From a virus, in IMG/VR virus record IMGVR_UViG_3300045988_104111, positions 1 through 64,000 of that record: a DNA stretch of 64,000 nt. The stretch is one strand, 5' to 3'. The notes beneath the pieces are model-generated. The model ran no database searches, was not told the DNA's origin, and was given only the letters and a program-made list of their open reading frames with translations. Positions 1 through 64,000 of this stretch are shown here, piece by piece (position 1 is the stretch's first letter; each line of letters opens with the position of its first letter). The translations under genes were made by a program, and so were the position numbers.

Positions 1-222
1 ATTGACGGGATACAGCACTTTGAGCCTATTGCGTTTAGTGGGGACAAAAAGGACGCAGAAAGACGATTTGAGTTACAAAAAAAACATGATAAATTAAAAC
101 AGATGTATTGTAATGATAATAATATACCATTGCTTAGAATACCATATACCTGGTTTGATGATGAGACATGGAAAGAAAAATTTAATCACTTTATTAAACC
201 GTTAAGGATTAACGATCCTTAA
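1..222 (+). CDS. 3' end of an endonuclease-like ORF (homing-endonuclease candidate) sitting inside the tape-measure gene; 5' end is outside the window
   Basis: Frame 1 is open from the window edge to TAA at 220-222. The C-terminal ...NNIPLLRIPY... resembles C-termini of Vsr/DUF559-type nucleases (recall only). Same frame as the downstream tape-measure-like codons. Confidence 0.4.
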   Translation: MDGIQHFEPIAFSGDKKDAERRFELQKKHDKLKQMYCNDNNIPLLRIPYTWFDDETWKEKFNHFIKPLRINDP

Positions 223-384
223 TGAACACATGCACAGGTTGCCAGAGGGCTTATTACGATTGCGGCAAGAATTGTAAAAAACAAGTCAGCATTAGCTACA
301 TATGGAATACAGGTAGAAGGTGCAAATGGTAAATTAAAAAGCACCTACGATGTTTTAACGGAATTAAAGCCCAAATGGGATTCA

Positions 385-3300
385 ATGAGCGATGCTCAAA
401 AAACTGCTTTGGGCGATACAATAGCTGGCACTAATCAATATAAAGTATTGGCTGCTGTTATGTCCAATATTAACACGGCAGTTAAAGTAAATGAAACAGC
501 GCTATCCTCTGAAGGCTCGGCTATGAAAGAAAATGCTAGATATATGGAGTCTTTTGAGGCTAAATTGTCAGAAATTGATTCAAAATGGCAATCGTTTTCT
601 AATAATGTTGTAAATAACGACTTTGCTAAATTCTTGATGGATCGCATATCAGACATATTAAGCCTTGCTGATACTGGTTTAGGTCAAGTTATAACACAGA
701 TTACATTACTTACATCTCTTGGTTGGGGTGCTACGTCGTTATTAAAAGCGATGAAGATTGTTTCTGCCGCAAAAAAGCAATTTGAAACATTTGGCGCTGT
801 GATATCCCTTGTGAGGGAAGGTTCTGGAACTTTTGCAGAAGCTATTTCCGTAGCTGGTGGTGCTTCTTCAGTAGCTTTACCAGCAATTGCAGCAATAACG
901 GCAGCTATCGTAGTATTGGGTAAGGTTATCCCAGCTGTTGCAAACATGATTGAAGAAGCGATATATAAAGTATCGTACGAGGGTATGGTTGAAGCTTTTG
1001 AAAATGCAACAGAGGAAGCAGATAGATTACAGAATAAGTATGAACAAGCAAAAAATAGACTGCAAGATTTAAACGCTACACAATGGGAAGATAGGACACC
1101 TGAAATTCAAGCTGAAATTGATCGATTGAATAATTTGATTGCAATCTATAAGACGATGGCAGAAGATGCAAACGAAGAAAAAATTAAGGCTGCTAAACAA
1201 CTATTAGGTGCAGCTGAAAAGAAAGGTGTTACTGTTGGCGTTAATGCGGTTTATAACAAATCGTCTATTGGGCCTCAATTTGAATGGATTGAAGAAGATA
1301 CACAAATTGTTGACGCTTTAAATAAAACATATTTAAGCACAAGAGATGCAATAACCCAAGTAGGAGCTGCGATTGGTGGAGTAATTCCTAATATAAAAAA
1401 TTTAACGCAGAAATGGTTGGATGCAGAAGAAGGTAGCAAGGAACAAGCTAATGCGTTAAGTGAGTTAGAGAATGCGCTGCTAAATTATAATATTGTCATA
1501 AAAGAGAACAAGTTAACAACCGCTGAATTTTATGATGAGTTTGCAAAATTACGAGAAGGTGTTAATGGTAAAGGCACTGATTGGGAACATGCCAGATTTA
1601 CAATATTAGCAGAAGCTTTTAAAAAACAATATGATGCGTATAAACTTTTAAAACAAGAAGGACAAGATGTAGACGCAACAGTTGAAAAAACCGCTAAAGA
1701 ATTTGAAATGATGGCAGCTGTTGATTATAAAGTCAGGCATAGCGCAGAATCTACAGCGCAACAAATACATGGGTTGGCTAAAACATATGGAATAACGAAA
1801 GAGCGTGCCGCCGCTTTGATTAGAATGAGCGAAGGTTTAGCAAAATCGTTTACTCATGTAGAGCAAGCATCCCAGGATATGTCATTTATCAATGCTCAAA
1901 TCGGCCTTGCGGAATATGTTGATATGGTGGACAAAGCCATCAATGCTAAATCAAGATTCGATGAGGCAATAGCATCTGGCGGTTTTGATTATTCTTCTGG
2001 TTATGAAGGGTTTGCAGACGTATATTCTGAAATGCAAGGATTGCTAGAAGGCGGTCAAATTGGTGGCAAATTCAGAGTTGGCGCACAACTGCTATTCGAT
2101 GAAAACACGTATCAAAGCTTTATAGATGCCTTAAAAAATAATCTACCTGAAGCTATGCGAATCGCACAAGAAGCTATGTCCAAATTATCGCCCTTGTTTG
2201 GTGATGCTAAAAATTCTGGACTTGGTTTTGTCGATACAATGCAGAAACTAGCCGAAAAGGGCAAATTGGTAGGTGCTACATATAAAGACGTTGATGGGCA
2301 AACAGAGATTACTATCACCAATTTAAAAGAATTGGCTACATCACTTGGCACTAGTGAATCTGGCGTGTTTGCTGCAATTCAGGCATGGAAAGAATTCGGC
2401 ATTAACGCTCAATTAACATCATCTGATTTAATTGGATATTTAAATGACATTGGCGTAGCAACAGAAAACAACAATATTGACATGAACAGTGTTGTTGAAA
2501 AAATGCGTGAGCTTGGAGCTACAGATCAAGATATAATGTCATTGCAGAGCTTATTGCAGAATATGTCTGACGTTACGCTTCAAAATCCAATTAAGGACAT
2601 CGACGATTTAAAAGATGAAGCTGGTAATGCTGATGATGCCGCAAACGATGTATATGATACATTGCAAGGCATAAAAAGCACGACATTTAGTCAAGTCCGT
2701 ACACAGTTAAGTTTGTTGGGCACTAGTTTAGACACTGTTAAGATAAAAGCCAATGATGCCGCCTCTGCTGTTGGCAGTATTGATAGAGCTGCAGGTGGTA
2801 ATAGAGATCGTCGTGTGCATGGCGGCAGAGAACCAGAAGAAAGCGCAAAGGGCACAAGAAGCGCTCGTGGCGGTTTGACGTTAGTAAACGAAGAAGGCCC
2901 AGAAATAATTCAAGAGAATGGCAAACAACGCATAGCCAATAATGGTTTACCAACACTAACCAATGTCAAAAAGGGCGCAGTTATCTATAACGCAAAAGAT
3001 ACGACTGAAATGACTATGCGCAAAGCTGGAATTACTGGCTCTGTAACAGTATCGTCATCTTACCTAAACACGTTGTTTAACAACTATGGATTATCTTCTA
3101 GCGGCTCTAGTTATGCATCGTCTGGTAGCTCATCAGGATATTCATCTTCGCATACATCCTCTGGTTATAGTGGTGGATCATCTAGTGATACAGAAGATGC
3201 TTGGAAAAAAGAATTTGAAGAATGGTTAAAATGGAAAGACCACCAATTAGCTATGGATCAAATTACAGAACAAGCATATTATGACGAACTAAACAAAATG

Positions 3301-4068
3301 AATGAAAAATATTTTGCTAATAGGGCTGAATATTTAGAGGATTATTGGAAATATCAAGAGCAGATTTACAAGTGGCAAAAGGACAAAGAGAAAGACTTGT
3401 TAAATCGGCAACTTGATGATTTAAAGAAACTAAAAGATGCAATAAATGAAAAATACGATGCTCAAATAAGCGCACTTGAGGATGAGAACAAAGAACTAGA
3501 CGACCAATTAAAATACGAAGAATTGCTTGAAAACTTAGCTAAAGCAAAAGCAGAACGGGTTCTTGTTTATAAGGACGGTAGATTCCAATATGTTTCTGGT
3601 GGACAAAGCGTATATGACGCACAGGTCGCACTAGATGCTTATAATCGTGAAAAGGCATTGGAGGAGCAAAAGGAAGAAATAGAAAAGCTTAGAGAGAATG
3701 AGCTTTCTGCCATTTTAGAGCAAGAAGAAAAAATCAACAAGCAATTAGAAGAGTTATCGGACAACAAGGGTTATGCTAGCGGTTCTTTGGGTGTTCGTGG
3801 CGGTCTATCTTTGGTTGGTGAAAATGGACCTGAGTTGCGTGTCTTGAATCGTGGCGACGGTATTGTTCCTGCTGATGCAACGGCAAATATTATGCGATGG
3901 GCAGGACAAAGCCCACGTTCGTTTAAGAGCGGACTTTTAAATGAACTACGGAATAATGTTGGTGGTGTTGTACAACATTTTGAAAATATAACATTGCCAA
4001 ATGTTACAGACATTATGAGTTTTATGAATGAAATGAAGAGATTAAGTAGATACGCATATCAGATGTAG
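385..4068 (+). CDS. tail tape measure protein (distal part; coding-like frame continues upstream to about 229 without a start codon)
   Basis: 1227-aa ORF with long helical/coiled regions and a hydrophobic stretch (ALPAIAAITAAIVVLG). Two copies of the motif RGGL(T/S)LV.E.GPE. Lies upstream of fibre/baseplate-like ORFs. Confidence 0.85.
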   Translation: MSDAQKTALGDTIAGTNQYKVLAAVMSNINTAVKVNETALSSEGSAMKENARYMESFEAKLSEIDSKWQSFSNNVVNNDFAKFLMDRISDILSLADTGLGQVITQITLLTSLGWGATSLLKAMKIVSAAKKQFETFGAVISLVREGSGTFAEAISVAGGASSVALPAIAAITAAIVVLGKVIPAVANMIEEAIYKVSYEGMVEAFENATEEADRLQNKYEQAKNRLQDLNATQWEDRTPEIQAEIDRLNNLIAIYKTMAEDANEEKIKAAKQLLGAAEKKGVTVGVNAVYNKSSIGPQFEWIEEDTQIVDALNKTYLSTRDAITQVGAAIGGVIPNIKNLTQKWLDAEEGSKEQANALSELENALLNYNIVIKENKLTTAEFYDEFAKLREGVNGKGTDWEHARFTILAEAFKKQYDAYKLLKQEGQDVDATVEKTAKEFEMMAAVDYKVRHSAESTAQQIHGLAKTYGITKERAAALIRMSEGLAKSFTHVEQASQDMSFINAQIGLAEYVDMVDKAINAKSRFDEAIASGGFDYSSGYEGFADVYSEMQGLLEGGQIGGKFRVGAQLLFDENTYQSFIDALKNNLPEAMRIAQEAMSKLSPLFGDAKNSGLGFVDTMQKLAEKGKLVGATYKDVDGQTEITITNLKELATSLGTSESGVFAAIQAWKEFGINAQLTSSDLIGYLNDIGVATENNNIDMNSVVEKMRELGATDQDIMSLQSLLQNMSDVTLQNPIKDIDDLKDEAGNADDAANDVYDTLQGIKSTTFSQVRTQLSLLGTSLDTVKIKANDAASAVGSIDRAAGGNRDRRVHGGREPEESAKGTRSARGGLTLVNEEGPEIIQENGKQRIANNGLPTLTNVKKGAVIYNAKDTTEMTMRKAGITGSVTVSSSYLNTLFNNYGLSSSGSSYASSGSSSGYSSSHTSSGYSGGSSSDTEDAWKKEFEEWLKWKDHQLAMDQITEQAYYDELNKMNEKYFANRAEYLEDYWKYQEQIYKWQKDKEKDLLNRQLDDLKKLKDAINEKYDAQISALEDENKELDDQLKYEELLENLAKAKAERVLVYKDGRFQYVSGGQSVYDAQVALDAYNREKALEEQKEEIEKLRENELSAILEQEEKINKQLEELSDNKGYASGSLGVRGGLSLVGENGPELRVLNRGDGIVPADATANIMRWAGQSPRSFKSGLLNELRNNVGGVVQHFENITLPNVTDIMSFMNEMKRLSRYAYQM

Positions 4069-4074
4069 TACCGG

Positions 4075-4115
4075 ATATATAAGAGAGGGTTAAATGCCCT
4101 CTCTTATATATTTTA
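4075..4115 (+). terminator. 15-bp perfect stem-loop plus T-run right after the tape-measure stop; the SD and ATG of the next ORF lie in its 5' arm and loop
   Basis: atatataagagaggg (4075-4089) pairs with ccctctcttatatat (4097-4111). The 7-nt loop ttaaATG is followed by tttta. Confidence 0.5.
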
Positions 4116-5605
4116 TAGAAAGCGGTGATATATTGAACGATAATTTTAATATTTTAAAAACTATGCAAACTGTTGCTAAGACAACACAAAGCAAACTTGA
4201 TTATGATAAGACATATAGAGGATATGTTATATCACAAAACAGTAACGGAAAATATAAAATAAAAATAAATGGGCACATATATGAAAATGTAGACAATCCT
4301 AGTGGGCATACAATATCAAGCGGCGATGTTGTTAGAGTTACCTTCCCACAAAACAATGCGTCTCAATGCTATATTTGTATGGCTTCACAAAGAGATGGGG
4401 TTACACCAACTGTAAAAAGTGTAAACGGTAAAACAGGCGACGTTGTATTAACTCAAGACGATGTTCCAAATGGTAACACTTACGTAAGAACACACAATGA
4501 CTTTACTACAGAAGATAAAGGAGCGATATCAAAAAACGCTCAAGATATTACATCTTTGCAGCAGTCTAAACAAGATAATATAACTGGTGGCGCATCCAGT
4601 ATAACAAGTGTTAACTTGGGTGCAAATAAGGCACTTGTGTCTAACGCATCTGGTAAAGTTGCTACAAGCAACGTGACTAGTACAGAATTAAGTTATTTAT
4701 CTGGCGTTACAAGTAACATTCAAGAGCAGATAGACGCAAAAGTGCCAACGTCTGTATTACCAAGTGACGATTTACCAAAAGCCAATAGCGGAAGTGGCAA
4801 TGCTGGGAAATCTGAAAAATATTCCAGAGGAGACCATGTACATCCAACAGACAATTCTAAATTAGATAAAAATGGTGGAGAGGCAAGCAATTTACTAATT
4901 ATTGATAGTTACACTATGGTTGACCAAAACGGTAATAAGGTTGATGTTAGCCAAATAGACGGCACAATCAAATTTGCTTCAAGCGGTAGCGATCCTAATG
5001 TTGTATTGAAATATGTCGGAGATCCAGTAGATGAATATGACGCGGTTAATTTAAAAACGTTGGGAACAATAGCCGATGAAATCAATACTACTGCACAAGA
5101 CGCTCTAGTTGCGGCACAAGATGCGCAATCAAATGCCAGTTCAGCATTAACGGAAGCGCAAAGCAAAGCCCCGACGAATCATGCCAGCACGGTGACGACC
5201 TACGGCAAGGGCACATTGACGAACTACGGGCACGTCAAGCTCTCGGACTCCATCCTCAGTACCTCCGGCACCGACGGCGGCACTGCCGCGACACCCTATG
5301 CCGTAAAGCTGGCATACGACCTAGCAAACAGAGCCGAAACGAAGCTGCTTGGCGGCAAGAAAATCGTCTGCGGCTGGGATAATGTAGGATATAAAAGCAC
5401 GGGACAGACAAACACCACTATTTCCTTTGGTACGAAGTTTACGGCAAAGCCTACGGTGATAATCGGCCAGCCGTTCAATGGCGCCGTCTGCACGGCTTTT
5501 TATGATTCGGTCACTACAACTGGTTTTACAGTTAATGTTCCTTCGGTTGGCGGCACAACATTAGCATATCGTAAAATGGCTTGGATCGCCATTGGGGATG
5601 TATAA
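4094..5605 (+). CDS. tail fibre-like protein with a compositionally foreign C-terminal tip
   Basis: Fibre-type motifs: HVHPTDNSKLDKNGG, DAVNLKTL, YGHVKLSDS...AATPYAVKLAYD. Sharp rise in G+C from about 5160. Confidence 0.6.
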   Translation: MPSLIYFIESGDILNDNFNILKTMQTVAKTTQSKLDYDKTYRGYVISQNSNGKYKIKINGHIYENVDNPSGHTISSGDVVRVTFPQNNASQCYICMASQRDGVTPTVKSVNGKTGDVVLTQDDVPNGNTYVRTHNDFTTEDKGAISKNAQDITSLQQSKQDNITGGASSITSVNLGANKALVSNASGKVATSNVTSTELSYLSGVTSNIQEQIDAKVPTSVLPSDDLPKANSGSGNAGKSEKYSRGDHVHPTDNSKLDKNGGEASNLLIIDSYTMVDQNGNKVDVSQIDGTIKFASSGSDPNVVLKYVGDPVDEYDAVNLKTLGTIADEINTTAQDALVAAQDAQSNASSALTEAQSKAPTNHASTVTTYGKGTLTNYGHVKLSDSILSTSGTDGGTAATPYAVKLAYDLANRAETKLLGGKKIVCGWDNVGYKSTGQTNTTISFGTKFTAKPTVIIGQPFNGAVCTAFYDSVTTTGFTVNVPSVGGTTLAYRKMAWIAIGDV

Positions 5606-5625
5606 ATATAGGGGGAGGTGAAACA

Positions 5626-6051
5626 GTGACGATTCAAGGAATTGTTTTAGGCAGCTCTGGATTATTGATTGTTATATTGTCATTGATTGAAGTATCTAAA
5701 ATTAAAATAAATCCATGGTCGGCATTAGCAAAAGGAATTGGAAGGGCTATAAACGCTGAGATTATTACAAAGCTAGAAAGCCTACAAAATCAATTAGATT
5801 CACAAATACAACGGTACGAAATGCGTAATGCAAATGAATGTAGAACACGTATATTGCACTTTGACAATGAGATATTACGAGACATACCGCATACAAAAGA
5901 AGAATTTATTGAAGTATTGACAGAGATAGATGGGTATGAAGCGTATTGTAGGGAACATCCACAATATAAGAACAATCGAGCTGTTCATGCTATTGCAAAT
6001 ATCAATGACGTATATAACGAAAGATTAAAAAAGCATGATTTTCTAGTATAA
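5626..6051 (+). CDS. small membrane protein, function unknown
   Basis: GTG at 5626, 9 nt after GGGGGAGGTG. N-terminal hydrophobic helix IVLGSSGLLIVILSLI. The track ORF 5581 start lacks an SD. Confidence 0.55.
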   Translation: MTIQGIVLGSSGLLIVILSLIEVSKIKINPWSALAKGIGRAINAEIITKLESLQNQLDSQIQRYEMRNANECRTRILHFDNEILRDIPHTKEEFIEVLTEIDGYEAYCREHPQYKNNRAVHAIANINDVYNERLKKHDFLV

Positions 6052-6061
6052 AATAAAGGAG

Positions 6062-7195
6062 ATGATGCAATTGGCACTCGTAACACCTAGCCTACAACCC
6101 ATTGCGTCCTTTGATGTTACTGAATCTAAGGACATTACATTTATATCCTCTGGCGGCGACAAGCCCGTTAAGGCGATATTAAATATAAACGTACAAAATA
6201 AAACATATCAAAAATCATATATTTCTAGCGTATCATCTTCAACGTCTGAATATATCATTACGTTGCCAGCAAATTTTTTAACAGGTGATAATTTTGGTAA
6301 CGATGTGACATATGAGATATCTGTTTCGACATATAATTATCAAGGGCAAATTTCAGAAAAATCAAATATTCAAATTGTTACAGCTTATACAAATCCAGAG
6401 ATCGTAATAGTTAGCCCAGAAACTACACATGAAAGTGCGACGCTGACTTGTTCGTTTACATATTCACAAAAAGAAAATGAAAGCATCAATAAATATAGTT
6501 TCCGCCTATTGAATTCTATAGGTACACAATTAGACTATTCTGGTGATATCCTGTATTCTCAAGACAAGTCTTTGTCATATCAATTTAAAACTGAATTGGC
6601 AAATGATGGGACGTATATTGTCGAAGTAAATGTTGTTACAGTTGGCAATACAAATATTATAAAAACAAAAACATTCGTAGCACAATATATTCAAACATCA
6701 GATTATTTCCCTCTTATAATTGATAATAGCGCAACTTGTGAAAACGGCGCTGTTGTTGTAAAATCTGAATTGGTTCTATTTGAAGGTGAGGCTTATCCTT
6801 CGCCACCAATATATATAGACAATGATTATGTTTCTTTGGTAAAGCCTGGTAGTTATGTAATATTTGATAAAGGGTTTGAGATAAACGGCGATTTTGCATT
6901 GATAATAAAATTTAATTCACCAGTCCTTTATCCAGTAAATAAGTACGGCGATGCAGAAAAATCTATTATCGAAATGACTAAGAAAAATGAAGATAGTTAT
7001 ATCATAATAAATGTAGAAGAAGGAATCTCAGATACAAACAAAGTGCGTGCTGAGGTTTGTATAAAAGACGGCCCGTTCTACTATAGAGTATTAAGCGATT
7101 ATATAAATAAAGCTGATGCTACCAAAGATTATAGAGTAGTGCTTAGAAAAATAGATAACTTATGCGATATATCTTTTGAGGTGGTGGATAAATGA
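6062..7195 (+). CDS. virion tail/baseplate module protein, function not assignable
   Basis: 377-aa ORF with AAGGAG upstream, tightly packed in the late operon. Confidence 0.6.
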   Translation: MMQLALVTPSLQPIASFDVTESKDITFISSGGDKPVKAILNINVQNKTYQKSYISSVSSSTSEYIITLPANFLTGDNFGNDVTYEISVSTYNYQGQISEKSNIQIVTAYTNPEIVIVSPETTHESATLTCSFTYSQKENESINKYSFRLLNSIGTQLDYSGDILYSQDKSLSYQFKTELANDGTYIVEVNVVTVGNTNIIKTKTFVAQYIQTSDYFPLIIDNSATCENGAVVVKSELVLFEGEAYPSPPIYIDNDYVSLVKPGSYVIFDKGFEINGDFALIIKFNSPVLYPVNKYGDAEKSIIEMTKKNEDSYIIINVEEGISDTNKVRAEVCIKDGPFYYRVLSDYINKADATKDYRVVLRKIDNLCDISFEVVDK

Positions 7196-8103
7196 TAGCC
7201 TTATGTGGATATGATTTATATTTGGGTATAAATGCATTAAATCCAAATCCTACGGTTAAGAAAACGATTGATTCTGTAAAATTAAGGAACGCCATATTTG
7301 ATTATATATACGGGACATATTCAACGAATATAAATCCAGACGAACCGTTAAAATGGGATTTTTCAACTATAATGTTTGCACAATTTATGAATACACTAAA
7401 CGCTGGCAACTTAACTGAATCTCTTAGCAATATATCTGCCATTAAGGTTGTGCGGTCAGATATTGATACCGGAGATAAAATGATAGTATATGAAAAGACG
7501 ATAAACAGTCCAACAATAGAAGAATTTGACTTTATATTTAAAGATTTTGCAGGCAAAAATGGTGGTAGATACGTATATAGCGTGATACCAATCTTAAAAT
7601 ATGGTGTATCGTTATCTTCTGTGCAAACTGATCCAGTAACAGTGCAATTTAAGAATGTATTTCTATCTGATAACACATATTCTTATGAAATGGTAGCAGA
7701 TGTAAAATATGGTAACGGAACTCAAAAAATCAATGTGGGGACGTTTGAGCCTATTGGTAGAAAATATCCAGTATATATTTCAAACGCTGATACAAATTAT
7801 CAGGCTGGTTCCGTAAGCTCAAAAGTTATTGGCAACTATTTTGATCTTAAAGAATTTAATAAACAAGATATAACAAAGCAAAAAGATGAGATATTAAAAT
7901 TCTTAACGAATAGAAAGCCAAAAATTTTAAAAGATACGAATGGGAATATGTGGCTAATAGCAATTACTGGCGCACCTTCCATAGAATATGATAATAACTA
8001 CAATGCTGGTATTATGAACATATCTTTCAATTTTATGGAAATTGGCGATGCGACAAACGAAAAGGATATGATGGACTGCGGCATTGTTCCATTTACATTG
8101 TAA
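7192..8103 (+). CDS. virion tail/baseplate module protein, function not assignable
   Basis: 303-aa ORF; ATGA overlap with the preceding ORF. Confidence 0.6.
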   Translation: MIALCGYDLYLGINALNPNPTVKKTIDSVKLRNAIFDYIYGTYSTNINPDEPLKWDFSTIMFAQFMNTLNAGNLTESLSNISAIKVVRSDIDTGDKMIVYEKTINSPTIEEFDFIFKDFAGKNGGRYVYSVIPILKYGVSLSSVQTDPVTVQFKNVFLSDNTYSYEMVADVKYGNGTQKINVGTFEPIGRKYPVYISNADTNYQAGSVSSKVIGNYFDLKEFNKQDITKQKDEILKFLTNRKPKILKDTNGNMWLIAITGAPSIEYDNNYNAGIMNISFNFMEIGDATNEKDMMDCGIVPFTL

Positions 8104-8135
8104 GCGATAAAACAAAAGGAGGTGGGTAATCAGAT

Positions 8136-9611
8136 ATGAATAGAGATGTTTATCTGCAATCCGTTAGAAACCAACACATAAAAATTGATATGTTGGAGCT
8201 AGATGCTAAAACTGGTCAATTTATTACAACAGAAGAAATTACAGGGAATGTGCTATCTGGTAGTATATCTATCAATGCAACGTCTGACATTCGTAGAACG
8301 TGCGACATATCTTTAATTGTAACCGATGCGTCGTTCGATATAAGTCCCGGCAGCAAAATATACTTGGATAAATATATTAAGGTACAATGTGGGATTGACA
8401 ATTTTAAAACCGGACAAACGGTATGGGAGAATTATGGTATATATATGATAAATTCTCCAAAGTGGGATTATAACGCAACTACAAATACCATCTCTTTTCA
8501 AGGGGTAGATTTAATGGCGGCTTTAACTGGTTTGAGAAACGGATATTTGCCAGGACTTCCGGTCACAATCCCTCAAGGCAGCTCTGTAAAAGAGGTTATG
8601 ACTGCAATATTAAATGATTTTACGGGATTCAAAAGAAGCGTGATCTCAGAATGTGTAAACGTCGACGGATCAATTCAGGAAGTGCCCTATGATATAGAAA
8701 TAGAGCAAGGAAGTACGGTATATAATATTTTGGATAAGCTTAGGAATATTTTACCAAATTACGAAATATTTTTTGACACCGACGGCGTATTTAGGTATCA
8801 AAAAATACCAACGGGGTCTAACGAACAGATTGTTTTAACTGACGATTTGTTGAAGCACAATTTAATATCTGAGACGATAACTACTGATTTTTCTGATATT
8901 AAAAATGTTATTGTTGTGTATGGTGCAACAAAGGACGTGCAACATTTTTCCACAGAAACAACATTTACAAAGTTAAGCGGCAGTAATTATTTTACAGTAA
9001 AATTTCCATCTATAACAGAAATGCAAGATAACACTTTATATGGATTCGACTTTAATAACACAGCTGCCGGATGGTGCTATTTTACTATTCTTGGAAAAGA
9101 CGATGTAAAAATAGGCGATTATGTATTAGTTGATGAGAATTATCAACAAACCATGTTAAGTGATAAGCCATATACTGAAGTTGGCGAAGCACACCCATAT
9201 GTATTCAAATATGAATCGTCCCATCCAGATTGTGTAATTAGCCTTGGCAATTTACAATCCTATGCAATATCAGAGGACAAAAACAAATATAGTCCATTTT
9301 ATGTATATGGTCCAGTTGGAAAAATAACTCAGGTATTGTGTGGCGGAGAATACGACAATATTATGTCTGATAATCTAGCGCAACAACGAGCCGATTATGA
9401 GTTATGGAAACATACTAGATTGAATGATTCTGTGCAATTTACTTGTATCCCATTACACTTCTTGGACGTTAATCAAGTTATAGAGCATAAACCGCTTGGC
9501 AAGGACGAAGTAAAAAAATATATTGTAAAATCTATAAATGTTGACTTGTCAGAATCAGGGCAACAAACAATAAATGCTATAACGTATTATCCATTATACC
9601 CAAATATTTAA
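8136..9611 (+). CDS. tail/baseplate structural protein (possibly Tal-like N-terminal fold)
   Basis: 491-aa ORF with a strong AAGGAGGTGGG SD. The N-terminus resembles prophage tail-tip proteins (weak recall). Confidence 0.6.
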   Translation: MNRDVYLQSVRNQHIKIDMLELDAKTGQFITTEEITGNVLSGSISINATSDIRRTCDISLIVTDASFDISPGSKIYLDKYIKVQCGIDNFKTGQTVWENYGIYMINSPKWDYNATTNTISFQGVDLMAALTGLRNGYLPGLPVTIPQGSSVKEVMTAILNDFTGFKRSVISECVNVDGSIQEVPYDIEIEQGSTVYNILDKLRNILPNYEIFFDTDGVFRYQKIPTGSNEQIVLTDDLLKHNLISETITTDFSDIKNVIVVYGATKDVQHFSTETTFTKLSGSNYFTVKFPSITEMQDNTLYGFDFNNTAAGWCYFTILGKDDVKIGDYVLVDENYQQTMLSDKPYTEVGEAHPYVFKYESSHPDCVISLGNLQSYAISEDKNKYSPFYVYGPVGKITQVLCGGEYDNIMSDNLAQQRADYELWKHTRLNDSVQFTCIPLHFLDVNQVIEHKPLGKDEVKKYIVKSINVDLSESGQQTINAITYYPLYPNI

Positions 9612-9627
9612 ATAGAGGTGATAAGAA

Positions 9628-9945
9628 TTGGCTACAACATTCCCAGATCAAATACAAGAGTTTGATGAAAAAATGAACATAGACCCAACCACGGACACTG
9701 TATATCTAAAAGCATATCAAGATGCTGTTTTAGCACAAGATATTGTTGCGATGCGTGCCGCTTTATCGCAAATTCCAATGATAGAAAAAAAGTTGATCAC
9801 ATCTGAAGATTTTAACGTATTGACTGACACTTGCTATGCATTGCAACGATTTTTTCTTGCAAAATATAGTCCAGCATATATCGTAAGTGAAACTCAACCC
9901 ATCACTCAGGCGAAGGGCGATTTTTGGATTAGAATAGATAAGTAA
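9628..9945 (+). CDS. hypothetical structural-module protein
   Basis: TTG start after GAGGTG; co-oriented packing. Confidence 0.5.
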   Translation: MATTFPDQIQEFDEKMNIDPTTDTVYLKAYQDAVLAQDIVAMRAALSQIPMIEKKLITSEDFNVLTDTCYALQRFFLAKYSPAYIVSETQPITQAKGDFWIRIDK

Positions 9946-9958
9946 GGCGGTGTGAACA

Positions 9959-10258
9959 ATGAGTTTTACTTATTTTAAAAGAGAGGATATTCATTATTCA
10001 CAAAAAATATTTTGGAAAGATTTTTACAATTTTTGTTTTAACGGAAATTATCAAGCCGCATTAAACTATTATCTTGAAAACGCAGAAACAATAGCCAATG
10101 CGACGTATAATGAAACAGTATATAATATGTCAGCAGAAAATTTGACATATTTACAGAATCTAAAAGATGATACTTTCAAGAGCGATAAAATAAAGGTATC
10201 AAAAACTCCGCCAGCACAAATGACGAAGGGACAGATTTATTTTAAAGAGGAGGAATAA
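9959..10258 (+). CDS. hypothetical structural-module protein
   Basis: 99-aa ORF, co-oriented packing. Confidence 0.5.
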   Translation: MSFTYFKREDIHYSQKIFWKDFYNFCFNGNYQAALNYYLENAETIANATYNETVYNMSAENLTYLQNLKDDTFKSDKIKVSKTPPAQMTKGQIYFKEEE

Positions 10259-10261
10259 TAA

Positions 10262-10930
10262 TTGGGAACCAGTAAAAATGTAACGTGGCAAGAATATAAC
10301 GGGACGGATTATGATGTTCTATTGCCACAACCATCTGTTGCTACCGCTGATAGAGTTGGCGGTATTATTGCTGACCCGGCTGAGGTGCAACCTCAATTTG
10401 AAAGGGAGTTTGAATGCAAGATTAGTCAAAGAACAAAAAAACTGCTTATGCCGGCATCCATCAACCCCAACACAATAGGCGCACCTGTTCCAATTACAAA
10501 AGGTGGTACAGACGCAGATAATGCAAAGCAAGCACTAATAAATTTGGGCGTTAAAGATTATGTAATTGGATTAGACGTGCTTGGCAATCGTGAAGTTGTT
10601 ACATACAAAAGCGGACGTAAGGTGTTGACTGAAAGACGTTTCAATTCAAGTAGTATCAATATACAAACACCAACCGATGATAGAAAATGGTATAAATCAC
10701 CTATCAATGCATTTACTCCTTCTGCTTCATCAATTGGCAATATGAACACATGGAAGTATTGGAATTTACAAGTTGTTCCAGTTGGTTCTAAGGACGTTCT
10801 GCCAATGTTTGTCAATATTCAAACTGGTTATGACCCAACGTCCAATTCAATCCCATGGAGATTGTTTTCAACTAGTAGTTTGATCTTTAATGCGAATCAG
10901 TTGCTATTTCTTTTGACGGTTATAGTATAA
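10262..10930 (+). CDS. hypothetical structural-module protein
   Basis: TTG start after GAGGAGGAA; 222 aa. Confidence 0.5.
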   Translation: MGTSKNVTWQEYNGTDYDVLLPQPSVATADRVGGIIADPAEVQPQFEREFECKISQRTKKLLMPASINPNTIGAPVPITKGGTDADNAKQALINLGVKDYVIGLDVLGNREVVTYKSGRKVLTERRFNSSSINIQTPTDDRKWYKSPINAFTPSASSIGNMNTWKYWNLQVVPVGSKDVLPMFVNIQTGYDPTSNSIPWRLFSTSSLIFNANQLLFLLTVIV

Positions 10931-11026
10931 TAGGGGGGAGTGATAAAAATGCAAAAAACATACAACTTTGAATTTTACAACAACAAGCCATGGTGATATT
11001 ACACGATCAAACAATGTATTTACATA

Positions 11027-11374
11027 ATGCCAGTAGCATCAGAAACTGAAATGGTAAATTTGCTTAAGAAATACGCGCCGGTTTATGCTGGTGGTACAGC
11101 GATGGGTAGGGAAGATATCCTCAATCTATATACAAAACCGTATGGATTTAAGTGTGTTGAAAAATCTTCATTATCAGATGGGTGTAACAGTAAAATTACA
11201 ATCCTTATTGGGAAAAATCTATTTGGAAGTGCCACAGACATTGGAAATGATGCGGTTAAGAAAACTGGCATGTGTGGTTTAAATCTCAATATTATAAATT
11301 TTTCTACTGATTATACATTTTATGAATACGGAGAAGATGTAACTTATAGAAATAGTTACACAAGAACAGAGTAA
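11027..11374 (+). CDS. hypothetical protein; probably begins at ATG 10949 with an in-frame TGA at 10994
   Basis: No SD before 11027. A strong GGGGGGAG SD precedes ATG 10949, which is in the same frame and separated only by TGA 10994-10996. Confidence 0.5.
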   Translation: MPVASETEMVNLLKKYAPVYAGGTAMGREDILNLYTKPYGFKCVEKSSLSDGCNSKITILIGKNLFGSATDIGNDAVKKTGMCGLNLNIINFSTDYTFYEYGEDVTYRNSYTRTE

Positions 11375-11389
11375 AAGAAAGGATATAAC

Positions 11390-11491
11390 ATGATAACATT
11401 ATATCGCCCAGCAGGATATGATAATCCAAGAGCGCCCGAATTTACAGGGCGCTCTATTGATACTAAACCAAGTAATGATGAATATAATTAA
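11390..11491 (+). CDS. possible 33-aa ORF
   Basis: ATG after AAGAAAGGA. Contains the 8-bp hairpin gagcgccc/gggcgctc. Confidence 0.25.
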   Translation: MITLYRPAGYDNPRAPEFTGRSIDTKPSNDEYN

Positions 11492-11514
11492 ATAAATGAA
11501 AGGAGTTGGTAGAG

Positions 11515-12216
11515 GTGAATATAACATTAACTGGTACTAAAGTATCTCTTGATACACATACCCTTGCGTTTGCAAAGAATAATCTTGTTAATAAAATTAT
11601 ATGCACTGTAGACACCGATGAGTCATGGACTTATAGAATTGACGTCCTATACTCATCAACAGATTGCTCCGAAAATCCGTTATATAATATTATCAATTTA
11701 AATAGAACTGGCAATGTATGTTCGGCATTGCTCACTATTGCTATGTTGCCATTTAGCGGCAAATATACTATGCAGTTACGTGGTATAAAAGACCAACAGA
11801 TATATCATAGCGATATTTTTGAGGTATGGGTCAAATATAGTATTGACCCAAGCAATGTATATGACCCAGTTCCTAGTGAATTTTATCAAATTGAAGATAA
11901 TATTATTGAGATAAACAACCATCCTCCTTATCCTGATATTAGCGGGTTCTGGATGATATGGAATCCAACTACACACAAATATGAGCTTAGTGCAATTCCA
12001 GTTCCTACTGAAGCCGGTGGAGACAAGACATATGTTCACAAACAGGTCATTGCCTCTAACACATGGGAAATTGCGCATAATTTATATAAATATCCATCTG
12101 TGTCTGTTGTAGATACGGGCGGCAATGTTGTGGTTGGTGATGTGGAATATACCAGTTTGAATACATTGGTAATAAAATTTACTGCTCCATTCAGTGGAAC
12201 GGCATATCTCAATTGA
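11515..12216 (+). CDS. fibre/baseplate-associated beta-sandwich protein
   Basis: GTG at 11515, 9 nt after AAGGAG (the track TTG 11506 abuts the SD). The C-terminal ...VVDTGGNVVVGDVEYTSLNTLVIKF... is typical of phage Ig-like ends. Confidence 0.55.
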   Translation: MNITLTGTKVSLDTHTLAFAKNNLVNKIICTVDTDESWTYRIDVLYSSTDCSENPLYNIINLNRTGNVCSALLTIAMLPFSGKYTMQLRGIKDQQIYHSDIFEVWVKYSIDPSNVYDPVPSEFYQIEDNIIEINNHPPYPDISGFWMIWNPTTHKYELSAIPVPTEAGGDKTYVHKQVIASNTWEIAHNLYKYPSVSVVDTGGNVVVGDVEYTSLNTLVIKFTAPFSGTAYLN

Positions 12217-12220
12217 TATT

Positions 12221-13210
12221 ATGATTGGAATATATTGTGCAAAAAATATTGTAAATGAGAAGGTTTATATTGGTAAGAGCGTAAATGTAGAAAAAAGATG
12301 GAAAGATCATAAAAAAGGATATAACAATCCTAACGCATCTCAATATGCATCGTATTTTTATAACGCATTAAGAAAATATGGGTTTGATTCATTTGAATTT
12401 TCCGCGTTAGAAGAATGTACAGAAGATAAATTAAATGACAGAGAAATATTTTGGATAAATAAGTTTCAGTCTAATAATCGTGAGCATGGTTACAACACAA
12501 CTAATGGCGGAGATGGTGTATCAGGTGATTTCAAATCAGATGGTACAGTTCCAATGAGCGGCAACCTGTATATGAATGGCAATAATATTATGGGCGTTAA
12601 ATCCATTAGCAATACAGATAGCGGCATGGCGATTGAATCAGAGGTTAGTTTGAATAATCATAAAATCACTGACTTGCTTAATCCAACAGCTGACCAAGAT
12701 GCGGCAACCAAGGCATATGTAGATGAACACAGCCTACTTGGTGATGATGGAAAGATTGATAGCGACCTAAATATGAATGAGCATGGTATTGTCAATGCTC
12801 ATAGAATCAGTACAGACGGCCCAGCTCCATTATATATTGGTTCTACTATTGAGCCAACCGGCACAAATGCGCCTAGATTGACTGGCTCAAATGATGGTAC
12901 AGCGGCATTTGTTAAGGCTGATACACAGGCTACTTATGTACCTGTTAGCGTAGGTGCGCCAACATCAACAAATCATGCTACTACTAAAGAATATGTAGAT
13001 GGTAAGACAGGTGCAATTCAAGCTAGTGCAATCCTTAAATCAGGTGGCACTATGGTAGGCAAGCTCAAGCTAACGGCTGAAGCAACTGAAGATAATGACG
13101 CAGTTGATAAGGCATATGTTGATGCTATTCTACCAGCATTTACAGCTGCTGATAATGACAAGGTTCTAGGCATTGTAAATGGTGCATTAGCATGGGTAGC
13201 TAAAGCATAA
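12221..13210 (+). CDS. GIY-YIG nuclease domain fused in frame to tail-fibre repeats
   Basis: GIY-YIG motifs: GIYCAKNIVNEKVYIGKS...R..H...E..WI...GYNTTNGG. These run straight into fibre motifs: PMSGNLYMNGNNI, DAATKAYVD, HATTKEYVD, GGTMVGKLKL, DAVDKAYVD. Confidence 0.7.
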   Translation: MIGIYCAKNIVNEKVYIGKSVNVEKRWKDHKKGYNNPNASQYASYFYNALRKYGFDSFEFSALEECTEDKLNDREIFWINKFQSNNREHGYNTTNGGDGVSGDFKSDGTVPMSGNLYMNGNNIMGVKSISNTDSGMAIESEVSLNNHKITDLLNPTADQDAATKAYVDEHSLLGDDGKIDSDLNMNEHGIVNAHRISTDGPAPLYIGSTIEPTGTNAPRLTGSNDGTAAFVKADTQATYVPVSVGAPTSTNHATTKEYVDGKTGAIQASAILKSGGTMVGKLKLTAEATEDNDAVDKAYVDAILPAFTAADNDKVLGIVNGALAWVAKA

Positions 13211-13226
13211 TTATAGAGAGGGATGA

Positions 13227-13760
13227 TTGAATATGGCTAATTGGTGCGGAGGAATCCGACTAGATAAGAATACACTCAAGATTATTAACGGTGTGATTTG
13301 TGATGCAAATGCAACAACTGTTGATAGAAGTAAAGCAGTATCTACTTGCGGTCAGCTCTGGGATGGCGCATTATTTACCGTGGCTAAAATTGGTGGCGCT
13401 GGTTATATCACTTTGCGCAGTTCTGAAGGTGAAGAAATTGGTGCGCCTATTATGGGTCGTGGTAATTGCGGCGTTGGTCTTGATGGGCGCTTTTTCAAGA
13501 TTGTAAAGGACGCAGTTACTCTACAAGAGGGCTTCCTACTTACTGTTGATGTGACGCCAAAGGACGCTCTTATCACCGTGACTGATGCTGATGGTACAGA
13601 GGTTGACCCAGTTAGTGGTAATACTAAGCAATTCTTACTAAGTGGTATTGGCGACACATATACTGTCACAGCTACTAAAGCAGGATATACTACTGAGGCT
13701 AAACAGGTCAAGAACACAGGCGATCAGACACTAAAAATTGTGATGAAAGCATCTGCTTAA
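13227..13760 (+). CDS. fibre-associated protein with a C-terminal Ig/PEGA-like domain
   Basis: 177-aa ORF. The C-terminal TVDVTPKDALITVTD...YTVTATKAGYTT pattern is Ig/PEGA-like. Confidence 0.5.
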   Translation: MNMANWCGGIRLDKNTLKIINGVICDANATTVDRSKAVSTCGQLWDGALFTVAKIGGAGYITLRSSEGEEIGAPIMGRGNCGVGLDGRFFKIVKDAVTLQEGFLLTVDVTPKDALITVTDADGTEVDPVSGNTKQFLLSGIGDTYTVTATKAGYTTEAKQVKNTGDQTLKIVMKASA

Positions 13761-13771
13761 TATAAATTTAT

Positions 13772-13819
13772 GGGGAACATTGGATAGATTATTATGTCTA
13801 CCATGTTCCCCATTTTTTT
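13772..13819 (+). terminator. rho-independent terminator at the convergence of the late (+) and early (-) modules
   Basis: ggggaacat (13772-13780) pairs with atgttcccc (13803-13811), followed by attttttt. Confidence 0.7.
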
Positions 13820-14012
13820 ACTCGTTATCGTTTATAGCCGCAAAATATCCTTCGTCGTAATTTTCTAACGCCATATATAAAAGATTCATAAATGCCTCAC
13901 ACATCGCTTTAGAGCTTCCAGAAAAGACGCTAATTGTTTCATCTGGTTCTTCTGGATAATATAGCTCTACACGGTATCTGCTACCATTGATACATAGTCG
14001 TGGTAGAATCAT
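13818..14012 (-). CDS. hypothetical protein
   Basis: 64-aa ORF at the end of the minus-strand operon. Confidence 0.45.
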   Translation of the reverse strand: MILPRLCINGSRYRVELYYPEEPDETISVFSGSSKAMCEAFMNLLYMALENYDEGYFAAINDNE

Positions 14013-14014
14013 GG

Positions 14015-14494
14015 TTAAGCACCTGTACTTCCAAATCCACCTCTATCCACATCATTCAACTTATCAACCTCTGTAAATGTTGGCGTTTCCATTTTTTTTA
14101 CAAGTCTAAATTGACAAATTCTATCACCAGGATTGATTTTTGTATTTCTTGTAAAATAGCATGGCATTTTCCAAATATCATTCGTACCAGAATACGAATT
14201 ATCTATAACGCCAACAGAATTTGTTTGAATGATACCCCAATTTTTAAAAGTTGACGATCTTGGAGCAACATGTGCTTCGTAACCATCTGGTAGTTTCATA
14301 GATACACCTAAATCAACTAAGGCAAAATCACCAGCCATAAAATACCCGCCAACGCTAGCTCTTAGATCAATCCAGTCGCCAATATCGACACTTTTTAATT
14401 TTGGCATATTTTTATCATGATATACAATTTCAATATCTAACATTCTATCAACCACCATTTCTTCCACATGGGTGAAACTCAGTACATAAGCCAC
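14015..14494 (-). CDS. dut: dUTPase (true start probably the internal Met near 14458/14443)
   Basis: Motifs GVIDNSYSG and C-terminal DRGGFGSTG. Confidence 0.85.
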   Translation of the reverse strand: MAYVLSFTHVEEMVVDRMLDIEIVYHDKNMPKLKSVDIGDWIDLRASVGGYFMAGDFALVDLGVSMKLPDGYEAHVAPRSSTFKNWGIIQTNSVGVIDNSYSGTNDIWKMPCYFTRNTKINPGDRICQFRLVKKMETPTFTEVDKLNDVDRGGFGSTGA

Positions 14495-14996
14495 CTCTAT
14501 ATTCGCATAGCGGCACTAGATAATCCTTGAACTCAGGATTAGTCTTAACCACCTCATCAACAATCTGTTGCATGACTGCTCGTGTTTCAGGTGACGCTTG
14601 ATTGCATAGGCGCTTATGAGCCATATATACAAGCTGCTGGGCGTTGATTGACATAACATGGCTTACTAGCTCATCTTGTGGTGCTTTGTTGCGGTCATAC
14701 TTGTCTTGCCTATCATTGCGTTGAGATTGAACGTAATGATTGCACCCTACATGATGACGAACGAAGTGCACACTAATCCAGTAAGGGATAACCATATGAA
14801 TACCAAACCACAACTCTCTAAGAGGGCTATGCTCGGCCCCGATTAGTTTGCGTTTCCATTCGTCATTGGGTACATTCATTATTTGCTTGCCGATAGTGTT
14901 CATAGTACAATACTTGCACCATGCCCAATCTTCATCTGTTGGATGTTTCTTTATTTCTACATAAATATGGCTCAAATAATCAATCCTCCTTATCAC
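14448..14996 (-). CDS. thyX: ThyX-like flavin-dependent thymidylate synthase (divergent, short)
   Basis: EHSPLRE...VHFVRHHVGCNHYVQSQR resembles the ThyX RHR..S..S.R signature. Adjacent to dUTPase. Confidence 0.5.
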   Translation of the reverse strand: MIRRIDYLSHIYVEIKKHPTDEDWAWCKYCTMNTIGKQIMNVPNDEWKRKLIGAEHSPLRELWFGIHMVIPYWISVHFVRHHVGCNHYVQSQRNDRQDKYDRNKAPQDELVSHVMSINAQQLVYMAHKRLCNQASPETRAVMQQIVDEVVKTNPEFKDYLVPLCEYRGGLCTEFHPCGRNGG

Positions 14997-15234
14997 ATTC
15001 AGCCATCACATCATCTGTAATATCATGGCATTCAATATCTACAATATATAGCTCATCGCCTTCACAATGATCTGGCGAATATGTCACCATATCTACTTCT
15101 ACACAAGTATTATCATCAATCCATACGCGTTCACCAATTCTGGGGATAATCATAAGCGCGACATCAGTATATGTCCATGTATGTCCTTCACAACTTTCAT
15201 TACCATCTACAAAATATCTTAGTAGAAATTCCAT
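14980..15234 (-). CDS. hypothetical protein
   Basis: 84-aa acidic ORF, co-oriented packing. Confidence 0.45.
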   Translation of the reverse strand: MEFLLRYFVDGNESCEGHTWTYTDVALMIIPRIGERVWIDDNTCVEVDMVTYSPDHCEGDELYIVDIECHDITDDVMAECDKED

Positions 15235-15238
15235 TCAT

Positions 15239-15463
15239 TCAGTCCTCCCAATTGTATAATTTACAAAAATATGACACGGCATCCTTTTCAATGTATCTTT
15301 GCTTTACGACATAAACATCTTGCATTTCAATGGGAACGTCTAGCGGCAACGATACCATATCTCCAATATTTGGATATGCGATAAAATCTTCTTCTGAACA
15401 CGAGCATATTAGTTGTTCGTTCCCTAACATATCATCGTAAAATCTAATCGTGTTCATGGTCAA
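15239..15463 (-). CDS. hypothetical protein
   Basis: 74-aa ORF. Confidence 0.45.
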   Translation of the reverse strand: MTMNTIRFYDDMLGNEQLICSCSEEDFIAYPNIGDMVSLPLDVPIEMQDVYVVKQRYIEKDAVSYFCKLYNWED

Positions 15464-15747
15464 TCTCCTGTATTGTTTCCAAAATCAATATCGCAATCAT
15501 GGCAAGCATATCCAACACAATCAAATACAACATCGCCATATCTCTCTTTGTAGTGATATGAATCTAACTTTTTGCCGCACTTCCTACAGCAGTATCTACG
15601 GTCAAGCTCTCGATCTAGGATGTAAACATCGTCCAATGGAAAATATCTTTTCATATATGCAAGACATCTACCCAATGTTTCTTCATCGCCAAATTTGTTA
15701 TAATACGATGTTAAGGCATCAATAATTTCATAAATCATATTATACAA
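15460..15747 (-). CDS. hypothetical Cys-rich protein
   Basis: 95 aa with CCRKCGKK...CHDC zinc-ribbon-like pairs. Confidence 0.45.
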   Translation of the reverse strand: MYNMIYEIIDALTSYYNKFGDEETLGRCLAYMKRYFPLDDVYILDRELDRRYCCRKCGKKLDSYHYKERYGDVVFDCVGYACHDCDIDFGNNTGD

Positions 15748-15985
15748 ATCTCAGCCCCTTTCTTTTCATCAAGTAGCAATATCTGCCGCAGTCAATTAGA
15801 TAAATCGTTTCGCCAGACTTGTTTTTATGCCATTCAATAACTTTCCCGTATTGACAATGACGGGGCTTATTGTTCCAGTGGAACTTAGATGCGTAATAAA
15901 TGTCGATGTTGTTATCTTCAAACCAGTCTAGATCACCCTGCCACCAGAAGTTTTCTTCGACAATGATTGCGTTTCTTTTGTTCAT
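15740..15985 (-). CDS. hypothetical protein
   Basis: 81-aa ORF with a GGGAGGGTG SD. Confidence 0.45.
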   Translation of the reverse strand: MNKRNAIIVEENFWWQGDLDWFEDNNIDIYYASKFHWNNKPRHCQYGKVIEWHKNKSGETIYLIDCGRYCYLMKRKGLRFV

Positions 15986-16000
15986 TTGTTAGCACCCTCC

Positions 16001-16246
16001 CTATCTAAACAACATATTCTGCCATTGTTCTGACACAATTTCGATGTACTCTTTAACCGCATCGTTTACATCCACCATATTATTGTATTTTTCTATAAGA
16101 TTGTTGTTAGACCATCTATAAACCCATTTGTACTTATTGGACATGAATACAATCGAGTTATTGTAGATTGTTATGTTTCCATTCAGTTTTTGTTGAACAG
16201 AGTCTAAGAATATCTTCAGGTATTTTCTATATTCCATATCGTTCAC
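16001..16246 (-). CDS. hypothetical protein
   Basis: 81-aa ORF. Confidence 0.45.
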   Translation of the reverse strand: MNDMEYRKYLKIFLDSVQQKLNGNITIYNNSIVFMSNKYKWVYRWSNNNLIEKYNNMVDVNDAVKEYIEIVSEQWQNMLFR

Positions 16247-17280
16247 CCGGCATATAAAGATTTATACTTACGAATATGTTTTACCAATTTTTTGATATCT
16301 CGCTTTGTCGTTGTATTAGAGAATGAGACTCGAATCACGTTTGACGCATATTCTAATGGAATGTTACAAGCGGCTAGCACTCTGTAGTCTTTGTCGTCTG
16401 CACACGCGCTATGGCCTACAGACACATAGATTTTTTTCGACGCCAAGTAGGATTGTAAAGAATCTGCGCTGATATCAAACAGCAAGATAGAATTGATGGC
16501 GTTTGTTTTCTTATGCTGAGAATCTACAACATATGAGGTTAATGAATTTTTATAAAGCTGCTTTTGCAAAAACCTGGACAAATCATCAAAATGCAATTCG
16601 TTTAAGTTATCTATTGCTTTACTCAACGCATTTGTTAATTGCTCAATTCCGTTTAAATCTTTTGTACCACCTAAAGAAAATTCATATAGGCACTTGCTTA
16701 AAGCGTTGGATAACCAAACAAATCCAATTCCAGGATTAGCTCCAAATTTATGTCCAGATGCGAACACCATATCACAACAACTTGAAATATCCTCTGGAAT
16801 TTTATTGTGTCCAATGGCAGCTGTAAGATCGCAACAACAAAACGCGCCATATTCTTTACAAATATTTCCGATGGCTTCTACATCGTATATGCGCCCTGTA
16901 ATGTTGTTTGTTAGCATCTGATAAACAAAGATTTTATCATACCAACTTTTTTCTTCCAATTTATCTAACTGAACACATAAATCTGATTCATTGTTAAATG
17001 TTGAATGAGACACGTTTACAATGGATTCGTGTTCAAAGCAACTAGCCAAATTTGTGTATCGCAAGAAGCGCATTCTATAGTTTAGTTGTTCCAACAACGT
17101 GGAAACATCATGACAAAATAAAAATTTTCCATCATGCAAATTCAATTTGTTGCGGATCGTATTTTCAAAATCTTGTAATGCTACTGACTCGTTTTTAGCA
17201 TATTGTTGATTTGCATTCAGCATCCACTTGTTTTTTCTTTTAATTTCAGGACAGGTAGAAGCGTAATCCAAATATACCAT
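16243..17280 (-). CDS. class V aminotransferase / NifS-IscS-like cysteine desulfurase
   Basis: N-terminal VYLDYASTCP and the PLP-lysine block ASGHKFGANPGIGFVW. Confidence 0.6.
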   Translation of the reverse strand: MVYLDYASTCPEIKRKNKWMLNANQQYAKNESVALQDFENTIRNKLNLHDGKFLFCHDVSTLLEQLNYRMRFLRYTNLASCFEHESIVNVSHSTFNNESDLCVQLDKLEEKSWYDKIFVYQMLTNNITGRIYDVEAIGNICKEYGAFCCCDLTAAIGHNKIPEDISSCCDMVFASGHKFGANPGIGFVWLSNALSKCLYEFSLGGTKDLNGIEQLTNALSKAIDNLNELHFDDLSRFLQKQLYKNSLTSYVVDSQHKKTNAINSILLFDISADSLQSYLASKKIYVSVGHSACADDKDYRVLAACNIPLEYASNVIRVSFSNTTTKRDIKKLVKHIRKYKSLYAG

Positions 17281-17298
17281 TTCTTCACCCTCTTTCTT

Positions 17299-17460
17299 TT
17301 AGCCAATTACTTTATAATATTTTTTATCAAACACTCTACATGTCAACCCATAAAATTCTTTAGGGAACAGCACCTTGTACACAGGAAATCCGTCACTAAT
17401 TTTTGTGATATATCCGACTACGCCCGAAGTAGATTCAATGTATCTTCCTTTTCTAAACAT
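17299..17460 (-). CDS. 53-aa hypothetical protein
   Basis: ATG at 17460 after GGAGG; directly downstream of promoter 17494-17522. Confidence 0.45.
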   Translation of the reverse strand: MFRKGRYIESTSGVVGYITKISDGFPVYKVLFPKEFYGLTCRVFDKKYYKVIG

Positions 17461-17493
17461 CCTTGACAACCTCCGTTGATTTATTGTATCTAT

Positions 17494-17522
17494 ATAGTAT
17501 CATATAAAACAGAGGTTGTCAA
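17494..17522 (-). promoter_or_regulatory. sigma-A/sigma-70 type promoter
   Basis: Minus strand reads TTGACA-17 nt-TACTAT. Confidence 0.6.
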
Positions 17523-17538
17523 GGATTATTTTTTTTAT

Positions 17539-20031
17539 TTACTCACATTTTGTCCAAGCGCAGTTGGGACACGAAACACAACCTCCAATATGCACTAGCG
17601 GTTCGCCGCATTCCGGGCATAACTGCTGTTGCATATTTACCTTGCTAATTGGTTCAACAGGGATTTTCTTAACCGGCTTTTCTTCATTGTCTTTACTATC
17701 ATCATCCAGTTCTGATTGCATCTCATTATACATATCTACAAGAGCATTACCAATAGCCATTGGACAACAAGAACCCTTGCTAGTATCGTGGTGGGTTGCC
17801 TTTCTAGTAGCATAAGACGGGCATACACCAGTTGAATCTAGTTGGTCTTTGATGGTCATAATATCTACACCAGCACGGCATAGTAGGCTGACCGTTCGGC
17901 TTAGACCAACCATGAAATTGGCGCAATTTCCTGTAATAAAAATTTTTCCGTTGCGACGTAGGATAAGTAAACCACTGGGTACAGTAAAACAATAAGATTT
18001 TCCATCTAGTGGTTTATAATCTTCAATAGTTGCCGTTGATAGACCATGTACGTTTTGAGTTGTCCAACGAACTCTGTAGCTATCATGTTCTGTTTTTGTT
18101 CCATTGTTTAGAGAAATTGTAGCTCTAAACCCAAGCCGTGTTAATGCAAATTGGATGAAATCAGCTTCTACTTTTTTTGATGTAAAATAAGAACCAAGAC
18201 GATTTCCTTCGCCAACAGAACCATCCCAATACACACATTCGTCTACAATACATTTCAATTGATCGTCATTGCAATCATACCATTTTGGTGTGAATTGTTT
18301 ATCTACAAACCATTGTTTGGCGCTTGGTGTAGGATGAATATAAAACACTGTATATTCGGTATTGTGAATGTTCTTTTCAGTCCATCCAATGTCACAATTA
18401 GTTAAAAGATGGCGAAGACGAATTTTTTTGCGTTCTTTCTTTACATCAACAACGATTTTATGCCCATCAAATGTACCATCTGCGTAAATTGCAACGAGCA
18501 ATCTAATTAAATTATTGTCAAGAGGAATGCCATTCGTGTTCATAGAAAATGTAGTTGGCACATGACGATTTCTAGAGCCGAGCAAGAAATCTTTTACAGT
18601 AATAATTTCAGTAGACAACTTACTTCTAATGCCAGACATATACTTAATATAATTTTTATATAAGTACATTCTATGATCTTCGGAAAGAACCATATCTAAA
18701 CCAGTTGTGTTATGAAAATGTTTCAAATTTTCAATATTGTCGTTTACGATGTATGAGATTGGATATGTTAAAGACGCTGTTCCATCTTCGTTGTACTGTA
18801 GCACTTGCTCATATTCATCCGCATTGTATTCACTAATCTTTTTCCATTCTACGCCATTGAAATATTCTGTGTCTTTATCTACACACCCGCCAGCTGAGCC
18901 TTTGTTGAAATATACCTCTTGTAGATTGCCGTCAATTGGGTCAAAGAACGCAAGAACATGAAGTGAACCGCATCCTGTCTGGATTTTGCGCTTCTTGCCA
19001 ATTAGGTCATTGCTTGGTTCGATAATTGAACCACGAGGGAGAGTGAGAGATGGGTGTTCAGGCTTAGATTCGTCATCTTTCTTATTTTCAGTAAGCAAAA
19101 TGCCCTGACGAATTGCATTTGGTCTGAAAATGGTACATCCCTTAATACCCTTCTTCCAGCATTGCATATAAATATCCTTGACTTCATCAAATGATGCTTC
19201 AGTAGGCACATTGATGGTCTTGCTAACGCTCATGTCAGTATATTTGCTAATAATAGCAAGCATAGCTACATGGTCATCAACAGACATATTAAGTGCAGTT
19301 GGGAAAATATCATGCTCGTCAAAATCAAGCTGCTTGCCCTCATCTTTTAGTTTATGATATAGATAATAAGCATAATCCATCATTTTGACGATTTTTACAT
19401 CCTTATCGTCTTGTCCACCAATTTTTACCTTGCGGTCATAGCTAAGAGAGAAAATTGGCTCGATACCACTTGAGCAGTTATTACCAAATACCATAGAGAT
19501 TGTGCCGCATGGTGCAACCGCCTGAATCTTAGCATTACGAATACCATATTCAGACATTGCGGCAATTACATCATGTTCTAGCACAGATTCGACATATGCG
19601 CCATCTACGTGCTTGTCTAACTCACATAGAGGGAAACACCCTTTTTCTTTAGCAAGCTGAACAGACGCATAATATTCCGCATTGGTAATCATTTTCATTA
19701 GAGATTCAATATAATCTCTTGCTTCTTGGCTATCATACTTCACACCAAGCATAGCGAGCATATCTGCTAAACCAGTGATACCGATACCAATGGTGCGCAT
19801 ACCCTTCTGATAATTTTCGTAAATCTTGTCAGGGAATTTATTTACATCAATAATATCATCAAGCATACGGACGGCAATGGAGATTGTATTTCTTAGAGCA
19901 TCGGTATCAAGATGCGCCTGCTTAGTAAATGGATTCTTTACAAAATTGTGTAGGAACAATGAGCCAAGATTACAAGCGCCGCCATATTGAGATGGATCTG
20001 TTGTATTGATTGTTCCTGCTAGATATTCTGC
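17539..20031 (-). CDS. nrdJ: class II (B12-dependent) ribonucleotide reductase, 3' exon (contains an intein)
   Basis: AEYLAG..CNLGS continues the NPC motif of exon 1. C-terminal CPECG...CVSCPNC zinc ribbon. The track start GTG 20034 has no SD. Confidence 0.85.
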   Translation of the reverse strand, partial: AEYLAGTINTTDPSQYGGACNLGSLFLHNFVKNPFTKQAHLDTDALRNTISIAVRMLDDIIDVNKFPDKIYENYQKGMRTIGIGITGLADMLAMLGVKYDSQEARDYIESLMKMITNAEYYASVQLAKEKGCFPLCELDKHVDGAYVESVLEHDVIAAMSEYGIRNAKIQAVAPCGTISMVFGNNCSSGIEPIFSLSYDRKVKIGGQDDKDVKIVKMMDYAYYLYHKLKDEGKQLDFDEHDIFPTALNMSVDDHVAMLAIISKYTDMSVSKTINVPTEASFDEVKDIYMQCWKKGIKGCTIFRPNAIRQGILLTENKKDDESKPEHPSLTLPRGSIIEPSNDLIGKKRKIQTGCGSLHVLAFFDPIDGNLQEVYFNKGSAGGCVDKDTEYFNGVEWKKISEYNADEYEQVLQYNEDGTASLTYPISYIVNDNIENLKHFHNTTGLDMVLSEDHRMYLYKNYIKYMSGIRSKLSTEIITVKDFLLGSRNRHVPTTFSMNTNGIPLDNNLIRLLVAIYADGTFDGHKIVVDVKKERKKIRLRHLLTNCDIGWTEKNIHNTEYTVFYIHPTPSAKQWFVDKQFTPKWYDCNDDQLKCIVDECVYWDGSVGEGNRLGSYFTSKKVEADFIQFALTRLGFRATISLNNGTKTEHDSYRVRWTTQNVHGLSTATIEDYKPLDGKSYCFTVPSGLLILRRNGKIFITGNCANFMVGLSRTVSLLCRAGVDIMTIKDQLDSTGVCPSYATRKATHHDTSKGSCCPMAIGNALVDMYNEMQSELDDDSKDNEEKPVKKIPVEPISKVNMQQQLCPECGEPLVHIGGCVSCPNCAWTKCE
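17926..18885 (-). mobile_element. intein (320 codons) with a LAGLIDADG-type endonuclease domain in nrdJ
   Basis: GG|CVDKDTEYF ... FITGN|CANF (Cys1, terminal Asn, +1 Cys). Internal LLVAIYADG and DFIQFALTRLGF blocks. Confidence 0.8.
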
Positions 20032-20933
20032 CACACATATTTAATGTGCTAGACTATATCTTATCCCTCATCTTTACATGTTAGGGCAATCGCACTGCGT
20101 AAATTTATTTGGAGTTGCCAGTTTTCATTACTCATCCATACAGGTTGATATTCGTAGCCGAGATATAGCTTATACATCATACTATCAACAATATATGGTT
20201 TAACCAAATTGATAAACGTTTCATAACTAGACTGCTGAATGCGCAAACGTCTGAATTTATCTCTTTTGATAATTGAACAATCCAAATTAAATTTGTCTTT
20301 GAGCATTTTGCTCATTGCTTCAACTGTTTTAAGAGAATATCTGTCTGTGCAAATATCAATGCGTCTTGATCTAATATTTCCTGTTGTTTTACCAACAAGA
20401 CAAACGTATCCATCACTCATATACCAGTTAGCAAGCCCATTTGGAGTTAGCCAACTTAATGCTTCTTTAGATGCTACTCTATGCTTGTAATCATCGTAAA
20501 AATGATGATATTTCTTAGCGAAGTACGGATGGGCTTTAATATATAATTCCCAATTATCTTTATAATTACATCCATTTGCCCATTTGCCTTGATGGAAATT
20601 TACAACAATATCAAAATTAGAACAAGATTCCAAATCAGATTTAATCTTATAGATAAAATCTTTGTTGATGCTGCTCATTCTTATAGCACGCTTAGTTACA
20701 CCATTATCAATTCTTGCATCCCCAAAAATAAGTCCTGTTAAATATCCTTTTAACTCTGAACTATTCATACAATTATAGCCTCCTATAATTTCGTATAATA
20801 TTAAATTTACATTAGTCGTTGAACCTTCCAACCTATTGTTGACTTGGCTGCTGATCGGCTTTCGCTTTCCAGCAATTCACGATTGATTATTTTCATTAGA
20901 TTTCTCTAAAGCCCTGCACTTTTATCTAGGCTT
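20032..20933 (-). mobile_element. group I intron (902 nt) splitting nrdJ at the NPC|AE active-site motif
   Basis: Exon end CCCUGU pairs with intron GCAGGG (20917-20912), giving U.G at the splice site. The intron ends in G before GCA. It carries a LAGLIDADG ORF. Confidence 0.7.
20061..20768 (-). CDS. intron-encoded double-motif LAGLIDADG homing endonuclease
   Basis: ATG at 20768 after TAGGAGG. Motifs LTGLIFGDARI and LANWYMSDGYV. Confidence 0.8.
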   Translation of the reverse strand: MNSSELKGYLTGLIFGDARIDNGVTKRAIRMSSINKDFIYKIKSDLESCSNFDIVVNFHQGKWANGCNYKDNWELYIKAHPYFAKKYHHFYDDYKHRVASKEALSWLTPNGLANWYMSDGYVCLVGKTTGNIRSRRIDICTDRYSLKTVEAMSKMLKDKFNLDCSIIKRDKFRRLRIQQSSYETFINLVKPYIVDSMMYKLYLGYEYQPVWMSNENWQLQINLRSAIALTCKDEG

Positions 20934-21755
20934 ACAGGGATTACTACAAACAATTCTTTCTACATACCATGCTGGATTGCGATTATTGGCATTATCCTCA
21001 TAGAATACGCCCGGTTCACCATTATCATATGCCATTTGCATGATTTCATTCCAAATATCACGAGCTGACACTAGCTGAGTAAATTTCTTATCCCACTTAG
21101 ATGACGGTAGCTTATTACCCTTCTCGTCATAGATGGGCCAATGCAACCGAATTTGACCATTAGAAATAACACTTCGCATAAAAGCATCATCTACAACAAC
21201 AGACAGATTGAAATGATTGAGGCGTCCTTCTGTAGCTGACTTGGCATGGATAAATTCAAGAATATCAGGATGATATACACTGAGCATACCCATGTTTGCG
21301 CCGCGCCGTGAGCCTTGCTGCACTGTAGCTGTCTGAGCATTGAATACATCCATGAAGCTAACCGGTCCAGATGCAATAGCGTCATTACGGGTTCTATATC
21401 CATTAGGAGCTAGATTGCTGAAAGCATATCCAATGCCGCCACCAGCTTTATGTGTCATAGCACCGAGTTTAACAGCATCAAAAATTTGCTCCATACTGTT
21501 ACCAACAATGGGCGCGACAAAGCAGTTATTGAGCGTTAACTTTTCGCCAATACCAGCGTTGCTCATGGTGCGTCCAGCTGGGAAGAAATAGCCCGATGCC
21601 ATAATATTGTAGAATTTATCTGCCCATGTGCTTGAATTATTATCTTCAGCCGTAGCAATAAAATCAGCTACACGCCATAGCTGGTCATCATATGACTCGC
21701 CGTTCTTTTGGTATCTATCTTTCCAAATAGATTTATATACCTCATTTACAAACAA
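20934..21755 (-). CDS. nrdJ: class II ribonucleotide reductase, 5' exon
   Basis: TTG start after AAAGGAGGA. Motifs FPAGRTMSNAG, NNCFV, KAGGGIGYAFS, SGPVSFM, RRGANMG, HPDILEFI, ending ...CSNPC. Confidence 0.85.
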
Positions 21756-21769
21756 TAAATCGTCCTCCT

Positions 21770-22144
21770 TTATTCAAAGTCATTCATATTAAAGCAATAT
21801 GCCGTATCATCAATTAGCATATCACAATAAATCTTGCGGCAATCCTTATATAGCTCAATTCGCGCCGGGTCATTTTCATTGAAATAATCCCAACGGATAT
21901 TATGCTTTTTCAACCATTTTTTAGCCAATCTAGCGGCATATCCTTCACGACAAGTAGTGATGATAATGACAATATCCATCTCTTGTACAGAGCGGATAAA
22001 TTCTGCAATCGGTGTTTCTAGTCCACACAGCGGATATGAACTATAGCATAGCGTATGGTCAAAATCCACTGCTAATACAAATTTAGTAGGCGGAGATTGT
22101 GCATAATAAGCGTTAATAATCTTCTTAAATTCGGTTCGATTCAT
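21770..22144 (-). CDS. HAD-like phosphatase / nucleotidase candidate
   Basis: 124 aa with a DFDHT (DxDxT) motif near the N-terminus. Confidence 0.45.
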   Translation of the reverse strand: MNRTEFKKIINAYYAQSPPTKFVLAVDFDHTLCYSSYPLCGLETPIAEFIRSVQEMDIVIIITTCREGYAARLAKKWLKKHNIRWDYFNENDPARIELYKDCRKIYCDMLIDDTAYCFNMNDFE

Positions 22145-22178
22145 TTTTAATCATATTACCTCCTTGTTATATATATTA

Positions 22179-25100
22179 TCACGATTCTGCTGATTTGTCA
22201 AGTAGCATTTCACATAATTCAGTATTTCTTTCCTTTTCCTCTTGTACTCTCAATCCCTCTTGAATAGCTACCTCATCTCCAATCAATATTAGCCGCTCTT
22301 GTGCGCGTGATACGGCTGTATAGCACAAATTACGACTTAGCATCCTTACATGGCTTCTATCAATTACCACAATTACGGCTTTAGCTTGACAACCCTGTGA
22401 TGAATGCGTAGAAATTGCATATGCTAATAGTGTATTCTTGATATGAGACTTATCAACTATACAATTACCGCAATCATATCGCACAATCATATATGGCTCT
22501 TTTTCATCTGGTACAATTTCCATTACTGTGCCAATATCGCCATTTGCTACAAAAGCCGTATCATCATCAGCAAGCGGCATAGCATATTCATTCTTTTTAT
22601 TGATGACCTTATCTCCCACTTTGAAATAGATAGGCACATTATTGACTGTATGCCCAACCGTGCTTAATTCATTTGGATTGAATTTGGATTGAATTGCCGC
22701 ATTGATAGCCAATGAGCCAACTTCACCCTTATTAAATGGAGATAGAATCAGCACATCATCCTTACTATATCCATCTGTCAATAGCCGCGCATATTCTTGT
22801 TCAATTTGATTGATTACTAATGTATCAGTTTCAATGAACTTATAATCTGTGAAAGTATCTGTCAGATGGTCATTTACTCCATTTCGTACATCAGTAGCTA
22901 TGGTAATAATGCCAGACGTGTTATATCTGAATACCTTAGTCAAGTTACATACAGGCATAATGTTGCTATCAAGCATATCTTCAACAATGTTGCCACAAGC
23001 GATAGATGCAAGCTGAGATGGGTCGGCTATGAAGATTATTTTGGTACGGTCTGTTACCTTATCAAATAGCATTGATAGCAAATGGACACTAATTTGACTG
23101 GATTCATCTATGATTAGATAGTCGCCTAAATTCTCACTCATTGTTAGGAACATATGGATAGTAGACGCTTCTTTTTGTGTTGCTTCTCGTAATTTTTTGC
23201 TAGATATTCCTGTCGGGGCAAGTAGAGTATATGTATATCCATTGTCATCTAGCATATTGACAAGTGCTTGCATACTTGTCGTTTTACCACAGTTGCCAGT
23301 AATGAAAATACAATCTTTTCGTCTTAGTACGAGCATATGCGATGGTACTGTAAAGCAATATTTATATCCATCCGTTGTTGGTACTTGAGTTATGGGCGTT
23401 TTAGTACATTTACTTCTATTATCTGAACACAATCCTACTTTTGTTCTGTTAGAAAAATTCACAACATATAAATTAGTTTTTCTGCTATATTCTTTATTAT
23501 TTACAATGTGAGTTTCACCAATTCGATTAGAAATGCTTATGGATGCTCTAATTCCTACAGATGCAGTAGCGTATTGAATAAAATCTGCATCAGATTTAAT
23601 AGCCGATGAATAAGATTGATATTTTGTATTATTTTTTGTATATCTTATACATCCATCCCAATAAACAACTTCATCTATGATTATCTTTAGTTGGTCATTA
23701 GAACACCCATACCAATACTCTGTAAATTGCTTTTCTCTCCTTGGCACATAAACGTAATAGTCAGTATATCCTTTTTCTGTACTCTCATGTGCTTTATATT
23801 CAAGTCCATTTTTATTGAAAAGATAAACTAATCTATCTTTCTTACGTTGCTTTTTTATATGAAAGGTACATCTCGTGCTATTTTTATTACCGGCGTTGAA
23901 ATGCCCATCTGCCAAAACCGCGCACATTAGACGAATTTGCCATTCATTTAAGTCTATACCAGAACCGCCAAAATTAAATGTTGTGAGAAACCTCCCTTGG
24001 AAATTCTTAGTTGACGGAAGGTGCATTTGTTTTAGTTGTTCAATATTACATTCTTTTAATACACCGTCTCTTGTTTCATATATAATTCTATGATCGTCAC
24101 AGACAGTTTGATTTAATCCTCGGAGCGTTTCAAAGTGCCACAGTGCATCACATGGCTTCTTGATATAAGCAATAGGACTTACAAGCTCTGCTGTTCCATC
24201 CTCGTTGTACTGAAGCACCATATCACCGTCTTGATAATCAGCAATTCGCTTCCAACCAGTGCCAGTAAAAAACTCAGTATCACAATCAACACAACCAGCC
24301 GAGCCGGTCAGCATCATCACATCCTGCTTACAAGCCATCTCAAGAATTTGCGCTTGTTCATTTGTTAGCTCTAAGCCGTCTACCCTTGTAAACTTCTGCC
24401 AATCCATAGGATAATAATGTGGATTGGTTATTTTTTTCTTGATAACATCAGCAATATGCTGTTCGGCGCTATATGTGGCTTGTAGGGCTGTATTCTGACT
24501 AGGCGGGTCATAGTGTACTTGCGCCGATTTCGTCACAACATCGAGGAGATGATGAACACATTGAGGCGTTTTCTTCTTGACCATATCAAATAGCTGTTTG
24601 GCTTGCATCTTTGTATTGCCGTCCAACTCATTATGCTTCAGAGCATAGATAGTAGCCGCCTCACATCGTTCATAGCTATCTAGCCATTTTGCCGTTTTCT
24701 TGGTTATTGCTCTATCAGCTCTATCAAACGACCATTCAAGCAAGTTAATCATAACAGCGTATGGATTGGCGTTTATATCCTTGCTAAATTCATATACATT
24801 CTTATATGTTGCGGCGATTTTGTTTATATCCTCATCATGCTCAATGCACCAAGAATATGTTTCGCCCATAAATTTAACACGCTTGTTGATCGTCTTGATT
24901 TTTGCAATATATCTTGGCAATAGCACCTTGCCTACGCCTTTAATTTTTTTGTAGTCCAGATTGTCGGCTTCGCCATTCAGTACCATACTGACAAAATGAG
25001 GATATACGGCATGACATGATTCAGCTTGCCCATTGGTCATTAAGCTGCGTAGCGTCTGTAATTCGGCTTTTTCTGTTAGATTGAATTTGCCATCTTTAGC

Positions 25101-25346
25101 TACAAATCCAGCAAAACCAATGAATTTATAGCTATATTTATATTTATCATCCTCACATGGCTCAATGATACAATCAATAGACTGCCCCATTTTCAAGTCG
25201 GCAATCCCAGTTCCTTTTAGGCTGATTGTGCCATATTGAGGATGACGTTCTATTGAGTCATCCTTAGTGCGACATGATATAATTGAGAAATTGGATTCAG
25301 GATTATTGAATATCATGCGCATTGGGATTATTTTTACTGTTTGCAT
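22179..25346 (-). CDS. RecD-like SF1 DNA helicase (contains an intein in Walker A)
   Basis: After intein removal Walker A reads GSAG-CGKTT. Also LIIDESSQ (Walker B) and AISTHSSQGCQA (motif VI-like). ATG 25346 follows AGGTG. Confidence 0.8.
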   Translation of the reverse strand: MQTVKIIPMRMIFNNPESNFSIISCRTKDDSIERHPQYGTISLKGTGIADLKMGQSIDCIIEPCEDDKYKYSYKFIGFAGFVAKDGKFNLTEKAELQTLRSLMTNGQAESCHAVYPHFVSMVLNGEADNLDYKKIKGVGKVLLPRYIAKIKTINKRVKFMGETYSWCIEHDEDINKIAATYKNVYEFSKDINANPYAVMINLLEWSFDRADRAITKKTAKWLDSYERCEAATIYALKHNELDGNTKMQAKQLFDMVKKKTPQCVHHLLDVVTKSAQVHYDPPSQNTALQATYSAEQHIADVIKKKITNPHYYPMDWQKFTRVDGLELTNEQAQILEMACKQDVMMLTGSAGCVDCDTEFFTGTGWKRIADYQDGDMVLQYNEDGTAELVSPIAYIKKPCDALWHFETLRGLNQTVCDDHRIIYETRDGVLKECNIEQLKQMHLPSTKNFQGRFLTTFNFGGSGIDLNEWQIRLMCAVLADGHFNAGNKNSTRCTFHIKKQRKKDRLVYLFNKNGLEYKAHESTEKGYTDYYVYVPRREKQFTEYWYGCSNDQLKIIIDEVVYWDGCIRYTKNNTKYQSYSSAIKSDADFIQYATASVGIRASISISNRIGETHIVNNKEYSRKTNLYVVNFSNRTKVGLCSDNRSKCTKTPITQVPTTDGYKYCFTVPSHMLVLRRKDCIFITGNCGKTTSMQALVNMLDDNGYTYTLLAPTGISSKKLREATQKEASTIHMFLTMSENLGDYLIIDESSQISVHLLSMLFDKVTDRTKIIFIADPSQLASIACGNIVEDMLDSNIMPVCNLTKVFRYNTSGIITIATDVRNGVNDHLTDTFTDYKFIETDTLVINQIEQEYARLLTDGYSKDDVLILSPFNKGEVGSLAINAAIQSKFNPNELSTVGHTVNNVPIYFKVGDKVINKKNEYAMPLADDDTAFVANGDIGTVMEIVPDEKEPYMIVRYDCGNCIVDKSHIKNTLLAYAISTHSSQGCQAKAVIVVIDRSHVRMLSRNLCYTAVSRAQERLILIGDEVAIQEGLRVQEEKERNTELCEMLLDKSAES
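23292..24293 (-). mobile_element. intein (334 codons) with a LAGLIDADG-type domain inside the helicase P-loop
   Basis: GSAG|CVDCDTEFF ... FITGN|CGKTT. LMCAVLADG and DFIQYATASVGI blocks. Clearly paralogous to the nrdJ intein. Confidence 0.8.
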
Positions 25347-26059
25347 GGAATACACCTATACAATTTTTCTGTTTTATCGGTACGACTTGATTTATCCAGT
25401 GTGCATTTCAACTTACCTTCCCAGATACATTCAAATCCATCGTCTGGCATCCAATATTCACTAATCAGAACAATATTGGTTTTAGCCATTTTTTTACACC
25501 AAGCATAGAATTTATCATAGTCAAAATCGCTTGTTGCATATTTTGTTGTATCGCGGTATGGAGGGTCACAATAAATGACCATATGATCCACATCCAATTT
25601 CCAGAAATCGCCACATACAAAAAATATTCCTTTTAACTTGGGGGCTTGTTTCTTGATATTTCTGATAGCCTCGTTAGTAATATCTCTTGGCGTTACGCCA
25701 TCTGCTTTGAAACCTCTCGGATAGCCACCAAACCATTTTGCGCCGAATGTACAGAATCCTACAAGTCCAACATACCAATTTGGATAATTGGATGGATTCG
25801 TTCTTACGGCATTATATTCTTCCTCTGTGATAGTATCGGGCAAACCATCTGTTGTCTCTGATACATGGTTTAGCAATGCAATCAGATATTTATGAACATC
25901 ATTGCCAATCTTACATGGGCATTTAATTTTATCAATCATATTAGCACCGCCAACAAACGGCTCTAAATAGCCACGACAATTAGGCATATTATCAATATAT
26001 GATTGGATAATAGGTGCAATTTGCTTACTCAAGCGGTTCTTGCTTCCAACATATTTCAT
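25334..26059 (-). CDS. Dam-like N6-adenine DNA methyltransferase (orphan)
   Basis: N-terminal KYVGSKNRL and the catalytic DPPY (YCDPPYRD). Confidence 0.8.
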   Translation of the reverse strand: MKYVGSKNRLSKQIAPIIQSYIDNMPNCRGYLEPFVGGANMIDKIKCPCKIGNDVHKYLIALLNHVSETTDGLPDTITEEEYNAVRTNPSNYPNWYVGLVGFCTFGAKWFGGYPRGFKADGVTPRDITNEAIRNIKKQAPKLKGIFFVCGDFWKLDVDHMVIYCDPPYRDTTKYATSDFDYDKFYAWCKKMAKTNIVLISEYWMPDDGFECIWEGKLKCTLDKSSRTDKTEKLYRCIPCKQ

Positions 26060-26279
26060 TTGTCATCCTCATCAATTCAGTTGCTCCAAACGCTGGCTCC
26101 CAGCCCTCATTGTACATTACTTCAAATCCGGTGCAATCAACAAATGTAAACCAACTATATTTTGTAGCTACCACCTTAAATTCATTATTACCTATTACGC
26201 TTACATTTGCTTTTAACAAGCTATTGCAGACATGGCATACGGAATTAAGCCATGCTTCATAGGTTAATGCGTCTTGCAT
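26025..26279 (-). CDS. hypothetical protein
   Basis: 84 aa with a strong AAGGAGG SD. Confidence 0.5.
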   Translation of the reverse strand: MQDALTYEAWLNSVCHVCNSLLKANVSVIGNNEFKVVATKYSWFTFVDCTGFEVMYNEGWEPAFGATELMRMTNEICWKQEPLE

Positions 26280-26293
26280 ATGATTATACCTCC

Positions 26294-26686
26294 TTAATAT
26301 CCATAATGAACCACAATCAATTTAGCTCTATCAGATCCCCATCGTGTCTTATCAAAGCTATCTAGTACAGCTTTCAACACAAACAACCGTCTATGATCCT
26401 CACCGTTCTCAATCTGATTATTGACCCACTCTTTTACAGTATCAATGTCAGCATACATCATTGGTTCATCATAGGCATCTAACAGCTCTGTGTTTTCCCA
26501 GTCTTGATTTCTAGGATTATCATGGTCAAATCCAAGGAAATCACCATCTAGCTTTTTGCTGAATAACTCTGCCCATCCAGAATCATAACCCATTTTGCAC
26601 ATATCTACTGCGGCAATTACCTCATTGTAGATGTAGGTATTATTGCTAATCCTACTGCAAATATATACCTTGCTTTCGTAACCCAT
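26294..26686 (-). CDS. hypothetical protein
   Basis: ATG 26686 after CAGGAGG. The track extension to 26728 runs through the promoter. Confidence 0.5.
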   Translation of the reverse strand: MGYESKVYICSRISNNTYIYNEVIAAVDMCKMGYDSGWAELFSKKLDGDFLGFDHDNPRNQDWENTELLDAYDEPMMYADIDTVKEWVNNQIENGEDHRRLFVLKAVLDSFDKTRWGSDRAKLIVVHYGY

Positions 26687-26718
26687 TATAAAACAACCTC
26701 CTGTTCTTTGATAAATCA

Positions 26719-26747
26719 AGTATATCATAGAATCAGGAGGTTGTCAA
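26719..26747 (-). promoter_or_regulatory. sigma-A type promoter
   Basis: Minus strand reads TTGACA-17-TATACT with TGa upstream of the -10. Confidence 0.6.
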
Positions 26748-26759
26748 GCATTATTTTAA

Positions 26760-26939
26760 TTATTTTTCAATCATTTTCTTTAATTCTGTAAATAGCTCCT
26801 TACCGCAAATAGGACAAGTAAAATTTATGTCAACTACGTATTTTTCATCTACCATTAAGCCGCAATTTTGGCATTTGATAGGTGCATATTTTAGGGGGCG
26901 CTCAGTACGTTTGCGACGATTTCTTTCTGCTCTGCTCAA
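26760..26939 (-). CDS. 59-aa zinc-ribbon protein
   Basis: TTG start overlaps the recJ-like TGA (TTGA). CQNCG...CPICG pairs. Confidence 0.45.
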   Translation of the reverse strand: MSRAERNRRKRTERPLKYAPIKCQNCGLMVDEKYVVDINFTCPICGKELFTELKKMIEK

Positions 26940-28549
26940 TTAAAATATTCACTCCAATCAATTTCATTTTCATTTGGTTTATCAATAATTTCATATCGCT
27001 CAATGATTGCTTGTGGCTTAATCTGACCATTATATTCATTCAATCCAAGTGATACTACAACCTCTACGGATTTACCTTGAGCAGATTCAAATTGACTTAC
27101 TTCTTCATTACTAACAAAGAATTTAATAAACTCAATGCCATCCTGAACCAGTTTGACAGTAGTTGAACGATTACGATATACATAAATCTGAGGAGATGTT
27201 AAAGTACAATGAAATAACGGTTTGTTTACATCCTTGCCCCATAGGATATTATTTTCTACACATAGATTTGTAAGATTGCGTGTGATATTATTAGGCTTGA
27301 TCTGAGCCGCCACCTCAATATCTGGCTCTACGTCCAAATCAAGTCCATCTAAGAATCGCGCAAATCGCTTTAGGTTGGACTTCTTCACGCTGATACCAGC
27401 AGCCGCGCTATGCCCTTGACATTTGGCCAATCCTGATTTATTAATAGTCTCAAGCAAATCAATAGGACTGCGCATCGAGCCAGACCATGTTGTGCTGTTT
27501 AGCTCTCTCAGTAGGAACGTGGGCTTGTTGTATTTGCCACAAAATTTATTGGCTACAAGCCCTAAATAAGATTTATTCTCAGGTTCGCCAAATCCGATAA
27601 TAACCTTGTGAGACGTATCAAGTCCGTCTGATAGCTTATCTACTACTTTCTTTACCTGATAATCCTGCTTAGATTTTACGGCTTTCATGGCCTTTACAGC
27701 AGCTTCTGGCTCAATCTTGCCAATCAGCGCATCAAAAAATAGCCGTTTAGTAGACTGGTCATCACTACGAGCAAGCGCATTAGCAAGAGGCGCAATACCA
27801 AATGCCACACCCTCTGGATTAACGCCACGATTGCAACAATGCTCTAAGCAGTATTTGATGAATGGATTAGTTGGATTAGTTAATCCGTCATATACATATT
27901 TGCGGTTCTCAGGTGAATGCAAGCTGCAAATATCAGAGATTAGACTAACAGCTACCAAATCCTTGAAAGATTGCTTAAAGTCAAGCGCACAAGCAAATTT
28001 TTCTACAACGCCTGTGCCGCTAATGTCTGTATTGATATTCGGCGCATTGTCGGCTCGATACGGGTTGACTACAACGGCGTGTTGATTCTTTCGCTCAATG
28101 ATATGGTGGTCAAGAACAAGACAAGTGCATTTATGCTGTTCCAGCTCTAAACAAGCGTCATTTTCATTAGAGCTTGAATCAGGCAAGATAAGAAAATCAA
28201 TATGCGCATCAATAATATCTTGCATCAGGTCTTGTATACCATGCTGCTTTCCAGAATGGAATAGTACTACTGGTTCTTTCTTTCCAAATTCTTTACATAG
28301 CAAATATGCGATTGCCGCTGATAAGTTGCCATCTCCGTCAGAATCGGCAACGATGCCAATTTGAATATCGTCATTAGCATACTTGAACATATCAACAGCC
28401 ACATCCATATTCTTATACATATCAGGCGATTGATATTCAATATTATCTGGATTTAGATATGAGTCAATATCATCTATACCACAAGCGGATAAATATGATT
28501 GAATGAATGTATTCTCGTCTATATTATTTAATAGTGGTGATATTTTCAA
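26936..28549 (-). CDS. RecJ-like DHH-family single-strand exonuclease
   Basis: DSDGDG and LVLDHH motifs plus a DHHA1-like GHSAAAG block. Confidence 0.75.
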   Translation of the reverse strand: MKISPLLNNIDENTFIQSYLSACGIDDIDSYLNPDNIEYQSPDMYKNMDVAVDMFKYANDDIQIGIVADSDGDGNLSAAIAYLLCKEFGKKEPVVLFHSGKQHGIQDLMQDIIDAHIDFLILPDSSSNENDACLELEQHKCTCLVLDHHIIERKNQHAVVVNPYRADNAPNINTDISGTGVVEKFACALDFKQSFKDLVAVSLISDICSLHSPENRKYVYDGLTNPTNPFIKYCLEHCCNRGVNPEGVAFGIAPLANALARSDDQSTKRLFFDALIGKIEPEAAVKAMKAVKSKQDYQVKKVVDKLSDGLDTSHKVIIGFGEPENKSYLGLVANKFCGKYNKPTFLLRELNSTTWSGSMRSPIDLLETINKSGLAKCQGHSAAAGISVKKSNLKRFARFLDGLDLDVEPDIEVAAQIKPNNITRNLTNLCVENNILWGKDVNKPLFHCTLTSPQIYVYRNRSTTVKLVQDGIEFIKFFVSNEEVSQFESAQGKSVEVVVSLGLNEYNGQIKPQAIIERYEIIDKPNENEIDWSEYFN

Positions 28550-29321
28550 TACGTCCTAATGTCTCCTTTGTTATTTTAGTCATTTCTATATGTGACACGT
28601 CAATATTTTCATTAAAATACGGTGAACATTCTTTGTAAAACAACTTGTGAGCATATTTATATAGTGCATCCGCATCTGCTTTATTCACATATCCTCCTAA
28701 ATAATAATGAACTTCACAATATGTGATTTGAGCAATATATTTTTGCCACTTTTTATTAAAAGTTATTGGGTTTCTTATTCTATTTGCTATATTTTCTCGT
28801 CTTGTTACAAGTCTTAAATTGATGGAAGTATTATTATCTACATTTCTATCCTTATGATCTATATCTTTCGATTTGTCTATAGCATCATTGTGAACATGCT
28901 CATATATAAAAGCGTGTAGTAAATAAAATTTTTTGTCACTTTTTATTTGAGTAGTCCAATATCCGTTCTTGCCCTTTTTCCAATAAAAATCTTTTACAAA
29001 TGGTATAACTGACGTATCTATGATTGCATAATGTTGTCGAGATTTATCAAATAGATATGTTACATCTCCGTGTTCTTCATAATAATTTTTACAATATCTT
29101 TTATTTTTGTTCTCTATAGAAGTTTCCCTTGCACGCTCTAACATTAAACAACCACAAGATTTCGTATGACCACATCTAAGCGTATCAGACCTTATTATCT
29201 TGATGTTTCCGCAATCGCACTGACATTTCCAGAGTGCAACATTCTTTCTATTACTGCCACATCTTTCCAATACAATCAATCTACCGAATCTTTGTCCGGT
29301 TAAGTCTATGGATTTACTCAT
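28524..29321 (-). CDS. HNH homing-type endonuclease
   Basis: IDHKDRNVDNNTSINLRLVTRRENI (HNH_3-like) with N-terminal Cys clusters. Confidence 0.7.
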   Translation of the reverse strand: MSKSIDLTGQRFGRLIVLERCGSNRKNVALWKCQCDCGNIKIIRSDTLRCGHTKSCGCLMLERARETSIENKNKRYCKNYYEEHGDVTYLFDKSRQHYAIIDTSVIPFVKDFYWKKGKNGYWTTQIKSDKKFYLLHAFIYEHVHNDAIDKSKDIDHKDRNVDNNTSINLRLVTRRENIANRIRNPITFNKKWQKYIAQITYCEVHYYLGGYVNKADADALYKYAHKLFYKECSPYFNENIDVSHIEMTKITKETLGRIENITTIK

Positions 29322-29419
29322 TTTTTATAACTATTCCCTTAAAAATGTGGCTTCATTAAGGGAATTAAGTAGTGGATGAATTTTAATATAAAATCAACCT
29401 CCTTATTATTGATATAGTG

Positions 29420-29448
29420 ATTATATCATAAAGAGGTTGATTTGTCAA
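29420..29448 (-). promoter_or_regulatory. sigma-A type promoter
   Basis: Minus strand reads TTGACA-17-TATAAT (TGa). Confidence 0.65.
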
Positions 29449-29459
29449 GTATTAAATTA

Positions 29460-29732
29460 TCAAATTTCTTCAACTAGCACATATTCATCATCCCAAGTAC
29501 TAATATAATACAGACCACCATGGTCAAGCCCAAGAAAATCAGTTTCGTTTTCTGTAAGCATCCTGACGTCCTCTGCGTCTCGATTGAGAAATTCTACCAT
29601 AGAATCAATATCATCAATTCGAGCATTCTTGAACGATTCAACGTCCTTATATTCATCTCTGAGATGAGGATCGTCCTTAAACAACATAAAAGCCTCCTCT
29701 ACTTCCATGACATTGAGCGTGATTTTCTTCAT
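29460..29732 (-). CDS. hypothetical acidic protein
   Basis: ATG 29732 after GGAGGA. The longer track ORF runs through promoter 29776-29804. Confidence 0.5.
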   Translation of the reverse strand: MKKITLNVMEVEEAFMLFKDDPHLRDEYKDVESFKNARIDDIDSMVEFLNRDAEDVRMLTENETDFLGLDHGGLYYISTWDDEYVLVEEI

Positions 29733-29775
29733 ATTATAATCCTCCAAATATATATTAGCCGGTTGGCTTAAATAT

Positions 29776-29804
29776 AGAATAGCACAAAAACATTGATTTG
29801 TCAA
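29776..29804 (-). promoter_or_regulatory. sigma-A type promoter
   Basis: Minus strand reads TTGACA-17-TATTCT. Confidence 0.5.
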
Positions 29805-29814
29805 GTATTATTTT

Positions 29815-30006
29815 TTACCTAAAAATTGTGCCATCCCAAGGCTTATATTCATAGCCGCAACGAGGACAATAATTAGCCTCAACTAGCTCATAGTGATAAC
29901 CACATCTAGCACAAACACTATACCATGAGCCATTTGTATTATATCTGTGTTTCCATTTTAGCCTTGTTTCATATAGTGGCTTATATTTACCATATTTTCT
30001 CTGCAT
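29815..30006 (-). CDS. zinc-ribbon protein
   Basis: 63 aa with CARCG...CPRCG pairs. Confidence 0.45.
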   Translation of the reverse strand: MQRKYGKYKPLYETRLKWKHRYNTNGSWYSVCARCGYHYELVEANYCPRCGYEYKPWDGTIFR

Positions 30007-30132
30007 TGCTCAGTACATTCAAATAGCTCTTTAGTAGCCCAACATTCTATCCTAACTACAGTGCGCTCTTTGCCATCCACATATCGTTGATACCGGCATT
30101 CATGTGCATATTTACATTCGCTTTTCATAACA

Positions 30133-30609
30133 TTATCTCTCTTTCATAAATGCCATCCAATGTGTTTTCTGCAATTTACCAGATTTATGTCCGTACATTG
30201 GCTCGTATCCAATAACTCGAATTATTTTTGATACAGGAATGTCCGTTTCGTTCCATTTGAAAATTAGCGTTCCATTTGGCTTTAAGACCCTCATACATTC
30301 AGAGAATCCATCGTGTAGCGTCTTTTCCCAATCCTCTTTAAGTACACCATATTTCTTTGCCATCCATGAATTTTCTCCAAGTGTAATCATGTGTGGAGGG
30401 TCAAATACAACGTGCCAAAAAGTATTATCATCAAATGGTAAATTAGTAAAATCAGTAATAATGTCTGGTTTGATAATTAGTTTGCGCCCATCACATAGAT
30501 TAGTATTTAACTCTCTACAATCACAAAATTCAACATCTGGATTATTTTTATCAAACCAGAACATCTTACTTCCGCAACATGGGTCTAATACCCTTTTTTC
30601 TGTTCTCAT
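30133..30609 (-). CDS. small SAM-dependent DNA methyltransferase (orphan; N6A/N4C type)
   Basis: LDPCCGS (motif I-like) and FDPPH (motif IV-like). Confidence 0.6.
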   Translation of the reverse strand: MRTEKRVLDPCCGSKMFWFDKNNPDVEFCDCRELNTNLCDGRKLIIKPDIITDFTNLPFDDNTFWHVVFDPPHMITLGENSWMAKKYGVLKEDWEKTLHDGFSECMRVLKPNGTLIFKWNETDIPVSKIIRVIGYEPMYGHKSGKLQKTHWMAFMKER

Positions 30610-31658
30610 ACTCTTACCCTACTTTCCCATAATTTCATAGCTTGCTCATATGGTAGGTCCATCATATTGCATTTATACATATCGTAGCCTTGATTATTAT
30701 AGATTATGTTGACTGAAAAATACGGCTTTAGCTTAGCCGCTAATTTCTTCATCTTAACAACAAAGAACTTAAATTCATCATCACCTACTTGCTTATAGTC
30801 GCTATCAAATGCTATAACTACATCATTCACACCAAGCTCTAGCAATAGCTGTATATGTTGCTTGCTTATATTAGAGCCAAAGACGGCTAGAGAATTATGC
30901 AAATTGTAGCTCGGCGCTTTTAGCACCGACTTTTCACTCTCAAATAGCACTACTTGACGTGACTTTTCAATAGCGGATTTATTTTGGTCATAGCCATATA
31001 GACAAGCAGATGATGGGAATTTTAATACTGTCCCATCTAATGTGCATATTGGTCTATATTTGCCTTTAACTATATCCTGCTCTCTTGTATATCTCCCCCT
31101 TACGCCTACTAGTTGTCCATTAAACACAACAGGTATGGAAATACACGCCTGACGCGCATACCATCCTATACCAAATTTATCAAGTGTATCTGCTGAAATG
31201 CCGTAATCCAGCCATTCTTGCAGATATAAATGGTCAAATAGAGATAATATGGACTTGTCATATGTCAAGAGCTTATCTGTCTCTGGCTCGGCATTAGGTA
31301 AAAAGCGGCGTAATTCAGCCCAATTATCAATCTGTTCATTTTGCTCTATTTGCCCTACTTGTAGATGCAGGACAGAACATATATATGAGACAGCTTGATT
31401 GAAGTCAAGATGTTTGACGTGCTGAACTAAACCAATAGCATCCGTATGCAATCCGCATACCCAACAATGGAATACTTGCCGCTCTTGGTTAAACCATAAT
31501 TTGGGGCGGTGATTTATAGCATCTGCCCCATGGTGACATATACTTGGAAATATTAGATTATTGCTATCAGCCTTCATCAATGGCGCACCCATAGCATCCA
31601 TTAGCTCTATGATACGGTCGTCGGTTAATTGGGATTTAAGAGATGTAATGTCAATCAT
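30606..31658 (-). CDS. dnaG: DnaG-type primase
   Basis: CHC2 zinc finger (CHHG...HCWVCG) and a Toprim-like region. ATG 31658 overlaps the dnaB stop (ATGA). Confidence 0.75.
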   Translation of the reverse strand: MIDITSLKSQLTDDRIIELMDAMGAPLMKADSNNLIFPSICHHGADAINHRPKLWFNQERQVFHCWVCGLHTDAIGLVQHVKHLDFNQAVSYICSVLHLQVGQIEQNEQIDNWAELRRFLPNAEPETDKLLTYDKSILSLFDHLYLQEWLDYGISADTLDKFGIGWYARQACISIPVVFNGQLVGVRGRYTREQDIVKGKYRPICTLDGTVLKFPSSACLYGYDQNKSAIEKSRQVVLFESEKSVLKAPSYNLHNSLAVFGSNISKQHIQLLLELGVNDVVIAFDSDYKQVGDDEFKFFVVKMKKLAAKLKPYFSVNIIYNNQGYDMYKCNMMDLPYEQAMKLWESRVRV

Positions 31659-33127
31659 TTTGCATATATCAACCTTGTTCTTTGAAGCTGTATTGGATTG
31701 TCGAACTTGCTCGTTACAAAACAATCCTTTGTTCGTCCAGTATTCAAATCAAGATGAAAATATATTTTAATACCCTGTTCAACTTGAGAGAACCGCATTT
31801 TATAAATATGCAGTATGCGATTTGGTTTTGTTTTATCAGGATATTTTTCCATCATCATATCAGCTATTTCTTGCTCTTTACGGCGCAACGGCATAATTAC
31901 GCCAGCTACATCAGCCTTGTTCTGAATTGCTCTTGAACCAGCTGCAACACCGCTATCCATAATTTCCTGTGTCATAGCATTAGCATTGACCTGAGTAAAT
32001 GTCAAGACGGCTATATTATATTCAACAGCCAAATCTTTGAGCTTACTTGCTATACCAGATAGCACTTGATCTGAACGAGTAGACACGCCATTCTTTTTAG
32101 CCAAATCGCTTGATACAGATGATGATTCAACGATATAGTCATAACAAAGATAGCCTACATTTTTGTTTACAACATAATCCTTTACATACGATTCAATCAA
32201 ATCAACAGTATAATTAGGCATGGTGACGATATATAGCTTAGATTCATGTAGAATTTTAATAGCCTCATCTACACGTTCTTCTTCGCCTTCTTCATATCGC
32301 CCATTCAAGATGCTAAAGCATGGTACGCCGCTAATTGTAGCCACAATCTTAGGCGTGATTTCAGTATCACCAGCCATCTCAAATTGGAGATATAGACCAG
32401 CTTTATGCTGATAACATGGATTATCTACATATTGCCCTTTGTCCATATCATATATTTTAGGACAACATACTTGTACAAGGTTGGCTAAGCCGATAGTTGA
32501 CTTGCCTACACCTGATCCGACTGAATAGATGGATAACTGCCCCGGAATCCAACCCCTAGCAGCTGTGTTCAAATATTCGCTAAAGGTCGTTGCGCCGAAT
32601 AGCGGCTCTGCCTTAAAGCCCTCTTTAATCGCTTCAAATCCGTCGCCAGCTTTTAGCTCATCTATATCTTTATCTTTGTAGAATTGCTTTTTTATAGCTA
32701 TCTGCTGTGCGTCAAAATATTGTACTATGTCCTCTATTGTCGCTTTATTATCTTGTTCAAATTTATCTATGTTGTATCCAACTGTCTTGTATGAGCGAAG
32801 CAATGTAGCTCGTCGCGTGTTGTTGTAATAGACCTCAAAGTTCCCAACATTAGCAAGTTGCTTAACCGTATCAATAAAATCATCTAATTGATTCAGCTTG
32901 AATATATCCTCTACTTGCTTATTGTTCTTACATAGCATATAGAGGTCTAGTGCGGATATGGATTCAGCGCCACGACGACTAAGAGCAACGCAGCCCTGCC
33001 ACAATCTGAGATGAAAATCAACCGTGAAATCATCACGGCTTAGTGGGTATTTGTCAGAAATAGCAAGAGAGGGCTTGATTAGCAAACAACCCAATAGCAG
33101 CCTAACAGAATTTTGGTCATAGAGCAT
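31655..33127 (-). CDS. dnaB: DnaB-type replicative helicase
   Basis: Walker A GSGVGKST; DnaB-like N-terminal domain and RecA-like core. Confidence 0.8.
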   Translation of the reverse strand: MLYDQNSVRLLLGCLLIKPSLAISDKYPLSRDDFTVDFHLRLWQGCVALSRRGAESISALDLYMLCKNNKQVEDIFKLNQLDDFIDTVKQLANVGNFEVYYNNTRRATLLRSYKTVGYNIDKFEQDNKATIEDIVQYFDAQQIAIKKQFYKDKDIDELKAGDGFEAIKEGFKAEPLFGATTFSEYLNTAARGWIPGQLSIYSVGSGVGKSTIGLANLVQVCCPKIYDMDKGQYVDNPCYQHKAGLYLQFEMAGDTEITPKIVATISGVPCFSILNGRYEEGEEERVDEAIKILHESKLYIVTMPNYTVDLIESYVKDYVVNKNVGYLCYDYIVESSSVSSDLAKKNGVSTRSDQVLSGIASKLKDLAVEYNIAVLTFTQVNANAMTQEIMDSGVAAGSRAIQNKADVAGVIMPLRRKEQEIADMMMEKYPDKTKPNRILHIYKMRFSQVEQGIKIYFHLDLNTGRTKDCFVTSKFDNPIQLQRTRLIYAK

Positions 33128-33609
33128 TACCCAAACACATCCTCCTCATCATTTCTTTTCACAATCGTCTCAACCCCATCTTCAGCTTGCCATTGCTGTA
33201 TATTCTGTCTTACCTGATTTAGCCAAGTATAATATTTTTTGGCGCTGTCATATTTATATTTGACTAAACCAAGCGGCGATTTAGATATATCCAATCCTTG
33301 CTCTTTATGGATATATCTGATAGTATAAGCAATGCCGCCATATGTCATATCAGGATTATCTTTCATCAACTGAGCAAGCTGTATGCCCACAAGCCGCATA
33401 TTAGCATCAGGGGCAATTTGGCGTATATAATCTAGCAACTTGCGCCTATCATCTTTTGATTCTGTCTTGGGCTTAGCGGTATGAGCATTGATGTAATCTT
33501 GCTTACATTGCTCACAGCAGAAATAGAATTTAGGCTTATATTCGATTGCATCTTGTTTTGGCGTTGATTTACCGCATTGACGGCATTTAATTGTAGATGA
33601 CTTGCTCAT
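33127..33609 (-). CDS. zinc-ribbon protein (helicase-loader position), function unknown
   Basis: ATG 33609 after CAGGAGG. CRQCGK...CCEQC pairs. Confidence 0.5.
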   Translation of the reverse strand: MSKSSTIKCRQCGKSTPKQDAIEYKPKFYFCCEQCKQDYINAHTAKPKTESKDDRRKLLDYIRQIAPDANMRLVGIQLAQLMKDNPDMTYGGIAYTIRYIHKEQGLDISKSPLGLVKYKYDSAKKYYTWLNQVRQNIQQWQAEDGVETIVKRNDEEDVFG

Positions 33610-33640
33610 AAAACAACCTCCTGTTTCATTTGTTGATTTG

Positions 33641-33669
33641 ATTATAGCATAAAAATAGGAGGTTGTCAA
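33641..33669 (-). promoter_or_regulatory. sigma-A type promoter
   Basis: Minus strand reads TTGACA-17-TATAAT. Confidence 0.65.
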
Positions 33670-34295
33670 GAAGAAATTATATCATATTCTAACATCCACT
33701 TGTTAATTTCTTCTTTGCTCATAACTACATCTGTTCTCTTACAATCAACCACTCTAAGACCGCTAGGATTCGTTATGACCCGATTTTGCTCTATGCTATA
33801 TCCTGCATCATATTCAAGCCGCAATCGGCATATACAGCCCTCACAGCCGTCAGGACGATTGATATTAAACACCCTAGGCGAATCGCCGCATATATTCAAG
33901 AATCGGCTCGAATTAACCCATTGCCCATCCATTTCTATATTCATGCTATCAGGCGCATTATCTTCAACTATGCGACAATATTGTACATTATAATACAATG
34001 ATTTTTTCCATTCATTGATATTGCCTGATACCAATAGCCTAGTAGGCATATCAGATTTTTTCATTGTATAATAATGTTTATTTTTGACATATATATAGCT
34101 GTCTACTCGTGGATGGGTATATTGCGCCACAGCCAACCATGATTTGATTTGCGGCTCATTCCATTTGCGGCTTAATGTTTGATTCATGGTCAAGCATTGA
34201 TTATTGGCGATGACGCTGAATTTGACTTTCATGTGGGTCTGATATATGTCAATTCGCAGCTCTTGCAGTTGAGCTACACATAGAAATTTATTCAT
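33666..34295 (-). CDS. hypothetical protein
   Basis: 209-aa ORF. Confidence 0.5.
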   Translation of the reverse strand: MNKFLCVAQLQELRIDIYQTHMKVKFSVIANNQCLTMNQTLSRKWNEPQIKSWLAVAQYTHPRVDSYIYVKNKHYYTMKKSDMPTRLLVSGNINEWKKSLYYNVQYCRIVEDNAPDSMNIEMDGQWVNSSRFLNICGDSPRVFNINRPDGCEGCICRLRLEYDAGYSIEQNRVITNPSGLRVVDCKRTDVVMSKEEINKWMLEYDIISS

Positions 34296-35539
34296 TTTTT
34301 AGACCATATACCAAAAGTCGCCATATCTTTTGGGATTAAATGAAAATAATCACTGTCTCCATTTTTTGAGACGAACTCATCATAATATTTCCACGAAGCA
34401 CCTCTTGCTGTTTCGCCATATTCTGCAAGATACCCTGTTATATTCTTTTTATACTTTTTATAGCCATCAGCCTTCATTCCTCTACATTTACAAAATTCTT
34501 CAAATGTAAATGTTTTGAAAAAAGATGGCTGATTGCACCACGCTGCAATAGTATCATATAATCCTCTATATGGAGATTTTTTATAATTTTCATGTCTCAT
34601 AACATATGGGAAAGCAGAATATTTAGAGAGAATGAAAATGCGTTCAAATAGATCAATTATATCTTTGAGCCAAAAAACATCGTCATATTGATTTTCTCTA
34701 TCAAAGCCACAAAAGCAATAAAATTTCATTTGTTTTTTCCAATTAGGGCAAGTTGAATATATTAAATTTAGTTTAGATTTAATTAAGTCTTTATCCTCAA
34801 TATTATCAAAAGCGAAGATAAGATCACTATCATATTTCCACGTTTGAATTTCTTCTATTTTTTCTTTGGTAAGCAATCTTTCATCAAGCCCTTGTTTGAA
34901 TTGAAACCGTTTACCAGTCGATTTTACAGAATTTATAATATTACGCCAGTCAGGACAAGCAAAGAAATTATCGTCAAGAAAACATAATTTAGGACGTGAT
35001 ATGTCTATAAATTCATCTAATGCAGAATGCGCACAGCATTTATTGTATATCTTATTAACACAAAACTGACATTGACGGAAACAGCCTCTCGTCAAGAACC
35101 CAATAGAGTAATCGGTGTAATAAACAAATTCTTTTTGTTTTGCCCCATTAGCAATACAATTTGCAACCCATTCATCGTACAAATGATAATCTGGTAGACA
35201 ATGTTCTATATTATCAGGAAGTTTTGGTGCTTTCTCGTAGAAAAATCCAGTTCCGCCATATTCTATTTTTGGGTTTTTTAAGAATGGATTGTTGGCATAA
35301 TATTCTGCACAATTTGACTCAGTTTTTTCTATTGATTTGTCCTCCATAGGAATATCTGTCTTGACAAAAACTTTAGAAATAAACACTTTGTCAAATCGTT
35401 CAATATCTTCATATGATAAACACAACCTAACATTGTCTCTTTGCGATTTATACCATGACGATATTTTCATGCAAGCAAGATTCGGAAATCTATGTTTAGT
35501 TTTCCCGATAATTTCAGCGTCAATAATACCAACGTTCAA
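34292..35539 (-). CDS. radical SAM enzyme (B12-binding-domain class-like)
   Basis: CxxxCxxC cluster GCFRQCQFC followed by ...FLDDNFF. TTG start overlaps the upstream stop. Confidence 0.6.
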   Translation of the reverse strand: MNVGIIDAEIIGKTKHRFPNLACMKISSWYKSQRDNVRLCLSYEDIERFDKVFISKVFVKTDIPMEDKSIEKTESNCAEYYANNPFLKNPKIEYGGTGFFYEKAPKLPDNIEHCLPDYHLYDEWVANCIANGAKQKEFVYYTDYSIGFLTRGCFRQCQFCVNKIYNKCCAHSALDEFIDISRPKLCFLDDNFFACPDWRNIINSVKSTGKRFQFKQGLDERLLTKEKIEEIQTWKYDSDLIFAFDNIEDKDLIKSKLNLIYSTCPNWKKQMKFYCFCGFDRENQYDDVFWLKDIIDLFERIFILSKYSAFPYVMRHENYKKSPYRGLYDTIAAWCNQPSFFKTFTFEEFCKCRGMKADGYKKYKKNITGYLAEYGETARGASWKYYDEFVSKNGDSDYFHLIPKDMATFGIWSKK

Positions 35540-35715
35540 ATCTCACACACCACCATTCCGTTATCTTGATATACGTTTTTAGCTTGCACATTATCAATCC
35601 AATCCCATCTATCGTCTTTGAGCTTTCCAAAATTTCTACAAACAACAAACCCTTTGCAAACAACCATCATTTGAATATTATGAGGCAGTTCCATAAATAC
35701 ATCCCACACTGTCAT
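35536..35715 (-). CDS. 59-aa hypothetical protein
   Basis: ATG 35715 after GGAGGA. Below the track size cutoff. Confidence 0.4.
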   Translation of the reverse strand: MTVWDVFMELPHNIQMMVVCKGFVVCRNFGKLKDDRWDWIDNVQAKNVYQDNGMVVCEI

Positions 35716-35746
35716 ATTGCGTATCCTCCGTTTATTTGATGGTTAT

Positions 35747-35784
35747 ATTATATAATAAAAAGGCGGGATTGTCAAGCCCCCGCC
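35747..35784 (-). promoter_or_regulatory. terminator hairpin whose loop carries the -35 of a TTGACA-17-TATAAT promoter
   Basis: Minus strand reads GGCGGG-ggcTTGACAat-CCCGCC-TTTTTATTATATAAT. Confidence 0.6.
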
Positions 35785-35801
35785 TTTAATATTTTTATAG
35801 A

Positions 35802-36428
35802 TTACATGAATGGATTATTTTCATCGGAATCATCCCAAGGATTTTCTGATTCAGCAGGAGTCGGCGTATCAGTAGGCGTAGTATTGAACACATCACCAAA
35901 ATCAGGGATTGGGTCATTAGCAGGAGTAGTTGTGGTCTTGGTGGCAGTTAGCTCCTTGAGCGCAGGAATTTCATATTCTCCCTTTTCAATGGTTTCAACA
36001 CTATGAACAGATGCAATATATGGGCGCTTACCAATACCGCCATTCTGCCGCTCATATTCTTCGGTTCCAATAACGACTCCGAACACCTTATTAACTAGCT
36101 TCTGTTCGTCCCACTCCCAATTAAAATTCTTATTCGACTTAGTTACGCTTGTAATAAACCCCTTAAAGAAAGGAAGCGCTTTATCTGAGTAGCTACGCAC
36201 TAGAACACCATCACGAGGCCAATACTTTGTTTCGCGCTTGTCAGCATCGTATAGCTTCTGATACCAGTTCTTATACTCCCCTTTGCACACGTCCAGTTCC
36301 ATTCTTAAATAGCTTTTGTCTGGGTTATCGGTTACTTTCTTAATCCCTACAATGTAAGCGCCATCAGGGATTCTCTTAAACCCGCCACCATTTTCCTGAA
36401 TCTTATCAAAATTAGCAATCTTTTTCAT
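35802..36428 (-). CDS. DUF669-like phage recombination-module protein (SSB-like partner of Sak4)
   Basis: N-terminal pattern FKRIPDGAYIV...; acidic C-terminal tail DDSDENNPFM. Adjacent to the ATPase. Confidence 0.45.
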   Translation of the reverse strand: MKKIANFDKIQENGGGFKRIPDGAYIVGIKKVTDNPDKSYLRMELDVCKGEYKNWYQKLYDADKRETKYWPRDGVLVRSYSDKALPFFKGFITSVTKSNKNFNWEWDEQKLVNKVFGVVIGTEEYERQNGGIGKRPYIASVHSVETIEKGEYEIPALKELTATKTTTTPANDPIPDFGDVFNTTPTDTPTPAESENPWDDSDENNPFM

Positions 36429-36468
36429 ACTTTACATACCTCACATTATTTTTCAGTTTGTTTATATT

Positions 36469-37137
36469 TTACTCAGCTTTTTTAGCTGTAGTAGTAGATT
36501 TAGCCTTTGGCGCACTTGCCTTCTTTAGTCCATAATATTCTCTGATTGTGTCATCAACCATCTTTAGATCATTGTCAATCTCAAGAGAATCAAACATGCC
36601 CATTGGTGACTTACATGGATTCGAGCCGTCAGACTGCGTAATAAAATAATGCTTGCGCTCATCTGCTTTACATAGCAGGACGATACTAAACAGTCCTTCT
36701 ACGGTGAGCTGCTGGTCTAGCATCTTACCAAGAGTCTTAACCTTAACCTTGCCATTTTCATCAGTATCAATATGCTGCATGATATATACAATCGTATCTG
36801 GGCTTGTATCCTCCTGAACAGTACGCAACATTTCCTCGTAGTTCTTAGCCATCGTAGTAAACTTGCCATACCCGACTTCATTCACCTTATCAAAGCTTTC
36901 AAAAGCCATAAGATACTGAGCATCATCTACGACCCAACTTAGTTTCTTACCGCTACATACTGCGCCTTTGATACTGGTATATGTTGCCTTATTCATACTC
37001 TGTAGTTTATTTACATTTCTGAATGGTAGCGGCTTAGATGCCACATTTAGGATACCAACATCCTCTTGCTTGAAATTTCTAAGTGATGCTGATTTACCAG
37101 ATCCACTTTCACCTAAAATCAAAACTGCTACACCCAT
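36469..37137 (-). CDS. Sak4/RecA-like core ATPase
   Basis: Walker A GESGSGKS at the N-terminus; size and context fit. Confidence 0.55.
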   Translation of the reverse strand: MGVAVLILGESGSGKSASLRNFKQEDVGILNVASKPLPFRNVNKLQSMNKATYTSIKGAVCSGKKLSWVVDDAQYLMAFESFDKVNEVGYGKFTTMAKNYEEMLRTVQEDTSPDTIVYIMQHIDTDENGKVKVKTLGKMLDQQLTVEGLFSIVLLCKADERKHYFITQSDGSNPCKSPMGMFDSLEIDNDLKMVDDTIREYYGLKKASAPKAKSTTTAKKAE

Positions 37138-37161
37138 TTACTTATTTAATCCTCCTTATTC

Positions 37162-37494
37162 TCATTCAATTTCTTTTAGCCAAAAATCACGCTTGCATTC
37201 AGCACATTCTGTTGTTGGCTCACAGCATTTACGAATGTCCTTAACATATCCAAATCTTCGTGGGCAAAATTCAAGCACGCCATTGTTCATATCGGTTTCT
37301 GGAAATAGCCTAAGTATTTCGCTCTGTCTTGTTTTGACAGGATGTTCTTTTGCCCATTGCTCTATAATAGGAATTAACTTAGGAATCCCCACAATAGATG
37401 CACACACTTTATACTGACCCACTGGACACTCGCTACAACTTACATAATAATCACACATTCGATTTCGTTGCGTTACATATTCAACAGCATCCAT
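37162..37494 (-). CDS. hypothetical Cys-rich protein
   Basis: 110-aa ORF. Confidence 0.45.
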   Translation of the reverse strand: MDAVEYVTQRNRMCDYYVSCSECPVGQYKVCASIVGIPKLIPIIEQWAKEHPVKTRQSEILRLFPETDMNNGVLEFCPRRFGYVKDIRKCCEPTTECAECKRDFWLKEIE

Positions 37495-37497
37495 TAT

Positions 37498-37698
37498 TTA
37501 CACCTCCTCTAATTTTACACAATATTTTAATTCTTGGAAGATACAATCCTCACAATTAAACGTATTGTAGCAACATTCTTTGCAATTCTTTGGTACATCA
37601 TATCCCATATCGCTATACCAATCGTATTGCCTATCAAGCGCAATCGGGCAATACCCGGTCACACATTCATTTGCACAAAATCCTTTACATTTCTTCAT
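37498..37698 (-). CDS. hypothetical Cys-rich protein
   Basis: 66-aa ORF. Confidence 0.4.
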   Translation of the reverse strand: MKKCKGFCANECVTGYCPIALDRQYDWYSDMGYDVPKNCKECCYNTFNCEDCIFQELKYCVKLEEV

Positions 37699-40600
37699 AT
37701 TTCTTCCAACATTTCATTTCGACAATTTTTTCTGGCAATGTCACCCATTCACCATTTTCATCTTTTTTCATTTTATTTTTCTCTTGCAATACAGCTCTGA
37801 TCACATCGCCTTTTTCTAATTGATGATTTGCCCAGAATTTCTTATTGGCTCTATATGTGCGTTCTGATCCATAACAAATGTTATAAACTGAGATATAAAC
37901 AGTGCCATATCCTGTTGTCTTAACATCTAGCACTAGCCAATCATTAGGGTCTGAATTGGGGTCATTGCCATCTACATATCCTAATAGCTCGATCTGCCAT
38001 TTCAGCTTGTCAACAACGGTCGTTTTAGGCATTTTCATTGAGCGTAGAATTGACAGGATAATGCCGCGATTATCAAGATGACTAGCTGTTTTCTCTGTCA
38101 TCTTTCCAGCATACGGCTTGAGCATATCTACATTATAACCCATTTCAGCCCATTTGTCAAGCTTAATTGTCTTGCATTTTGAAAATTTATTAAAAATCTC
38201 AATACCTAACAATAGTGCCTTAGCTGGGCCAAATTCTGTAAAATAACCAATCTTAACCAAAATGTCAAGTTGTCGCGCATCTGGCTTTGCTTCAAGCTGT
38301 TGGATGGCGAATAGCACATCAATAAAATTCTTAAACCGCATATCACGCATACCATATAATGCCTCAGCTACATCGGCGCTCATATACTTGATTGAGCCAA
38401 GCCCCTTATAGATTGTATTTTCATCTGTATCACAAAAATAATCTGAGCGAGAATGACGGAATTTAGGAGATTTTATTTTAATGCCGACCTTATGAGCATA
38501 TGCCGTTAATGCCGCTGTCTTTTCCTCTTTGCCTTGATTGATATTCATAGCAACTGTAAGGAATTGAAGCGGATAATGGTATCTGAGCCAACCTGACACA
38601 TATCCCTCATAGCTATATGGCTGACTATGATTTAGAGAGAATAGATAATTGCTAGCATCAATAATAACTTGGATAAAATCAGCTATGACCTTATCTGATT
38701 CGTTTTGGTTCATATTGTGTCGCTCTGCCATTGTTTTAGCAAAGCCAGCCTTGATTTGTGGTATATCCTTGTCTGTACCCGTCTTTTTAGCAAAATGGCG
38801 GCGCACAACATCGGCTTCGCCCATAGTATAACCACAATATTCATGTAAGAATTGAATGATTTGACACTGGAATACAAGGTAGCCAAATGTCGGCTTCATA
38901 AATTCATCAATCGCCGCATTTCCAGATTTACGGATAACGCCATTAGCAAGGCCATCACGATATGACGCACCAGCAGGACGAATTGCGCCATTACCGATTG
39001 ATAGCAATGTCATATAGTCAATGTTTGGATTCAACGCCTTAAATTTCTGAATATTAGACTCAGATAAGAGCTGCTTGATATATCTATCACCAGTTGTGCC
39101 TTCCCACTGAAAAATAGCCGTAGTATCATCTCTGATACTATCCCATACGGCTTTGTCATTTATATCAACATTGTCAGGCGTTAGACGCTCAATACCAGCT
39201 AATTTACACGTCTCATTGATTAGTTCAATGGTATCAAGCTTGAGCAAATCGAGCTTAACATAATTCTGTAAATCAACCTCTTTCATATTGATTTGGCTGA
39301 TTGGTACATCATCTGTTGACGTAGTAAATAATCCCATACGGTCATCAATAGAATGAGGTGATACAACTAAGCCACAAGGATGGTTGCCAACTGATACAAC
39401 GCAACCATTTACAATATCGACATATTTGAATAGCTCCGGATATTTAACACGGCATTTGTCCTCGTCTTGTTCTACGGCATTACATATTTGCCCCACTTCA
39501 TCAAGTGGCATTTCCAACGCTCTGCCAACATCACGAATAGCGCCCTTTAGAGCAATCGTATTAAATGTGACAATATCAGAACAATACAACCCATGCTTGT
39601 TAAATATATATTGCTTGACCTCGTTGATTCTGCTAGGAGGAAAATCTGTATCAATATCCGACAGCGATACGCGCTCCGTATTCATGAATCGCTCAAAATT
39701 AAGCCCATGCTTGATGCTATCCATCTCAGTAATACCAAGCAGATAAGCAATGACTGAACCGTTGCATGAACCGCGCCCATATCCTACAAGAATGTCCTGC
39801 GTCTTGCACCATGCTATAATGTCCTCCATGAGCAGCATAAAGTCAATCGCGCCATTATGGACATATGCTTTCATCTCGTATTCAATGCGGTCTATGTATT
39901 CTCGATAATTAGGCAGCTTGTCAACACCGCGCCACACAATACCATCTGCGATCTTAGCTCTAAGAACATCCTCGCTATCATCGCCCCATAGATGCGGATA
40001 CTTATAGCTATAATCAAGCTCGAACGGCTCAATCATATCAGCTACAGTATTCGTCATCTCAATAGCATCCAAGTACACATCTATAGGCAGCGCGTCCTGC
40101 ATACGGCATAATTGCACCAACTCATCATAACTCATCATTTCAAGATGAAATTTATCTTCACCGTCAAAATGAATATTCTTTGCTTTTTGTAGAATTTTGC
40201 GTCCCTCTACATGAGTAGAATTGAGCGCATGAGTATCGGTACACATCAATAGCCGCAAACCGCTTTGTTTAGATAGCGTCCATAATGTATTATTATAGCT
40301 CTTTTGAGCGGGGTCAAGATGTGGCTGAATCTCAAGAAAACATCTGTCTTTGTGTTCACATAGCCAATGGTAAAAATCCCATCGAACATCATCTGGCGCT
40401 TTGTTCAATACGCCACCAAGACAAGCCGTAGACACAATGATATTATCGCTGGTATTCTTTACATCCTCAATCGTGATTCGTGGCACATAATAGAATGAAT
40501 TATCGTCACGATTAAATGCTTTGCTTGATAACTTGTTTAGCTCTAATACGCCATCATAATTTTTAGCAATTAGCAAACAGTGATAATTGTCTCGGATTTT

Positions 40601-40846
40601 TTCTGATAGTGTCTGAGTTAGATAAAATTCCTGAGCGTGAATATATTTCATACCCATTTCTTCGGTATGCAATTTCTTCTTTACCCATTGAAATACAGAA
40701 CCATGCTCAGAAAACGCCATTGCCTTCATTCCTAGTTCTGCGGCGCGGTCTATATATTGGTCATATCGTGTTACAGAATCTATATTAGTTACTCCGTTAG
40801 ATAACATAGAATGAATATGTAGGATTGTATAATTTTCGTTCATCAC
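37685..40846 (-). CDS. dnaE: DNA polymerase III alpha subunit (DnaE-type, PHP domain)
   Basis: N-terminal PHP HIHSMLSNG...FSEHG. 1053 aa with Pol III alpha core patterns (GRGSCNGS, SLSDIDTDF). Confidence 0.85.
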   Translation of the reverse strand: MMNENYTILHIHSMLSNGVTNIDSVTRYDQYIDRAAELGMKAMAFSEHGSVFQWVKKKLHTEEMGMKYIHAQEFYLTQTLSEKIRDNYHCLLIAKNYDGVLELNKLSSKAFNRDDNSFYYVPRITIEDVKNTSDNIIVSTACLGGVLNKAPDDVRWDFYHWLCEHKDRCFLEIQPHLDPAQKSYNNTLWTLSKQSGLRLLMCTDTHALNSTHVEGRKILQKAKNIHFDGEDKFHLEMMSYDELVQLCRMQDALPIDVYLDAIEMTNTVADMIEPFELDYSYKYPHLWGDDSEDVLRAKIADGIVWRGVDKLPNYREYIDRIEYEMKAYVHNGAIDFMLLMEDIIAWCKTQDILVGYGRGSCNGSVIAYLLGITEMDSIKHGLNFERFMNTERVSLSDIDTDFPPSRINEVKQYIFNKHGLYCSDIVTFNTIALKGAIRDVGRALEMPLDEVGQICNAVEQDEDKCRVKYPELFKYVDIVNGCVVSVGNHPCGLVVSPHSIDDRMGLFTTSTDDVPISQINMKEVDLQNYVKLDLLKLDTIELINETCKLAGIERLTPDNVDINDKAVWDSIRDDTTAIFQWEGTTGDRYIKQLLSESNIQKFKALNPNIDYMTLLSIGNGAIRPAGASYRDGLANGVIRKSGNAAIDEFMKPTFGYLVFQCQIIQFLHEYCGYTMGEADVVRRHFAKKTGTDKDIPQIKAGFAKTMAERHNMNQNESDKVIADFIQVIIDASNYLFSLNHSQPYSYEGYVSGWLRYHYPLQFLTVAMNINQGKEEKTAALTAYAHKVGIKIKSPKFRHSRSDYFCDTDENTIYKGLGSIKYMSADVAEALYGMRDMRFKNFIDVLFAIQQLEAKPDARQLDILVKIGYFTEFGPAKALLLGIEIFNKFSKCKTIKLDKWAEMGYNVDMLKPYAGKMTEKTASHLDNRGIILSILRSMKMPKTTVVDKLKWQIELLGYVDGNDPNSDPNDWLVLDVKTTGYGTVYISVYNICYGSERTYRANKKFWANHQLEKGDVIRAVLQEKNKMKKDENGEWVTLPEKIVEMKCWKKYEEM

Positions 40847-40884
40847 TTCATCAACTCAAATACATCTTCACTATGTTTCATGGT

Positions 40885-41049
40885 TTATTCCTCCTTCATA
40901 TATCCGTCACAATATTCACATCTTGCTTCATTTGGATTATGTGGTGCGCCACAATGAGGACAAACGATTGGATATTTCTTTGATTCAATTTTATCCCATA
41001 CTTTATATTCAGAATCTTCTTCTTGTTTTACGTTCGCAGTGAATATCAA
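40885..41049 (-). CDS. possible 54-aa zinc-ribbon protein
   Basis: CPHCG...CEYCD pairs. Only a TTG start with a weak SD. Confidence 0.3.
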   Translation of the reverse strand: MIFTANVKQEEDSEYKVWDKIESKKYPIVCPHCGAPHNPNEARCEYCDGYMKEE

Positions 41050-41153
41050 TTGATTCGCCTTAAAAACTTAAGCTCGTGGTGGGACGTGATTGAATTTTAT
41101 AGAACCTGCCAATGGAGATTCAACAAATGCTTTGATATAATCTTTTCTAAATG

Positions 41154-41795
41154 TCATTTATAATTCACCGGCATAACCACACCATCTCCATTTTCAGCTT
41201 TGAGATAAATTGGTCCGATTCTGTTTGCCGCATACGCCTTACAATCAGGCAGACATTCCATAGCGTTAAGCAAATACTGCGGATTGACCCAAAGATTCAA
41301 TTCCTCATTGAGCAGATAATCAGCTACTTTCTTGGGATTATTCTTCTCCTTGATTTTATGCGTCTTGATATATACCTTGAGTTTGCCAATATCAGGAAGG
41401 GTAATTTCTTTTCCAAAATCAGGCTTTCTAACAATATATTCAAGTTGCATTTCCTGTCCATGATATTTTTCATCAATTTCAGGTAGAAACTGCTTTTCAT
41501 TGAATCTAATAGCTACAAACCCATCGCATACACAATATTTTGTTTCACCGTATTTATCTTTGTTCTCGAACATGCCTTCAAGCACAGGACGCTTGCTAGA
41601 TTTAGCGTTCTTAATGATACGGTTAGCTGCATTCACGATTGACTTTGTACCAGATTTCTTGGACTGCTCAATGAGCATATCAGATTCAAGAGATTTGAGA
41701 ACGTCCAGCATTTCATTCTCCATCATAAGAAATCCTTCATCGTGAATCTTAATGCTCCAAGATTTGATAATGTAATACAATTTTTCAGTAGTCAT
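41154..41795 (-). CDS. short DnaN (beta-clamp)-like protein
   Basis: The C-terminal VNPQYLLNAMECL...IGPIYLKAENGDGVVMPVNYK parallels DnaN FN.KY+LDAL...P.li....+lPVR. ATG 41795 follows GGGGCGG. Confidence 0.45.
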   Translation of the reverse strand: MTTEKLYYIIKSWSIKIHDEGFLMMENEMLDVLKSLESDMLIEQSKKSGTKSIVNAANRIIKNAKSSKRPVLEGMFENKDKYGETKYCVCDGFVAIRFNEKQFLPEIDEKYHGQEMQLEYIVRKPDFGKEITLPDIGKLKVYIKTHKIKEKNNPKKVADYLLNEELNLWVNPQYLLNAMECLPDCKAYAANRIGPIYLKAENGDGVVMPVNYK

Positions 41796-41827
41796 AACAA
41801 CAACCGCCCCTTTCATTTGATACTTGG

Positions 41828-41856
41828 ATTATATCATAGATTGGAGCGGTTGTCAA
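41828..41856 (-). promoter_or_regulatory. sigma-A type promoter
   Basis: Minus strand reads TTGACA-17-TATAAT (TGa). Confidence 0.65.
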
Positions 41857-41862
41857 GAGTGT

Positions 41863-42069
41863 TTATTTAATTTTTTCTACAGGTTCTCTAACAAATTCAA
41901 AATATTGTGGCATTTCAGGTAATATTCTAACATTTCGTCCGACTAAGTGAAGCCGCAGTTCTGACAATAGCATATTAACTTGCTTACAACTTAAATTCTC
42001 GTTAAATCTAACAATATATGTGCCACCATCTTGTAGAGATTTGACGGTTCTAATTTCTTCATCATTCAT
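41863..42069 (-). CDS. hypothetical protein
   Basis: 68-aa ORF overlapping the upstream stop. Confidence 0.45.
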   Translation of the reverse strand: MNDEEIRTVKSLQDGGTYIVRFNENLSCKQVNMLLSELRLHLVGRNVRILPEMPQYFEFVREPVEKIK

Positions 42070-43439
42070 ATGAATATCCTCTGATCTTGATTTACTGCTA
42101 CAACCCTGCTTGATTTACCTTGTTTAATTAGCTCGTCTTGTAGGGTATTAGCAAATTCTACTTTGTTCTCATAATTGCCATGCACTAAACAGAGTTTGTT
42201 GAAACGGCATTGATTTGTCAAGTAGTCAATCAATTCTTCATAGCTGGCATGACTACTAAATGAGCGCAGTTCTGTGATATTTGCTTTATTTGCTACGTTT
42301 ACGCCATCAACATTGACCTCTGGCATATTAGATTTGATTTGAGACGCAAGCCCATTATCACCAGCAAACCCACAAAATAAGATATGATTGCGGCTATCAG
42401 GTAGAGCCGTTTTTAGATGGCTCATAATTCTACCACCAACAAGGAAGCCTGACGCACTGATGATTAAGCAATGCTCGTTTCGCATTTGTAGATTGACTGA
42501 TTCTTCTTGAGATTCAACAATTCTTACATTCTCAAGCTCGTCTTCTTCCCACGTCCAGATTGCACAAAATTTAGACGCAAGTGGTGAGTCGAGATAAATT
42601 TTGATTTGCTTATCAATGCCCTCGTCATGCAATAGGCGCAACATAGATTGAGTGCGGTCAAGAGAAAAACAGGGGGTGAGAATTTTATTTGATTCAGCAA
42701 TGATCGTCTTAATCTTCTCAATATCCTTATCTCTATCCTTGGGGCTGTTAGGTCGCCCCTGTTGACAATATGTGCATTCAGAGATAAGAACATCAACGAA
42801 TGGCAACGTCTGTCTACGCGCCTTGTACGGTCTTTCAGACGCACCGCCAATATCACTAGTGAATCCAATGCGCTTAGTCACATATCCATCTTTTAGCTCA
42901 AGTACACATTGCGCTGAATTGATAATATGTCCGGCAGGATAATATGTTAGCTTAATATCAGACGCAAGCTGAATAGGTATATTATAATCGACTTCTATGA
43001 TACGATTAAGCGCACGTTCAATAGCTTGCTCGTCATAGAATGGCGCAGCCTTCTGGCCATGCTTATTCTTAATTTTTAGACAATCAGATCGCATGATTTT
43101 TAGGCTATCTTCCCATAACAATTTGAGAAAATTAGTAGAGCCAGATGGGGCATATAGATGCGCATTACATCCTTTAGCATATAGCGCAGGAGCAAGTCCA
43201 ATATGGTCTAAATGGCTATGATTTAACACAATAAAATCTACATCTCTTGGTTTAATCTTTTTTAGCTGAGCAAGATTAGCCTTATAGTCGGACACAATAT
43301 CCCCCATACCCTGTATCATGCCACAATCTAGGAGGATACTATATTTCTTGAATCGTACATGATGGCAAGAGCCGGTCACATCAACTGCGGCATTTGATAA
43401 GAAGTGAATATACGGCTTTTTACAACCTCGGTCTGTCAA
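42066..43439 (-). CDS. metallo-beta-lactamase fold, beta-CASP-type nuclease
   Basis: LNHSHLDHIG (HxHxDH); size and C-terminal SSHAS motif fit beta-CASP/RNase J-like enzymes. Confidence 0.65.
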   Translation of the reverse strand: MTDRGCKKPYIHFLSNAAVDVTGSCHHVRFKKYSILLDCGMIQGMGDIVSDYKANLAQLKKIKPRDVDFIVLNHSHLDHIGLAPALYAKGCNAHLYAPSGSTNFLKLLWEDSLKIMRSDCLKIKNKHGQKAAPFYDEQAIERALNRIIEVDYNIPIQLASDIKLTYYPAGHIINSAQCVLELKDGYVTKRIGFTSDIGGASERPYKARRQTLPFVDVLISECTYCQQGRPNSPKDRDKDIEKIKTIIAESNKILTPCFSLDRTQSMLRLLHDEGIDKQIKIYLDSPLASKFCAIWTWEEDELENVRIVESQEESVNLQMRNEHCLIISASGFLVGGRIMSHLKTALPDSRNHILFCGFAGDNGLASQIKSNMPEVNVDGVNVANKANITELRSFSSHASYEELIDYLTNQCRFNKLCLVHGNYENKVEFANTLQDELIKQGKSSRVVAVNQDQRIFI

Positions 43440-43630
43440 CTAACCGACTCCTTTCTCATCTTCAGCACATTTCTCAGTACACAATCCATGCAATTCAAGT
43501 CAGCATCATTCCACATTTTATCTCTCTGTGCTGTCATACGTGGATCGATTTTTACATATTTGTCGCAATCAGATTGATAATCACAACGCATACATGGAAT
43601 TTCCATAAGCATTTGAGGTCTACGGCTCAT
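43436..43630 (-). CDS. hypothetical Cys-rich protein
   Basis: 64-aa ORF. Confidence 0.4.
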   Translation of the reverse strand: MSRRPQMLMEIPCMRCDYQSDCDKYVKIDPRMTAQRDKMWNDADLNCMDCVLRNVLKMRKESVS

Positions 43631-43908
43631 TCATATTCCTCCTCATAATCAGGTTCGCTTACTTGAAATCCGATAGCCTGAGTAATAGCAGGACTAGGCG
43701 AAATTTTTTCAACGGCTGCTTCATGTTCTGCCTTATCAATCTCTAACTCAAGCGACATGCGGTTAATCTTAGCATTGATAACTGATTGTGCCAAATCCAC
43801 AATCGAGCCGCACAGAGGCAACAGTGAGCTTACAAACAGGACTGCGCCTCCTGCAATCCATAGTGGCGTTAAATTATTCTCTCTTTTCACTACGAGCATT
43901 AACCTCAT
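43627..43908 (-). CDS. small membrane protein
   Basis: Hydrophobic helix LWIAGGAVLFVSSLLPLCG. Confidence 0.45.
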   Translation of the reverse strand: MRLMLVVKRENNLTPLWIAGGAVLFVSSLLPLCGSIVDLAQSVINAKINRMSLELEIDKAEHEAAVEKISPSPAITQAIGFQVSEPDYEEEYE

Positions 43909-44083
43909 TTACTTTAGATTTGATCAGCTCTTTAATTGCTTTGGCAGAAGTCAAGTTGGAAATAGATTTATCTATTGCACAAATACAAGCATTCCAACCA
44001 GCCATCAAACCTTGATTAAAATAGCTTTGAAATTTAGGCTCAAGCTCTTTCTTCAAAATATTTTTTAATTCATTATCCGACAT
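43874..44083 (-). CDS. hypothetical protein
   Basis: ATG 44083 after GGGAGGGG. The track ORF extends further without an SD. Confidence 0.45.
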   Translation of the reverse strand: MSDNELKNILKKELEPKFQSYFNQGLMAGWNACICAIDKSISNLTSAKAIKELIKSKVNEVNARSEKRE

Positions 44084-44117
44084 ATGTCCCCTCCCTATAT
44101 GGTGCATTTCTGTCATA

Positions 44118-44552
44118 TCAATCTGCCAACTCAAGGCTAGACAATGCAACAACACACGGCTTATCAGAATTTGCATTGTCGATAAGAGCAATGCCCTTTG
44201 TTTTATCAATATATTTAACTGTCCACACTCGAGTTCTCACATGGTTAATCACTACTCTGTCCCCGACCTTAATTTCTCTTGGCTTCTTTGCTTCATTCAT
44301 TTTTGCTTTTAGCTCATCAAGCCCAACCTGCAAACGCCAATCATCGTCAGGATGGCATCTTGTTTCAACCTTCTTGCCATCCTTGCTTGTCATCGTCATA
44401 CGATTACCCTTAATATGCAGGTCATAATCGCCCTCTAGCCACTTAGGTGCTAGATTCTTTTCATAGAATTTGTATTCTAGCTTCATCTTATTCTTTTCCC
44501 TTTCTTTCATGATTTCATCGTACAAGCTGTTAAATACATCTTCCCACATCAT
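44118..44552 (-). CDS. hypothetical protein
   Basis: 144-aa ORF. Confidence 0.5.
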   Translation of the reverse strand: MMWEDVFNSLYDEIMKEREKNKMKLEYKFYEKNLAPKWLEGDYDLHIKGNRMTMTSKDGKKVETRCHPDDDWRLQVGLDELKAKMNEAKKPREIKVGDRVVINHVRTRVWTVKYIDKTKGIALIDNANSDKPCVVALSSLELAD

Positions 44553-44573
44553 TATTTATGTCCTCCTTATGTC

Positions 44574-45414
44574 TTAAAAATTCACAACGCTCATAGCGTT
44601 TACTGCACGTTGTTCGGTGCGCTTAATATATCTGTTCGCCGTAATAGCAATCGAGCTATGCCCCATCGCCTTACTAATAACCTCAATAGGTACATCTGCT
44701 TCAGACATCATGGTAGCAAACGTGCGGCGCATGGTATGATTACTAATATGCAATTCTTCCCAATTCTCAATACCAGCTTTTCTAGCTGCTACCTTGAGCA
44801 TAGCGCTGGTATTTTTGCCATCCATCTTATTGCCTTGATTGCCAACAAATAAATATTCACAACCATTTTTGCGTTCATTGGTAATATAGCTATCAATCAG
44901 CTTGATCGTCTCATCGGACAAACCAATCAATCTATCCTTATCGCCCTTACCACGAATGACTAGGATATTATTACTGCGGCTTTCATACTGTTCAAGTGTG
45001 ATATTGAGCAATTCGTGAATACGCAAGCCAGTTTGCGCAAGCATCATGATAATCGCCTTATTGCGCAAATTGGTTGCGGCATTGACCATTGCTCTGACCT
45101 GTTCGCCAGTCAGCGCAGATTGTTCACGATTCTTGATAGCAGGAGCTTCAAGAAACTCAGCCGGATTGCGCTGAATGAACTCATTCCGATATAGGAATTT
45201 GAAATATTCACGAACAGCCGATGTTCTCTGAGCAACAGATGCAGAACTGAGATTGTCCATGCTGGACTGCCACATCTCAAGATCAATAGCCTTAATTTCA
45301 GATTCAGGCTTGTTGACATACTTCAAGCAATTATTAACCGCCTTGGTATATTCTCTGATTGTACCTTCGCTACGGTGCTTTGCTTTCAAGCTCATAACAA
45401 ACAGTTCGTTCATA
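44574..45414 (-). CDS. tyrosine recombinase (XerC/D-integrase family)
   Basis: Catalytic pattern ...GLRIHEL...HTMRRTFAT...GHSSIAITANRYI. ATG 45414 follows AAGGAG. Confidence 0.8.
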
Positions 45415-45443
45415 TCATTCAGCTCCTTCATTTGATGGTTTAA

Positions 45444-45472
45444 GTATAGCACCATAGCGGCGATTTGTCAAG
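45444..45472 (-). promoter_or_regulatory. sigma-A type promoter
   Basis: Minus strand reads TTGACA-17-TATACT. Confidence 0.6.
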
Positions 45473-45872
45473 TATTATTTTTAATTTCTTTAATCAGCTC
45501 ATCATACTTCCCATCAGACAAAATCTTTTCGGATTCTTCAATATTCTGTGAAAAATAGTAAATCGCTGAAATATCACAAGCTTTACTTTCCAACTTGCAG
45601 AGCGAGATGCACTTTTCAGCACAATGCCAATCAATAGAGATAATGTTCTGTAATGGATAAGCAGTTTCTCCCACCATAATATAACCATCGTGCTTTACAT
45701 CAATCATAATCCATTCAGGAACACTACATCTAATTGTATTTGGGTCAATATAAAAGTTATGTCTAAAGGAATGCTCCTCGCCATCTACGGTCTTAAATGT
45801 CGCGCCCCATTTTTCAACAATTACAAAATCAGTTGGCTTATATTTCTTTTCTCGTTTCTTAAATAATATCAT
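45468..45872 (-). CDS. hypothetical protein
   Basis: 134-aa ORF. Confidence 0.5.
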   Translation of the reverse strand: MILFKKREKKYKPTDFVIVEKWGATFKTVDGEEHSFRHNFYIDPNTIRCSVPEWIMIDVKHDGYIMVGETAYPLQNIISIDWHCAEKCISLCKLESKACDISAIYYFSQNIEESEKILSDGKYDELIKEIKNNT

Positions 45873-45894
45873 ATATTCACCACCATTCTCTTAT

Positions 45895-45934
45895 TTTAGA
45901 AAAATCCCTACAATCTTTCAACCATAGGGATTTT
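45895..45934 (-). terminator. rho-independent terminator after the HU gene
   Basis: 10-bp arms aaaatcccta/tagggatttt ending in a T-run on the minus strand. Confidence 0.55.
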
Positions 45935-45948
45935 AACAGGAGGATTAT

Positions 45949-46224
45949 TTACTCATTGATTTCTGCCTTTAGTGTGCTTGTCGGCTTAAACGTCAGAGCA
46001 TACTTGGCAGGAACTTCAATGGTTTCACCAGTTTGTGGATTACGAGCCGTTCTTGCATCACGCAGCTTAGTTGTGAACTTGCCAAAGCCATGAATCACTA
46101 CATCTTCATGCTGGATTAGGCTATGTCTGATATAATCAATAAACGTATCTACGATCTCGGTTGTGTCCTTGACCGTATTCTCTGTGCTGTCTGCTACAAA
46201 CTTGATTAGTTCCTTTTTTGTCAT
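45949..46224 (-). CDS. hup: HU-type DNA-binding protein (DNABII)
   Basis: Canonical HU pattern: KKELI...GFGKFTT..RDARTARNPQTGETIEVPA...FKP. Confidence 0.9.
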   Translation of the reverse strand: MTKKELIKFVADSTENTVKDTTEIVDTFIDYIRHSLIQHEDVVIHGFGKFTTKLRDARTARNPQTGETIEVPAKYALTFKPTSTLKAEINE

Positions 46225-46456
46225 TGTGATTATCCTTTCGCTTTAATTTCAATTTAATTTGACAAGTCGCAATGTTCATGCGCATATTGACTTGATAAGA
46301 CGTACCGCCATGTTGTGCCGCATCAAGTAGCATACTGGTCGTTACGCCAGAGCCGCGATTTCCTACTACTACCTTCATATATCCTCCTTATTCATACACT
46401 AATAATCAATAAATTTTCCTAAACCGTTTACCCTACAACTTATACTACTTAATCAA

Positions 46457-46705
46457 CTAATCTGAAAATTCTTCATTATTAGTCAATGATTTCTTTACCA
46501 GGCGAGCTAATTTGAGCCGTTCAGCCGCAGCTTGCTTTTGTTCTTCGGTCATTGAGCGGGTACGACCTGATTTGCCAAATCTCAAGTCGTAAAGCGGGCA
46601 AGACTTGATTGGACAATGCTTTACTTCATTCGTTGAATCTCCCGAACACTGCAAGCAATATTGTCGTATTCGTTTTAGCGGCGATGTTGAATCCATATTT
46701 AGCAC
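46457..46705 (-). CDS. small Cys-rich (zinc-binding) protein
   Basis: CLQCSG...VKHCPIKSCPLY pattern with a basic C-terminus. Confidence 0.5.
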   Translation of the reverse strand: MLNMDSTSPLKRIRQYCLQCSGDSTNEVKHCPIKSCPLYDLRFGKSGRTRSMTEEQKQAAAERLKLARLVKKSLTNNEEFSD

Positions 46706-46726
46706 TCCTTTAATTTTATTTTATCA

Positions 46727-46821
46727 TGGTACTCCCGCTCCGACTCGAACGGAGATCGTGCAGCAATCTACTACCTTATGCCGGGTATAAACCGGTTGTC
46801 CTACCATTGAACGACGGGAGC
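46727..46821 (-). tRNA. tRNA gene. Anticodon UAU by manual fold (Ile, AUA codons). CCA is encoded. The variable region is unusually long (25 nt).
   Basis: 7-bp acceptor stem (G1.U72), U8, A14, GG18-19. D stem GUUC/GGAC. Anticodon arm CCGG-UUUAUAC-CCGG. T arm CUCCG-UUCGAGU-CGGAG, then A-CCA. Confidence 0.6.
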
Positions 46822-46841
46822 ATATAAGGCGATTCAATCGC

Positions 46842-47390
46842 CTATTTATTATTTATTTTTAATGGCACTAATGATGGAATAAATCCACTACATGAATAAT
46901 GCTTATATCCATCGTTATTTCTGTTTAACACACTAGAGAAATTTCCACTCCATATTTTATGTTCTCTTGCAAATTTTTTAGTTCCTTTATACTTTCCTAA
47001 AAAATTGAAGTCCATATCATATAAATAAAATTCTGTTCCGAATTTTTCAATGTTGCGTACCATGGACTTCTGCATCAAGTCATTATATGTGTTGTTATAT
47101 TGATGAGTACACCATTCAAGATTTTTATAATAACAGTTTTCTTTATTCTCATCTTTATGGTTAATAATTGGTAAATTATCAGGATTTGGGATAAATGCCA
47201 TGGCAACTGCTCTATGAGCTGTCATTAGATATGGTTTGTGATCTTTCCTAAGATTGTAGATTTTATATCCGTCTTTATGATATGACCACTTTAATTTTTT
47301 ATGGGTATATTCGCTCCAAATATCGCCCCACTGATTGACCTTATACAAACCCTCAAATCCAACTACATCTTTCCAAATTTCTTGTTCCAT
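46842..47390 (-). CDS. HNH homing endonuclease (NUMOD4 + HNH_3 type)
   Basis: EIWKDVVGFEGLYKVNQWGDIWS and INHKDENKENCYYKNLEW motifs. Confidence 0.75.
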   Translation of the reverse strand: MEQEIWKDVVGFEGLYKVNQWGDIWSEYTHKKLKWSYHKDGYKIYNLRKDHKPYLMTAHRAVAMAFIPNPDNLPIINHKDENKENCYYKNLEWCTHQYNNTYNDLMQKSMVRNIEKFGTEFYLYDMDFNFLGKYKGTKKFAREHKIWSGNFSSVLNRNNDGYKHYSCSGFIPSLVPLKINNK

Positions 47391-47590
47391 TCTTTGATCT
47401 TCCTTTCAAGATTTAATTTATATAAAAGGCTTGACGGAAAGGCATCATTATCTCAACAGTTAATTACTCTGTTGCTACCCTTTTATTCTTTTTTATTTGA
47501 GCCTTTTATCGTCATGCTCAGGACTATATTCTAGGAGGTTCACAATGAAGAACTGTAATTGAGATTACCCAATCTCTCAACCACATCTGT

Positions 47591-47619
47591 ATTATATCAT
47601 AAGAAATACTGTTTGTCAA
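47591..47619 (-). promoter_or_regulatory. sigma-A type promoter (about 200-nt leader before the HNH ORF)
   Basis: Minus strand reads TTGACA-17-TATAAT (TGa). Confidence 0.65.
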
Positions 47620-47786
47620 GAACAAATTTTATTCATTTCAATAAAATTTTCACAAGCCCAACCATTGAGGACGGGGATTTCATCACAGCTATATCCCCAC
47701 AATCCAGTTTCACGGTTATAGCAATCTACATGGCAAATGAAATCGCCAATTTTGAAACAGGTATCAAGTATAATCATTATCTCCAT
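47616..47786 (-). CDS. possible 56-aa Cys-rich protein
   Basis: ORF between two promoters; no clear SD. Confidence 0.3.
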   Translation of the reverse strand: MEIMIILDTCFKIGDFICHVDCYNRETGLWGYSCDEIPVLNGWACENFIEMNKICS

Positions 47787-47801
47787 TTATTTGATAGTTG
47801 G

Positions 47802-47830
47802 ATTATACCATATAAAATTTTATTTGTCAA
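47802..47830 (-). promoter_or_regulatory. sigma-A type promoter
   Basis: Minus strand reads TTGACA-17-TATAAT (TGg). Confidence 0.65.
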
Positions 47831-48240
47831 GCATCTTTTTCAAATTTATTTTTAATATCCGTCCATCTTTTTATCTGGTCATCTACACGCACCCATTCAC
47901 CATAATGTATATCTGGGTCAAAATACCATAGTCCATAATAGTTTGGATTTTTCTCATCTTCAATAGAGCGAAATGGATTTCCATAGCCTTGATACTTAAA
48001 TAAATCTTTAATAAATGTCACATCGCTATCATTTCCAACTATAAACGCCGCCATATAACCAACATCAAATCTGTTAATATAGATAAGCTCAGCACCATCT
48101 TTTCCATAAAACCCCAACGTACTATTATTCTGTTTCTTTACATTATTGTACCGGCACTGAAATTCATGGAGATGTGCCTCATACTCATCATCAAATTCTG
48201 CGCCGCAATATTCACATTTGTAAATCGTTGTTTCAATCAT
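47827..48240 (-). CDS. hypothetical protein with an N-terminal zinc ribbon
   Basis: YKCEYCGAEF...HEFQC pattern. Confidence 0.5.
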   Translation of the reverse strand: MIETTIYKCEYCGAEFDDEYEAHLHEFQCRYNNVKKQNNSTLGFYGKDGAELIYINRFDVGYMAAFIVGNDSDVTFIKDLFKYQGYGNPFRSIEDEKNPNYYGLWYFDPDIHYGEWVRVDDQIKRWTDIKNKFEKDA

Positions 48241-48417
48241 TCAAACAGCTCCTCCATTTCTCTAACATGATATTGTCTATTTTTCAAATCGTCCACCCTA
48301 GTTCTAGCCAATTCCCAATTTGAACCAGCAAAGCCGCTTTTCATCACATCAGCTATAATCTGCTCGTCTTTATATTTGCGCCGTTCGAGCCGTAAATCAT
48401 GTAGCAGCTTATATATC

Positions 48418-48747
48418 TTATACCCATTGCAGCTTATATTTAACCCATGTCACCCTTGCTACAAGCTGGTCATGCAGGTCACAGAATGAGCCAATTTGTT
48501 CCAATGCTGAATCGTAATTCGCTAATTCCGAATTGTCAAATCCGTTAAAATCGACGGTTTTAGATGGTACATCAATCTGCTGTACAAAATATCCAAGATT
48601 GCGCATTTGCTTTGGCAGATTGGCAAGCGCATTATCAGCTTTGGTCTTATCATTGAATTGAAATGATTCAACTAATTCAGATGTTGGAATCCATTGTCCA
48701 ATAGTATTGTGCATGAGATAGTATTTTTGATTATAGAGTATATACAT
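48418..48747 (-). CDS. hypothetical protein
   Basis: 109-aa ORF. Confidence 0.5.
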   Translation of the reverse strand: MYILYNQKYYLMHNTIGQWIPTSELVESFQFNDKTKADNALANLPKQMRNLGYFVQQIDVPSKTVDFNGFDNSELANYDSALEQIGSFCDLHDQLVARVTWVKYKLQWV

Positions 48748-48750
48748 TAT

Positions 48751-49137
48751 CTATCGTTTCTTTCTTTTCAATTTGCGGCGATCGAATAAAATCCATTTTA
48801 ATTTATCGCATGATTCGTACCACCATTTCTTAAAATCTTTTGCCCATGCGCTATCTTCATAATATATTTTAGTTGGCATCGGTTTTGTTTCTACGGTTTT
48901 CATTGGATTTTCCATGCGATTGCCAATTTTATCTTCTTTAGGCGGTTCTATAACGTATTTACCATTCTCATTCAATCTTACATTTGGAATGTCAGTATAT
49001 AACCAACTAACATCTGAACCATCATTATTTAGCATGCGTTTCTTGAACAGAACGTGGAAATTACCATCAAGTTGCTTCTCTACAACTGCACATTCTTCAT
49101 CGATTGACTTTAGATATTCAAATAAATTGTTCTTCAT
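48751..49137 (-). CDS. hypothetical protein (first gene of the leftward module)
   Basis: ATG after GGTGGAGGA; 128 aa. Confidence 0.5.
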   Translation of the reverse strand: MKNNLFEYLKSIDEECAVVEKQLDGNFHVLFKKRMLNNDGSDVSWLYTDIPNVRLNENGKYVIEPPKEDKIGNRMENPMKTVETKPMPTKIYYEDSAWAKDFKKWWYESCDKLKWILFDRRKLKRKKR

Positions 49138-49173
49138 TATCAGAATCCTCCACCTTTTCTATTTCATGGTTCA

Positions 49174-49202
49174 ATTATACCATGTTTATTTACATTTGTC
49201 AA
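49174..49202 (-). promoter_or_regulatory. sigma-A type promoter heading the leftward module
   Basis: Minus strand reads TTGACA-17-TATAAT (TGg). Confidence 0.65.
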
Positions 49203-49206
49203 GTAC

Positions 49207-49310
49207 AATTTTCAATTTTCATTCCACGATTGTAAATATCGATTCCGATTTTAGAATTTCATTTTCCACATATACTTACAATCTCGCAAATCAATTTTCA
49301 TTTTCCAACT
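49207..49310. repeat. iteron-like direct repeats AATTT(T)CATT(TT)CCA(C/A), three copies about 40 bp apart
   Basis: Copies at 49214-27, 49255-69 and 49293-309. Related CATTTTTCCAAC at 49595-606. Confidence 0.5.
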
Positions 49311-49375
49311 CGTGCATATATAGATATCTATATACATACACATATACAATAACAATAATCATTATCATTTTTTAT

Positions 49376-49442
49376 CTGCATATACATTTACATATTCATA
49401 TGCAGATACATCTACATCATCATGCATATAAATGATGTAGAT
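49376..49442. repeat. two adjacent AT-rich inverted repeats
   Basis: ctgcatat/atatgcag at 49376-83/49398-405. atctacatcat/atgatgtagat at 49410-20/49432-42. Confidence 0.6.
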
Positions 49443-49891
49443 AGATTGATTGATGAATAGATTTACACATATATAGATACATATATACTAATATTACATA
49501 TTATATTAGCATCAAAGTCAATATGTCTATATATCCATCAGTACATTTATTCACACATTCACATTTTTCATATGAATATATGTGAACATTCACACATTTT
49601 TCCAACGAGTTTATGTATTGATTTGCTACTTTTCTATATAGATATATACTATTAACATCAATCTATTGCATACGCACATTATCTTGTATGGATATAATGC
49701 TTGGTTGTCAATTATGACATGATCACCACAATTAGCCGTGTCGCATCACCTGCGCCTTACTATGCAGATTTTAGCACAATAACATATACCTACTATCATC
49801 GGCGCAAAAAGCCCGCTATGAGCAACACAGATGCCGTCACGTCCACGCGATTATTATGTACACACTATATTGCCCGAGAAAACAATCGTCG

Positions 49892-50001
49892 CTTAACACG
49901 GACACGCAGACATGAAAAATAGGCGTTGATTTGAGCCGCCGCGATATTATATATAGTATATATGGCGGGTAAAATTGTAAGAATCTTAACACGCACACGC
50001 A
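49892..50001. repeat. 17-nt direct repeat CTTAACACG(G/C)ACACGCA flanking a GC-clamped AT hairpin
   Basis: Copies at 49892-49908 and 49985-50001 (16/17 identical). Confidence 0.55.
49930..49985 (+). repeat. copy A of a roughly 50-bp element (GATATTATATATA..TAGTATATA..GGTAAAAT), also promoter-like (TTGAGC-17-TAGTAT)
   Basis: Shares three ordered blocks with 51667-51730. Confidence 0.4.
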
Positions 50002-50013
50002 AGAATACGACGC

Positions 50014-50079
50014 TGTCAATTTTGACATCAAATTGGGCATATGGAACAGATGTTCGATATACAGTTAGCATATGCTAAC
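50014..50079. promoter_or_regulatory. two perfect palindromes (operator candidates)
   Basis: TGTCAATTTTGACA at 50014-27; GTTAGCATATGCTAAC at 50064-79. Confidence 0.4.
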
Positions 50080-50152
50080 CTATTTACTTTACTTGGGTAA
50101 AGTTTTTCAAAAAGTTGGAAATTGTGCAGATTGTACAATTTGGCTAAAATGA

Positions 50153-50272
50153 TATCCGGCAACGAAGCCCTCCGGCAGCTGTCCAAAACTGGAACCCGAC
50201 CCGGAGAAAAAACCCTTCGCCATCGTCATGCCGCCCCCCAACGTCACCGGCCAATTGCACATGGGCCACGCC
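50153..50272 (+). pseudogene. valS: internal fragment of a valyl-tRNA synthetase gene (HIGH-motif region)
   Basis: Translates to ...[31 protein letters not shown], then diverges to a stop. A stop lies at 50150 and there is no start codon. Locally high G+C. Confidence 0.65.
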
Positions 50273-50295
50273 CAATCAGAAGCGCCAAATCTCAG

Positions 50296-50380
50296 GCCGT
50301 CTACGTGAGACGTGTGGGGGCTGTTTGGTGGGATCTACTCTTTTTATCCTGCCGAAAAAATAATACCCCACTGAGACGGC
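50296..50380 (+). other. 85-nt nested three-helix stem-loop (candidate structured RNA, plus strand)
   Basis: Helix 1: gccgtct/agacggc. Helix 2: gtgggg/ccccac. Helix 3: ggtgggat/atcctgcc, with two G.U pairs that would be A.C on the other strand. Confidence 0.3.
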
Positions 50381-50435
50381 ATACAATCCCCTACAAGGCG
50401 CGAACTATACCGGGACTATAGATATATAGGCAAGC

Positions 50436-50465
50436 AAAAAAACCCGCCAGCAGACCGCCAGCGGG
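50436..50465 (-). terminator. rho-independent terminator of the moron operon
   Basis: Minus strand reads CCCGCUGGC-GGUCU-GCUGGCGGG (9 bp, 2 G.U) followed by UUUUUUU. Confidence 0.75.
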
Positions 50466-50486
50466 CTTGTAAAGCATGACTCTTTT

Positions 50487-50675
50487 TTAAATTTCCATCT
50501 GCGCAAAGTTCGACATCTCGGCAGCCATACAAGCCGGAGTACTTGCATATTTTTGCATCCATTTATCAAAATTCCATTCAAGATAGTTTTCAAGATTTTG
50601 TAAATTTTCTGTATTGCTTGCAAGCTCACGGATTGCATTACAAAATTGAGCAGCTTCAAAGGTGTATTTTTGCAT
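50487..50675 (-). CDS. 62-aa hypothetical protein (moron operon)
   Basis: ATG 50675 after GGAAGGAG. The upstream part of the track ORF lacks coding character. Confidence 0.5.
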   Translation of the reverse strand: MQKYTFEAAQFCNAIRELASNTENLQNLENYLEWNFDKWMQKYASTPACMAAEMSNFAQMEI

Positions 50676-50830
50676 AATAATTTTACTCCTTCCTATTCTC
50701 ACGCCTTCAGCCCTAAAAAAATCTCCATTAAATACGGGATCCAGAAAAAACTGGAAATTGCTACAATGCAAAGTAAATATTGCAAAACCCAGTAAATGTG
50801 ATTCAAACGACGATTGTATTTTTTCATTGT

Positions 50831-51046
50831 TCAAGCCTCTATCATTTTCACGGCGACGCAAAGAGCTTCTGCCGGGATATTAGCGGCATTATATGCCACT
50901 TCAATTTCTGCATCGCTTGCATTTTCTGGAAGCGTGATTTTTGCCACTTCTTTCCATTCATATCGGTTACGCGCGTCGATAATTCTTCCAGCTTTTTCCA
51001 TAGGAATTGCATAAACTCTTTCGATATTGTACATAATTTTTACCAT
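50831..51046 (-). CDS. 71-aa hypothetical protein (moron operon)
   Basis: ORF with AAGGATGG upstream. Confidence 0.5.
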   Translation of the reverse strand: MVKIMYNIERVYAIPMEKAGRIIDARNRYEWKEVAKITLPENASDAEIEVAYNAANIPAEALCVAVKMIEA

Positions 51047-51117
51047 CCTTTTTTAATAAAATGTTATGGGAATAGGGCTTTTTGAACGGAAACCCTCTAG
51101 AAACCGCGCGGAAATGT

Positions 51118-51363
51118 TTAATCTTCTCCATCCTGCTCTTTCATAATATCTTCAAAAGAATCATATCCCAACCACTCCGCAATCGTATCTTCTTCAAACC
51201 AGAAAAAATCATTAATTGCAGTTTCGTCCATTCCTTCCGGGTAGCATTCTTCTAATATTGACTCGATTTGATCGAGTTCGCAAGGTGTCAAATATTTTAT
51301 AGTATCTTTGGCACCGCTCCAAAATTCAAAATCGCGCAAGCTTTTTTCAGTGTAAATTTTCAT
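51118..51363 (-). CDS. 81-aa strongly acidic protein (moron operon)
   Basis: AGGAGGAAAC SD. D/E-rich; the pattern FEFWSGA...INDFFWFEEDTIAEWLG recalls small ORFs of Firmicute conjugative elements (recall only). Confidence 0.55.
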   Translation of the reverse strand: MKIYTEKSLRDFEFWSGAKDTIKYLTPCELDQIESILEECYPEGMDETAINDFFWFEEDTIAEWLGYDSFEDIMKEQDGED

Positions 51364-51399
51364 TTTGTTTCCTCCTGTTTTATTTATTTTTTATAGCTT

Positions 51400-51426
51400 G
51401 GCGGGATTGCTCCCGCCTTGCTTTTT
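51400..51426. terminator. GC hairpin GGCGGGA-ttgc-TCCCGCC between moron ORFs; the U-tract is on the plus strand only
   Basis: Stem arms at 51400-06/51411-17, followed on the plus strand by ttgcttttt. Confidence 0.4.
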
Positions 51427-51568
51427 ACTTGTGTTCGTCCACCCATTCCCGCGCGGCTTTTTCTGTTTCTACCTCTGTTAAAATTTTGCCGCTTGCGTCT
51501 CGGATATAATAGACGCTCTCGGATTCCTGAATCAAGAATCCTTTATACTGTTCTTCCGTGGTGTTCAC
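51425..51568 (-). CDS. possible 47-aa protein (first ORF of the moron operon)
   Basis: Coding-like ...EEQYKGFLIQESESVYYIRDASGKILTEVETEKAAREWVDEHK. Only a GTG start abutting GGGAGG, so the start is uncertain. Confidence 0.35.
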   Translation of the reverse strand: MNTTEEQYKGFLIQESESVYYIRDASGKILTEVETEKAAREWVDEHK

Positions 51569-51585
51569 CTCCCTTGCATGGTCAT

Positions 51586-51614
51586 ATGATACAGCATAAC
51601 GCCGGAAAAGTCAA
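51586..51614 (-). promoter_or_regulatory. sigma-A type promoter of the moron operon
   Basis: Minus strand reads TTGACT-17-TATCAT. Confidence 0.55.
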
Positions 51615-51666
51615 CCCATTCATTACAAAAATATTGCACAAAAAAGCGCGGCTGATTTTATGCAAA

Positions 51667-51730
51667 TTGACGAAGCGGATATTATATATATTATAGTATA
51701 TAATAGCTGGATAACGGTAAAATGCTACAA
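51667..51730 (+). repeat. copy B of the roughly 50-bp element, promoter-like (TTGACG...TATAGT), followed by a short hairpin plus T-run
   Basis: Blocks GATATTATATATA, TAGTATATA and GGTAAAAT as in copy A. Downstream agccgtt-tta-agcggtt then ttt at about 51760-51780. Confidence 0.35.
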
Positions 51731-52763
51731 TGCCGCTGTGAGGCGCTTAGAGCCGTTTTAAGCGGTTTTTGAGTTAAGACGTGTTTTTATATGTCCGGCT
51801 TTTTTATTCCGTTATACGCTTTTCATACAGTTTGATTATTCACTGTTTTGATGGCAAATAGATATGTTATACGCTTGAAAAGTTAGAATATTCTAGATAG
51901 CGCTAGTTATTGTATAGTTATACTGTGTATATGCGGCATGAATATGAATATCTATAATATCAATTATGATTCCCATTATATAATCGGTATATATATATCT
52001 ATATATATATAAGATTGTATCGAGTATAATAGTTACAATATAGTTACAATGTGTAACAGGATCATGTCAATATTGTACGGCATATTATATTTTATAATTG
52101 TAAATTTCTAATTCCAATTATAAAATCCTATTATATTATATAGGCAGGTATAGCATGGATGATATGCGAACGTTTGTTCTGTTAGTAGTTGTTATAGTGG
52201 ATGGGATGGTTGGTTGAGATGGTTAACAAGTGTTATACAAAAAAGCGCATAATGTGTAATATGTAGCATACTACATATTTTTTGCTAGTAAAATCATGGG
52301 ACAAAAATGGGTCATCATGGCAATTTCCCATAGCTGGCCAGGCAAAAATAAGAATCATTTCTATTTTAGTCCATATCAGTGGAAAAGTGCTATTTTCGGG
52401 TGTTTTTGAGATGATAACATTTCTCAGGACGGGGGCTTGGATCTGGACAGAAGAAATTGAAATGGATGAAAATGGCATTTAGCACAACAAACCACACACC
52501 ATGTAATCACATTATAAATTCATACAACACACACATCATTATTTACAACTTGTAACGCCATATATTTTAGCAAATCACATACTATGCAATATTTTAATAA
52601 TTTACAATTTGTTAACAAATAACAAATAAAAATATGGTATAATTAGATAATGATAAAAAAGTTGTACAATCGGTGATACTAATATAATACGTTAGTATTA
52701 TTATAGTGTCACGCAATGTACAAAAATTTTACCTCAAGGTACAAAAATAGGAAGGAAGAAAAT

Positions 52764-53798
52764 ATGCCAAGCAAACCAAAATACTTACCATCCAATGAAA
52801 ATAATAAACTAATTGACGCCCTTATCAAAATAGAAGGGCGCGAATTAAAATATCCAGAGCTATGCAAGGCGCTCGATATTCCAACTAAATCTGGCAACAC
52901 TAAGATATCTCAACTAGATAAAGTTCGGAATTATTGTCAACTAGATACTCTAGAACATCCAACCCGTTATATTGTACAAGAGGTCTATCCTGAAGCAGAT
53001 GCGCTTATCAATGAATTAGACAAAGACTCATATCAAGCCGCATTTGAAGCTGCCCTTTATCAAATCTTTCTCAAGACAAATTGCGCCACTATATATGCGT
53101 CAACCAGCAATCTGCTCAGAATGTTCCAGGAGGTCAATGATAATTTCAGCTACACATATAGCCAAGCTGTAGAAAATTCAGAGCATTATGGCTATATGAG
53201 TTTGGTCAATGGCGTTGTATATAATATCCTAGCACAATGGACTAGGCGTAAATTGCTGACCATGAAGAACCGTTATGTCATTGACTTGAATAGAGGTTAT
53301 CGGCTCTATAAGCAACGGTACAATCCAAAGGGAAAAGAAACATGGCTCGAAACATACGATGTGCCAGAAGATAGCCCAGATCATCAAACCTGCCTATCCA
53401 TCTATTCAAAAGCCGTTAATGATATTATGCCGCCAAATTGGGGCAAAGTCATAGACAATAGGGTCTACAAGCCATATGTGTCCACAGAGACATATAAAGC
53501 ATTTGATGCGAGACTTGCTCAATTAACCCAAGAGACATTTGGTGGAGAATATATCAAAGTTAAAGAGGTCTATATCATTAAACCAGCAACAAAGGAATGG
53601 ATAGCTAATAGGCTATTAGATGTCTATGAGCATTATCCCAGCTTTGAGAAAATCAATAAAGAGGCGTGTGCTAAGATTATTCAAACCAGCCAGCTTAGTT
53701 GTATCACAGGCAAACAGCGGCGCGAATTTGTTGACATCAATATGAACAATAAGCAGAGCGACAAGCTCAAGGATTTAATAAAAAATGAGAATGGCTGA
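52764..53798 (+). CDS. hypothetical protein, possible DNA-binding regulator
   Basis: ATG 52764 after AGGAAGGAAG. N-terminal HTH-like ELCKALDIPTKSGNTKISQL. Lone plus-strand gene after the AT-rich region. Confidence 0.5.
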   Translation: MPSKPKYLPSNENNKLIDALIKIEGRELKYPELCKALDIPTKSGNTKISQLDKVRNYCQLDTLEHPTRYIVQEVYPEADALINELDKDSYQAAFEAALYQIFLKTNCATIYASTSNLLRMFQEVNDNFSYTYSQAVENSEHYGYMSLVNGVVYNILAQWTRRKLLTMKNRYVIDLNRGYRLYKQRYNPKGKETWLETYDVPEDSPDHQTCLSIYSKAVNDIMPPNWGKVIDNRVYKPYVSTETYKAFDARLAQLTQETFGGEYIKVKEVYIIKPATKEWIANRLLDVYEHYPSFEKINKEACAKIIQTSQLSCITGKQRREFVDINMNNKQSDKLKDLIKNENG

Positions 53799-53823
53799 AA
53801 TTTGCCATTCTCATTTTATTTAT
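53783..53823 (+). terminator. rho-independent terminator overlapping the stop codon (possibly bidirectional)
   Basis: 13-bp arms aaatgagaatggc/gccattctcattt followed by a T-run. Confidence 0.7.
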
Positions 53824-53838
53824 CACAGTTTTCCAGCA

Positions 53839-54039
53839 TCAATTAGCCGCATTATCAATCCTCCTATTCCATGCTTTCGTAACGGACTCTATCGCCGTTT
53901 CTTCTTCGTCATAAGTTATGGTGGACATAGAACACAAACATTGATTGTATTGTATTGATGCTTCATACCCTTTTCTTACTCTGTACGATTCAAGAAATGC
54001 TTCTCTCCCGCAAAACGGGCACTGTTTCAATTCAGCCAT
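53839..54039 (-). CDS. Lar-family restriction-alleviation-like protein
   Basis: LKQCPFCG near the N-terminus and AWNRR near the C-terminus. Confidence 0.55.
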   Translation of the reverse strand: MAELKQCPFCGREAFLESYRVRKGYEASIQYNQCLCSMSTITYDEEETAIESVTKAWNRRIDNAAN

Positions 54040-54041
54040 TT

Positions 54042-54263
54042 TTAATCAATCCTTCCTTTTGGTGACTTTGGCAACAGCATCCAAAATAATACCTTCGCTT
54101 TATGTCCTTGTGCCACCTCTCCGCCCCAATTTCCGTTATACTGGAATCCTATGCCATATGTCTGATACATACAGTTGTATTGACCATATCTATAATATTC
54201 ATACCAACACAACACATCTTCGCCATCTGGTGGCAATTCAGCCTTAACATCAATCCATTGCAT
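54042..54263 (-). CDS. DUF551-like protein
   Basis: MQWIDVKAELPPDGEDVLCW pattern. Confidence 0.45.
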   Translation of the reverse strand: MQWIDVKAELPPDGEDVLCWYEYYRYGQYNCMYQTYGIGFQYNGNWGGEVAQGHKAKVLFWMLLPKSPKGRID

Positions 54264-54267
54264 CTAA

Positions 54268-54483
54268 TCAATCTTTCCTCTTATACGGCATTAAATCGTT
54301 TGGATGCTTCTTTGCAAATTCCATAAAAATAACGCCTCTGCAATTAACATTCCCATAATCATCCAGATTATCCTCATCCCACATGGGGCATCCTTCACAA
54401 CCTGATGGCATATCTAAATAACCATCACACAGAGCGGACATAGCAAAATTGATAGCTTCTTTTACAAGTTCAATCTTTTCCAT
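54268..54483 (-). CDS. hypothetical Cys-rich protein
   Basis: 71-aa ORF. Confidence 0.45.
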   Translation of the reverse strand: MEKIELVKEAINFAMSALCDGYLDMPSGCEGCPMWDEDNLDDYGNVNCRGVIFMEFAKKHPNDLMPYKRKD

Positions 54484-54900
54484 TTAATCAATCCTTTCTT
54501 CAGCAATTCCATCAGCCGTACTATAGCAAATATGCTTAATTCCCAATTCTTTTATATATTTCATACAAGCAGGACATGGACGCGCCATTGCTTTATTACC
54601 ATTTGCATATTCACGATATACATATAGCGTCGATTTGCTAAAATCAATATCCAGATATTTTACTTTGCTCAATGCCCTAATTTCAGCATGAAGCGAATTT
54701 ACAACGCCGCTCTGATTTGGATCAAATTCACGCTCTGCATTAAGCCGTTTCTGCAATGGGCTTGTTTTGGTGCTGTTGCATCCTGTAGCAAGCAATATAC
54801 CCTTATAGTACAGAGCTGCGCCAAGATGGTATCTAGGAAATTTAGATTCTTTGCTTGCTTTACAAGCCGATTCAATGCCGCGCTTAGTTCTCTGGTTCAT
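54484..54900 (-). CDS. dCMP/cytidine deaminase family protein
   Basis: Zinc motifs HAEIRAL and PCPACMKYI. Confidence 0.8.
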   Translation of the reverse strand: MNQRTKRGIESACKASKESKFPRYHLGAALYYKGILLATGCNSTKTSPLQKRLNAEREFDPNQSGVVNSLHAEIRALSKVKYLDIDFSKSTLYVYREYANGNKAMARPCPACMKYIKELGIKHICYSTADGIAEERID

Positions 54901-55075
54901 AATCTTTACTCAAATATTTATGACATTTACAGATAATCTCAATGGCTCTTTCTGCTGGAAAGAAATTAGTAGAATTATCGTCAAAAATACCATACTTCAC
55001 AAAATCTGCTTTCTCATCTGTTTCAACTTTCTTAAATGCCTCAACTGCATCATCAAGGTTGATATAAATAGCCAT
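54884..55075 (-). CDS. hypothetical protein
   Basis: 63-aa ORF. Confidence 0.4.
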   Translation of the reverse strand: MAIYINLDDAVEAFKKVETDEKADFVKYGIFDDNSTNFFPAERAIEIICKCHKYLSKDYEPEN

Positions 55076-55614
55076 TATTCGTCCACCTCATATTCCAATT
55101 CAATCAATGTCATAATAGCATAATTAGCCATATCAAGCAATGTGTCCTCGATCTTCTCATCTTTAACCTGAGCATCATGTGATACAGCAAGCGACATGAG
55201 CCGATTCATCTTATCACTAAGACGGGTCACAGCACTGATAATCCCTAGTTTTTTGTATGTGTCACCAAATGAATCACCATAGTCATGATTCTTTGCTTTA
55301 TATACCTGATTGAGCTTCTTGCAGATTGCACAATGCCGCGCCACCTTTGGTTCAATATGTAACTTAATGTCGTCAGGCTCTTTGTCACAGCATTCAGCTT
55401 CAGCATTTTCACAAGCTGCTGGATCAAGCTCTTTATACCAACCATAGATTTTATCAAGCATCTTATCGTCCATTTCATTAAATGCACAAGCATATTTATT
55501 TGTAAATTCATCTGTTTCTTTATCGTACATATTTTTTAATTCACATTTATCACAAGTATCACCACAATGGTCACAATACCATTCAAGTGTTGCCACTTTT
55601 TCATCTCTTGTCAT
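55075..55614 (-). CDS. DUF1599-like nucleotide-metabolism-associated protein with a Cys-rich N-terminus
   Basis: KNHDYGDSFG...RLSDKMNRL...DTLLDMANYAIM pattern. Confidence 0.45.
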   Translation of the reverse strand: MTRDEKVATLEWYCDHCGDTCDKCELKNMYDKETDEFTNKYACAFNEMDDKMLDKIYGWYKELDPAACENAEAECCDKEPDDIKLHIEPKVARHCAICKKLNQVYKAKNHDYGDSFGDTYKKLGIISAVTRLSDKMNRLMSLAVSHDAQVKDEKIEDTLLDMANYAIMTLIELEYEVDE

Positions 55615-55616
55615 GT

Positions 55617-56972
55617 TTATTCATCCTCCTCATTTTCATCACAATCTTCATCTACAAAATGAACATCTACATGAAATTCATTACGCAGTACATCAATAGC
55701 TTCTTTGGGGCTTACATAGAAAAATTCCTTATGTTTGTTTTCCTTATTGACTCGCTTATCGTCAAAATAATCATGGACGCGCGTCTCAAGGTCAAATACG
55801 TCATCATCAAACACAAGTCCATAGCAAACGAATGGGAACGGTACTGATGCCGACGATAATTCGGAAATTCTACGCAAGGGCTGGAGACGACGTGTTACTC
55901 CCAGCTTGCAGCAATTTGGCATAGCAGGAGTTGCCGTGATATACAAATATCCAGCTTTTGCATTGTTGACACGATAATCAATATCTGCAATACGCTTATC
56001 AATAGCTCTTAGCGTTGCTTCAAATTTAGCGCGTTCTTCAGCGTTGAGCGTCCTTCGCAGAGATTGTTCATACATACGACGTTCCTTTTGAAGCTCTGCT
56101 TTTTCGCGTTCAGCCTCAGCGAGTAACTGTTCTTGTTCTCTTAATCTGCGTTTTTCTTCACGGATTCGCGCCTTTTCTTCTTTCTGCTTGACCTTGATAG
56201 CTAAGTTGATATCTAGCATATCAAGTCGCGCTTTTACATATTCAGCATTAAGCGCTAATCCAACTTTATTTGCTTTAGACTGATAAGAATTAAATTTATT
56301 CTTAATCAATTCTTTGCTCTTAGCAACATTGTTTGCAGTTACAGATTTTTCTTTGCTGTCAATATATGCGTTGCAACTGTAAATCAATCCGCGCCCATAT
56401 ACATCTTGCATTTCTTTGCCACGTCTATCTGATCCATCGAGTCTATATCCTTGCTCAATGCGATATAAGCCAGCATTAACAGCGGATTTAATTTTACTTT
56501 GTAACTCATAGCGTCGATGCTCAAGTTCATCCAATGAATCTTGATAATATGGGATATTATAATCTTGCATTTCTTCAATCATATGGATTTGACCATTTAG
56601 AGCATCAAGGACAGCTTGAGCTTCATTCACAGCAATTTCAACGCAATCAGCCTTATTCTGGCTGGATGTAGTTAGCTCATCTAATTCCTTAATTTTTTCT
56701 TGCATTGCTTTTTGCTTGGCTTCAAGCAGGGCAATATTTTCTTTGATTACCGCTTTTTTCTTATTCAGTTTGAAAATCTCGAACACGTCTAGCCGCCTCC
56801 TTACCAAAATCTTGTCTATGTGCTTATCAAAATCCAATGGATTATTGCTCTTTGCTAAAATCTGCTTGGTGCTGGTATTATATAGCTCGAATTGCCCATT
56901 TCCGCAATCGTTGATAATCCAGCCAGTATTACCATATTGTACCGTGGGGTTAATTTTCTTTGTTCTTGGCAT
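55617..56972 (-). CDS. DUF4041 coiled-coil plus T5orf172 (GIY-YIG-related) domain protein
   Basis: C-terminal GYLYI...CKLGVTRRLQPLRRISELSSASVPFPF...EFFYV with a long K/E-rich coiled coil. Confidence 0.6.
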   Translation of the reverse strand: MPRTKKINPTVQYGNTGWIINDCGNGQFELYNTSTKQILAKSNNPLDFDKHIDKILVRRRLDVFEIFKLNKKKAVIKENIALLEAKQKAMQEKIKELDELTTSSQNKADCVEIAVNEAQAVLDALNGQIHMIEEMQDYNIPYYQDSLDELEHRRYELQSKIKSAVNAGLYRIEQGYRLDGSDRRGKEMQDVYGRGLIYSCNAYIDSKEKSVTANNVAKSKELIKNKFNSYQSKANKVGLALNAEYVKARLDMLDINLAIKVKQKEEKARIREEKRRLREQEQLLAEAEREKAELQKERRMYEQSLRRTLNAEERAKFEATLRAIDKRIADIDYRVNNAKAGYLYITATPAMPNCCKLGVTRRLQPLRRISELSSASVPFPFVCYGLVFDDDVFDLETRVHDYFDDKRVNKENKHKEFFYVSPKEAIDVLRNEFHVDVHFVDEDCDENEEDE

Positions 56973-57004
56973 TTATTTTCACCTCATGTTGTAATTATAT
57001 CACA

Positions 57005-57033
57005 TCAATTTGCATTTGTCAAGCATAATTTTT
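57005..57033 (-). promoter_or_regulatory. sigma-A type promoter (leftward, outer)
   Basis: Minus strand reads TTGACA-17-TATAAT (TGa). Confidence 0.65.
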
Positions 57034-57064
57034 GACAAATTGATTTTTCACATCAATTTAACTA

Positions 57065-57110
57065 TTATCTATGAATTTATGAATAGATAATAGTTAAATT
57101 GTAATTATAT
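57065..57110. repeat. 18-bp perfect inverted repeat with a 10-bp spacer (operator or hairpin)
   Basis: aatttaactattatctat (57065-82) pairs with atagataatagttaaatt (57093-110). Confidence 0.7.
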
Positions 57111-57190
57111 ATTATTATACTAGATATTATAGCATATAAATATTACAGTATTATGAACTATATGTTAATAAATTATGAATATATTTATAC

Positions 57191-57219
57191 TTGACAAATA
57201 CTGTAATATATGATATAAT
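57191..57219 (+). promoter_or_regulatory. sigma-A type promoter (rightward, inner)
   Basis: TTGACA-17-TATAAT (TGa). Confidence 0.65.
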
Positions 57220-57238
57220 ATATATAATAATATAAGAG

Positions 57239-57267
57239 ATTATATCACATCAATCAATTTTTGTCAA
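57239..57267 (-). promoter_or_regulatory. sigma-A type promoter (leftward, inner), face-to-face with 57191-57219
   Basis: Minus strand reads TTGACA-17-TATAAT (TGa). Confidence 0.65.
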
Positions 57268-57282
57268 GTATAAATTTTAGTA

Positions 57283-57311
57283 TTGACAAATAATCAATTA
57301 TATGATATAAT
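57283..57311 (+). promoter_or_regulatory. sigma-A type promoter of the RNAP operon (rightward, outer)
   Basis: TTGACA-17-TATAAT (TGa). Confidence 0.65.
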
Positions 57312-57340
57312 AGCATTAAGCTCAAGGAGGTGGTAGGAAA

Positions 57341-57484
57341 TTGTGGAGCGAAATGAGCTATAACTGGTATATATCGGAAGATACAGAACCAGAAGTATGG
57401 GATGATGAATATGAGCCAACTGAGCGTGATTGGGCGCTTTGGATATATGGTAGTTCAGAGAATGAATTAGAGGTGATTTATTAA
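57341..57484 (+). CDS. 47-aa acidic, Trp-rich leader protein translationally coupled to the RNAP ORF
   Basis: AAGGAGGTGG SD, TTG 57341 (or ATG 57353). TAA 57482-84 abuts the GTG 57485. Confidence 0.45.
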   Translation: MWSEMSYNWYISEDTEPEVWDDEYEPTERDWALWIYGSSENELEVIY

Positions 57485-60073
57485 GTGCCATTGACAGAGT
57501 TCTGTTATATACCTTCTGTGGCAACAGATGCTTTTTATACACTAAAGGAACAAGCAATACATAATCGGCTTGTCAGACTATACACTTTGAGAATGCGCGA
57601 AAAAGACGTTCAGAATCGAAAATGGCGTGTTTCATCAATCAACCGTGTTATCAAAAAGCATAAAGACGAGCTTGTAGCATTGCTAAAAAAATCGCTTGAA
57701 AGTAATATCACTCGAGAACTTAATCCAAATGCAGTAACAGATAAGACGATTATCAATCTGTTTTGCTCTGAGTTGACTCGTAGCCTTGGCATTAAGACGT
57801 TTGAGCGAAGTGACAAAATTATCATTGTCAATGTTTTCTTTTTCGAGGTATTAAATAGCATCATTCATAATGGTTTCAATTACAATGGGGAACATTATAT
57901 TTTCTATTCATGTGGTGCTGGCATGATACGCACAAAGCGATTCATGGCTGTTCGTGAAAAAGATTATTTAGCTGTTGAGCAAACTCTTATGTGCGGACTG
58001 ACCATTGATTCAATCAATGCGCTGGGCGGCATGAATGAAAACAAGCTATTGAGTTATAAGAGTCTTATGGCGTCTGCGACCGACAGAATTGAGAACTTTG
58101 ATATAGATCGCTGTATTGTAGTTGATGATTTTGAAATGCCGGTTATAGCTGAATCAGATTTTATTGATTATACAGATTACAGCATTACGCGAAAAACGTC
58201 TGAGACGATTATAGCTGAGACGGATGGTTGGGGTATGTGTTGCAAGTCCGGATTCAAGACGCAAATCATCCGAGCACCTTGGATAAAAGGATTGGTATCT
58301 TACTTTGATTTCAGGTCATGGCTTAAAGAATATTGTCCCGCTGACGATTGGACTGTAACCGATATATATGGTAAAGAATGGAATATTCTTGAGGACGATA
58401 TTCAGTACATCCTAACGAAGTCAATGTTTAAGCTACACAAGTTCTATCCATCTTGGCTGTGTTACAAGGCTAATTTCAAGAGCTATGGCTGCTATTTTGG
58501 TTGTTGTAAAGTTGAGGAAGATTATATCCCAAAGGCAAGAATCAATTACCAGATGCTTCAATCTTTAAGTGATATGACAGACAATGAGATTGAGCGGCTT
58601 ATTGTCAAGACGGCAGATGAAATTGATAGCGTCGGACGAGATTATCAAACTACCATGAGGCTATTAGGCGCGACCGAATATAATCAAACAAAATCAGCCA
58701 TGCAAGAAGCGTTGACAATATACCCAGAATTATTCAAAGATGCGTATAACAGGGAGTTGCTGAAACAGACAAAGAAAAGTTTGGTAAAACAAGCAAGAGG
58801 CGGTAGATTGAGAATTAACGGCAAATACTTGTTTATATCTCCAGACCCAGTTGCATTTTGTGAGTGGTTATTTAAGGGTGAGCAATTCCCAACTGGTATA
58901 CTTGAAAATGGAGAGGTTTACACCAACCAATTCAAAGACGGCGACGAGCTTGATTGTTTGAGAAGCCCACACTTGTATCAAGAACATGCAGTTAGAATTA
59001 ACAAGCGAAATGAGCTGACTGATAAATGGCTTGGTGGAACAAAATGTGTGTATTTCAGTTGCCACGATATGATTAGTCGTATATTGCAACAGGATTTTGA
59101 TGGGGATATTTCCTTGGTTGTGAAGGATAGGACGTTGACAACTGTGGCAAAGCGCAACATGCAAGGAATTGTACCGTTATCGTATGACCTCAAAAAAGCA
59201 CGTGGGGGCATTATTGATGCTGACAGATTGTATGAGGGTGTGAGTACAGCATATACAGGTGGTTCAATCGGGCCAATTAGTAACGCAATTAGTAAAGTAA
59301 AAAATGCTAATGGCGGTAAAATGACTGATGAGCAAATTAGAGTAATTGCTTGGCTCACAATGAAGAATAATCAAATTATTGATTTTGCGAAAACGTTGTG
59401 GAAAAGTGAACCGCCAAAAGAAATAGCCGATATTATCAAAAAATACACAAAATCAAAACTACCTAATTTTTTCATTTACGCAAAAGACAAAGACCCAGAT
59501 ACACAAGTTGAGCCTCCCAACAATTCCACGATGAATCGCATCTCAGCTAAAATTCCTACGTCCCGAATCCGCTACAATAACAAGATTGGGAAATTCGACT
59601 GGACGATGCTGATAAATAAGTCAGTCGATTATACCACTAGAGAAAATTCGCCAATCATCGAGAGGTATAATTGGTGGATAAGAAATCAACGTCGATTTGA
59701 CTATGGTGATGACACGCATATCAATGAGAACGATTTATATAAATATCGCCGCATAGCACAAGATATAGTGGAATATAGCAATGAACCACTAGATGTTGTT
59801 GTCAATAGTTTGGTTGCTTATTTATATACGGTCAAAAAATCAAGCAATAAGAAAATGCTATGGGCTTGTTTTGGTTGGACGATTGTAGATAATTTGAGAA
59901 TCAATACGGCGCAACTTAATCCAATCTGCCCCATTTGTGGTAAGCGGTTCAAGCCACGTGATGTATGCCAGCATTATTGTTCTGAAGAATGCTATAAGAA
60001 AGCAGATAATCAGCGGCGTATTGAATCGCGTGAAGCACCACCTGTCCGCACGGGGGATATGTTAAAACAATAG
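57485..60073 (+). CDS. YonO-like single-chain two-barrel (DPBB) RNA polymerase
   Basis: CLRSPHLYQEH...VYFSCHDMISRILQQDFDGDISLVV (beta-prime-type metal motif). Upstream QIIRAPWIKGLV barrel-like block. C-terminal zinc ribbon. Confidence 0.65.
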   Translation: MPLTEFCYIPSVATDAFYTLKEQAIHNRLVRLYTLRMREKDVQNRKWRVSSINRVIKKHKDELVALLKKSLESNITRELNPNAVTDKTIINLFCSELTRSLGIKTFERSDKIIIVNVFFFEVLNSIIHNGFNYNGEHYIFYSCGAGMIRTKRFMAVREKDYLAVEQTLMCGLTIDSINALGGMNENKLLSYKSLMASATDRIENFDIDRCIVVDDFEMPVIAESDFIDYTDYSITRKTSETIIAETDGWGMCCKSGFKTQIIRAPWIKGLVSYFDFRSWLKEYCPADDWTVTDIYGKEWNILEDDIQYILTKSMFKLHKFYPSWLCYKANFKSYGCYFGCCKVEEDYIPKARINYQMLQSLSDMTDNEIERLIVKTADEIDSVGRDYQTTMRLLGATEYNQTKSAMQEALTIYPELFKDAYNRELLKQTKKSLVKQARGGRLRINGKYLFISPDPVAFCEWLFKGEQFPTGILENGEVYTNQFKDGDELDCLRSPHLYQEHAVRINKRNELTDKWLGGTKCVYFSCHDMISRILQQDFDGDISLVVKDRTLTTVAKRNMQGIVPLSYDLKKARGGIIDADRLYEGVSTAYTGGSIGPISNAISKVKNANGGKMTDEQIRVIAWLTMKNNQIIDFAKTLWKSEPPKEIADIIKKYTKSKLPNFFIYAKDKDPDTQVEPPNNSTMNRISAKIPTSRIRYNNKIGKFDWTMLINKSVDYTTRENSPIIERYNWWIRNQRRFDYGDDTHINENDLYKYRRIAQDIVEYSNEPLDVVVNSLVAYLYTVKKSSNKKMLWACFGWTIVDNLRINTAQLNPICPICGKRFKPRDVCQHYCSEECYKKADNQRRIESREAPPVRTGDMLKQ

Positions 60074-60141
60074 GAAATATATAGATAAAACGAACTCACC
60101 ACAACATATTGTGGTAAACTAATAGGGGAAGGACGATATAA

Positions 60142-60561
60142 TTGCATAAAAATAAATATCCTCGGCTAGGTAAAGCCGATATGAGCAAAGAGTTACGACG
60201 GCGTACAGGCGTTGATTCTAAAATTATTGAATTAGTATTAAGAAATTATCATGATATTATCCGCGAGACACTACAGCATGGCGTGGAGTATTCACTACCT
60301 GATATTGGTGTTATTACATTCCGCGACCATCCACCTAAACCAGCTGGAGAATATTGGAATGGATTCCAAAAGCGGCGTATGTACTATCCTGACAGAATGG
60401 GATATTATCGGTTAGAGTTCAAGGCTGAGAAGCATATGGCTAGTTATGTAAAAGCTGGCACATTGTATGGTAAAGGTCCAACCAAAGAAGAATGGGACGC
60501 TTGGGTATTAGAGAATTATCCCGACAATCCTAAATTCATGAAGGAAGAAGAAGATGGCTGA
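60142..60561 (+). CDS. divergent DNABII (HU/IHF-fold) protein
   Basis: LPDIGVITFRDHPPKPAG...YRLEFKAEKHM follows the HU G.G.F....R.....P..G......F+ layout with an extended arm. Confidence 0.5.
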   Translation: MHKNKYPRLGKADMSKELRRRTGVDSKIIELVLRNYHDIIRETLQHGVEYSLPDIGVITFRDHPPKPAGEYWNGFQKRRMYYPDRMGYYRLEFKAEKHMASYVKAGTLYGKGPTKEEWDAWVLENYPDNPKFMKEEEDG

Positions 60562-61117
60562 ATATAACAAGCTGAATCAGGAATTTTATGCTTATGCGGC
60601 TAGTTTACTTGAATCCAAACCAGAGACAGTAAAAAAGTATTGGCAAGCATGTGTTGACACAATTGTGCATATATTGCATTTTGATGGTAGGTGTCAAATG
60701 CCGGGGGTTGGTACGTTTAGATTAAAGCAACATCCTGAACGCAGAGTAATGGCTAAGAATGAAGCTGGTGAACTTGTTGAGCAAATTAACCCAGCTTGGT
60801 TTAGTATAACCTATGACGCAAATGACGCATTTATAAACAATGTAAATGGTAAAGGTGTAACCAAATTATATCGTCAAAGGGTAAGAAATCGTAAGTTGAC
60901 ACCTAATGACTTAAAGTTAATTACCCAAGCAGAAGTAGAGCGAACAGCCCGAAAGACGCTTGAGCAAATGGCACAAGATCGTATGGAGCAAGCAAAGCAA
61001 CAGAGCTACGATGATTTCATCAATGTAATCAATAAGAAAAAAGAAGAATACGAACGGAAAAAGAAGGAAAAGGAACAGAAACTGAATGAATCTACAGAAG
61101 ATACGACAAGCGACTGA
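60554..61117 (+). CDS. divergent DNABII (HU/IHF-fold) protein with a K/E-rich tail
   Basis: MPGVGTFRLKQHPERRVMAKNEAGELVEQINPAWFSITYD follows the HU core pattern. Confidence 0.5.
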   Translation: MAEYNKLNQEFYAYAASLLESKPETVKKYWQACVDTIVHILHFDGRCQMPGVGTFRLKQHPERRVMAKNEAGELVEQINPAWFSITYDANDAFINNVNGKGVTKLYRQRVRNRKLTPNDLKLITQAEVERTARKTLEQMAQDRMEQAKQQSYDDFINVINKKKEEYERKKKEKEQKLNESTEDTTSD

Positions 61118-62267
61118 GCTACTAGATAGCAAGTTAATTGACTTGCAAGAATGGACGGCGCGTTGTCTTGGTGAAGATTATAGGGGCGTTTGGTCAGAGG
61201 AATATCTACGCAGATGTGCCGTATTTGTTCGCAATATGCTAAACGGCGCAGATGATTGTGAATCAGACGAAAAGGATGCCAATATTCTATCACAGCTTAG
61301 AGAGGCTAAGATTGAGTTAGAAAAAGAACGCAAGAAATTACAGACAACTGGATTACAAATTCAAGAAAATTATAGGAATCTTGCCCGTAGTGAGTTAATG
61401 ATTGAACAGATTGGAGACGCTATTCGTGGACTTGACCAAATAGTTATTAAACAATTTGAGCATACAAATCCTCAGCAAAGGACAGCTCTGCTTGTTGTGG
61501 CAGACCAGCACTATGATTCCAATTTTAAGGTTGATGGATTGTGGGGAGAAACAGTAAATCTTTATAATAAAGACGTTTTTGCAAATCGTATGTGGAGTCT
61601 TTTGGCAAAAATGGATGCCGATAAATTTGATTATGATGTATTAAAGGTGGTATCATGTGGCGATGCACTTGAGGGACTTATCAGAATGTCATCCTTGCAA
61701 AAACTACGCCAACCTGTTGTGAAATCTACGATTGAATTTGCGGAATTTATGAGTCAATGGCTTGTTGAAGCAAGCAATCGTTTGGGTATTCCTGTCGAAT
61801 TCGCAATAGTTCCGGGAAATCATTCAACTCTCAGAATACTTACACAAAAGCCAGAGTTTCCAGAGGAGAACTTAGAATATATCATTCATAAGTTTATCGA
61901 AATCAGGCTTGAAAATGAAGAAAATGTGACTGTTGAACCATATAACGACGTTTATTTTACAACTATCTATAATGAGAACATGGTATTTACTCATGGAGAA
62001 AATAAAGACATATCTGATGTAATAAGGCATCTTGAAAATATGTATGATGTGACCATTGACAGATGTTATGCAGCACATTATCATAGTAGTTCAACTAAAG
62101 ATATTGGCGTTGGCAACGTTGGAGCCAAACAAATTATTCGTGTTCCTTCAATTTGTGGAACAGACCCATATGCTGTGAAATGTTGTAAAAATAATCGTGC
62201 TGGTGCATATTTTGCTGTTTTTGATGAAGACGGCGAATGTTTTAATAAAATTTATTATTTGTCTTGA
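61086..62267 (+). CDS. calcineurin-like metallophosphoesterase
   Basis: Ordered motifs ADQHY, CGDALEG, PGNHS, THGEN, AAHYHS. Confidence 0.65.
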   Translation: MNLQKIRQATELLDSKLIDLQEWTARCLGEDYRGVWSEEYLRRCAVFVRNMLNGADDCESDEKDANILSQLREAKIELEKERKKLQTTGLQIQENYRNLARSELMIEQIGDAIRGLDQIVIKQFEHTNPQQRTALLVVADQHYDSNFKVDGLWGETVNLYNKDVFANRMWSLLAKMDADKFDYDVLKVVSCGDALEGLIRMSSLQKLRQPVVKSTIEFAEFMSQWLVEASNRLGIPVEFAIVPGNHSTLRILTQKPEFPEENLEYIIHKFIEIRLENEENVTVEPYNDVYFTTIYNENMVFTHGENKDISDVIRHLENMYDVTIDRCYAAHYHSSSTKDIGVGNVGAKQIIRVPSICGTDPYAVKCCKNNRAGAYFAVFDEDGECFNKIYYLS

Positions 62268-62292
62268 CATAAGTAAAGATATATGGTATAAT
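62264..62292 (+). promoter_or_regulatory. sigma-A type promoter overlapping the upstream stop codon
   Basis: TTGACA-17-TATAAT (TGg). Confidence 0.65.
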
Positions 62293-62298
62293 ATAATA

Positions 62299-62355
62299 AA
62301 GCGGGACAGGGAGTAGCTACCTTGCCGAGTGCCCTTAACACTTGGCTAACCGCTT
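62299..62355 (+). other. 57-nt three-way-junction-like leader structure
   Basis: Outer helix AAGCGG/CCGCTT enclosing CAGGG-8nt-CCTTG and GCCGAGTG-ccctaa-type hairpin GCCGAGTG/CACTTGGC. Confidence 0.3.
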
Positions 62356-62379
62356 AAAATAAATAATCTTTAAGGGAGA

Positions 62380-63177
62380 TTGATATTTGTTATGGTAAGA
62401 AAATATACTTATGAAGCAATTTGTAAAATTTTTGAAGAAAAGGGATTTCTTGGCTGTCTAATAGATACAAAAGAAGATTTTGAAAGAAAAGGGAAAGAGC
62501 ATAAAACAACACCATTATATACAAAGATGAGGTTTCATTGTAAATATTGTGGAAATGAATTTGAAAGAAGCTTAGCTTGTGTGAAAGTATGTGTGAGACC
62601 TTGGCTTTGTGGACCATGTTCTCAAAGTGAGGGTGCAGAAGATCAGAGAAAAGATTATGCAAAGTGTAAACAAGACATACAAGACAAGGGATTTACGCCT
62701 TTATTTAATCCAGAAGATATTCATACAGTACATCAAAAAGTTAAATGTATTGGTTCGTGTGGGCATGAAGTTATAACAAGTGTTCGTGCGTTTTTAAGAG
62801 CTAAGACATCTTTATGCGCTGAATGTGCGTCTCAAATACATTGTGGTGAGAATAATTATAATTGGAAGGGCGGTTATGAAAATGAAAAGATACGATTTAG
62901 AAAAACATATGAATTTAAGTCATTTGTAAGAGCTGTTCTAAAAAGAGATAATTATACTTGTCAGTGTTGTAATAGAAATTCCAAGAAAACCAAATTGGTA
63001 GTGCATCATAAGGATGGATATAATTGGTGTGTCGAAAAACGAACGGATGCAGATAATGGCGTTGTATTGTGCGAAGACTGTCATAAATTGTTCCACAACA
63101 TTTATGGAGCAGGAAAGAACACTAAGGAACAATATGATGAATTTATAAAGACACACTATGGCTTAATATGGGAATAA
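62380..63177 (+). CDS. HNH endonuclease with multiple zinc-ribbon repeats
   Basis: VVHHKDGYNWC...NGVVLCEDCHKLFH. The start could be TTG 62380 or ATG 62392. Confidence 0.7.
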   Translation: MIFVMVRKYTYEAICKIFEEKGFLGCLIDTKEDFERKGKEHKTTPLYTKMRFHCKYCGNEFERSLACVKVCVRPWLCGPCSQSEGAEDQRKDYAKCKQDIQDKGFTPLFNPEDIHTVHQKVKCIGSCGHEVITSVRAFLRAKTSLCAECASQIHCGENNYNWKGGYENEKIRFRKTYEFKSFVRAVLKRDNYTCQCCNRNSKKTKLVVHHKDGYNWCVEKRTDADNGVVLCEDCHKLFHNIYGAGKNTKEQYDEFIKTHYGLIWE

Positions 63178-63508
63178 TTGTGCGCATTGCTCATGTTGTT
63201 TGAAGATGGGCAAAAGACATGGACTAAGAAATATGTTTTGAATTAAATCTATCCTTGCAATAGCAAGTTTAGAAATATCCGAAAGGAGGTCACTATTCTC
63301 TTGAATTATCCACTGGTTTATCCGAAGCATAATTAAAGAAAGGATGGTGGTCAGAGCCAATCGGCTCATATCTACAATAAGCCCAACTCAATGGGGACTG
63401 TTGTTTAACTGAATATTGAACCTTGACAAATACGAAGCAACTGAGAGCAATCTTGGTTGCTTTGTCATATTGATAGGAAAATAAACGGAAATTGAAAGGA
63501 ATGAGAAT

Positions 63509-64000
63509 ATGTTTTGCCCATATTGTGGCAAGGAAAAGCAAGATAGCCAATTCTATAAAAGCCCAATCAAAACGGGCGAATATATTAAACCATGTAAATC
63601 ATGTGTGACTGAGCTATATAAGCAAGCTCTTGAAATTACTAAAGACCAAGGCGCGGCACTATGGTCAACTTGTATGCAGACGGGTATCCCTCTGCGCCGG
63701 GCTGAATATACTGCTTGTCTTGATACACTAGAAAAGGCGGCTAAGGGCAAAAAGCCTAGTTTGTTTATGTTGTATCACACATATTTATCAACATCGCCTG
63801 ATAAGCTAACGGGCGTATGGGATAGCGATATGGAGTTGTCTAATTTCAAGGATTTGGGCGATGTTGCTAAGGGTGAAACTGATGAGGTGGCGCTTAAAGC
63901 GAGATGGCGCAAACAATGGGGCGGCGACTATGAGGATGAAGATTGTCAGTGGCTAGATGATATGTTTGATAGCTATACGGCAGATATATTTGAAATGGAC
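63509..64000 (+). CDS. partial ORF (runs off the window), N-terminal zinc ribbon; function unknown
   Basis: ATG 63509 after AAAGGA; open for 164 codons to the window end. MFCPYCGKE...CKSC pattern. Confidence 0.5.
   Translation, partial: MFCPYCGKEKQDSQFYKSPIKTGEYIKPCKSCVTELYKQALEITKDQGAALWSTCMQTGIPLRRAEYTACLDTLEKAAKGKKPSLFMLYHTYLSTSPDKLTGVWDSDMELSNFKDLGDVAKGETDEVALKARWRKQWGGDYEDEDCQWLDDMFDSYTADIFEMD

Follow-up and report, generated by a model that had tools for sequence, protein, structure and literature searches.

A phage class II ribonucleotide reductase gene interrupted by a group I intron as well as an intein

The window analysed here, a stretch of 64,000 nucleotides from the viral record IMGVR_UViG_3300045988_104111, carries on its minus strand, at positions 17539-21755, a class II (adenosylcobalamin-dependent) ribonucleotide reductase (RNR) gene, nrdJ, that is interrupted twice. 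We consider it very likely that an intact nrdJ was independently invaded by a group I intron and by an intein, and that both splice out. The pre-mRNA would fold into a P1-P9 ribozyme core, exogenous guanosine would attack after the U of P1's U·G pair, the 3' splice site would be set by the terminal G at 20032, and exon ligation would restore the frame. The ligated mRNA would then be translated into a 1104-aa precursor containing the 320-aa intein, whose self-excision would join the exteins and yield a 784-aa enzyme plus a free LAGLIDADG endonuclease. A second LAGLIDADG endonuclease, that of the intron, would have a ribosome-binding site of its own in the P7.1 loop for its translation; presumably it cleaves intron-less alleles, leading to homing. 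The match between the sequence and this architecture is far beyond chance, and the locus adds a new and clean instance of an essential phage gene, in this case a class II RNR, in which two selfish splicing elements are stacked. The carrier is probably an uncultivated tailed phage, with Firmicutes as its probable host group.

Gene layout and empty alleles

Exon 1 (20934-21755, minus strand) opens with a TTG start codon preceded by AGGAGG, matches the Pfam domains Ribonuc_red_lgN and Ribonuc_red_lgC at positions 2-212, and ends in AAT CCC TGT (...ERIVCSNPC) at the thiyl-radical cysteine motif. Unspliced read-through past this point gives AAG CCT AGA TAA, that is, a stop after three codons. Exon 2 (20031-17539, minus strand) starts at 20031 with GCA GAA TAT (AEY) and carries a 320-codon in-frame insert. 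Its N-extein part, running from AEYLAG to KGSAGG (18886-20031, minus strand), matches Ribonuc_red_lgC at positions 225-522 and aligns without gaps to the uninterrupted homologue P0001. Its C-extein part (17539-17925, minus strand; Pfam TSCPD) comprises the +1 Cys (TGC, 17925-17923), the remainder of the TSCPD domain, a CxxC...CxxC C-terminal tail and the stop codon at 17541-17539. Exon ligation re-forms the radical-cysteine motif NPC(A/G/S)E as CSNPC|AEY. The GC content of the inserts is 33-34%, against 41% in the exons.

After removal of both inserts the conceptual product has exactly 784 aa and is identical to P0001 at 772 of these 784 positions, with no gap; relative to this 98%-identical intact allele, the exons contain neither a frameshift nor a stop. 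A preliminary description of this DNA had placed exon 1 at 21755-20934, a 902-nt insert behind it and exon 2 from 20031, with a mature protein of roughly 784 aa and the sequence KGSAGG-CANF restored by intein removal, all of which agrees with our recheck of the sequence. The profile TIGR02504, scored on P0001 (98% identical to the spliced product), gives 535 bits against a trusted cut-off of 400. By tblastn, uninterrupted phage class II RNRs are covered to 99-100% by a single-piece alignment; 120 such uninterrupted homologues among the matches listed have identities of 86-98% and lengths of 779-814 aa. By its sequence, the spliced, intein-free product is NrdJ.

Empty alleles delimit both elements. 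In blastn comparisons with the syntenic loci L001 and L002, homology is lost exactly at 20934|20031 and 18885|17925, stopping at 20934 and, for L001, restarting at 17925. The intein is missing, with exact junctions, from P0001, L001, L002, L051 and L068. Since L051 and L068 carry the intron without the intein, the two elements are independently distributed, and this series of empty, intron-only and doubly occupied alleles shows that they move independently.

The group I intron and its ribozyme core

The intron (902 nt; 20032-20933, minus strand) is inserted directly after the catalytic Cys codon (NPC|AE), terminates in G 20032 and is absent from L001 and L002. In its P1 helix (20912-20939, minus strand), the exon sequence CCCUGU (20939-20934) pairs over 6 bp with the internal guide GCAGGG (20917-20912, intron nucleotides 17-22), and the U·G pair falls at the 5' splice site. 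This pairing is invariant in 6/6 intron-bearing alleles; the same exon site reads CCATGT and CCATGC in the empty alleles. The P1 with U·G, the terminal G and the restoration of the frame at NPC|AE, which had all been proposed in the preliminary description, are each found in the sequence. The canonical P10 of the window allele has 2 bp only.

The remainder of the core lies in two parts, both on the minus strand and both identified by the Rfam model RF00028, by covariation and by RNAfold. The 5' part (20803-20911) includes P2 (20911-20894), the 5' strand of P3 (20884-20878), P4 (20874-20869 with 20854-20849), P5 (20866-20857), P6 with P6a (20848-20823), the 5' strand of P7, GACUA (20817-20813), and the 5' strand of P7.1 (20811-20803). 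The 3' part (20032-20106) includes the 3' strands of P7.1 (20106-20098) and P3 (20094-20088), P8 (20086-20065), J8/7 (20064-20057), the 3' strand of P7, UAGUC (20056-20052), and P9 (20048-20034), after which comes the terminal G at 20032. The presence of the P7.1 helix assigns the intron to type IA. Within P7 (GACUA/UAGUC), a putative guanosine-binding G-C pair is preceded by an unpaired C. A 16-mer covering J6/7 and P7, GGTTCAACGACTAATG, recurs in at least 80 IMG/VR contigs, and by eye a group I core can be seen in most of them.

Across six homologous introns that share this insertion site, the P1-P9 structure, including the P3/P7 pseudoknot, comprises 58 pairs and is 98% paired. Thirteen pairs have changed on both sides, as compared with 0-2 in slid controls and with 0 of 500 shuffles reaching 13, these counts referring to six related sequences from which the structure itself was drawn by hand; RNAfold independently gives P2-P6a, P7.1, P8 and P9. 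The compensatory changes are located in P2, P3, P5, P6a and P8, and P7 is invariant across the six introns and thus carries no covariation information. One compensatory change in P8 replaces CAU/AUG by CGU/ACG and is a synonymous one for the endonuclease ORF that overlaps it. As judged from these alleles, the compensatory changes indicate purifying selection on the ribozyme structure.

The group I reading of the preliminary description is borne out by this core, and in Rfam it finds a partial counterpart: in E-value mode RF00028 yields two partial matches, of 41.5 bits (E 6.8e-9) and 18.8 bits (E 0.04), and no match in the window reaches the gathering threshold of 50 bits. Both matches stay below threshold because a 700-nt ORF splits the core. 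The homologous introns of L055, L032, L051, L068 and L071 are also under the RF00028 gathering threshold.

This ORF (20061-20768, minus strand) encodes a 235-aa LAGLIDADG homing endonuclease matching Pfam PF03161 (LAGLIDADG_2) with an E-value of 4.5e-26. It is intact and contains the two LAGLIDADG motifs previously noted, LIFGDA and YMSDG, each with an acidic residue. Although its identification thus stood, the upstream TTG start first assumed gives way to the ATG at 20768, which is most likely the true start, 10 nt past the end of a Shine-Dalgarno sequence, AGGAGG (20784-20779). The gene lies in the P7.1 loop, its 3' end overlaps the 3' strands of P7.1 and P3 as well as P8, and its stop codon is inside J8/7.

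The intein and its family

The intein (17926-18885, minus strand; 320 aa) combines a HINT splicing domain with a LAGLIDADG endonuclease domain, as recognized from alignment, family membership and a structure model, and sits at KGSAGG|C, just before a Cys that is conserved in the TSCPD domain. Cys1 (TGT), the terminal Asn (AAT), the +1 Cys (TGC) and the LAGLIDADG-like blocks announced in the preliminary description are all in place. The key residues are Cys1, S68-x-x-H71-R72-M73 (in which S68-E-D-H71 represents the T/S-x-x-H of block B), D136, D221, C299 (block F:4) and T318-G319-N320; the penultimate His (block G:6) is absent from the window intein, which has Gly319 instead, and so is the F:13 His. 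The AF2 model has a pLDDT of 93.3 and a pTM of 0.91, and its top Foldseek matches are the TliVMA intein, PI-SceI, the PhoVMA intein and PI-PfuI (E 5e-14 to 5e-10). In the model, the endonuclease part resembles the I-DmoI fold; its acidic residues D136 and D221 are conserved at 97-98%. Intein HMMs, proposed earlier as a check, do not recognize the element: searches with E up to 10 returned only LAGLIDADG_3 (E 0.005) from Pfam and one chance-level unrelated motif (E 0.57) from NCBIfam, and no intein or Hint model from either. The intein is atypical in having Gly for the penultimate His and an invariant Cys F:4, and in lying outside the standard intein HMMs. Gene callers will split or mis-size such an nrdJ and standard domain searches will miss the intein, so that inteins of this kind would be left unannotated in phage genomes where annotation uses those models.

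At E<=1e-30 the intein has relatives in 2,751 cluster representatives, and a precomputed intein Pfam domain is present in 0 of 72 relatives. Many unrelated phage proteins carry homologous inserts, which split P-loops (G-x-x-G | G-K-T/S) as well as further catalytic motifs. Among 206 family domains, the terminal Asn, the His B:10, a Ser, Thr or Cys at B:7 and the Cys F:4 (C299) are found in all 206. Cys1 occurs in 203, less strictly conserved than C299, the penultimate Gly in 198 and Thr G:5 (T318) in 194. The +1 residue is Cys in 115, Ser in 79 and Thr in 11, the one exception being a protein that ends at the intein. Position B:12, where the window intein has Met73, is occupied in the family by V, I, F, M or L and never by W. 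A paralogue of the RNR intein lies in the neighbouring helicase gene.

These residues raise the question of class 3 splicing. Class 3 inteins have been defined operationally as those in which position 1 is not a nucleophilic Cys, Ser or Thr (PMC7891396, PMC2807308), and a later wording states that a residue-1 nucleophile is 'not required' (PMC5222942). The window intein has the Cys F:4 and the Thr G:5 of this class, together with a nucleophile at position 1 and Met in place of Trp at B:12. The closest point of reference is AceL NrdHF (PDB 6ZGQ; Hoffmann et al. 2020), a naturally split intein established by experiment as class 3, with an MCT triplet, which itself carries Met at B:12 (PMC7891396). 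It has a Gly-Asn terminus and splices efficiently, fast and cleanly, and the G145H mutation inactivates it (PMC7891396). The absence of the penultimate His from the window intein is a known tolerated variation. The family profile matches the N-terminal half of AceL NrdHF with an E-value of 5.7e-11, and a profile search of the C-terminal half gave no match. The two inteins share Ser B:7, His B:10, Arg B:11, Met B:12, Cys F:4, a Pro/Gly kink after F:4, Thr G:5, Gly G:6 and Asn G:7, the C-terminal half of AceL NrdHF being represented by the residues reported in PMC7891396. Both also lack the F:13 His and the penultimate His, and both occur in phage RNR contexts. AceL NrdHF differs in being a 146-aa mini-intein with Ala1 and Ser+1, split by a GIY-YIG gene and hosted by a class Ib beta subunit, whereas the window intein is contiguous, has Cys1, Cys+1 and a LAGLIDADG domain, and resides in NrdJ.

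We tentatively suggest, as a possibility that we regard as rather less than even, that the RNR intein, its helicase paralogue and their thousands of relatives form a Cys1-retaining class 3 lineage of the AceL-NrdHF type (MCT), in which C299 might act as branch-point nucleophile or as a fallback. If so, the family would be an evolutionary bridge between protein splicing of class 1 and of class 3. It has the catalytic residues of the experimentally proven AceL NrdHF while retaining Cys1, and it therefore offers a ready test case for the origin of class 3 splicing and, as AceL NrdHF splices fast and cleanly, a possible source of new splicing tools.

Alternative readings and known systems

The gene might instead be decaying, its intron and/or intein no longer splicing, the host RNR being used and the inserts persisting as scars. 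Degeneration after invasion has a precedent in Campylobacter phage nrdA (PMC3653736); splicing is here deduced from sequence, and the two missing His residues of the intein and the weak P10 of the window allele would fit such a history. Decay is nevertheless unlikely, given exons that remain 98% identical to an intact allele and open throughout, conservation of every catalytic position of the intein, ribozyme helices preserved by compensatory changes across alleles, and two intact endonuclease ORFs with their acidic LAGLIDADG residues; in addition, AceL NrdHF splices efficiently with the same Gly-Asn terminus (PMC7891396). That the 320-aa insert is a non-splicing domain or a cleavage-only intein-like domain would agree with its failure to match intein HMMs and its atypical C-terminal TGN, but seems very improbable. 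Cleavage-only intein-like domains are without C, S or T at +1, unlike this family, in which all but one of the 206 domains have such a residue; the P-loops and catalytic motifs that are split could not tolerate 320 aa; the predicted fold is HINT; and the family profile matches AceL NrdHF, whose splicing is proven by experiment. Separate translation of the exons, with exon 2 beginning at the in-frame GTG at 20034-20032 and the pieces assembling non-covalently, as reported for the split but functional NrdA of Aeromonas phage Aeh1 (PMC3045599), is scarcely credible for a GTG that lacks a Shine-Dalgarno sequence and sits in the P9 stem and terminal-G region, for a break directly after the radical Cys within the active-site loop, and for intervening DNA that is a conserved, covarying ribozyme and not a free-standing endonuclease gene.

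Invasion of nrdJ by two elements that would both splice out has close parallels. The combination of an intron and an intein in one phage RNR gene is already known, since 1998: as summarised in PMC3653736, nrdE of Bacillus subtilis phage SPbeta (SPbetac2; Lazarevic et al. 1998) holds one group I intron together with one intein, and nrdE of Brochothrix phage A9 holds three introns together with one intein. As in these phages, a gene for the RNR large subunit needs both RNA and protein splicing and has homing elements at conserved sites. However, the SPbeta and A9 genes are class Ib (NrdE) and the window gene, of class II (NrdJ), differs from them in insertion sites and in element families; its intron encodes a LAGLIDADG-type endonuclease, and its intein is a member of a TGN/Cys-F:4 family. 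With the introns of T4 td, nrdB and nrdD (sunY) and of Twort nrdE, the window intron shares a compact group I core at a highly conserved codon of a nucleotide-metabolism gene, and, as in these group IA introns, its endonuclease ORF is looped from a peripheral helix and partly overlaps the core. It departs from them in having a LAGLIDADG ORF in the P7.1 loop and a site directly after the class II thiyl-radical Cys codon; GIY-YIG, HNH, PD-(D/E)xK or EDxHD enzymes are commoner in phage introns (PMC3984707).

Among class 1 LAGLIDADG inteins of solved structure, PI-SceI, PI-PfuI and the Tli and Pho VMA inteins would have the same two-domain architecture as the window intein according to its model, with TM scores of 0.64-0.69 on the query at a sequence identity of only 9-14%. 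These inteins have the canonical His-Asn C-terminus. Finally, the class II RNR gene of Trichodesmium erythraeum reportedly contains four inteins and three group II introns, in work attributed to Liu et al. 2003. It resembles the window gene in accumulating multiple introns and inteins, but is a cellular gene with group II introns, whereas the window gene belongs to a phage and carries a group I intron.

The nrdJ gene and its uninterrupted alleles

On the minus strand of 17539-21755, direct reading of the phage ribonucleotide reductase (RNR) gene nrdJ reveals an ORF that starts at TTG 21755, downstream of an AGGAGG, and codes for the N-terminal alpha domain and the RNR barrel up to profile position 212 (Pfam). 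This first exon ends in ...ERIVCSNPC, with its last codon TGT at 20936-20934, and is followed three codons on by TAA. A second ORF takes up the barrel at profile position 225, its conserved part beginning at GCA 20031 (AEYLAG), and carries an extra 320 codons (18885-17926) between KGSAGG and CANF, before the TSCPD domain. The predicted ligated exon junction on the minus strand (20934/20031) reads ...AATCCCTGT|GCAGAATAT.... A preliminary description had proposed a group I intron (20933-20032, 902 nt), an intein and a mature protein of roughly 784 aa; every coordinate that it gave for exons, intron and intein is exact, and the in silico product obtained by joining 21755-20934, 20031-18886 and 17925-17539 has 784 aa.

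Against the class II RNRs that isolated phages encode without interruption, the joined protein aligns in one piece (tblastn) over 99-100% of its length (31-36% identity), and at least 120 uninterrupted homologues of 779-814 aa in a large protein collection are 86-98% identical to it. The best among the homologues listed, P0001, is also 784 aa long, shares 772/784 residues with it without gaps, and has the sequence CSNPCSEYLAG at the exon junction and KGSAGGCANF at the intein junction. Because P0001 scores 535 bits on TIGR02504 (NrdJ_Z), beyond the cut-off of 400, the enzyme belongs to class II.

P0001 and a second database protein, P0003, are encoded on the contigs L001 and L002, where the gene order (helicase, 126-aa ORF, RNR, 53-aa ORF, aminotransferase) is that of the window. 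Nucleotide homology with these contigs (blastn) ends at 20934 and restarts at 20031-20028, then breaks a second time at 18884 and is back at 17925; intron and intein are therefore precise insertions relative to these empty alleles. Their GC content is 33-34%, versus 41% in the RNR exons. The window carries both elements, L001 and L002 neither, and two other contigs, L051 and L068 (3300045988_070622 and 3300045988_072875), have a homologous intron at NPC|AE without the intein. Together with the empty alleles, these two contigs show that the intron and the intein are gained or lost independently.

The group I intron and its ORF

No intron is reported at the nrdJ locus by Rfam at gathering thresholds. 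The Infernal/Rfam group I scan suggested in the preliminary description does find it as two sub-threshold halves when RF00028 is run in E-value mode on the 1.2-kb region: 20943-20780 (41.5 bits, E 6.8e-9) spans P1 to P7, and 20211-20034 (18.8 bits, E 0.04) includes P8, the J8/7 sequence AAGAUAUAGUC and P9. Neither half attains 50 bits because the ~700-nt ORF splits the core. The P1 helix and the terminal G proposed earlier both stand: CCCUGU (20939-20934) pairs with GCAGGG (20917-20912) and places a U.G pair at the splice site, and the insert ends in G at 20032. Only this G keeps the reading frame, unlike the one at 20034 that forms the end of the Rfam alignment. P7 (GACUA/UAGUC) has a G-C pair adjoining an unpaired C. 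The ORF loop is closed by a 9-bp helix, UGUAAAUUU (20811-20803) with AAAUUUACG (20106-20098), placed between P7 and P3' as is P7.1, a position that marks subgroup IA introns (features listed in PMC3984707).

Searching IMG/VR with the J6/7-P7 16-mer and the P1 pattern, we found homologous introns at the same site (NPC|AE) in five more contigs (L055, L032, L051, L068 and L071; 74-96% identity). The pattern CCCTGTAANC...GTGCAGGG occurs at 30 viral-contig loci and adds to these five only L094, which holds a 5' fragment of a homologous intron; the remaining loci are chance matches. Within the window, a search for further introns with two core motifs found only that of nrdJ. The 16-mer itself, GGTTCAACGACTAATG, is present in at least 80 viral contigs, some of which bear group I introns that lack an ORF and exceed the Rfam gathering score (L019 4251-4455 and 4580-4771, minus strand, and L066 8156-8377, plus strand; 84, 66 and 54 bits), the two of L019 being separated by only about 125 nt.

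The six intron cores were aligned with the ORF removed, and the canonical architecture, comprising P1, P2, P3, P4, P5, P6, P6a, P7 (pseudoknotted with P3), P7.1 and P8, was drawn on the alignment. Standard pairs occupy 98% of its 348 cells. Thirteen pairs have changed on both sides (three each in P2, P3, P6a and P8, one in P5), against 0-2 in slid structures and with 0/500 shuffles reaching this value, in a sample of six related sequences from which the structure itself was derived. Unconstrained folding of the window's mini-intron with RNAfold independently recovers P2, P3, P4, P5, P6, P6a, P7.1, P8 and P9 (z = -1.97).

The codons at the insertion site are AAT CCC TGT | GCA GAA in all six intron-bearing alleles, diverged hosts included, and CCA TGT | TCT and CCA TGC | GCT in the two empty ones. 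Such invariance fits selection acting on P1, co-conversion as the intron homes, or a combination of the two. A canonical 5-bp P10 can form in L068 and L071, between UCUGU beside the guide sequence and GCAGA of exon 2; only 2 bp of it are left in the subgroup of introns to which that of the window belongs. This subgroup lacking the canonical helix has instead a perfect 7-nt complementarity on the minus strand between intron nt 5-11 in the P1 loop (CUAGAUA, 20923-20929) and exon 2 nt +7 to +13 (UAUCUAG, 20019-20025), a candidate pairing that may substitute for P10 as another means of aligning the 3' exon.

The intron ORF matches Pfam LAGLIDADG_2 (E 4.5e-26). It likely starts at ATG 20768, 10 nt 3' of the end of an AGGAGG (20784-20779), which yields a 235-aa product that contains the acidic residue of each motif (LIFGDA, YMSDG). 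Its final codons overlap P7.1', P3' and P8, and its stop lies inside J8/7; the compensatory change CAU/AUG to CGU/ACG found in P8 among alleles is synonymous in the ORF.

The intein and its family

The 320-aa insert has Cys as its first residue and Asn as its last, and the +1 residue is Cys. The check with intein HMMs advised in the preliminary description failed to recognize it: neither Pfam and NCBIfam models nor PDB sequences (phmmer) gave an intein match, only a weak one to LAGLIDADG_3 (E 0.005), and a HINT-only mini construct and a C-terminal profile used as queries retrieved no intein. Of the 72 relatives retrieved by homology search (23-78% identical), most have the homologous insert within an unrelated host protein, including DnaC/IstB-type and other P-loops (G-x-x-G | G-K-S/T), guanylate kinase, terminase, RtcB (DIG|CGM), metallophosphatase, PhoH, SF1 helicase and DNA methyltransferase. 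A spread of this kind is typical of inteins. The AlphaFold2 model built on the alignment of relatives (pLDDT 93.3, pTM 0.91) has as best Foldseek matches in the PDB full-length LAGLIDADG inteins, namely TliVMA (7qsu, E 5e-14), PI-SceI, PhoVMA and PI-PfuI (TM 0.64-0.69), and I-DmoI matches its middle domain.

When 1.84 billion cluster representatives were searched with a profile built from 20 trimmed members of the family, 17,120 proteins matched at E<=1e-3, of which 12,192 passed E<=1e-10 and 2,751 passed E<=1e-30. Weaker matches probably include proteins hit via the LAGLIDADG domain alone. Among 206 full-length domains from 199 proteins, His B:10, Cys F:4 and Asn G:7 are invariant (206/206), and Cys1 (203), Gly G:6 (198), Thr G:5 (194) and the Asp of LAGLIDADG motifs 1 (199) and 2 (201) nearly so; the +1 residue is C in 115, S in 79 and T in 11. 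Some database proteins, P0242, P0193 and P0222 among them, have two or three separate profile matches and appear to hold several inteins of this family each. A second member lies next door in the window, at 23292-24293 (minus strand) in the RecD2-like SF1 helicase gene (ORF 22179-25355): it has 334 aa, shares 36% identity with the RNR intein and splits the P-loop (GSAG|CVDCDTEFF...IFITGN|CGKTT). The 721-aa helicase of L001 and L002 is free of it.

Splicing class and comparison with known elements

The profile has one sequence-level match to a solved structure, AceL NrdHF (6ZGQ, E 5.7e-11); the match extends over the N-terminal half, block B included, and emerges from the full family profile only. 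AceL NrdHF, an intein that is split in nature, comes from a phage-like RNR locus; mutagenesis has established that it uses the class 3 mechanism and that C124 at F:4 is essential (Hoffmann et al., PMC7891396). Its triplet is MCT (M70, C124, T144) instead of WCT, its block B residues are S65, H68 and R69, and it has a P128-G129 kink. His is absent both from F:13 and from the penultimate position, the latter occupied by G145, whose mutation to His is inactivating (PMC7891396). The window intein has the same set of residues (S68, H71, R72, M73, C299, P303...G305, T318, G319 and N320), but has Cys at position 1, where AceL NrdHF has Ala.

Class 3 is defined operationally by a position 1 devoid of nucleophile plus Cys at F:4 (PMC7891396, PMC2807308), and has been worded mechanistically as 'N-terminal nucleophile not required' (PMC5222942). 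Judged by its residues, the window intein is not class 3 operationally, though the mechanistic wording could still cover it. Since it falls outside the operational definition and only one residue is commoner than Cys at F:4 across inteins at large (PMC4031507), class 1 chemistry via Cys1 is the default; a class 3 or dual pathway, to which its likeness to AceL NrdHF could point, is the less likely reading. Position 1 is Pro in P0174 and P0264 (GPFG|PLS.DTE...ITGN|SGKS) and Gly in P0314, all three keeping Cys F:4 and TGN. These relatives would be class 3 by the operational definition, or they may be degenerate copies.

Other products of the window are DnaB, RecJ, a tape-measure protein and a DnaE-type polymerase, whose closest counterpart (49%) is that of Clostridioides phage pCD1602_4. 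Related contigs are metagenomic and 80-97 kb long; among 50,697 phage records, megablast with the locus gave no match and no annotated close relative. In a tRNA-Ile (anticodon TAT, 46727-46821, minus strand, 95 nt; Rfam 45.8 bits, ARAGORN), an insert of ~22 nt separates the anticodon stem from the T arm; this is a variable region of unusual length for such a tRNA, or else a small insertion. CrAss-like phages rich in introns and inteins have been described (PMC7886860); such an origin was considered and rejected in view of the tape-measure protein and the polymerase, closest to those of Clostridioides and Bacillus phages.

RNR has been described as the phage nucleotide-metabolism gene that most often has group I introns, and nrdE of Brochothrix phage A9 carries three introns and one intein (PMC3653736). 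Because of such precedents, the combination of intron and intein in a phage RNR is already established; new here are the NrdJ class of the host gene, the sites at which the elements are inserted and the families to which they belong, that of the intein adding slightly to the interest of the case.

Follow-up and report, generated by a model that had tools for sequence, protein, structure and literature searches.

A predicted YonO-type single-chain RNA polymerase in an SPβ-like gene module of a human-gut phage

A stretch of 64,000 nucleotides of viral DNA (hereafter the window) was analyzed, where a plus-strand gene at 57485-60073, with a GTG start, encodes a protein of 862 aa. This protein is very likely a YonO-type single-chain two-barrel DNA-dependent RNA polymerase, encoded by a probably temperate phage of the SPβ-like kind from human-gut Firmicutes and acting in an early-to-late transcription scheme proposed below. 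The assignment is based directly on homology, motifs, fold, synteny, and the distribution of promoters. The polymerase is a YonO orthologue in a syntenic SPβ-like module, and not a new kind of enzyme. YonO is a processive DNA-dependent RNA polymerase with an essential Asp triad; its target is the late operon of SPβ, whose transcription it starts a little 3' of yonN (Forrest et al., 2017; PMC5467207). By analogy to SPβ, the window polymerase would likewise be DNA-dependent, specific to late genes, and independent of the host polymerase. The phage differs from SPβ in its gut Firmicute host and its genome of ~80-100 kb.

Homology, motifs, and predicted fold of the polymerase

The SPβ yonO aligned with the window polymerase over its full length (tblastn; 39.6% identity, 96% coverage, E 6e-167). 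The protein also matched phrog_8308 with an E value of 1e-224, while no Pfam model was reached by either the window polymerase or YonO. A beta-prime-type catalytic barrel motif (R.P.lh...ADFDGD) had been claimed for this ORF in an earlier note, and ELDCLRSPHLYQEHAVRINK...VYFSCHDMISRILQQDFDGDISLVV was located there, with LRSPHL at residues 492-497 and DFDGD at residues 537-541. These lie in a beta-prime-like barrel of approximately residues 446-546 that carries D537, D539, and D541. The second barrel motif placed upstream by the same note is present as DGWGMCCKSGFKTQIIRAPWIKGLV (residues 247-271), but its distance from DFDGD is ~290 residues and not ~250. It falls in a beta-like barrel of approximately residues 210-273, which includes DGWG (residues 247-250) and R263, P265, K268, and G269. 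The C-terminal module (approximately residues 651-862) contains a C4 zinc finger (C815, C818, C832, and C836), and a mosaic identity profile revealed that this module and the catalytic core recombine independently.

Among 43 homologues of 38-96% identity, the motifs LRSPHL, D-x-D-G-D, R-P-x-x-K-G, DGxG, and AGxIRTK and the C4 zinc finger were invariant, so that DFDGD is conserved in its D-x-D-G-D form. YonO has LRSPHL and the Asp triad in common with the window protein, along with the motif of the beta-like barrel and a Cys4 cluster at the C-terminus, whereas its catalytic motif reads DNDGD. The gene is unsplit in the window, in contrast to the split genes of several SPβ-like phages. The YonO-type family comprised 1162 clusters at 50% identity. 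The exact window protein is already public within a gut-metagenome cluster of 772 members, one of which was deposited as "RNA dependent RNA polymerase [Caudoviricetes sp.]".

An AlphaFold model of the polymerase was confident (pLDDT 88.9, pTM 0.83). Its top 21 PDB matches in Foldseek were all the two-barrel enzymes RDR2 and QDE-1 (E 1.5e-19 to 5e-13, TM ≤0.56), with no unrelated family on top; these were followed by the RNA polymerase gp64 of phage P32 and then by multisubunit RNA polymerases, whose largest subunits matched weakly. Neurospora QDE-1 and plant RDR2 (E 1e-19 to 1e-13, TM 0.4-0.56) resemble the window polymerase in being single chains with a beta-like barrel N-terminal to the DxDGD-bearing beta-prime-like barrel. 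However, they share only 11-14% sequence identity with it, and the Pfam RdRP family is not reached by the window protein. They serve RNA silencing, whereas YonO homology points to a DNA template and phage late transcription for the window enzyme. P32 gp64 (PDB 8f72; Foldseek E 2e-6) also has a two-barrel core in one phage-encoded chain, but the match is much weaker (TM 0.27), and the lineage and genomic contexts are others. The crAss-like virion RNA polymerase is another phage single-chain two-barrel enzyme, again of a different lineage and genomic context, and no evidence of virion packaging was found for the window enzyme. Neither a sigma factor nor an RNA polymerase subunit was identified among the 28 ORFs scanned, a part of those in the window, in agreement with the earlier claim that no further subunit-like ORFs lie near the polymerase. 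The proposed YonO-like single-chain enzyme was thus borne out by full-length YonO homology, invariant catalytic motifs, and the predicted fold.

The DNABII-like pair and module synteny

The gene order of the module is as in SPβ: a small ORF (yonP position), the polymerase (yonO), DNABII (yonN position), a YonJ-like exonuclease, and a YonG_N-like ORF, after which the terminase gene TerL comes next in relatives, as a terminase gene does in SPβ. At the yonN position, two diverged DNABII-like genes were found where SPβ has a single canonical yonN. The first (60142-60561, plus strand, 139 aa) encodes a protein with a body of HU/IHF type, an arm that is lengthened and diverged, and a tail that is acidic; the second (60554-61117, plus strand, 187 aa) encodes ~100 HU-like N-terminal residues followed by a Lys/Glu-rich tail. 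The genes overlap by 8 nt, consistent with the two overlapping HU/IHF-fold ORFs noted before. Protein 1 exceeded the cut-off of 22.4 bits for Bac_DNA_binding (PF00216; 24.2 bits, E 4e-5), whereas protein 2 fell below it (17.6 bits, E 0.0045); its family profile, however, matched HU with 95% probability (E 2.8e-8), and in PDB it matched HU 3rhi at E 0.0028. Protein 1 also matched phrog_379 ('DNA binding protein'), its best PDB sequence matches were ASFV pA104R and HU, and its homologues were found in relatives with E values of 6e-44 and 1e-10. Although its model was of low confidence (pLDDT 53), the top 50 Foldseek matches were all HU/IHF.

Both proteins aligned with the HU fold of the DNABII proteins, among which HU/HBsu, SPβ YonN, heterodimeric IHF, ASFV pA104R, and SPO1 TF1 are the closest for comparison. 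Both are longer than HU (~90 aa), and the alignments indicated that both are missing the canonical R-N-P-x-T-G arm tip. DNA binding, bending, and dimerization of the pair are putative, and the two adjacent, dissimilar, overlapping genes may recall the IHF alpha/beta heterodimer. An orthologous pair is also present in the Enterocloster phage PMBT24, where hhalign matched protein 1 to a 'histone-like' protein (93.9%) and protein 2 to a 164-aa DNA-binding protein (91.6%), with negative cross-controls. The canonical HU also reported by the earlier note exists at 45949-46224, on the minus strand. It is the best match in the window to SPβ YonN (44% identity, E 6e-19), ahead of the two ORFs beside the polymerase, and could equally be the functional YonN equivalent.

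SPβ, Perkons, D-1873, c-st, TR-TP1, and PMBT24 all have DNABII-like genes next to the polymerase, as do all gut-metagenome relatives with sequence extending far enough. The pair might hypothetically act as the dedicated architectural cofactors proposed earlier, while this conserved adjacency could also merely reflect a conserved phage backbone. The chances are only a little short of even that the pair serves replication, compaction, packaging, or the YonJ-like exonuclease or terminase, and is found next to the polymerase as part of an SPβ-like backbone. The whole module order was common to every genome examined, and the linkage may therefore be inherited rather than selected. The DNABII genes lie just upstream of the YonG_N-like gene, followed by TerL in relatives. 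They also run into the gene of the exonuclease (61086-62267, plus strand, 393 aa), which overlaps the protein 2 gene by 32 nt, and their co-translation with it is probable. The exonuclease matched SPβ YonJ (27% identity, E 6e-39) and phrog_284 ('exonuclease', E 3e-33), and its counterpart in L009, a 96%-identical relative, contains Pfam YonJ_CC. In TR-TP1, it is the exonuclease gene, and not the polymerase gene, that the IHF-like gene overlaps, and the one activity known for YonN, an HBsu homologue, is non-specific DNA untwisting (PMC3258159). In contrast, the YonO-dependent start site of SPβ comes directly after yonN, the polymerase C-terminal module and the pair are inherited together, and the separate canonical HU could cover general functions. 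The start site of SPβ is held in a 1.7-kb non-coding gap, whereas the DNABII-like and YonJ-like genes of the window form one overlapping string.

The small acidic protein upstream of the polymerase

The small ORF at the yonP position (57341-57484, plus strand, TTG start) encodes 47 aa, including five Trp, 14 Asp/Glu, and a single basic residue (R), and is preceded by a strong Shine-Dalgarno sequence, AAGGAGGTG (57324-57332), 8 nt upstream of the start. As described before, its TAA stop (57482-57484) directly abuts the GTG of the polymerase, which is preceded by a second Shine-Dalgarno sequence, GAGGTG (57470-57475). The peptide matched no family in Pfam or PHROG and, at the equivalent position, is unrelated to SPβ YonP. 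Its W-x-E-M-S-Y motif was restricted to the ORF immediately preceding the polymerase gene, both in the window and in L004-L010 and the distant phage TR-TP1. A YonO-like gene was located downstream in all 25 viral contigs, which were themselves found from this peptide. In 22 of 25 relatives, the small-ORF stop either adjoins the start codon of the polymerase or overlaps it, the two forms being TAA followed directly by GTG and a TTGA overlap. These patterns indicate that the ORF encodes a real, conserved protein and that its translation is coupled to that of the polymerase.

The small protein and DNABII-like protein 1 were ~90-100% identical beside polymerases only 56-67% identical, and such modular exchange speaks against a close co-evolution between the catalytic core and the genes on either side. 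An identity of ~90% beside such diverged cores would suit a host target over a partner of the core, and the protein is very acidic, rich in Trp, and co-produced with the polymerase from early promoters. By analogy with T7 Gp2, it might inhibit the host RNA polymerase or mimic DNA, and so shut off host transcription at the time the phage polymerase appears. This role is nevertheless rather unlikely, as no homology to any known inhibitor was found and the strict linkage, even at ~24% polymerase identity, equally suits a polymerase partner. Still less probable is a mere translational leader that sets polymerase dosage by coupling, the peptide having no function of its own. Such a leader would agree with the abutting or overlapping stops, the lack of a Pfam or PHROG family, and the dissimilarity to YonP. 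However, the pooled pN/pS was 0.21 over 21 distinct sequences, WSEMSYN was kept identical in TR-TP1 beside a polymerase of ~24% identity, and the ORF remained intact in three relatives (L018, L024, and L030) where an HNH gene places it ~0.8 kb away from the polymerase.

Promoters, the late leader, and the proposed transcription scheme

Two host-type (sigma-A/sigma-70-like) promoters precede the cassette on the plus strand, P1 at 57191-57219 and P2 at 57283-57311, the latter 30 nt 5' of the small-ORF start. Each has TTGACA-17-TATAAT with a TG extension and matches the consensus at 12 of 12 positions, which confirms the perfect promoters described before. The whole window contains 13 such promoters, where well under one was estimated by chance. 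All are situated in the early/replication block, in the divergent stretch that surrounds the cassette, or ahead of a homing endonuclease gene, and none of the 13 is in the tape-measure/tail block at 1-14 kb. The scan covered the 64-kb window, and the late operon between its right and left ends lies outside. After the polymerase gene and ahead of the first DNABII gene, a small plus-strand hairpin, ACCACAA-CATA-TTGTGGT (60098-60115), was kept in at least 25 relatives with substitutions that preserve G-U pairing on this strand. It is followed by no U-run, and the scan identified no plus-strand intrinsic terminator there.

Downstream of the exonuclease, a homing-endonuclease cassette (62264-63177, plus strand) was inserted, which is absent from the same position in L009. 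It includes a perfect host-type promoter (62264-62292), a ~100-nt 5' element (62287-62388) that is also common upstream of NUMOD3, GIY-YIG, and I-TevI-like genes in relatives, and a gene (62380-63177) whose product matched HNH families. At 63182-63246, the 3' end of the yonJ-like gene is present again as a displaced copy. An alignment of five diverged relatives then revealed a conserved non-coding leader before the first packaging gene (63301-63465, plus strand), composed of a Shine-Dalgarno sequence and 11-codon uORF (63301-63336), an invariant AACTGAATATT block (63407-63417) that is single-copy in each genome region, and a strong hairpin (63432-63465). The window hairpin had a z-score of -4.6; other lineages have hairpins that differ in sequence, with z-scores of -4.1 and -7.9, and that of L010 was weaker (-1.7). 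The leader is a candidate late promoter, attenuator, or pac element. A polymerase-specific promoter was not definable; nothing at the start site in SPβ matched the AACTGAATATT block significantly. The YonG_N-like gene, whose 5' part at 63509-64000 (plus strand) runs off the window, is presumed to be the first gene of the late packaging/structural operon. Window positions 63274-64000 were 91% identical to L009 15705-16428, where the gene at 15937-16761 contains Pfam YonG_N and is followed by TerL.

In the proposed scheme, host RNA polymerase would transcribe the cassette early from the two tandem consensus promoters, and the 47-aa W-x-EMSY protein and the polymerase would be made as a coupled translation pair. 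Because no terminator follows the polymerase gene, transcription probably runs on into the two DNABII-like genes and the exonuclease gene. The phage polymerase would then synthesize RNA in its beta-prime-like barrel via a Mg-binding triad of D537, D539, and D541, and would take over transcription of the long plus-strand operon that encodes packaging, structural, and lysis functions, in parallel to the transcription of the SPβ late operon by YonO and in keeping with the absence of host-type promoters from the structural block of the window. That the enzyme instead copies RNA templates, like QDE-1 or RDR2, is highly improbable: while the deposited name of the cluster member, relatives that pass Pfam RdRP (PF05183), a weak match to a PHROG named RdRP, and the cellular RdRPs as best structural matches would suggest it, the name was transferred from Pfam, the window protein itself does not match PF05183, a dsDNA tailed phage offers no evident RNA template, and YonO, ~40% identical over its full length, is a processive DNA-dependent polymerase of phage late genes (PMC5467207).

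It may be hypothesized that the YonO-type polymerase is assisted by the small protein and by the DNABII pair, for instance when it recognizes promoters or opens the DNA. Always flanking the polymerase, they are candidates for the missing helper factors of YonO-type enzymes.

The YonO-type polymerase

The 862-aa ORF at 57485-60073 (+) encodes a full-length homologue of YonO, the single-chain RNA polymerase of Bacillus phage SPβ. As the earlier note had claimed, the ORF starts with GTG and contains both of the motif stretches quoted there. In a tblastn search of GenBank phages, SPβ yonO aligned with residues 3-832 at 39.6% identity (E 6e-167), and the same protein-level search also picked up yonO from about 25 SPβ-like Bacillus phages and from Psychrobacillus phage Perkons. 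The homologue of Clostridium phage D-1873 shared 40.7% identity, and more distant matches (22-30%) were found in Enterocloster, Thomasclavelia, and C. botulinum c-st phages. Among the PHROGs, phrog_8308, whose function is not known, spans residues 7-842 (E 1e-224), and the DFDGD region gave a weak match to a PHROG named 'RNA-dependent RNA polymerase'. A megablast of 57000-61500 against GenBank phages returned no match, and hence there is no close sequenced isolate of this phage.

Motif conservation was read from alignments of 13 and 43 homologues. Residues D537, D539, G540, and D541 of the DFDGD motif were invariant across the 43 sequences, with F, N, V, C, or W at the second position of DxDGD, and the Asp triad is therefore conserved, as the reading in the earlier note requires. 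The same alignments showed invariance of LRSPHL (492-497), E500, D247-G248-x-G250, R263/P265/K268/G269, G146-x-I148-R149-x-K151, and four C-terminal cysteines (815, 818, 832, and 836). Pfam gave nothing relevant for the polymerase, and the cellular RdRP family PF05183 did not match it even at E <= 1. A phmmer search against PDB sequences returned only spurious zinc-finger matches, so that structure prediction was needed. The AlphaFold model built from the 43-sequence alignment (pLDDT 88.9, pTM 0.83) contains strand clusters at residues 210-273 and 446-546, and two double-psi beta-barrels are predicted in one chain, the beta-like barrel first. In Foldseek, the best 21 PDB matches of this model were exclusively two-barrel cellular RdRPs, namely maize and Arabidopsis RDR2 and QDE-1 (E 1.5e-19 to 5e-13, TM up to 0.56), followed by the phage P32 gp64 RNA polymerase and then, weakly, by the largest subunits of multisubunit RNAPs. 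The two-barrel fold put forward in the earlier note is thus predicted, with two-barrel polymerases rather than an unrelated family as the top PDB matches; every test against that note's reading that could be performed by computation was applied, and none contradicted it. These results support the assignment of the protein as a YonO-type single-chain two-barrel RNA polymerase and an orthologue of the characterised YonO. YonO is a processive DNA-dependent RNAP for which the Asp triad is essential (PMC5467207). By analogy with that biochemistry, the polymerase of the window would carry out processive, DNA-templated RNA synthesis independently of the host RNAP.

To our knowledge, YonO is the sole member to have been characterised in a large family of enzymes that are minimal, single-chain relatives of the RNA polymerases of cells. 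At 50% identity, the family included 1162 clusters at E <= 1e-3, of which 298 reached E <= 1e-30. Contigs that carry close relatives of the polymerase were 76-101 kb in length and originated from human-gut metagenomes. The exact polymerase sequence is already public within a 772-member cluster at 90% identity, where one member was deposited as 'MAG TPA: RNA dependent RNA polymerase [Caudoviricetes sp.]'. The RdRP label of the relatives comes from PF05183, which is passed by the homologue P0031 and by that of Thomasclavelia phage TR-TP1, whereas the window polymerase and YonO do not pass it. Given the biochemistry of YonO and the homology to it, the label 'RNA-dependent RNA polymerase' on these abundant gut-phage genes is most probably wrong. 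The protein does not constitute a new enzyme class: it is an orthologue of a characterised protein, its module is syntenic, and its sequence has been public.

The polymerase cassette and its conserved neighbours

The cassette is syntenic with yonP-yonO-yonN...yonK-yonJ...yonG-terminase of SPβ. It forms the third block of the window and lies on the plus strand, beside a plus-strand structural block (1-14 kb; tape-measure, virion, and tail proteins) and a minus-strand replication block (14-57 kb; including a DNA polymerase, helicase/exonuclease V, ribonucleotide reductase, and an integrase). Two perfect promoters of the form TTGACA-17-TG-n-TATAAT are located ahead of the small ORF that precedes the polymerase gene (57191-57219 and 57283-57311, +), which bears out the earlier note's attribution of the polymerase to perfect host-type promoters. 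Two opposed perfect promoters (57267-57239 and 57022-56994, -) occupy the same divergent intergenic region. In total, 13 perfect TTGACA-17-TATAAT promoters were found in the window, all within 29420-62292. Most have the TG extension and most share a TTGACAA... start, and as a group these strong early promoters are uncommonly uniform. They are sited in the early/replication block, in the divergent region, or before an HNH gene, and none was found in the plus-strand structural block. In SPβ, the late genes form a single operon, which YonO transcribes from a start located upstream of yonK (PMC5467207). Following the SPβ scheme, the host RNAP would make the phage enzyme early, and this enzyme would in turn transcribe the late operon; the promoter layout and the gene context are consistent with this order of events.

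Downstream of the polymerase, a 393-aa ORF at 61086-62267 (+) is an orthologue of YonJ (27% identity, E 6e-39), and its counterpart in L009, a relative with 96% identity, carries the Pfam domain YonJ_CC. A YonG_N-like ORF begins at 63509 (+) and runs off the window; in relatives, its counterpart is a gene with a YonG_N domain located just ahead of TerL. A scan found no plus-strand intrinsic terminator 3' of the polymerase gene, and therefore the DNABII-like and YonJ-like genes may be co-transcribed with it. A small hairpin without a U-run (ACCACAA-CATA-TTGTGGT, 60098-60115, +) lies in the gap that separates the polymerase gene from the first DNABII-like gene; it is conserved in 25 or more contigs with substitutions that keep G-U pairing on the plus strand. 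Rfam searches at gathering thresholds in the window, SPβ, and two relatives found nothing in or near the cassette.

Several minus-strand genes were also observed outside the cassette. Integrase, dCMP deaminase, DUF1599, and T5orf172/MUG113-type genes occur at 44574-45455, 54484-55614, and 55617-56972, with the tyrosine integrase gene suggesting a temperate lifestyle. The dCMP deaminase and the DUF1599 'nucleotide modification associated' protein adjoin the cassette, and from these genes the phage DNA may be modified. The T5orf172/MUG113 nuclease-like gene is divergent from the polymerase promoters, a position kept in relatives. Additionally, a tRNA-Ile gene (anticodon TAT; 46727-46821, -) is 95 nt long compared with the usual length of about 75 nt, and its Rfam match, to a tRNA model of 71 positions, extends over 92 nt; the gene may harbour an insertion or an intron.

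Two DNABII-like ORFs follow the polymerase gene on the plus strand, encoding protein 1 (139 aa, 60142-60561) and protein 2 (187 aa, 60554-61117). The two ORFs overlap by 8 nt, and the latter overlaps the YonJ-like ORF by 32 nt. Protein 1 passes Pfam Bac_DNA_binding (PF00216) with 24.2 bits against a cut-off of 22.4, and its best PDB sequence matches were ASFV pA104R and HU. Its AlphaFold model, built from a shallow 8-sequence alignment, was of low confidence (pLDDT 53), so that the assignment of all top 50 Foldseek matches to HU/IHF is supportive only. Protein 2 scored 17.6 bits against PF00216, under the cut-off, and its family profile matched HU over 85 columns and the whole fold (95% probability, E 2.8e-8), with a match to a PDB HU sequence at E 0.0028. 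No mutual similarity was detectable between the two proteins. Alignments showed that both lack the canonical beta-arm tip R-N-P-x-T-G with its Arg residues and intercalating Pro, and the arm regions are non-canonical in protein 1 ('HPPKPAGEYWNGFQKRRMYYPDR') as well as in protein 2 ('ERRVMAKNEAGELVEQINP').

Both proteins are conserved in gut relatives (E 1e-10 to 6e-44). In hhalign, protein 1 matched a 118-aa 'histone-like' protein of Enterocloster phage PMBT24 (93.9% over 102 columns) and protein 2 matched the adjacent 164-aa 'DNA-binding protein' (91.6%), with negative cross-comparisons (2.4% and 0.3%). The protein-by-protein matches, together with the negative crosses, indicate an orthologous pair, maintained although the polymerases beside it share only about 26% identity. 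SPβ, Perkons, D-1873, c-st, and TR-TP1 likewise have a DNABII gene 3' of the polymerase. The earlier note had suggested that the pair are dedicated architectural cofactors of the polymerase: the conserved adjacency held up in relatives, but adjacency within a conserved phage backbone is no proof of a role in transcription. A function in packaging, in replication, or together with the YonJ-like exonuclease, whose gene overlaps theirs, is no less likely. YonN has been described only as an HBsu homologue that untwists DNA non-specifically (PMC3258159), and its closest sequence match in the window is the separate canonical HU at 45949-46224 (-), with 44% identity. From their paired, overlapping genes, proteins 1 and 2 may form a heterodimer.

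Upstream of the polymerase, a small ORF of 47 codons (57341-57484, +), in the position of yonP in SPβ, starts with TTG behind a strong Shine-Dalgarno sequence and encodes five Trp, 14 Asp/Glu, and one Arg. Its TAA directly abuts the polymerase GTG, as was seen in the earlier note, and a second Shine-Dalgarno sequence (GAGGTG, 57470-57475) lies inside its end. The product belongs to no Pfam or PHROG family and showed no similarity to YonP, Perkons ORF216, or D-1873 ORFs. A W-x-E-M-S-Y motif was found in the small ORF immediately 5' of the polymerase, both in the window and in relatives with 57-96% polymerase identity, and WSEMSYNRY was found in the corresponding small ORF of TR-TP1, whose polymerase is about 24% identical. 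The motif occurred nowhere else in six-frame translations of all fetched loci; a relaxed motif in Perkons, 'FMEIEY', was too weak to count as a counterpart. A peptide-only scan of IMG/VR, which confirms matches against the first sequence of the alignment and hence recovers close relatives only, returned 25 contigs, all 25 with a YonO-like gene downstream. Pooled pN/pS over 21 distinct sequences was 0.21, and on these comparisons the small ORF is a real conserved gene. Among the 25 contigs, the junction with the polymerase was an abutting TAA-GTG in nine, a TTGA start/stop overlap in 13, and interrupted by an inserted HNH endonuclease gene in three; coupling is therefore usual without being obligatory, since the ORF is retained where it is lost. 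A role of the small protein as a polymerase partner would be compatible with these data, as would one as a host-directed inhibitor or a DNA mimic.

Mosaicism and inserted elements

Block-wise identities revealed that the polymerase recombines as two modules, with a breakpoint near residue 650 (about nt 59435). For example, the homologues P0031 and P0032 share 38-88% identity with the window polymerase over residues 1-650 and 90-100% over residues 651-862. The reverse was observed for P0010, P0020, and P0027, where identity is mostly 60-96% over residues 1-650, falls to 34-56% over residues 651-862, and is lower still at the extreme C-terminus. In contigs of the P0031/P0032 kind, the small protein is 89-96% and protein 1 is 80-100% identical to those of the window, and the sequence stays window-like through the 3' end of the polymerase gene and into the intergenic region after it. 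The block identities and conserved flanks indicate that the catalytic core is exchanged between these flanks, and that the C-terminal helical/zinc-finger module travels with the DNABII genes. Simple linkage could account for this co-inheritance; the pattern is also the one expected of a co-adapted specificity module, a testable reading of low probability.

Inserted elements were also found in and around the cassette. An HNH homing-endonuclease cassette at 62264-63177 (+) contains a gene at 62380-63177 with its own perfect promoter. The 5' element of this cassette, about 100 nt long (62287-62388), recurs in relatives upstream of unrelated endonuclease genes of the NUMOD3, GIY-YIG, and I-TevI-like kinds. 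The 3' end of the yonJ-like gene is present a second time, as a displaced copy at 63182-63246. In the relatives' contigs L018, L024, and L030 (4145-4938), an HNH endonuclease gene separates the small ORF from the polymerase. The polymerase frame breaks at residue 537 (DFDGD) or 633 in L016, L020, L021, L023, L028, L032, L037, and L038, a pattern reminiscent of the split yonO found in SPβ-like Bacillus phages and in c-st, and suggesting that introns or homing elements target the polymerase gene.

A candidate late leader and the YonO promoter question

The 2017 study of YonO explicitly left open where its promoter lies and whether host or phage factors are required (PMC5467207). Mapping of the published primer-extension primers bracketed the YonO-dependent start site of SPβ between 8306 and about 8498 of the SPβ locus, 0.3-0.5 kb downstream of yonN and 1.2-1.4 kb upstream of yonK. 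When the SPβ late promoter was transferred to the window, no shared motif emerged; a partial match in SPβ, CTGAATATT, lies downstream of the primer and was not significant (0.26 expected by chance). A DUF3800-VIII sRNA motif, the only relevant match of the Rfam searches, is present at 9381-9446 of the same locus, in the yonN-yonK gap and inside the long non-coding leader with which the YonO-dependent late transcript begins, and may be the 'unannotated non-coding RNA' of Forrest et al. (PMC5467207). Rfam found no counterpart of this motif in the window.

Three elements were found upstream of the YonG_N-like gene: an 11-codon leader uORF with a strong Shine-Dalgarno sequence (63301-63336, +), a AACTGAATATT block that is invariant (63407-63417, +), and a strong hairpin whose sequence differs between lineages (63432-63465, +; z -4.6 in the window). 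All three elements are common to the five diverged relatives aligned, and the block is single-copy in each genome region. No significant counterpart of AACTGAATATT was found at the SPβ start site. The idea that AACTGAATATTG recurs as a late-promoter motif was rejected, because it has one occurrence in the window and no more than chance for a single match; it is of interest through its conserved position only. The leader at 63301-63465 could represent a promoter, an attenuator/insulator, or a packaging (pac) signal. It is conceivable, if improbable, that the flanking genes supply the missing YonO-type initiation apparatus, in which the W-x-EMSY protein, a heterodimer of the two DNABII-like proteins, and the separately exchanging C-terminal zinc-finger module of the polymerase would recognise or open a late promoter near the AACTGAATATT/hairpin leader, and the hairpin would stop the host RNAP and not the flap-less phage enzyme.

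The comparison with relatives yields a short, testable list of candidate polymerase partners, which includes the small acidic protein, the orthologous pair of diverged DNABII proteins, and the C-terminal polymerase module inherited with that pair, as well as one conserved non-coding element before the first packaging gene. The W-x-EMSY family, the DNABII pair, the modular C-terminus, and the late leader make the question of the YonO promoter and its cofactors experimentally concrete.
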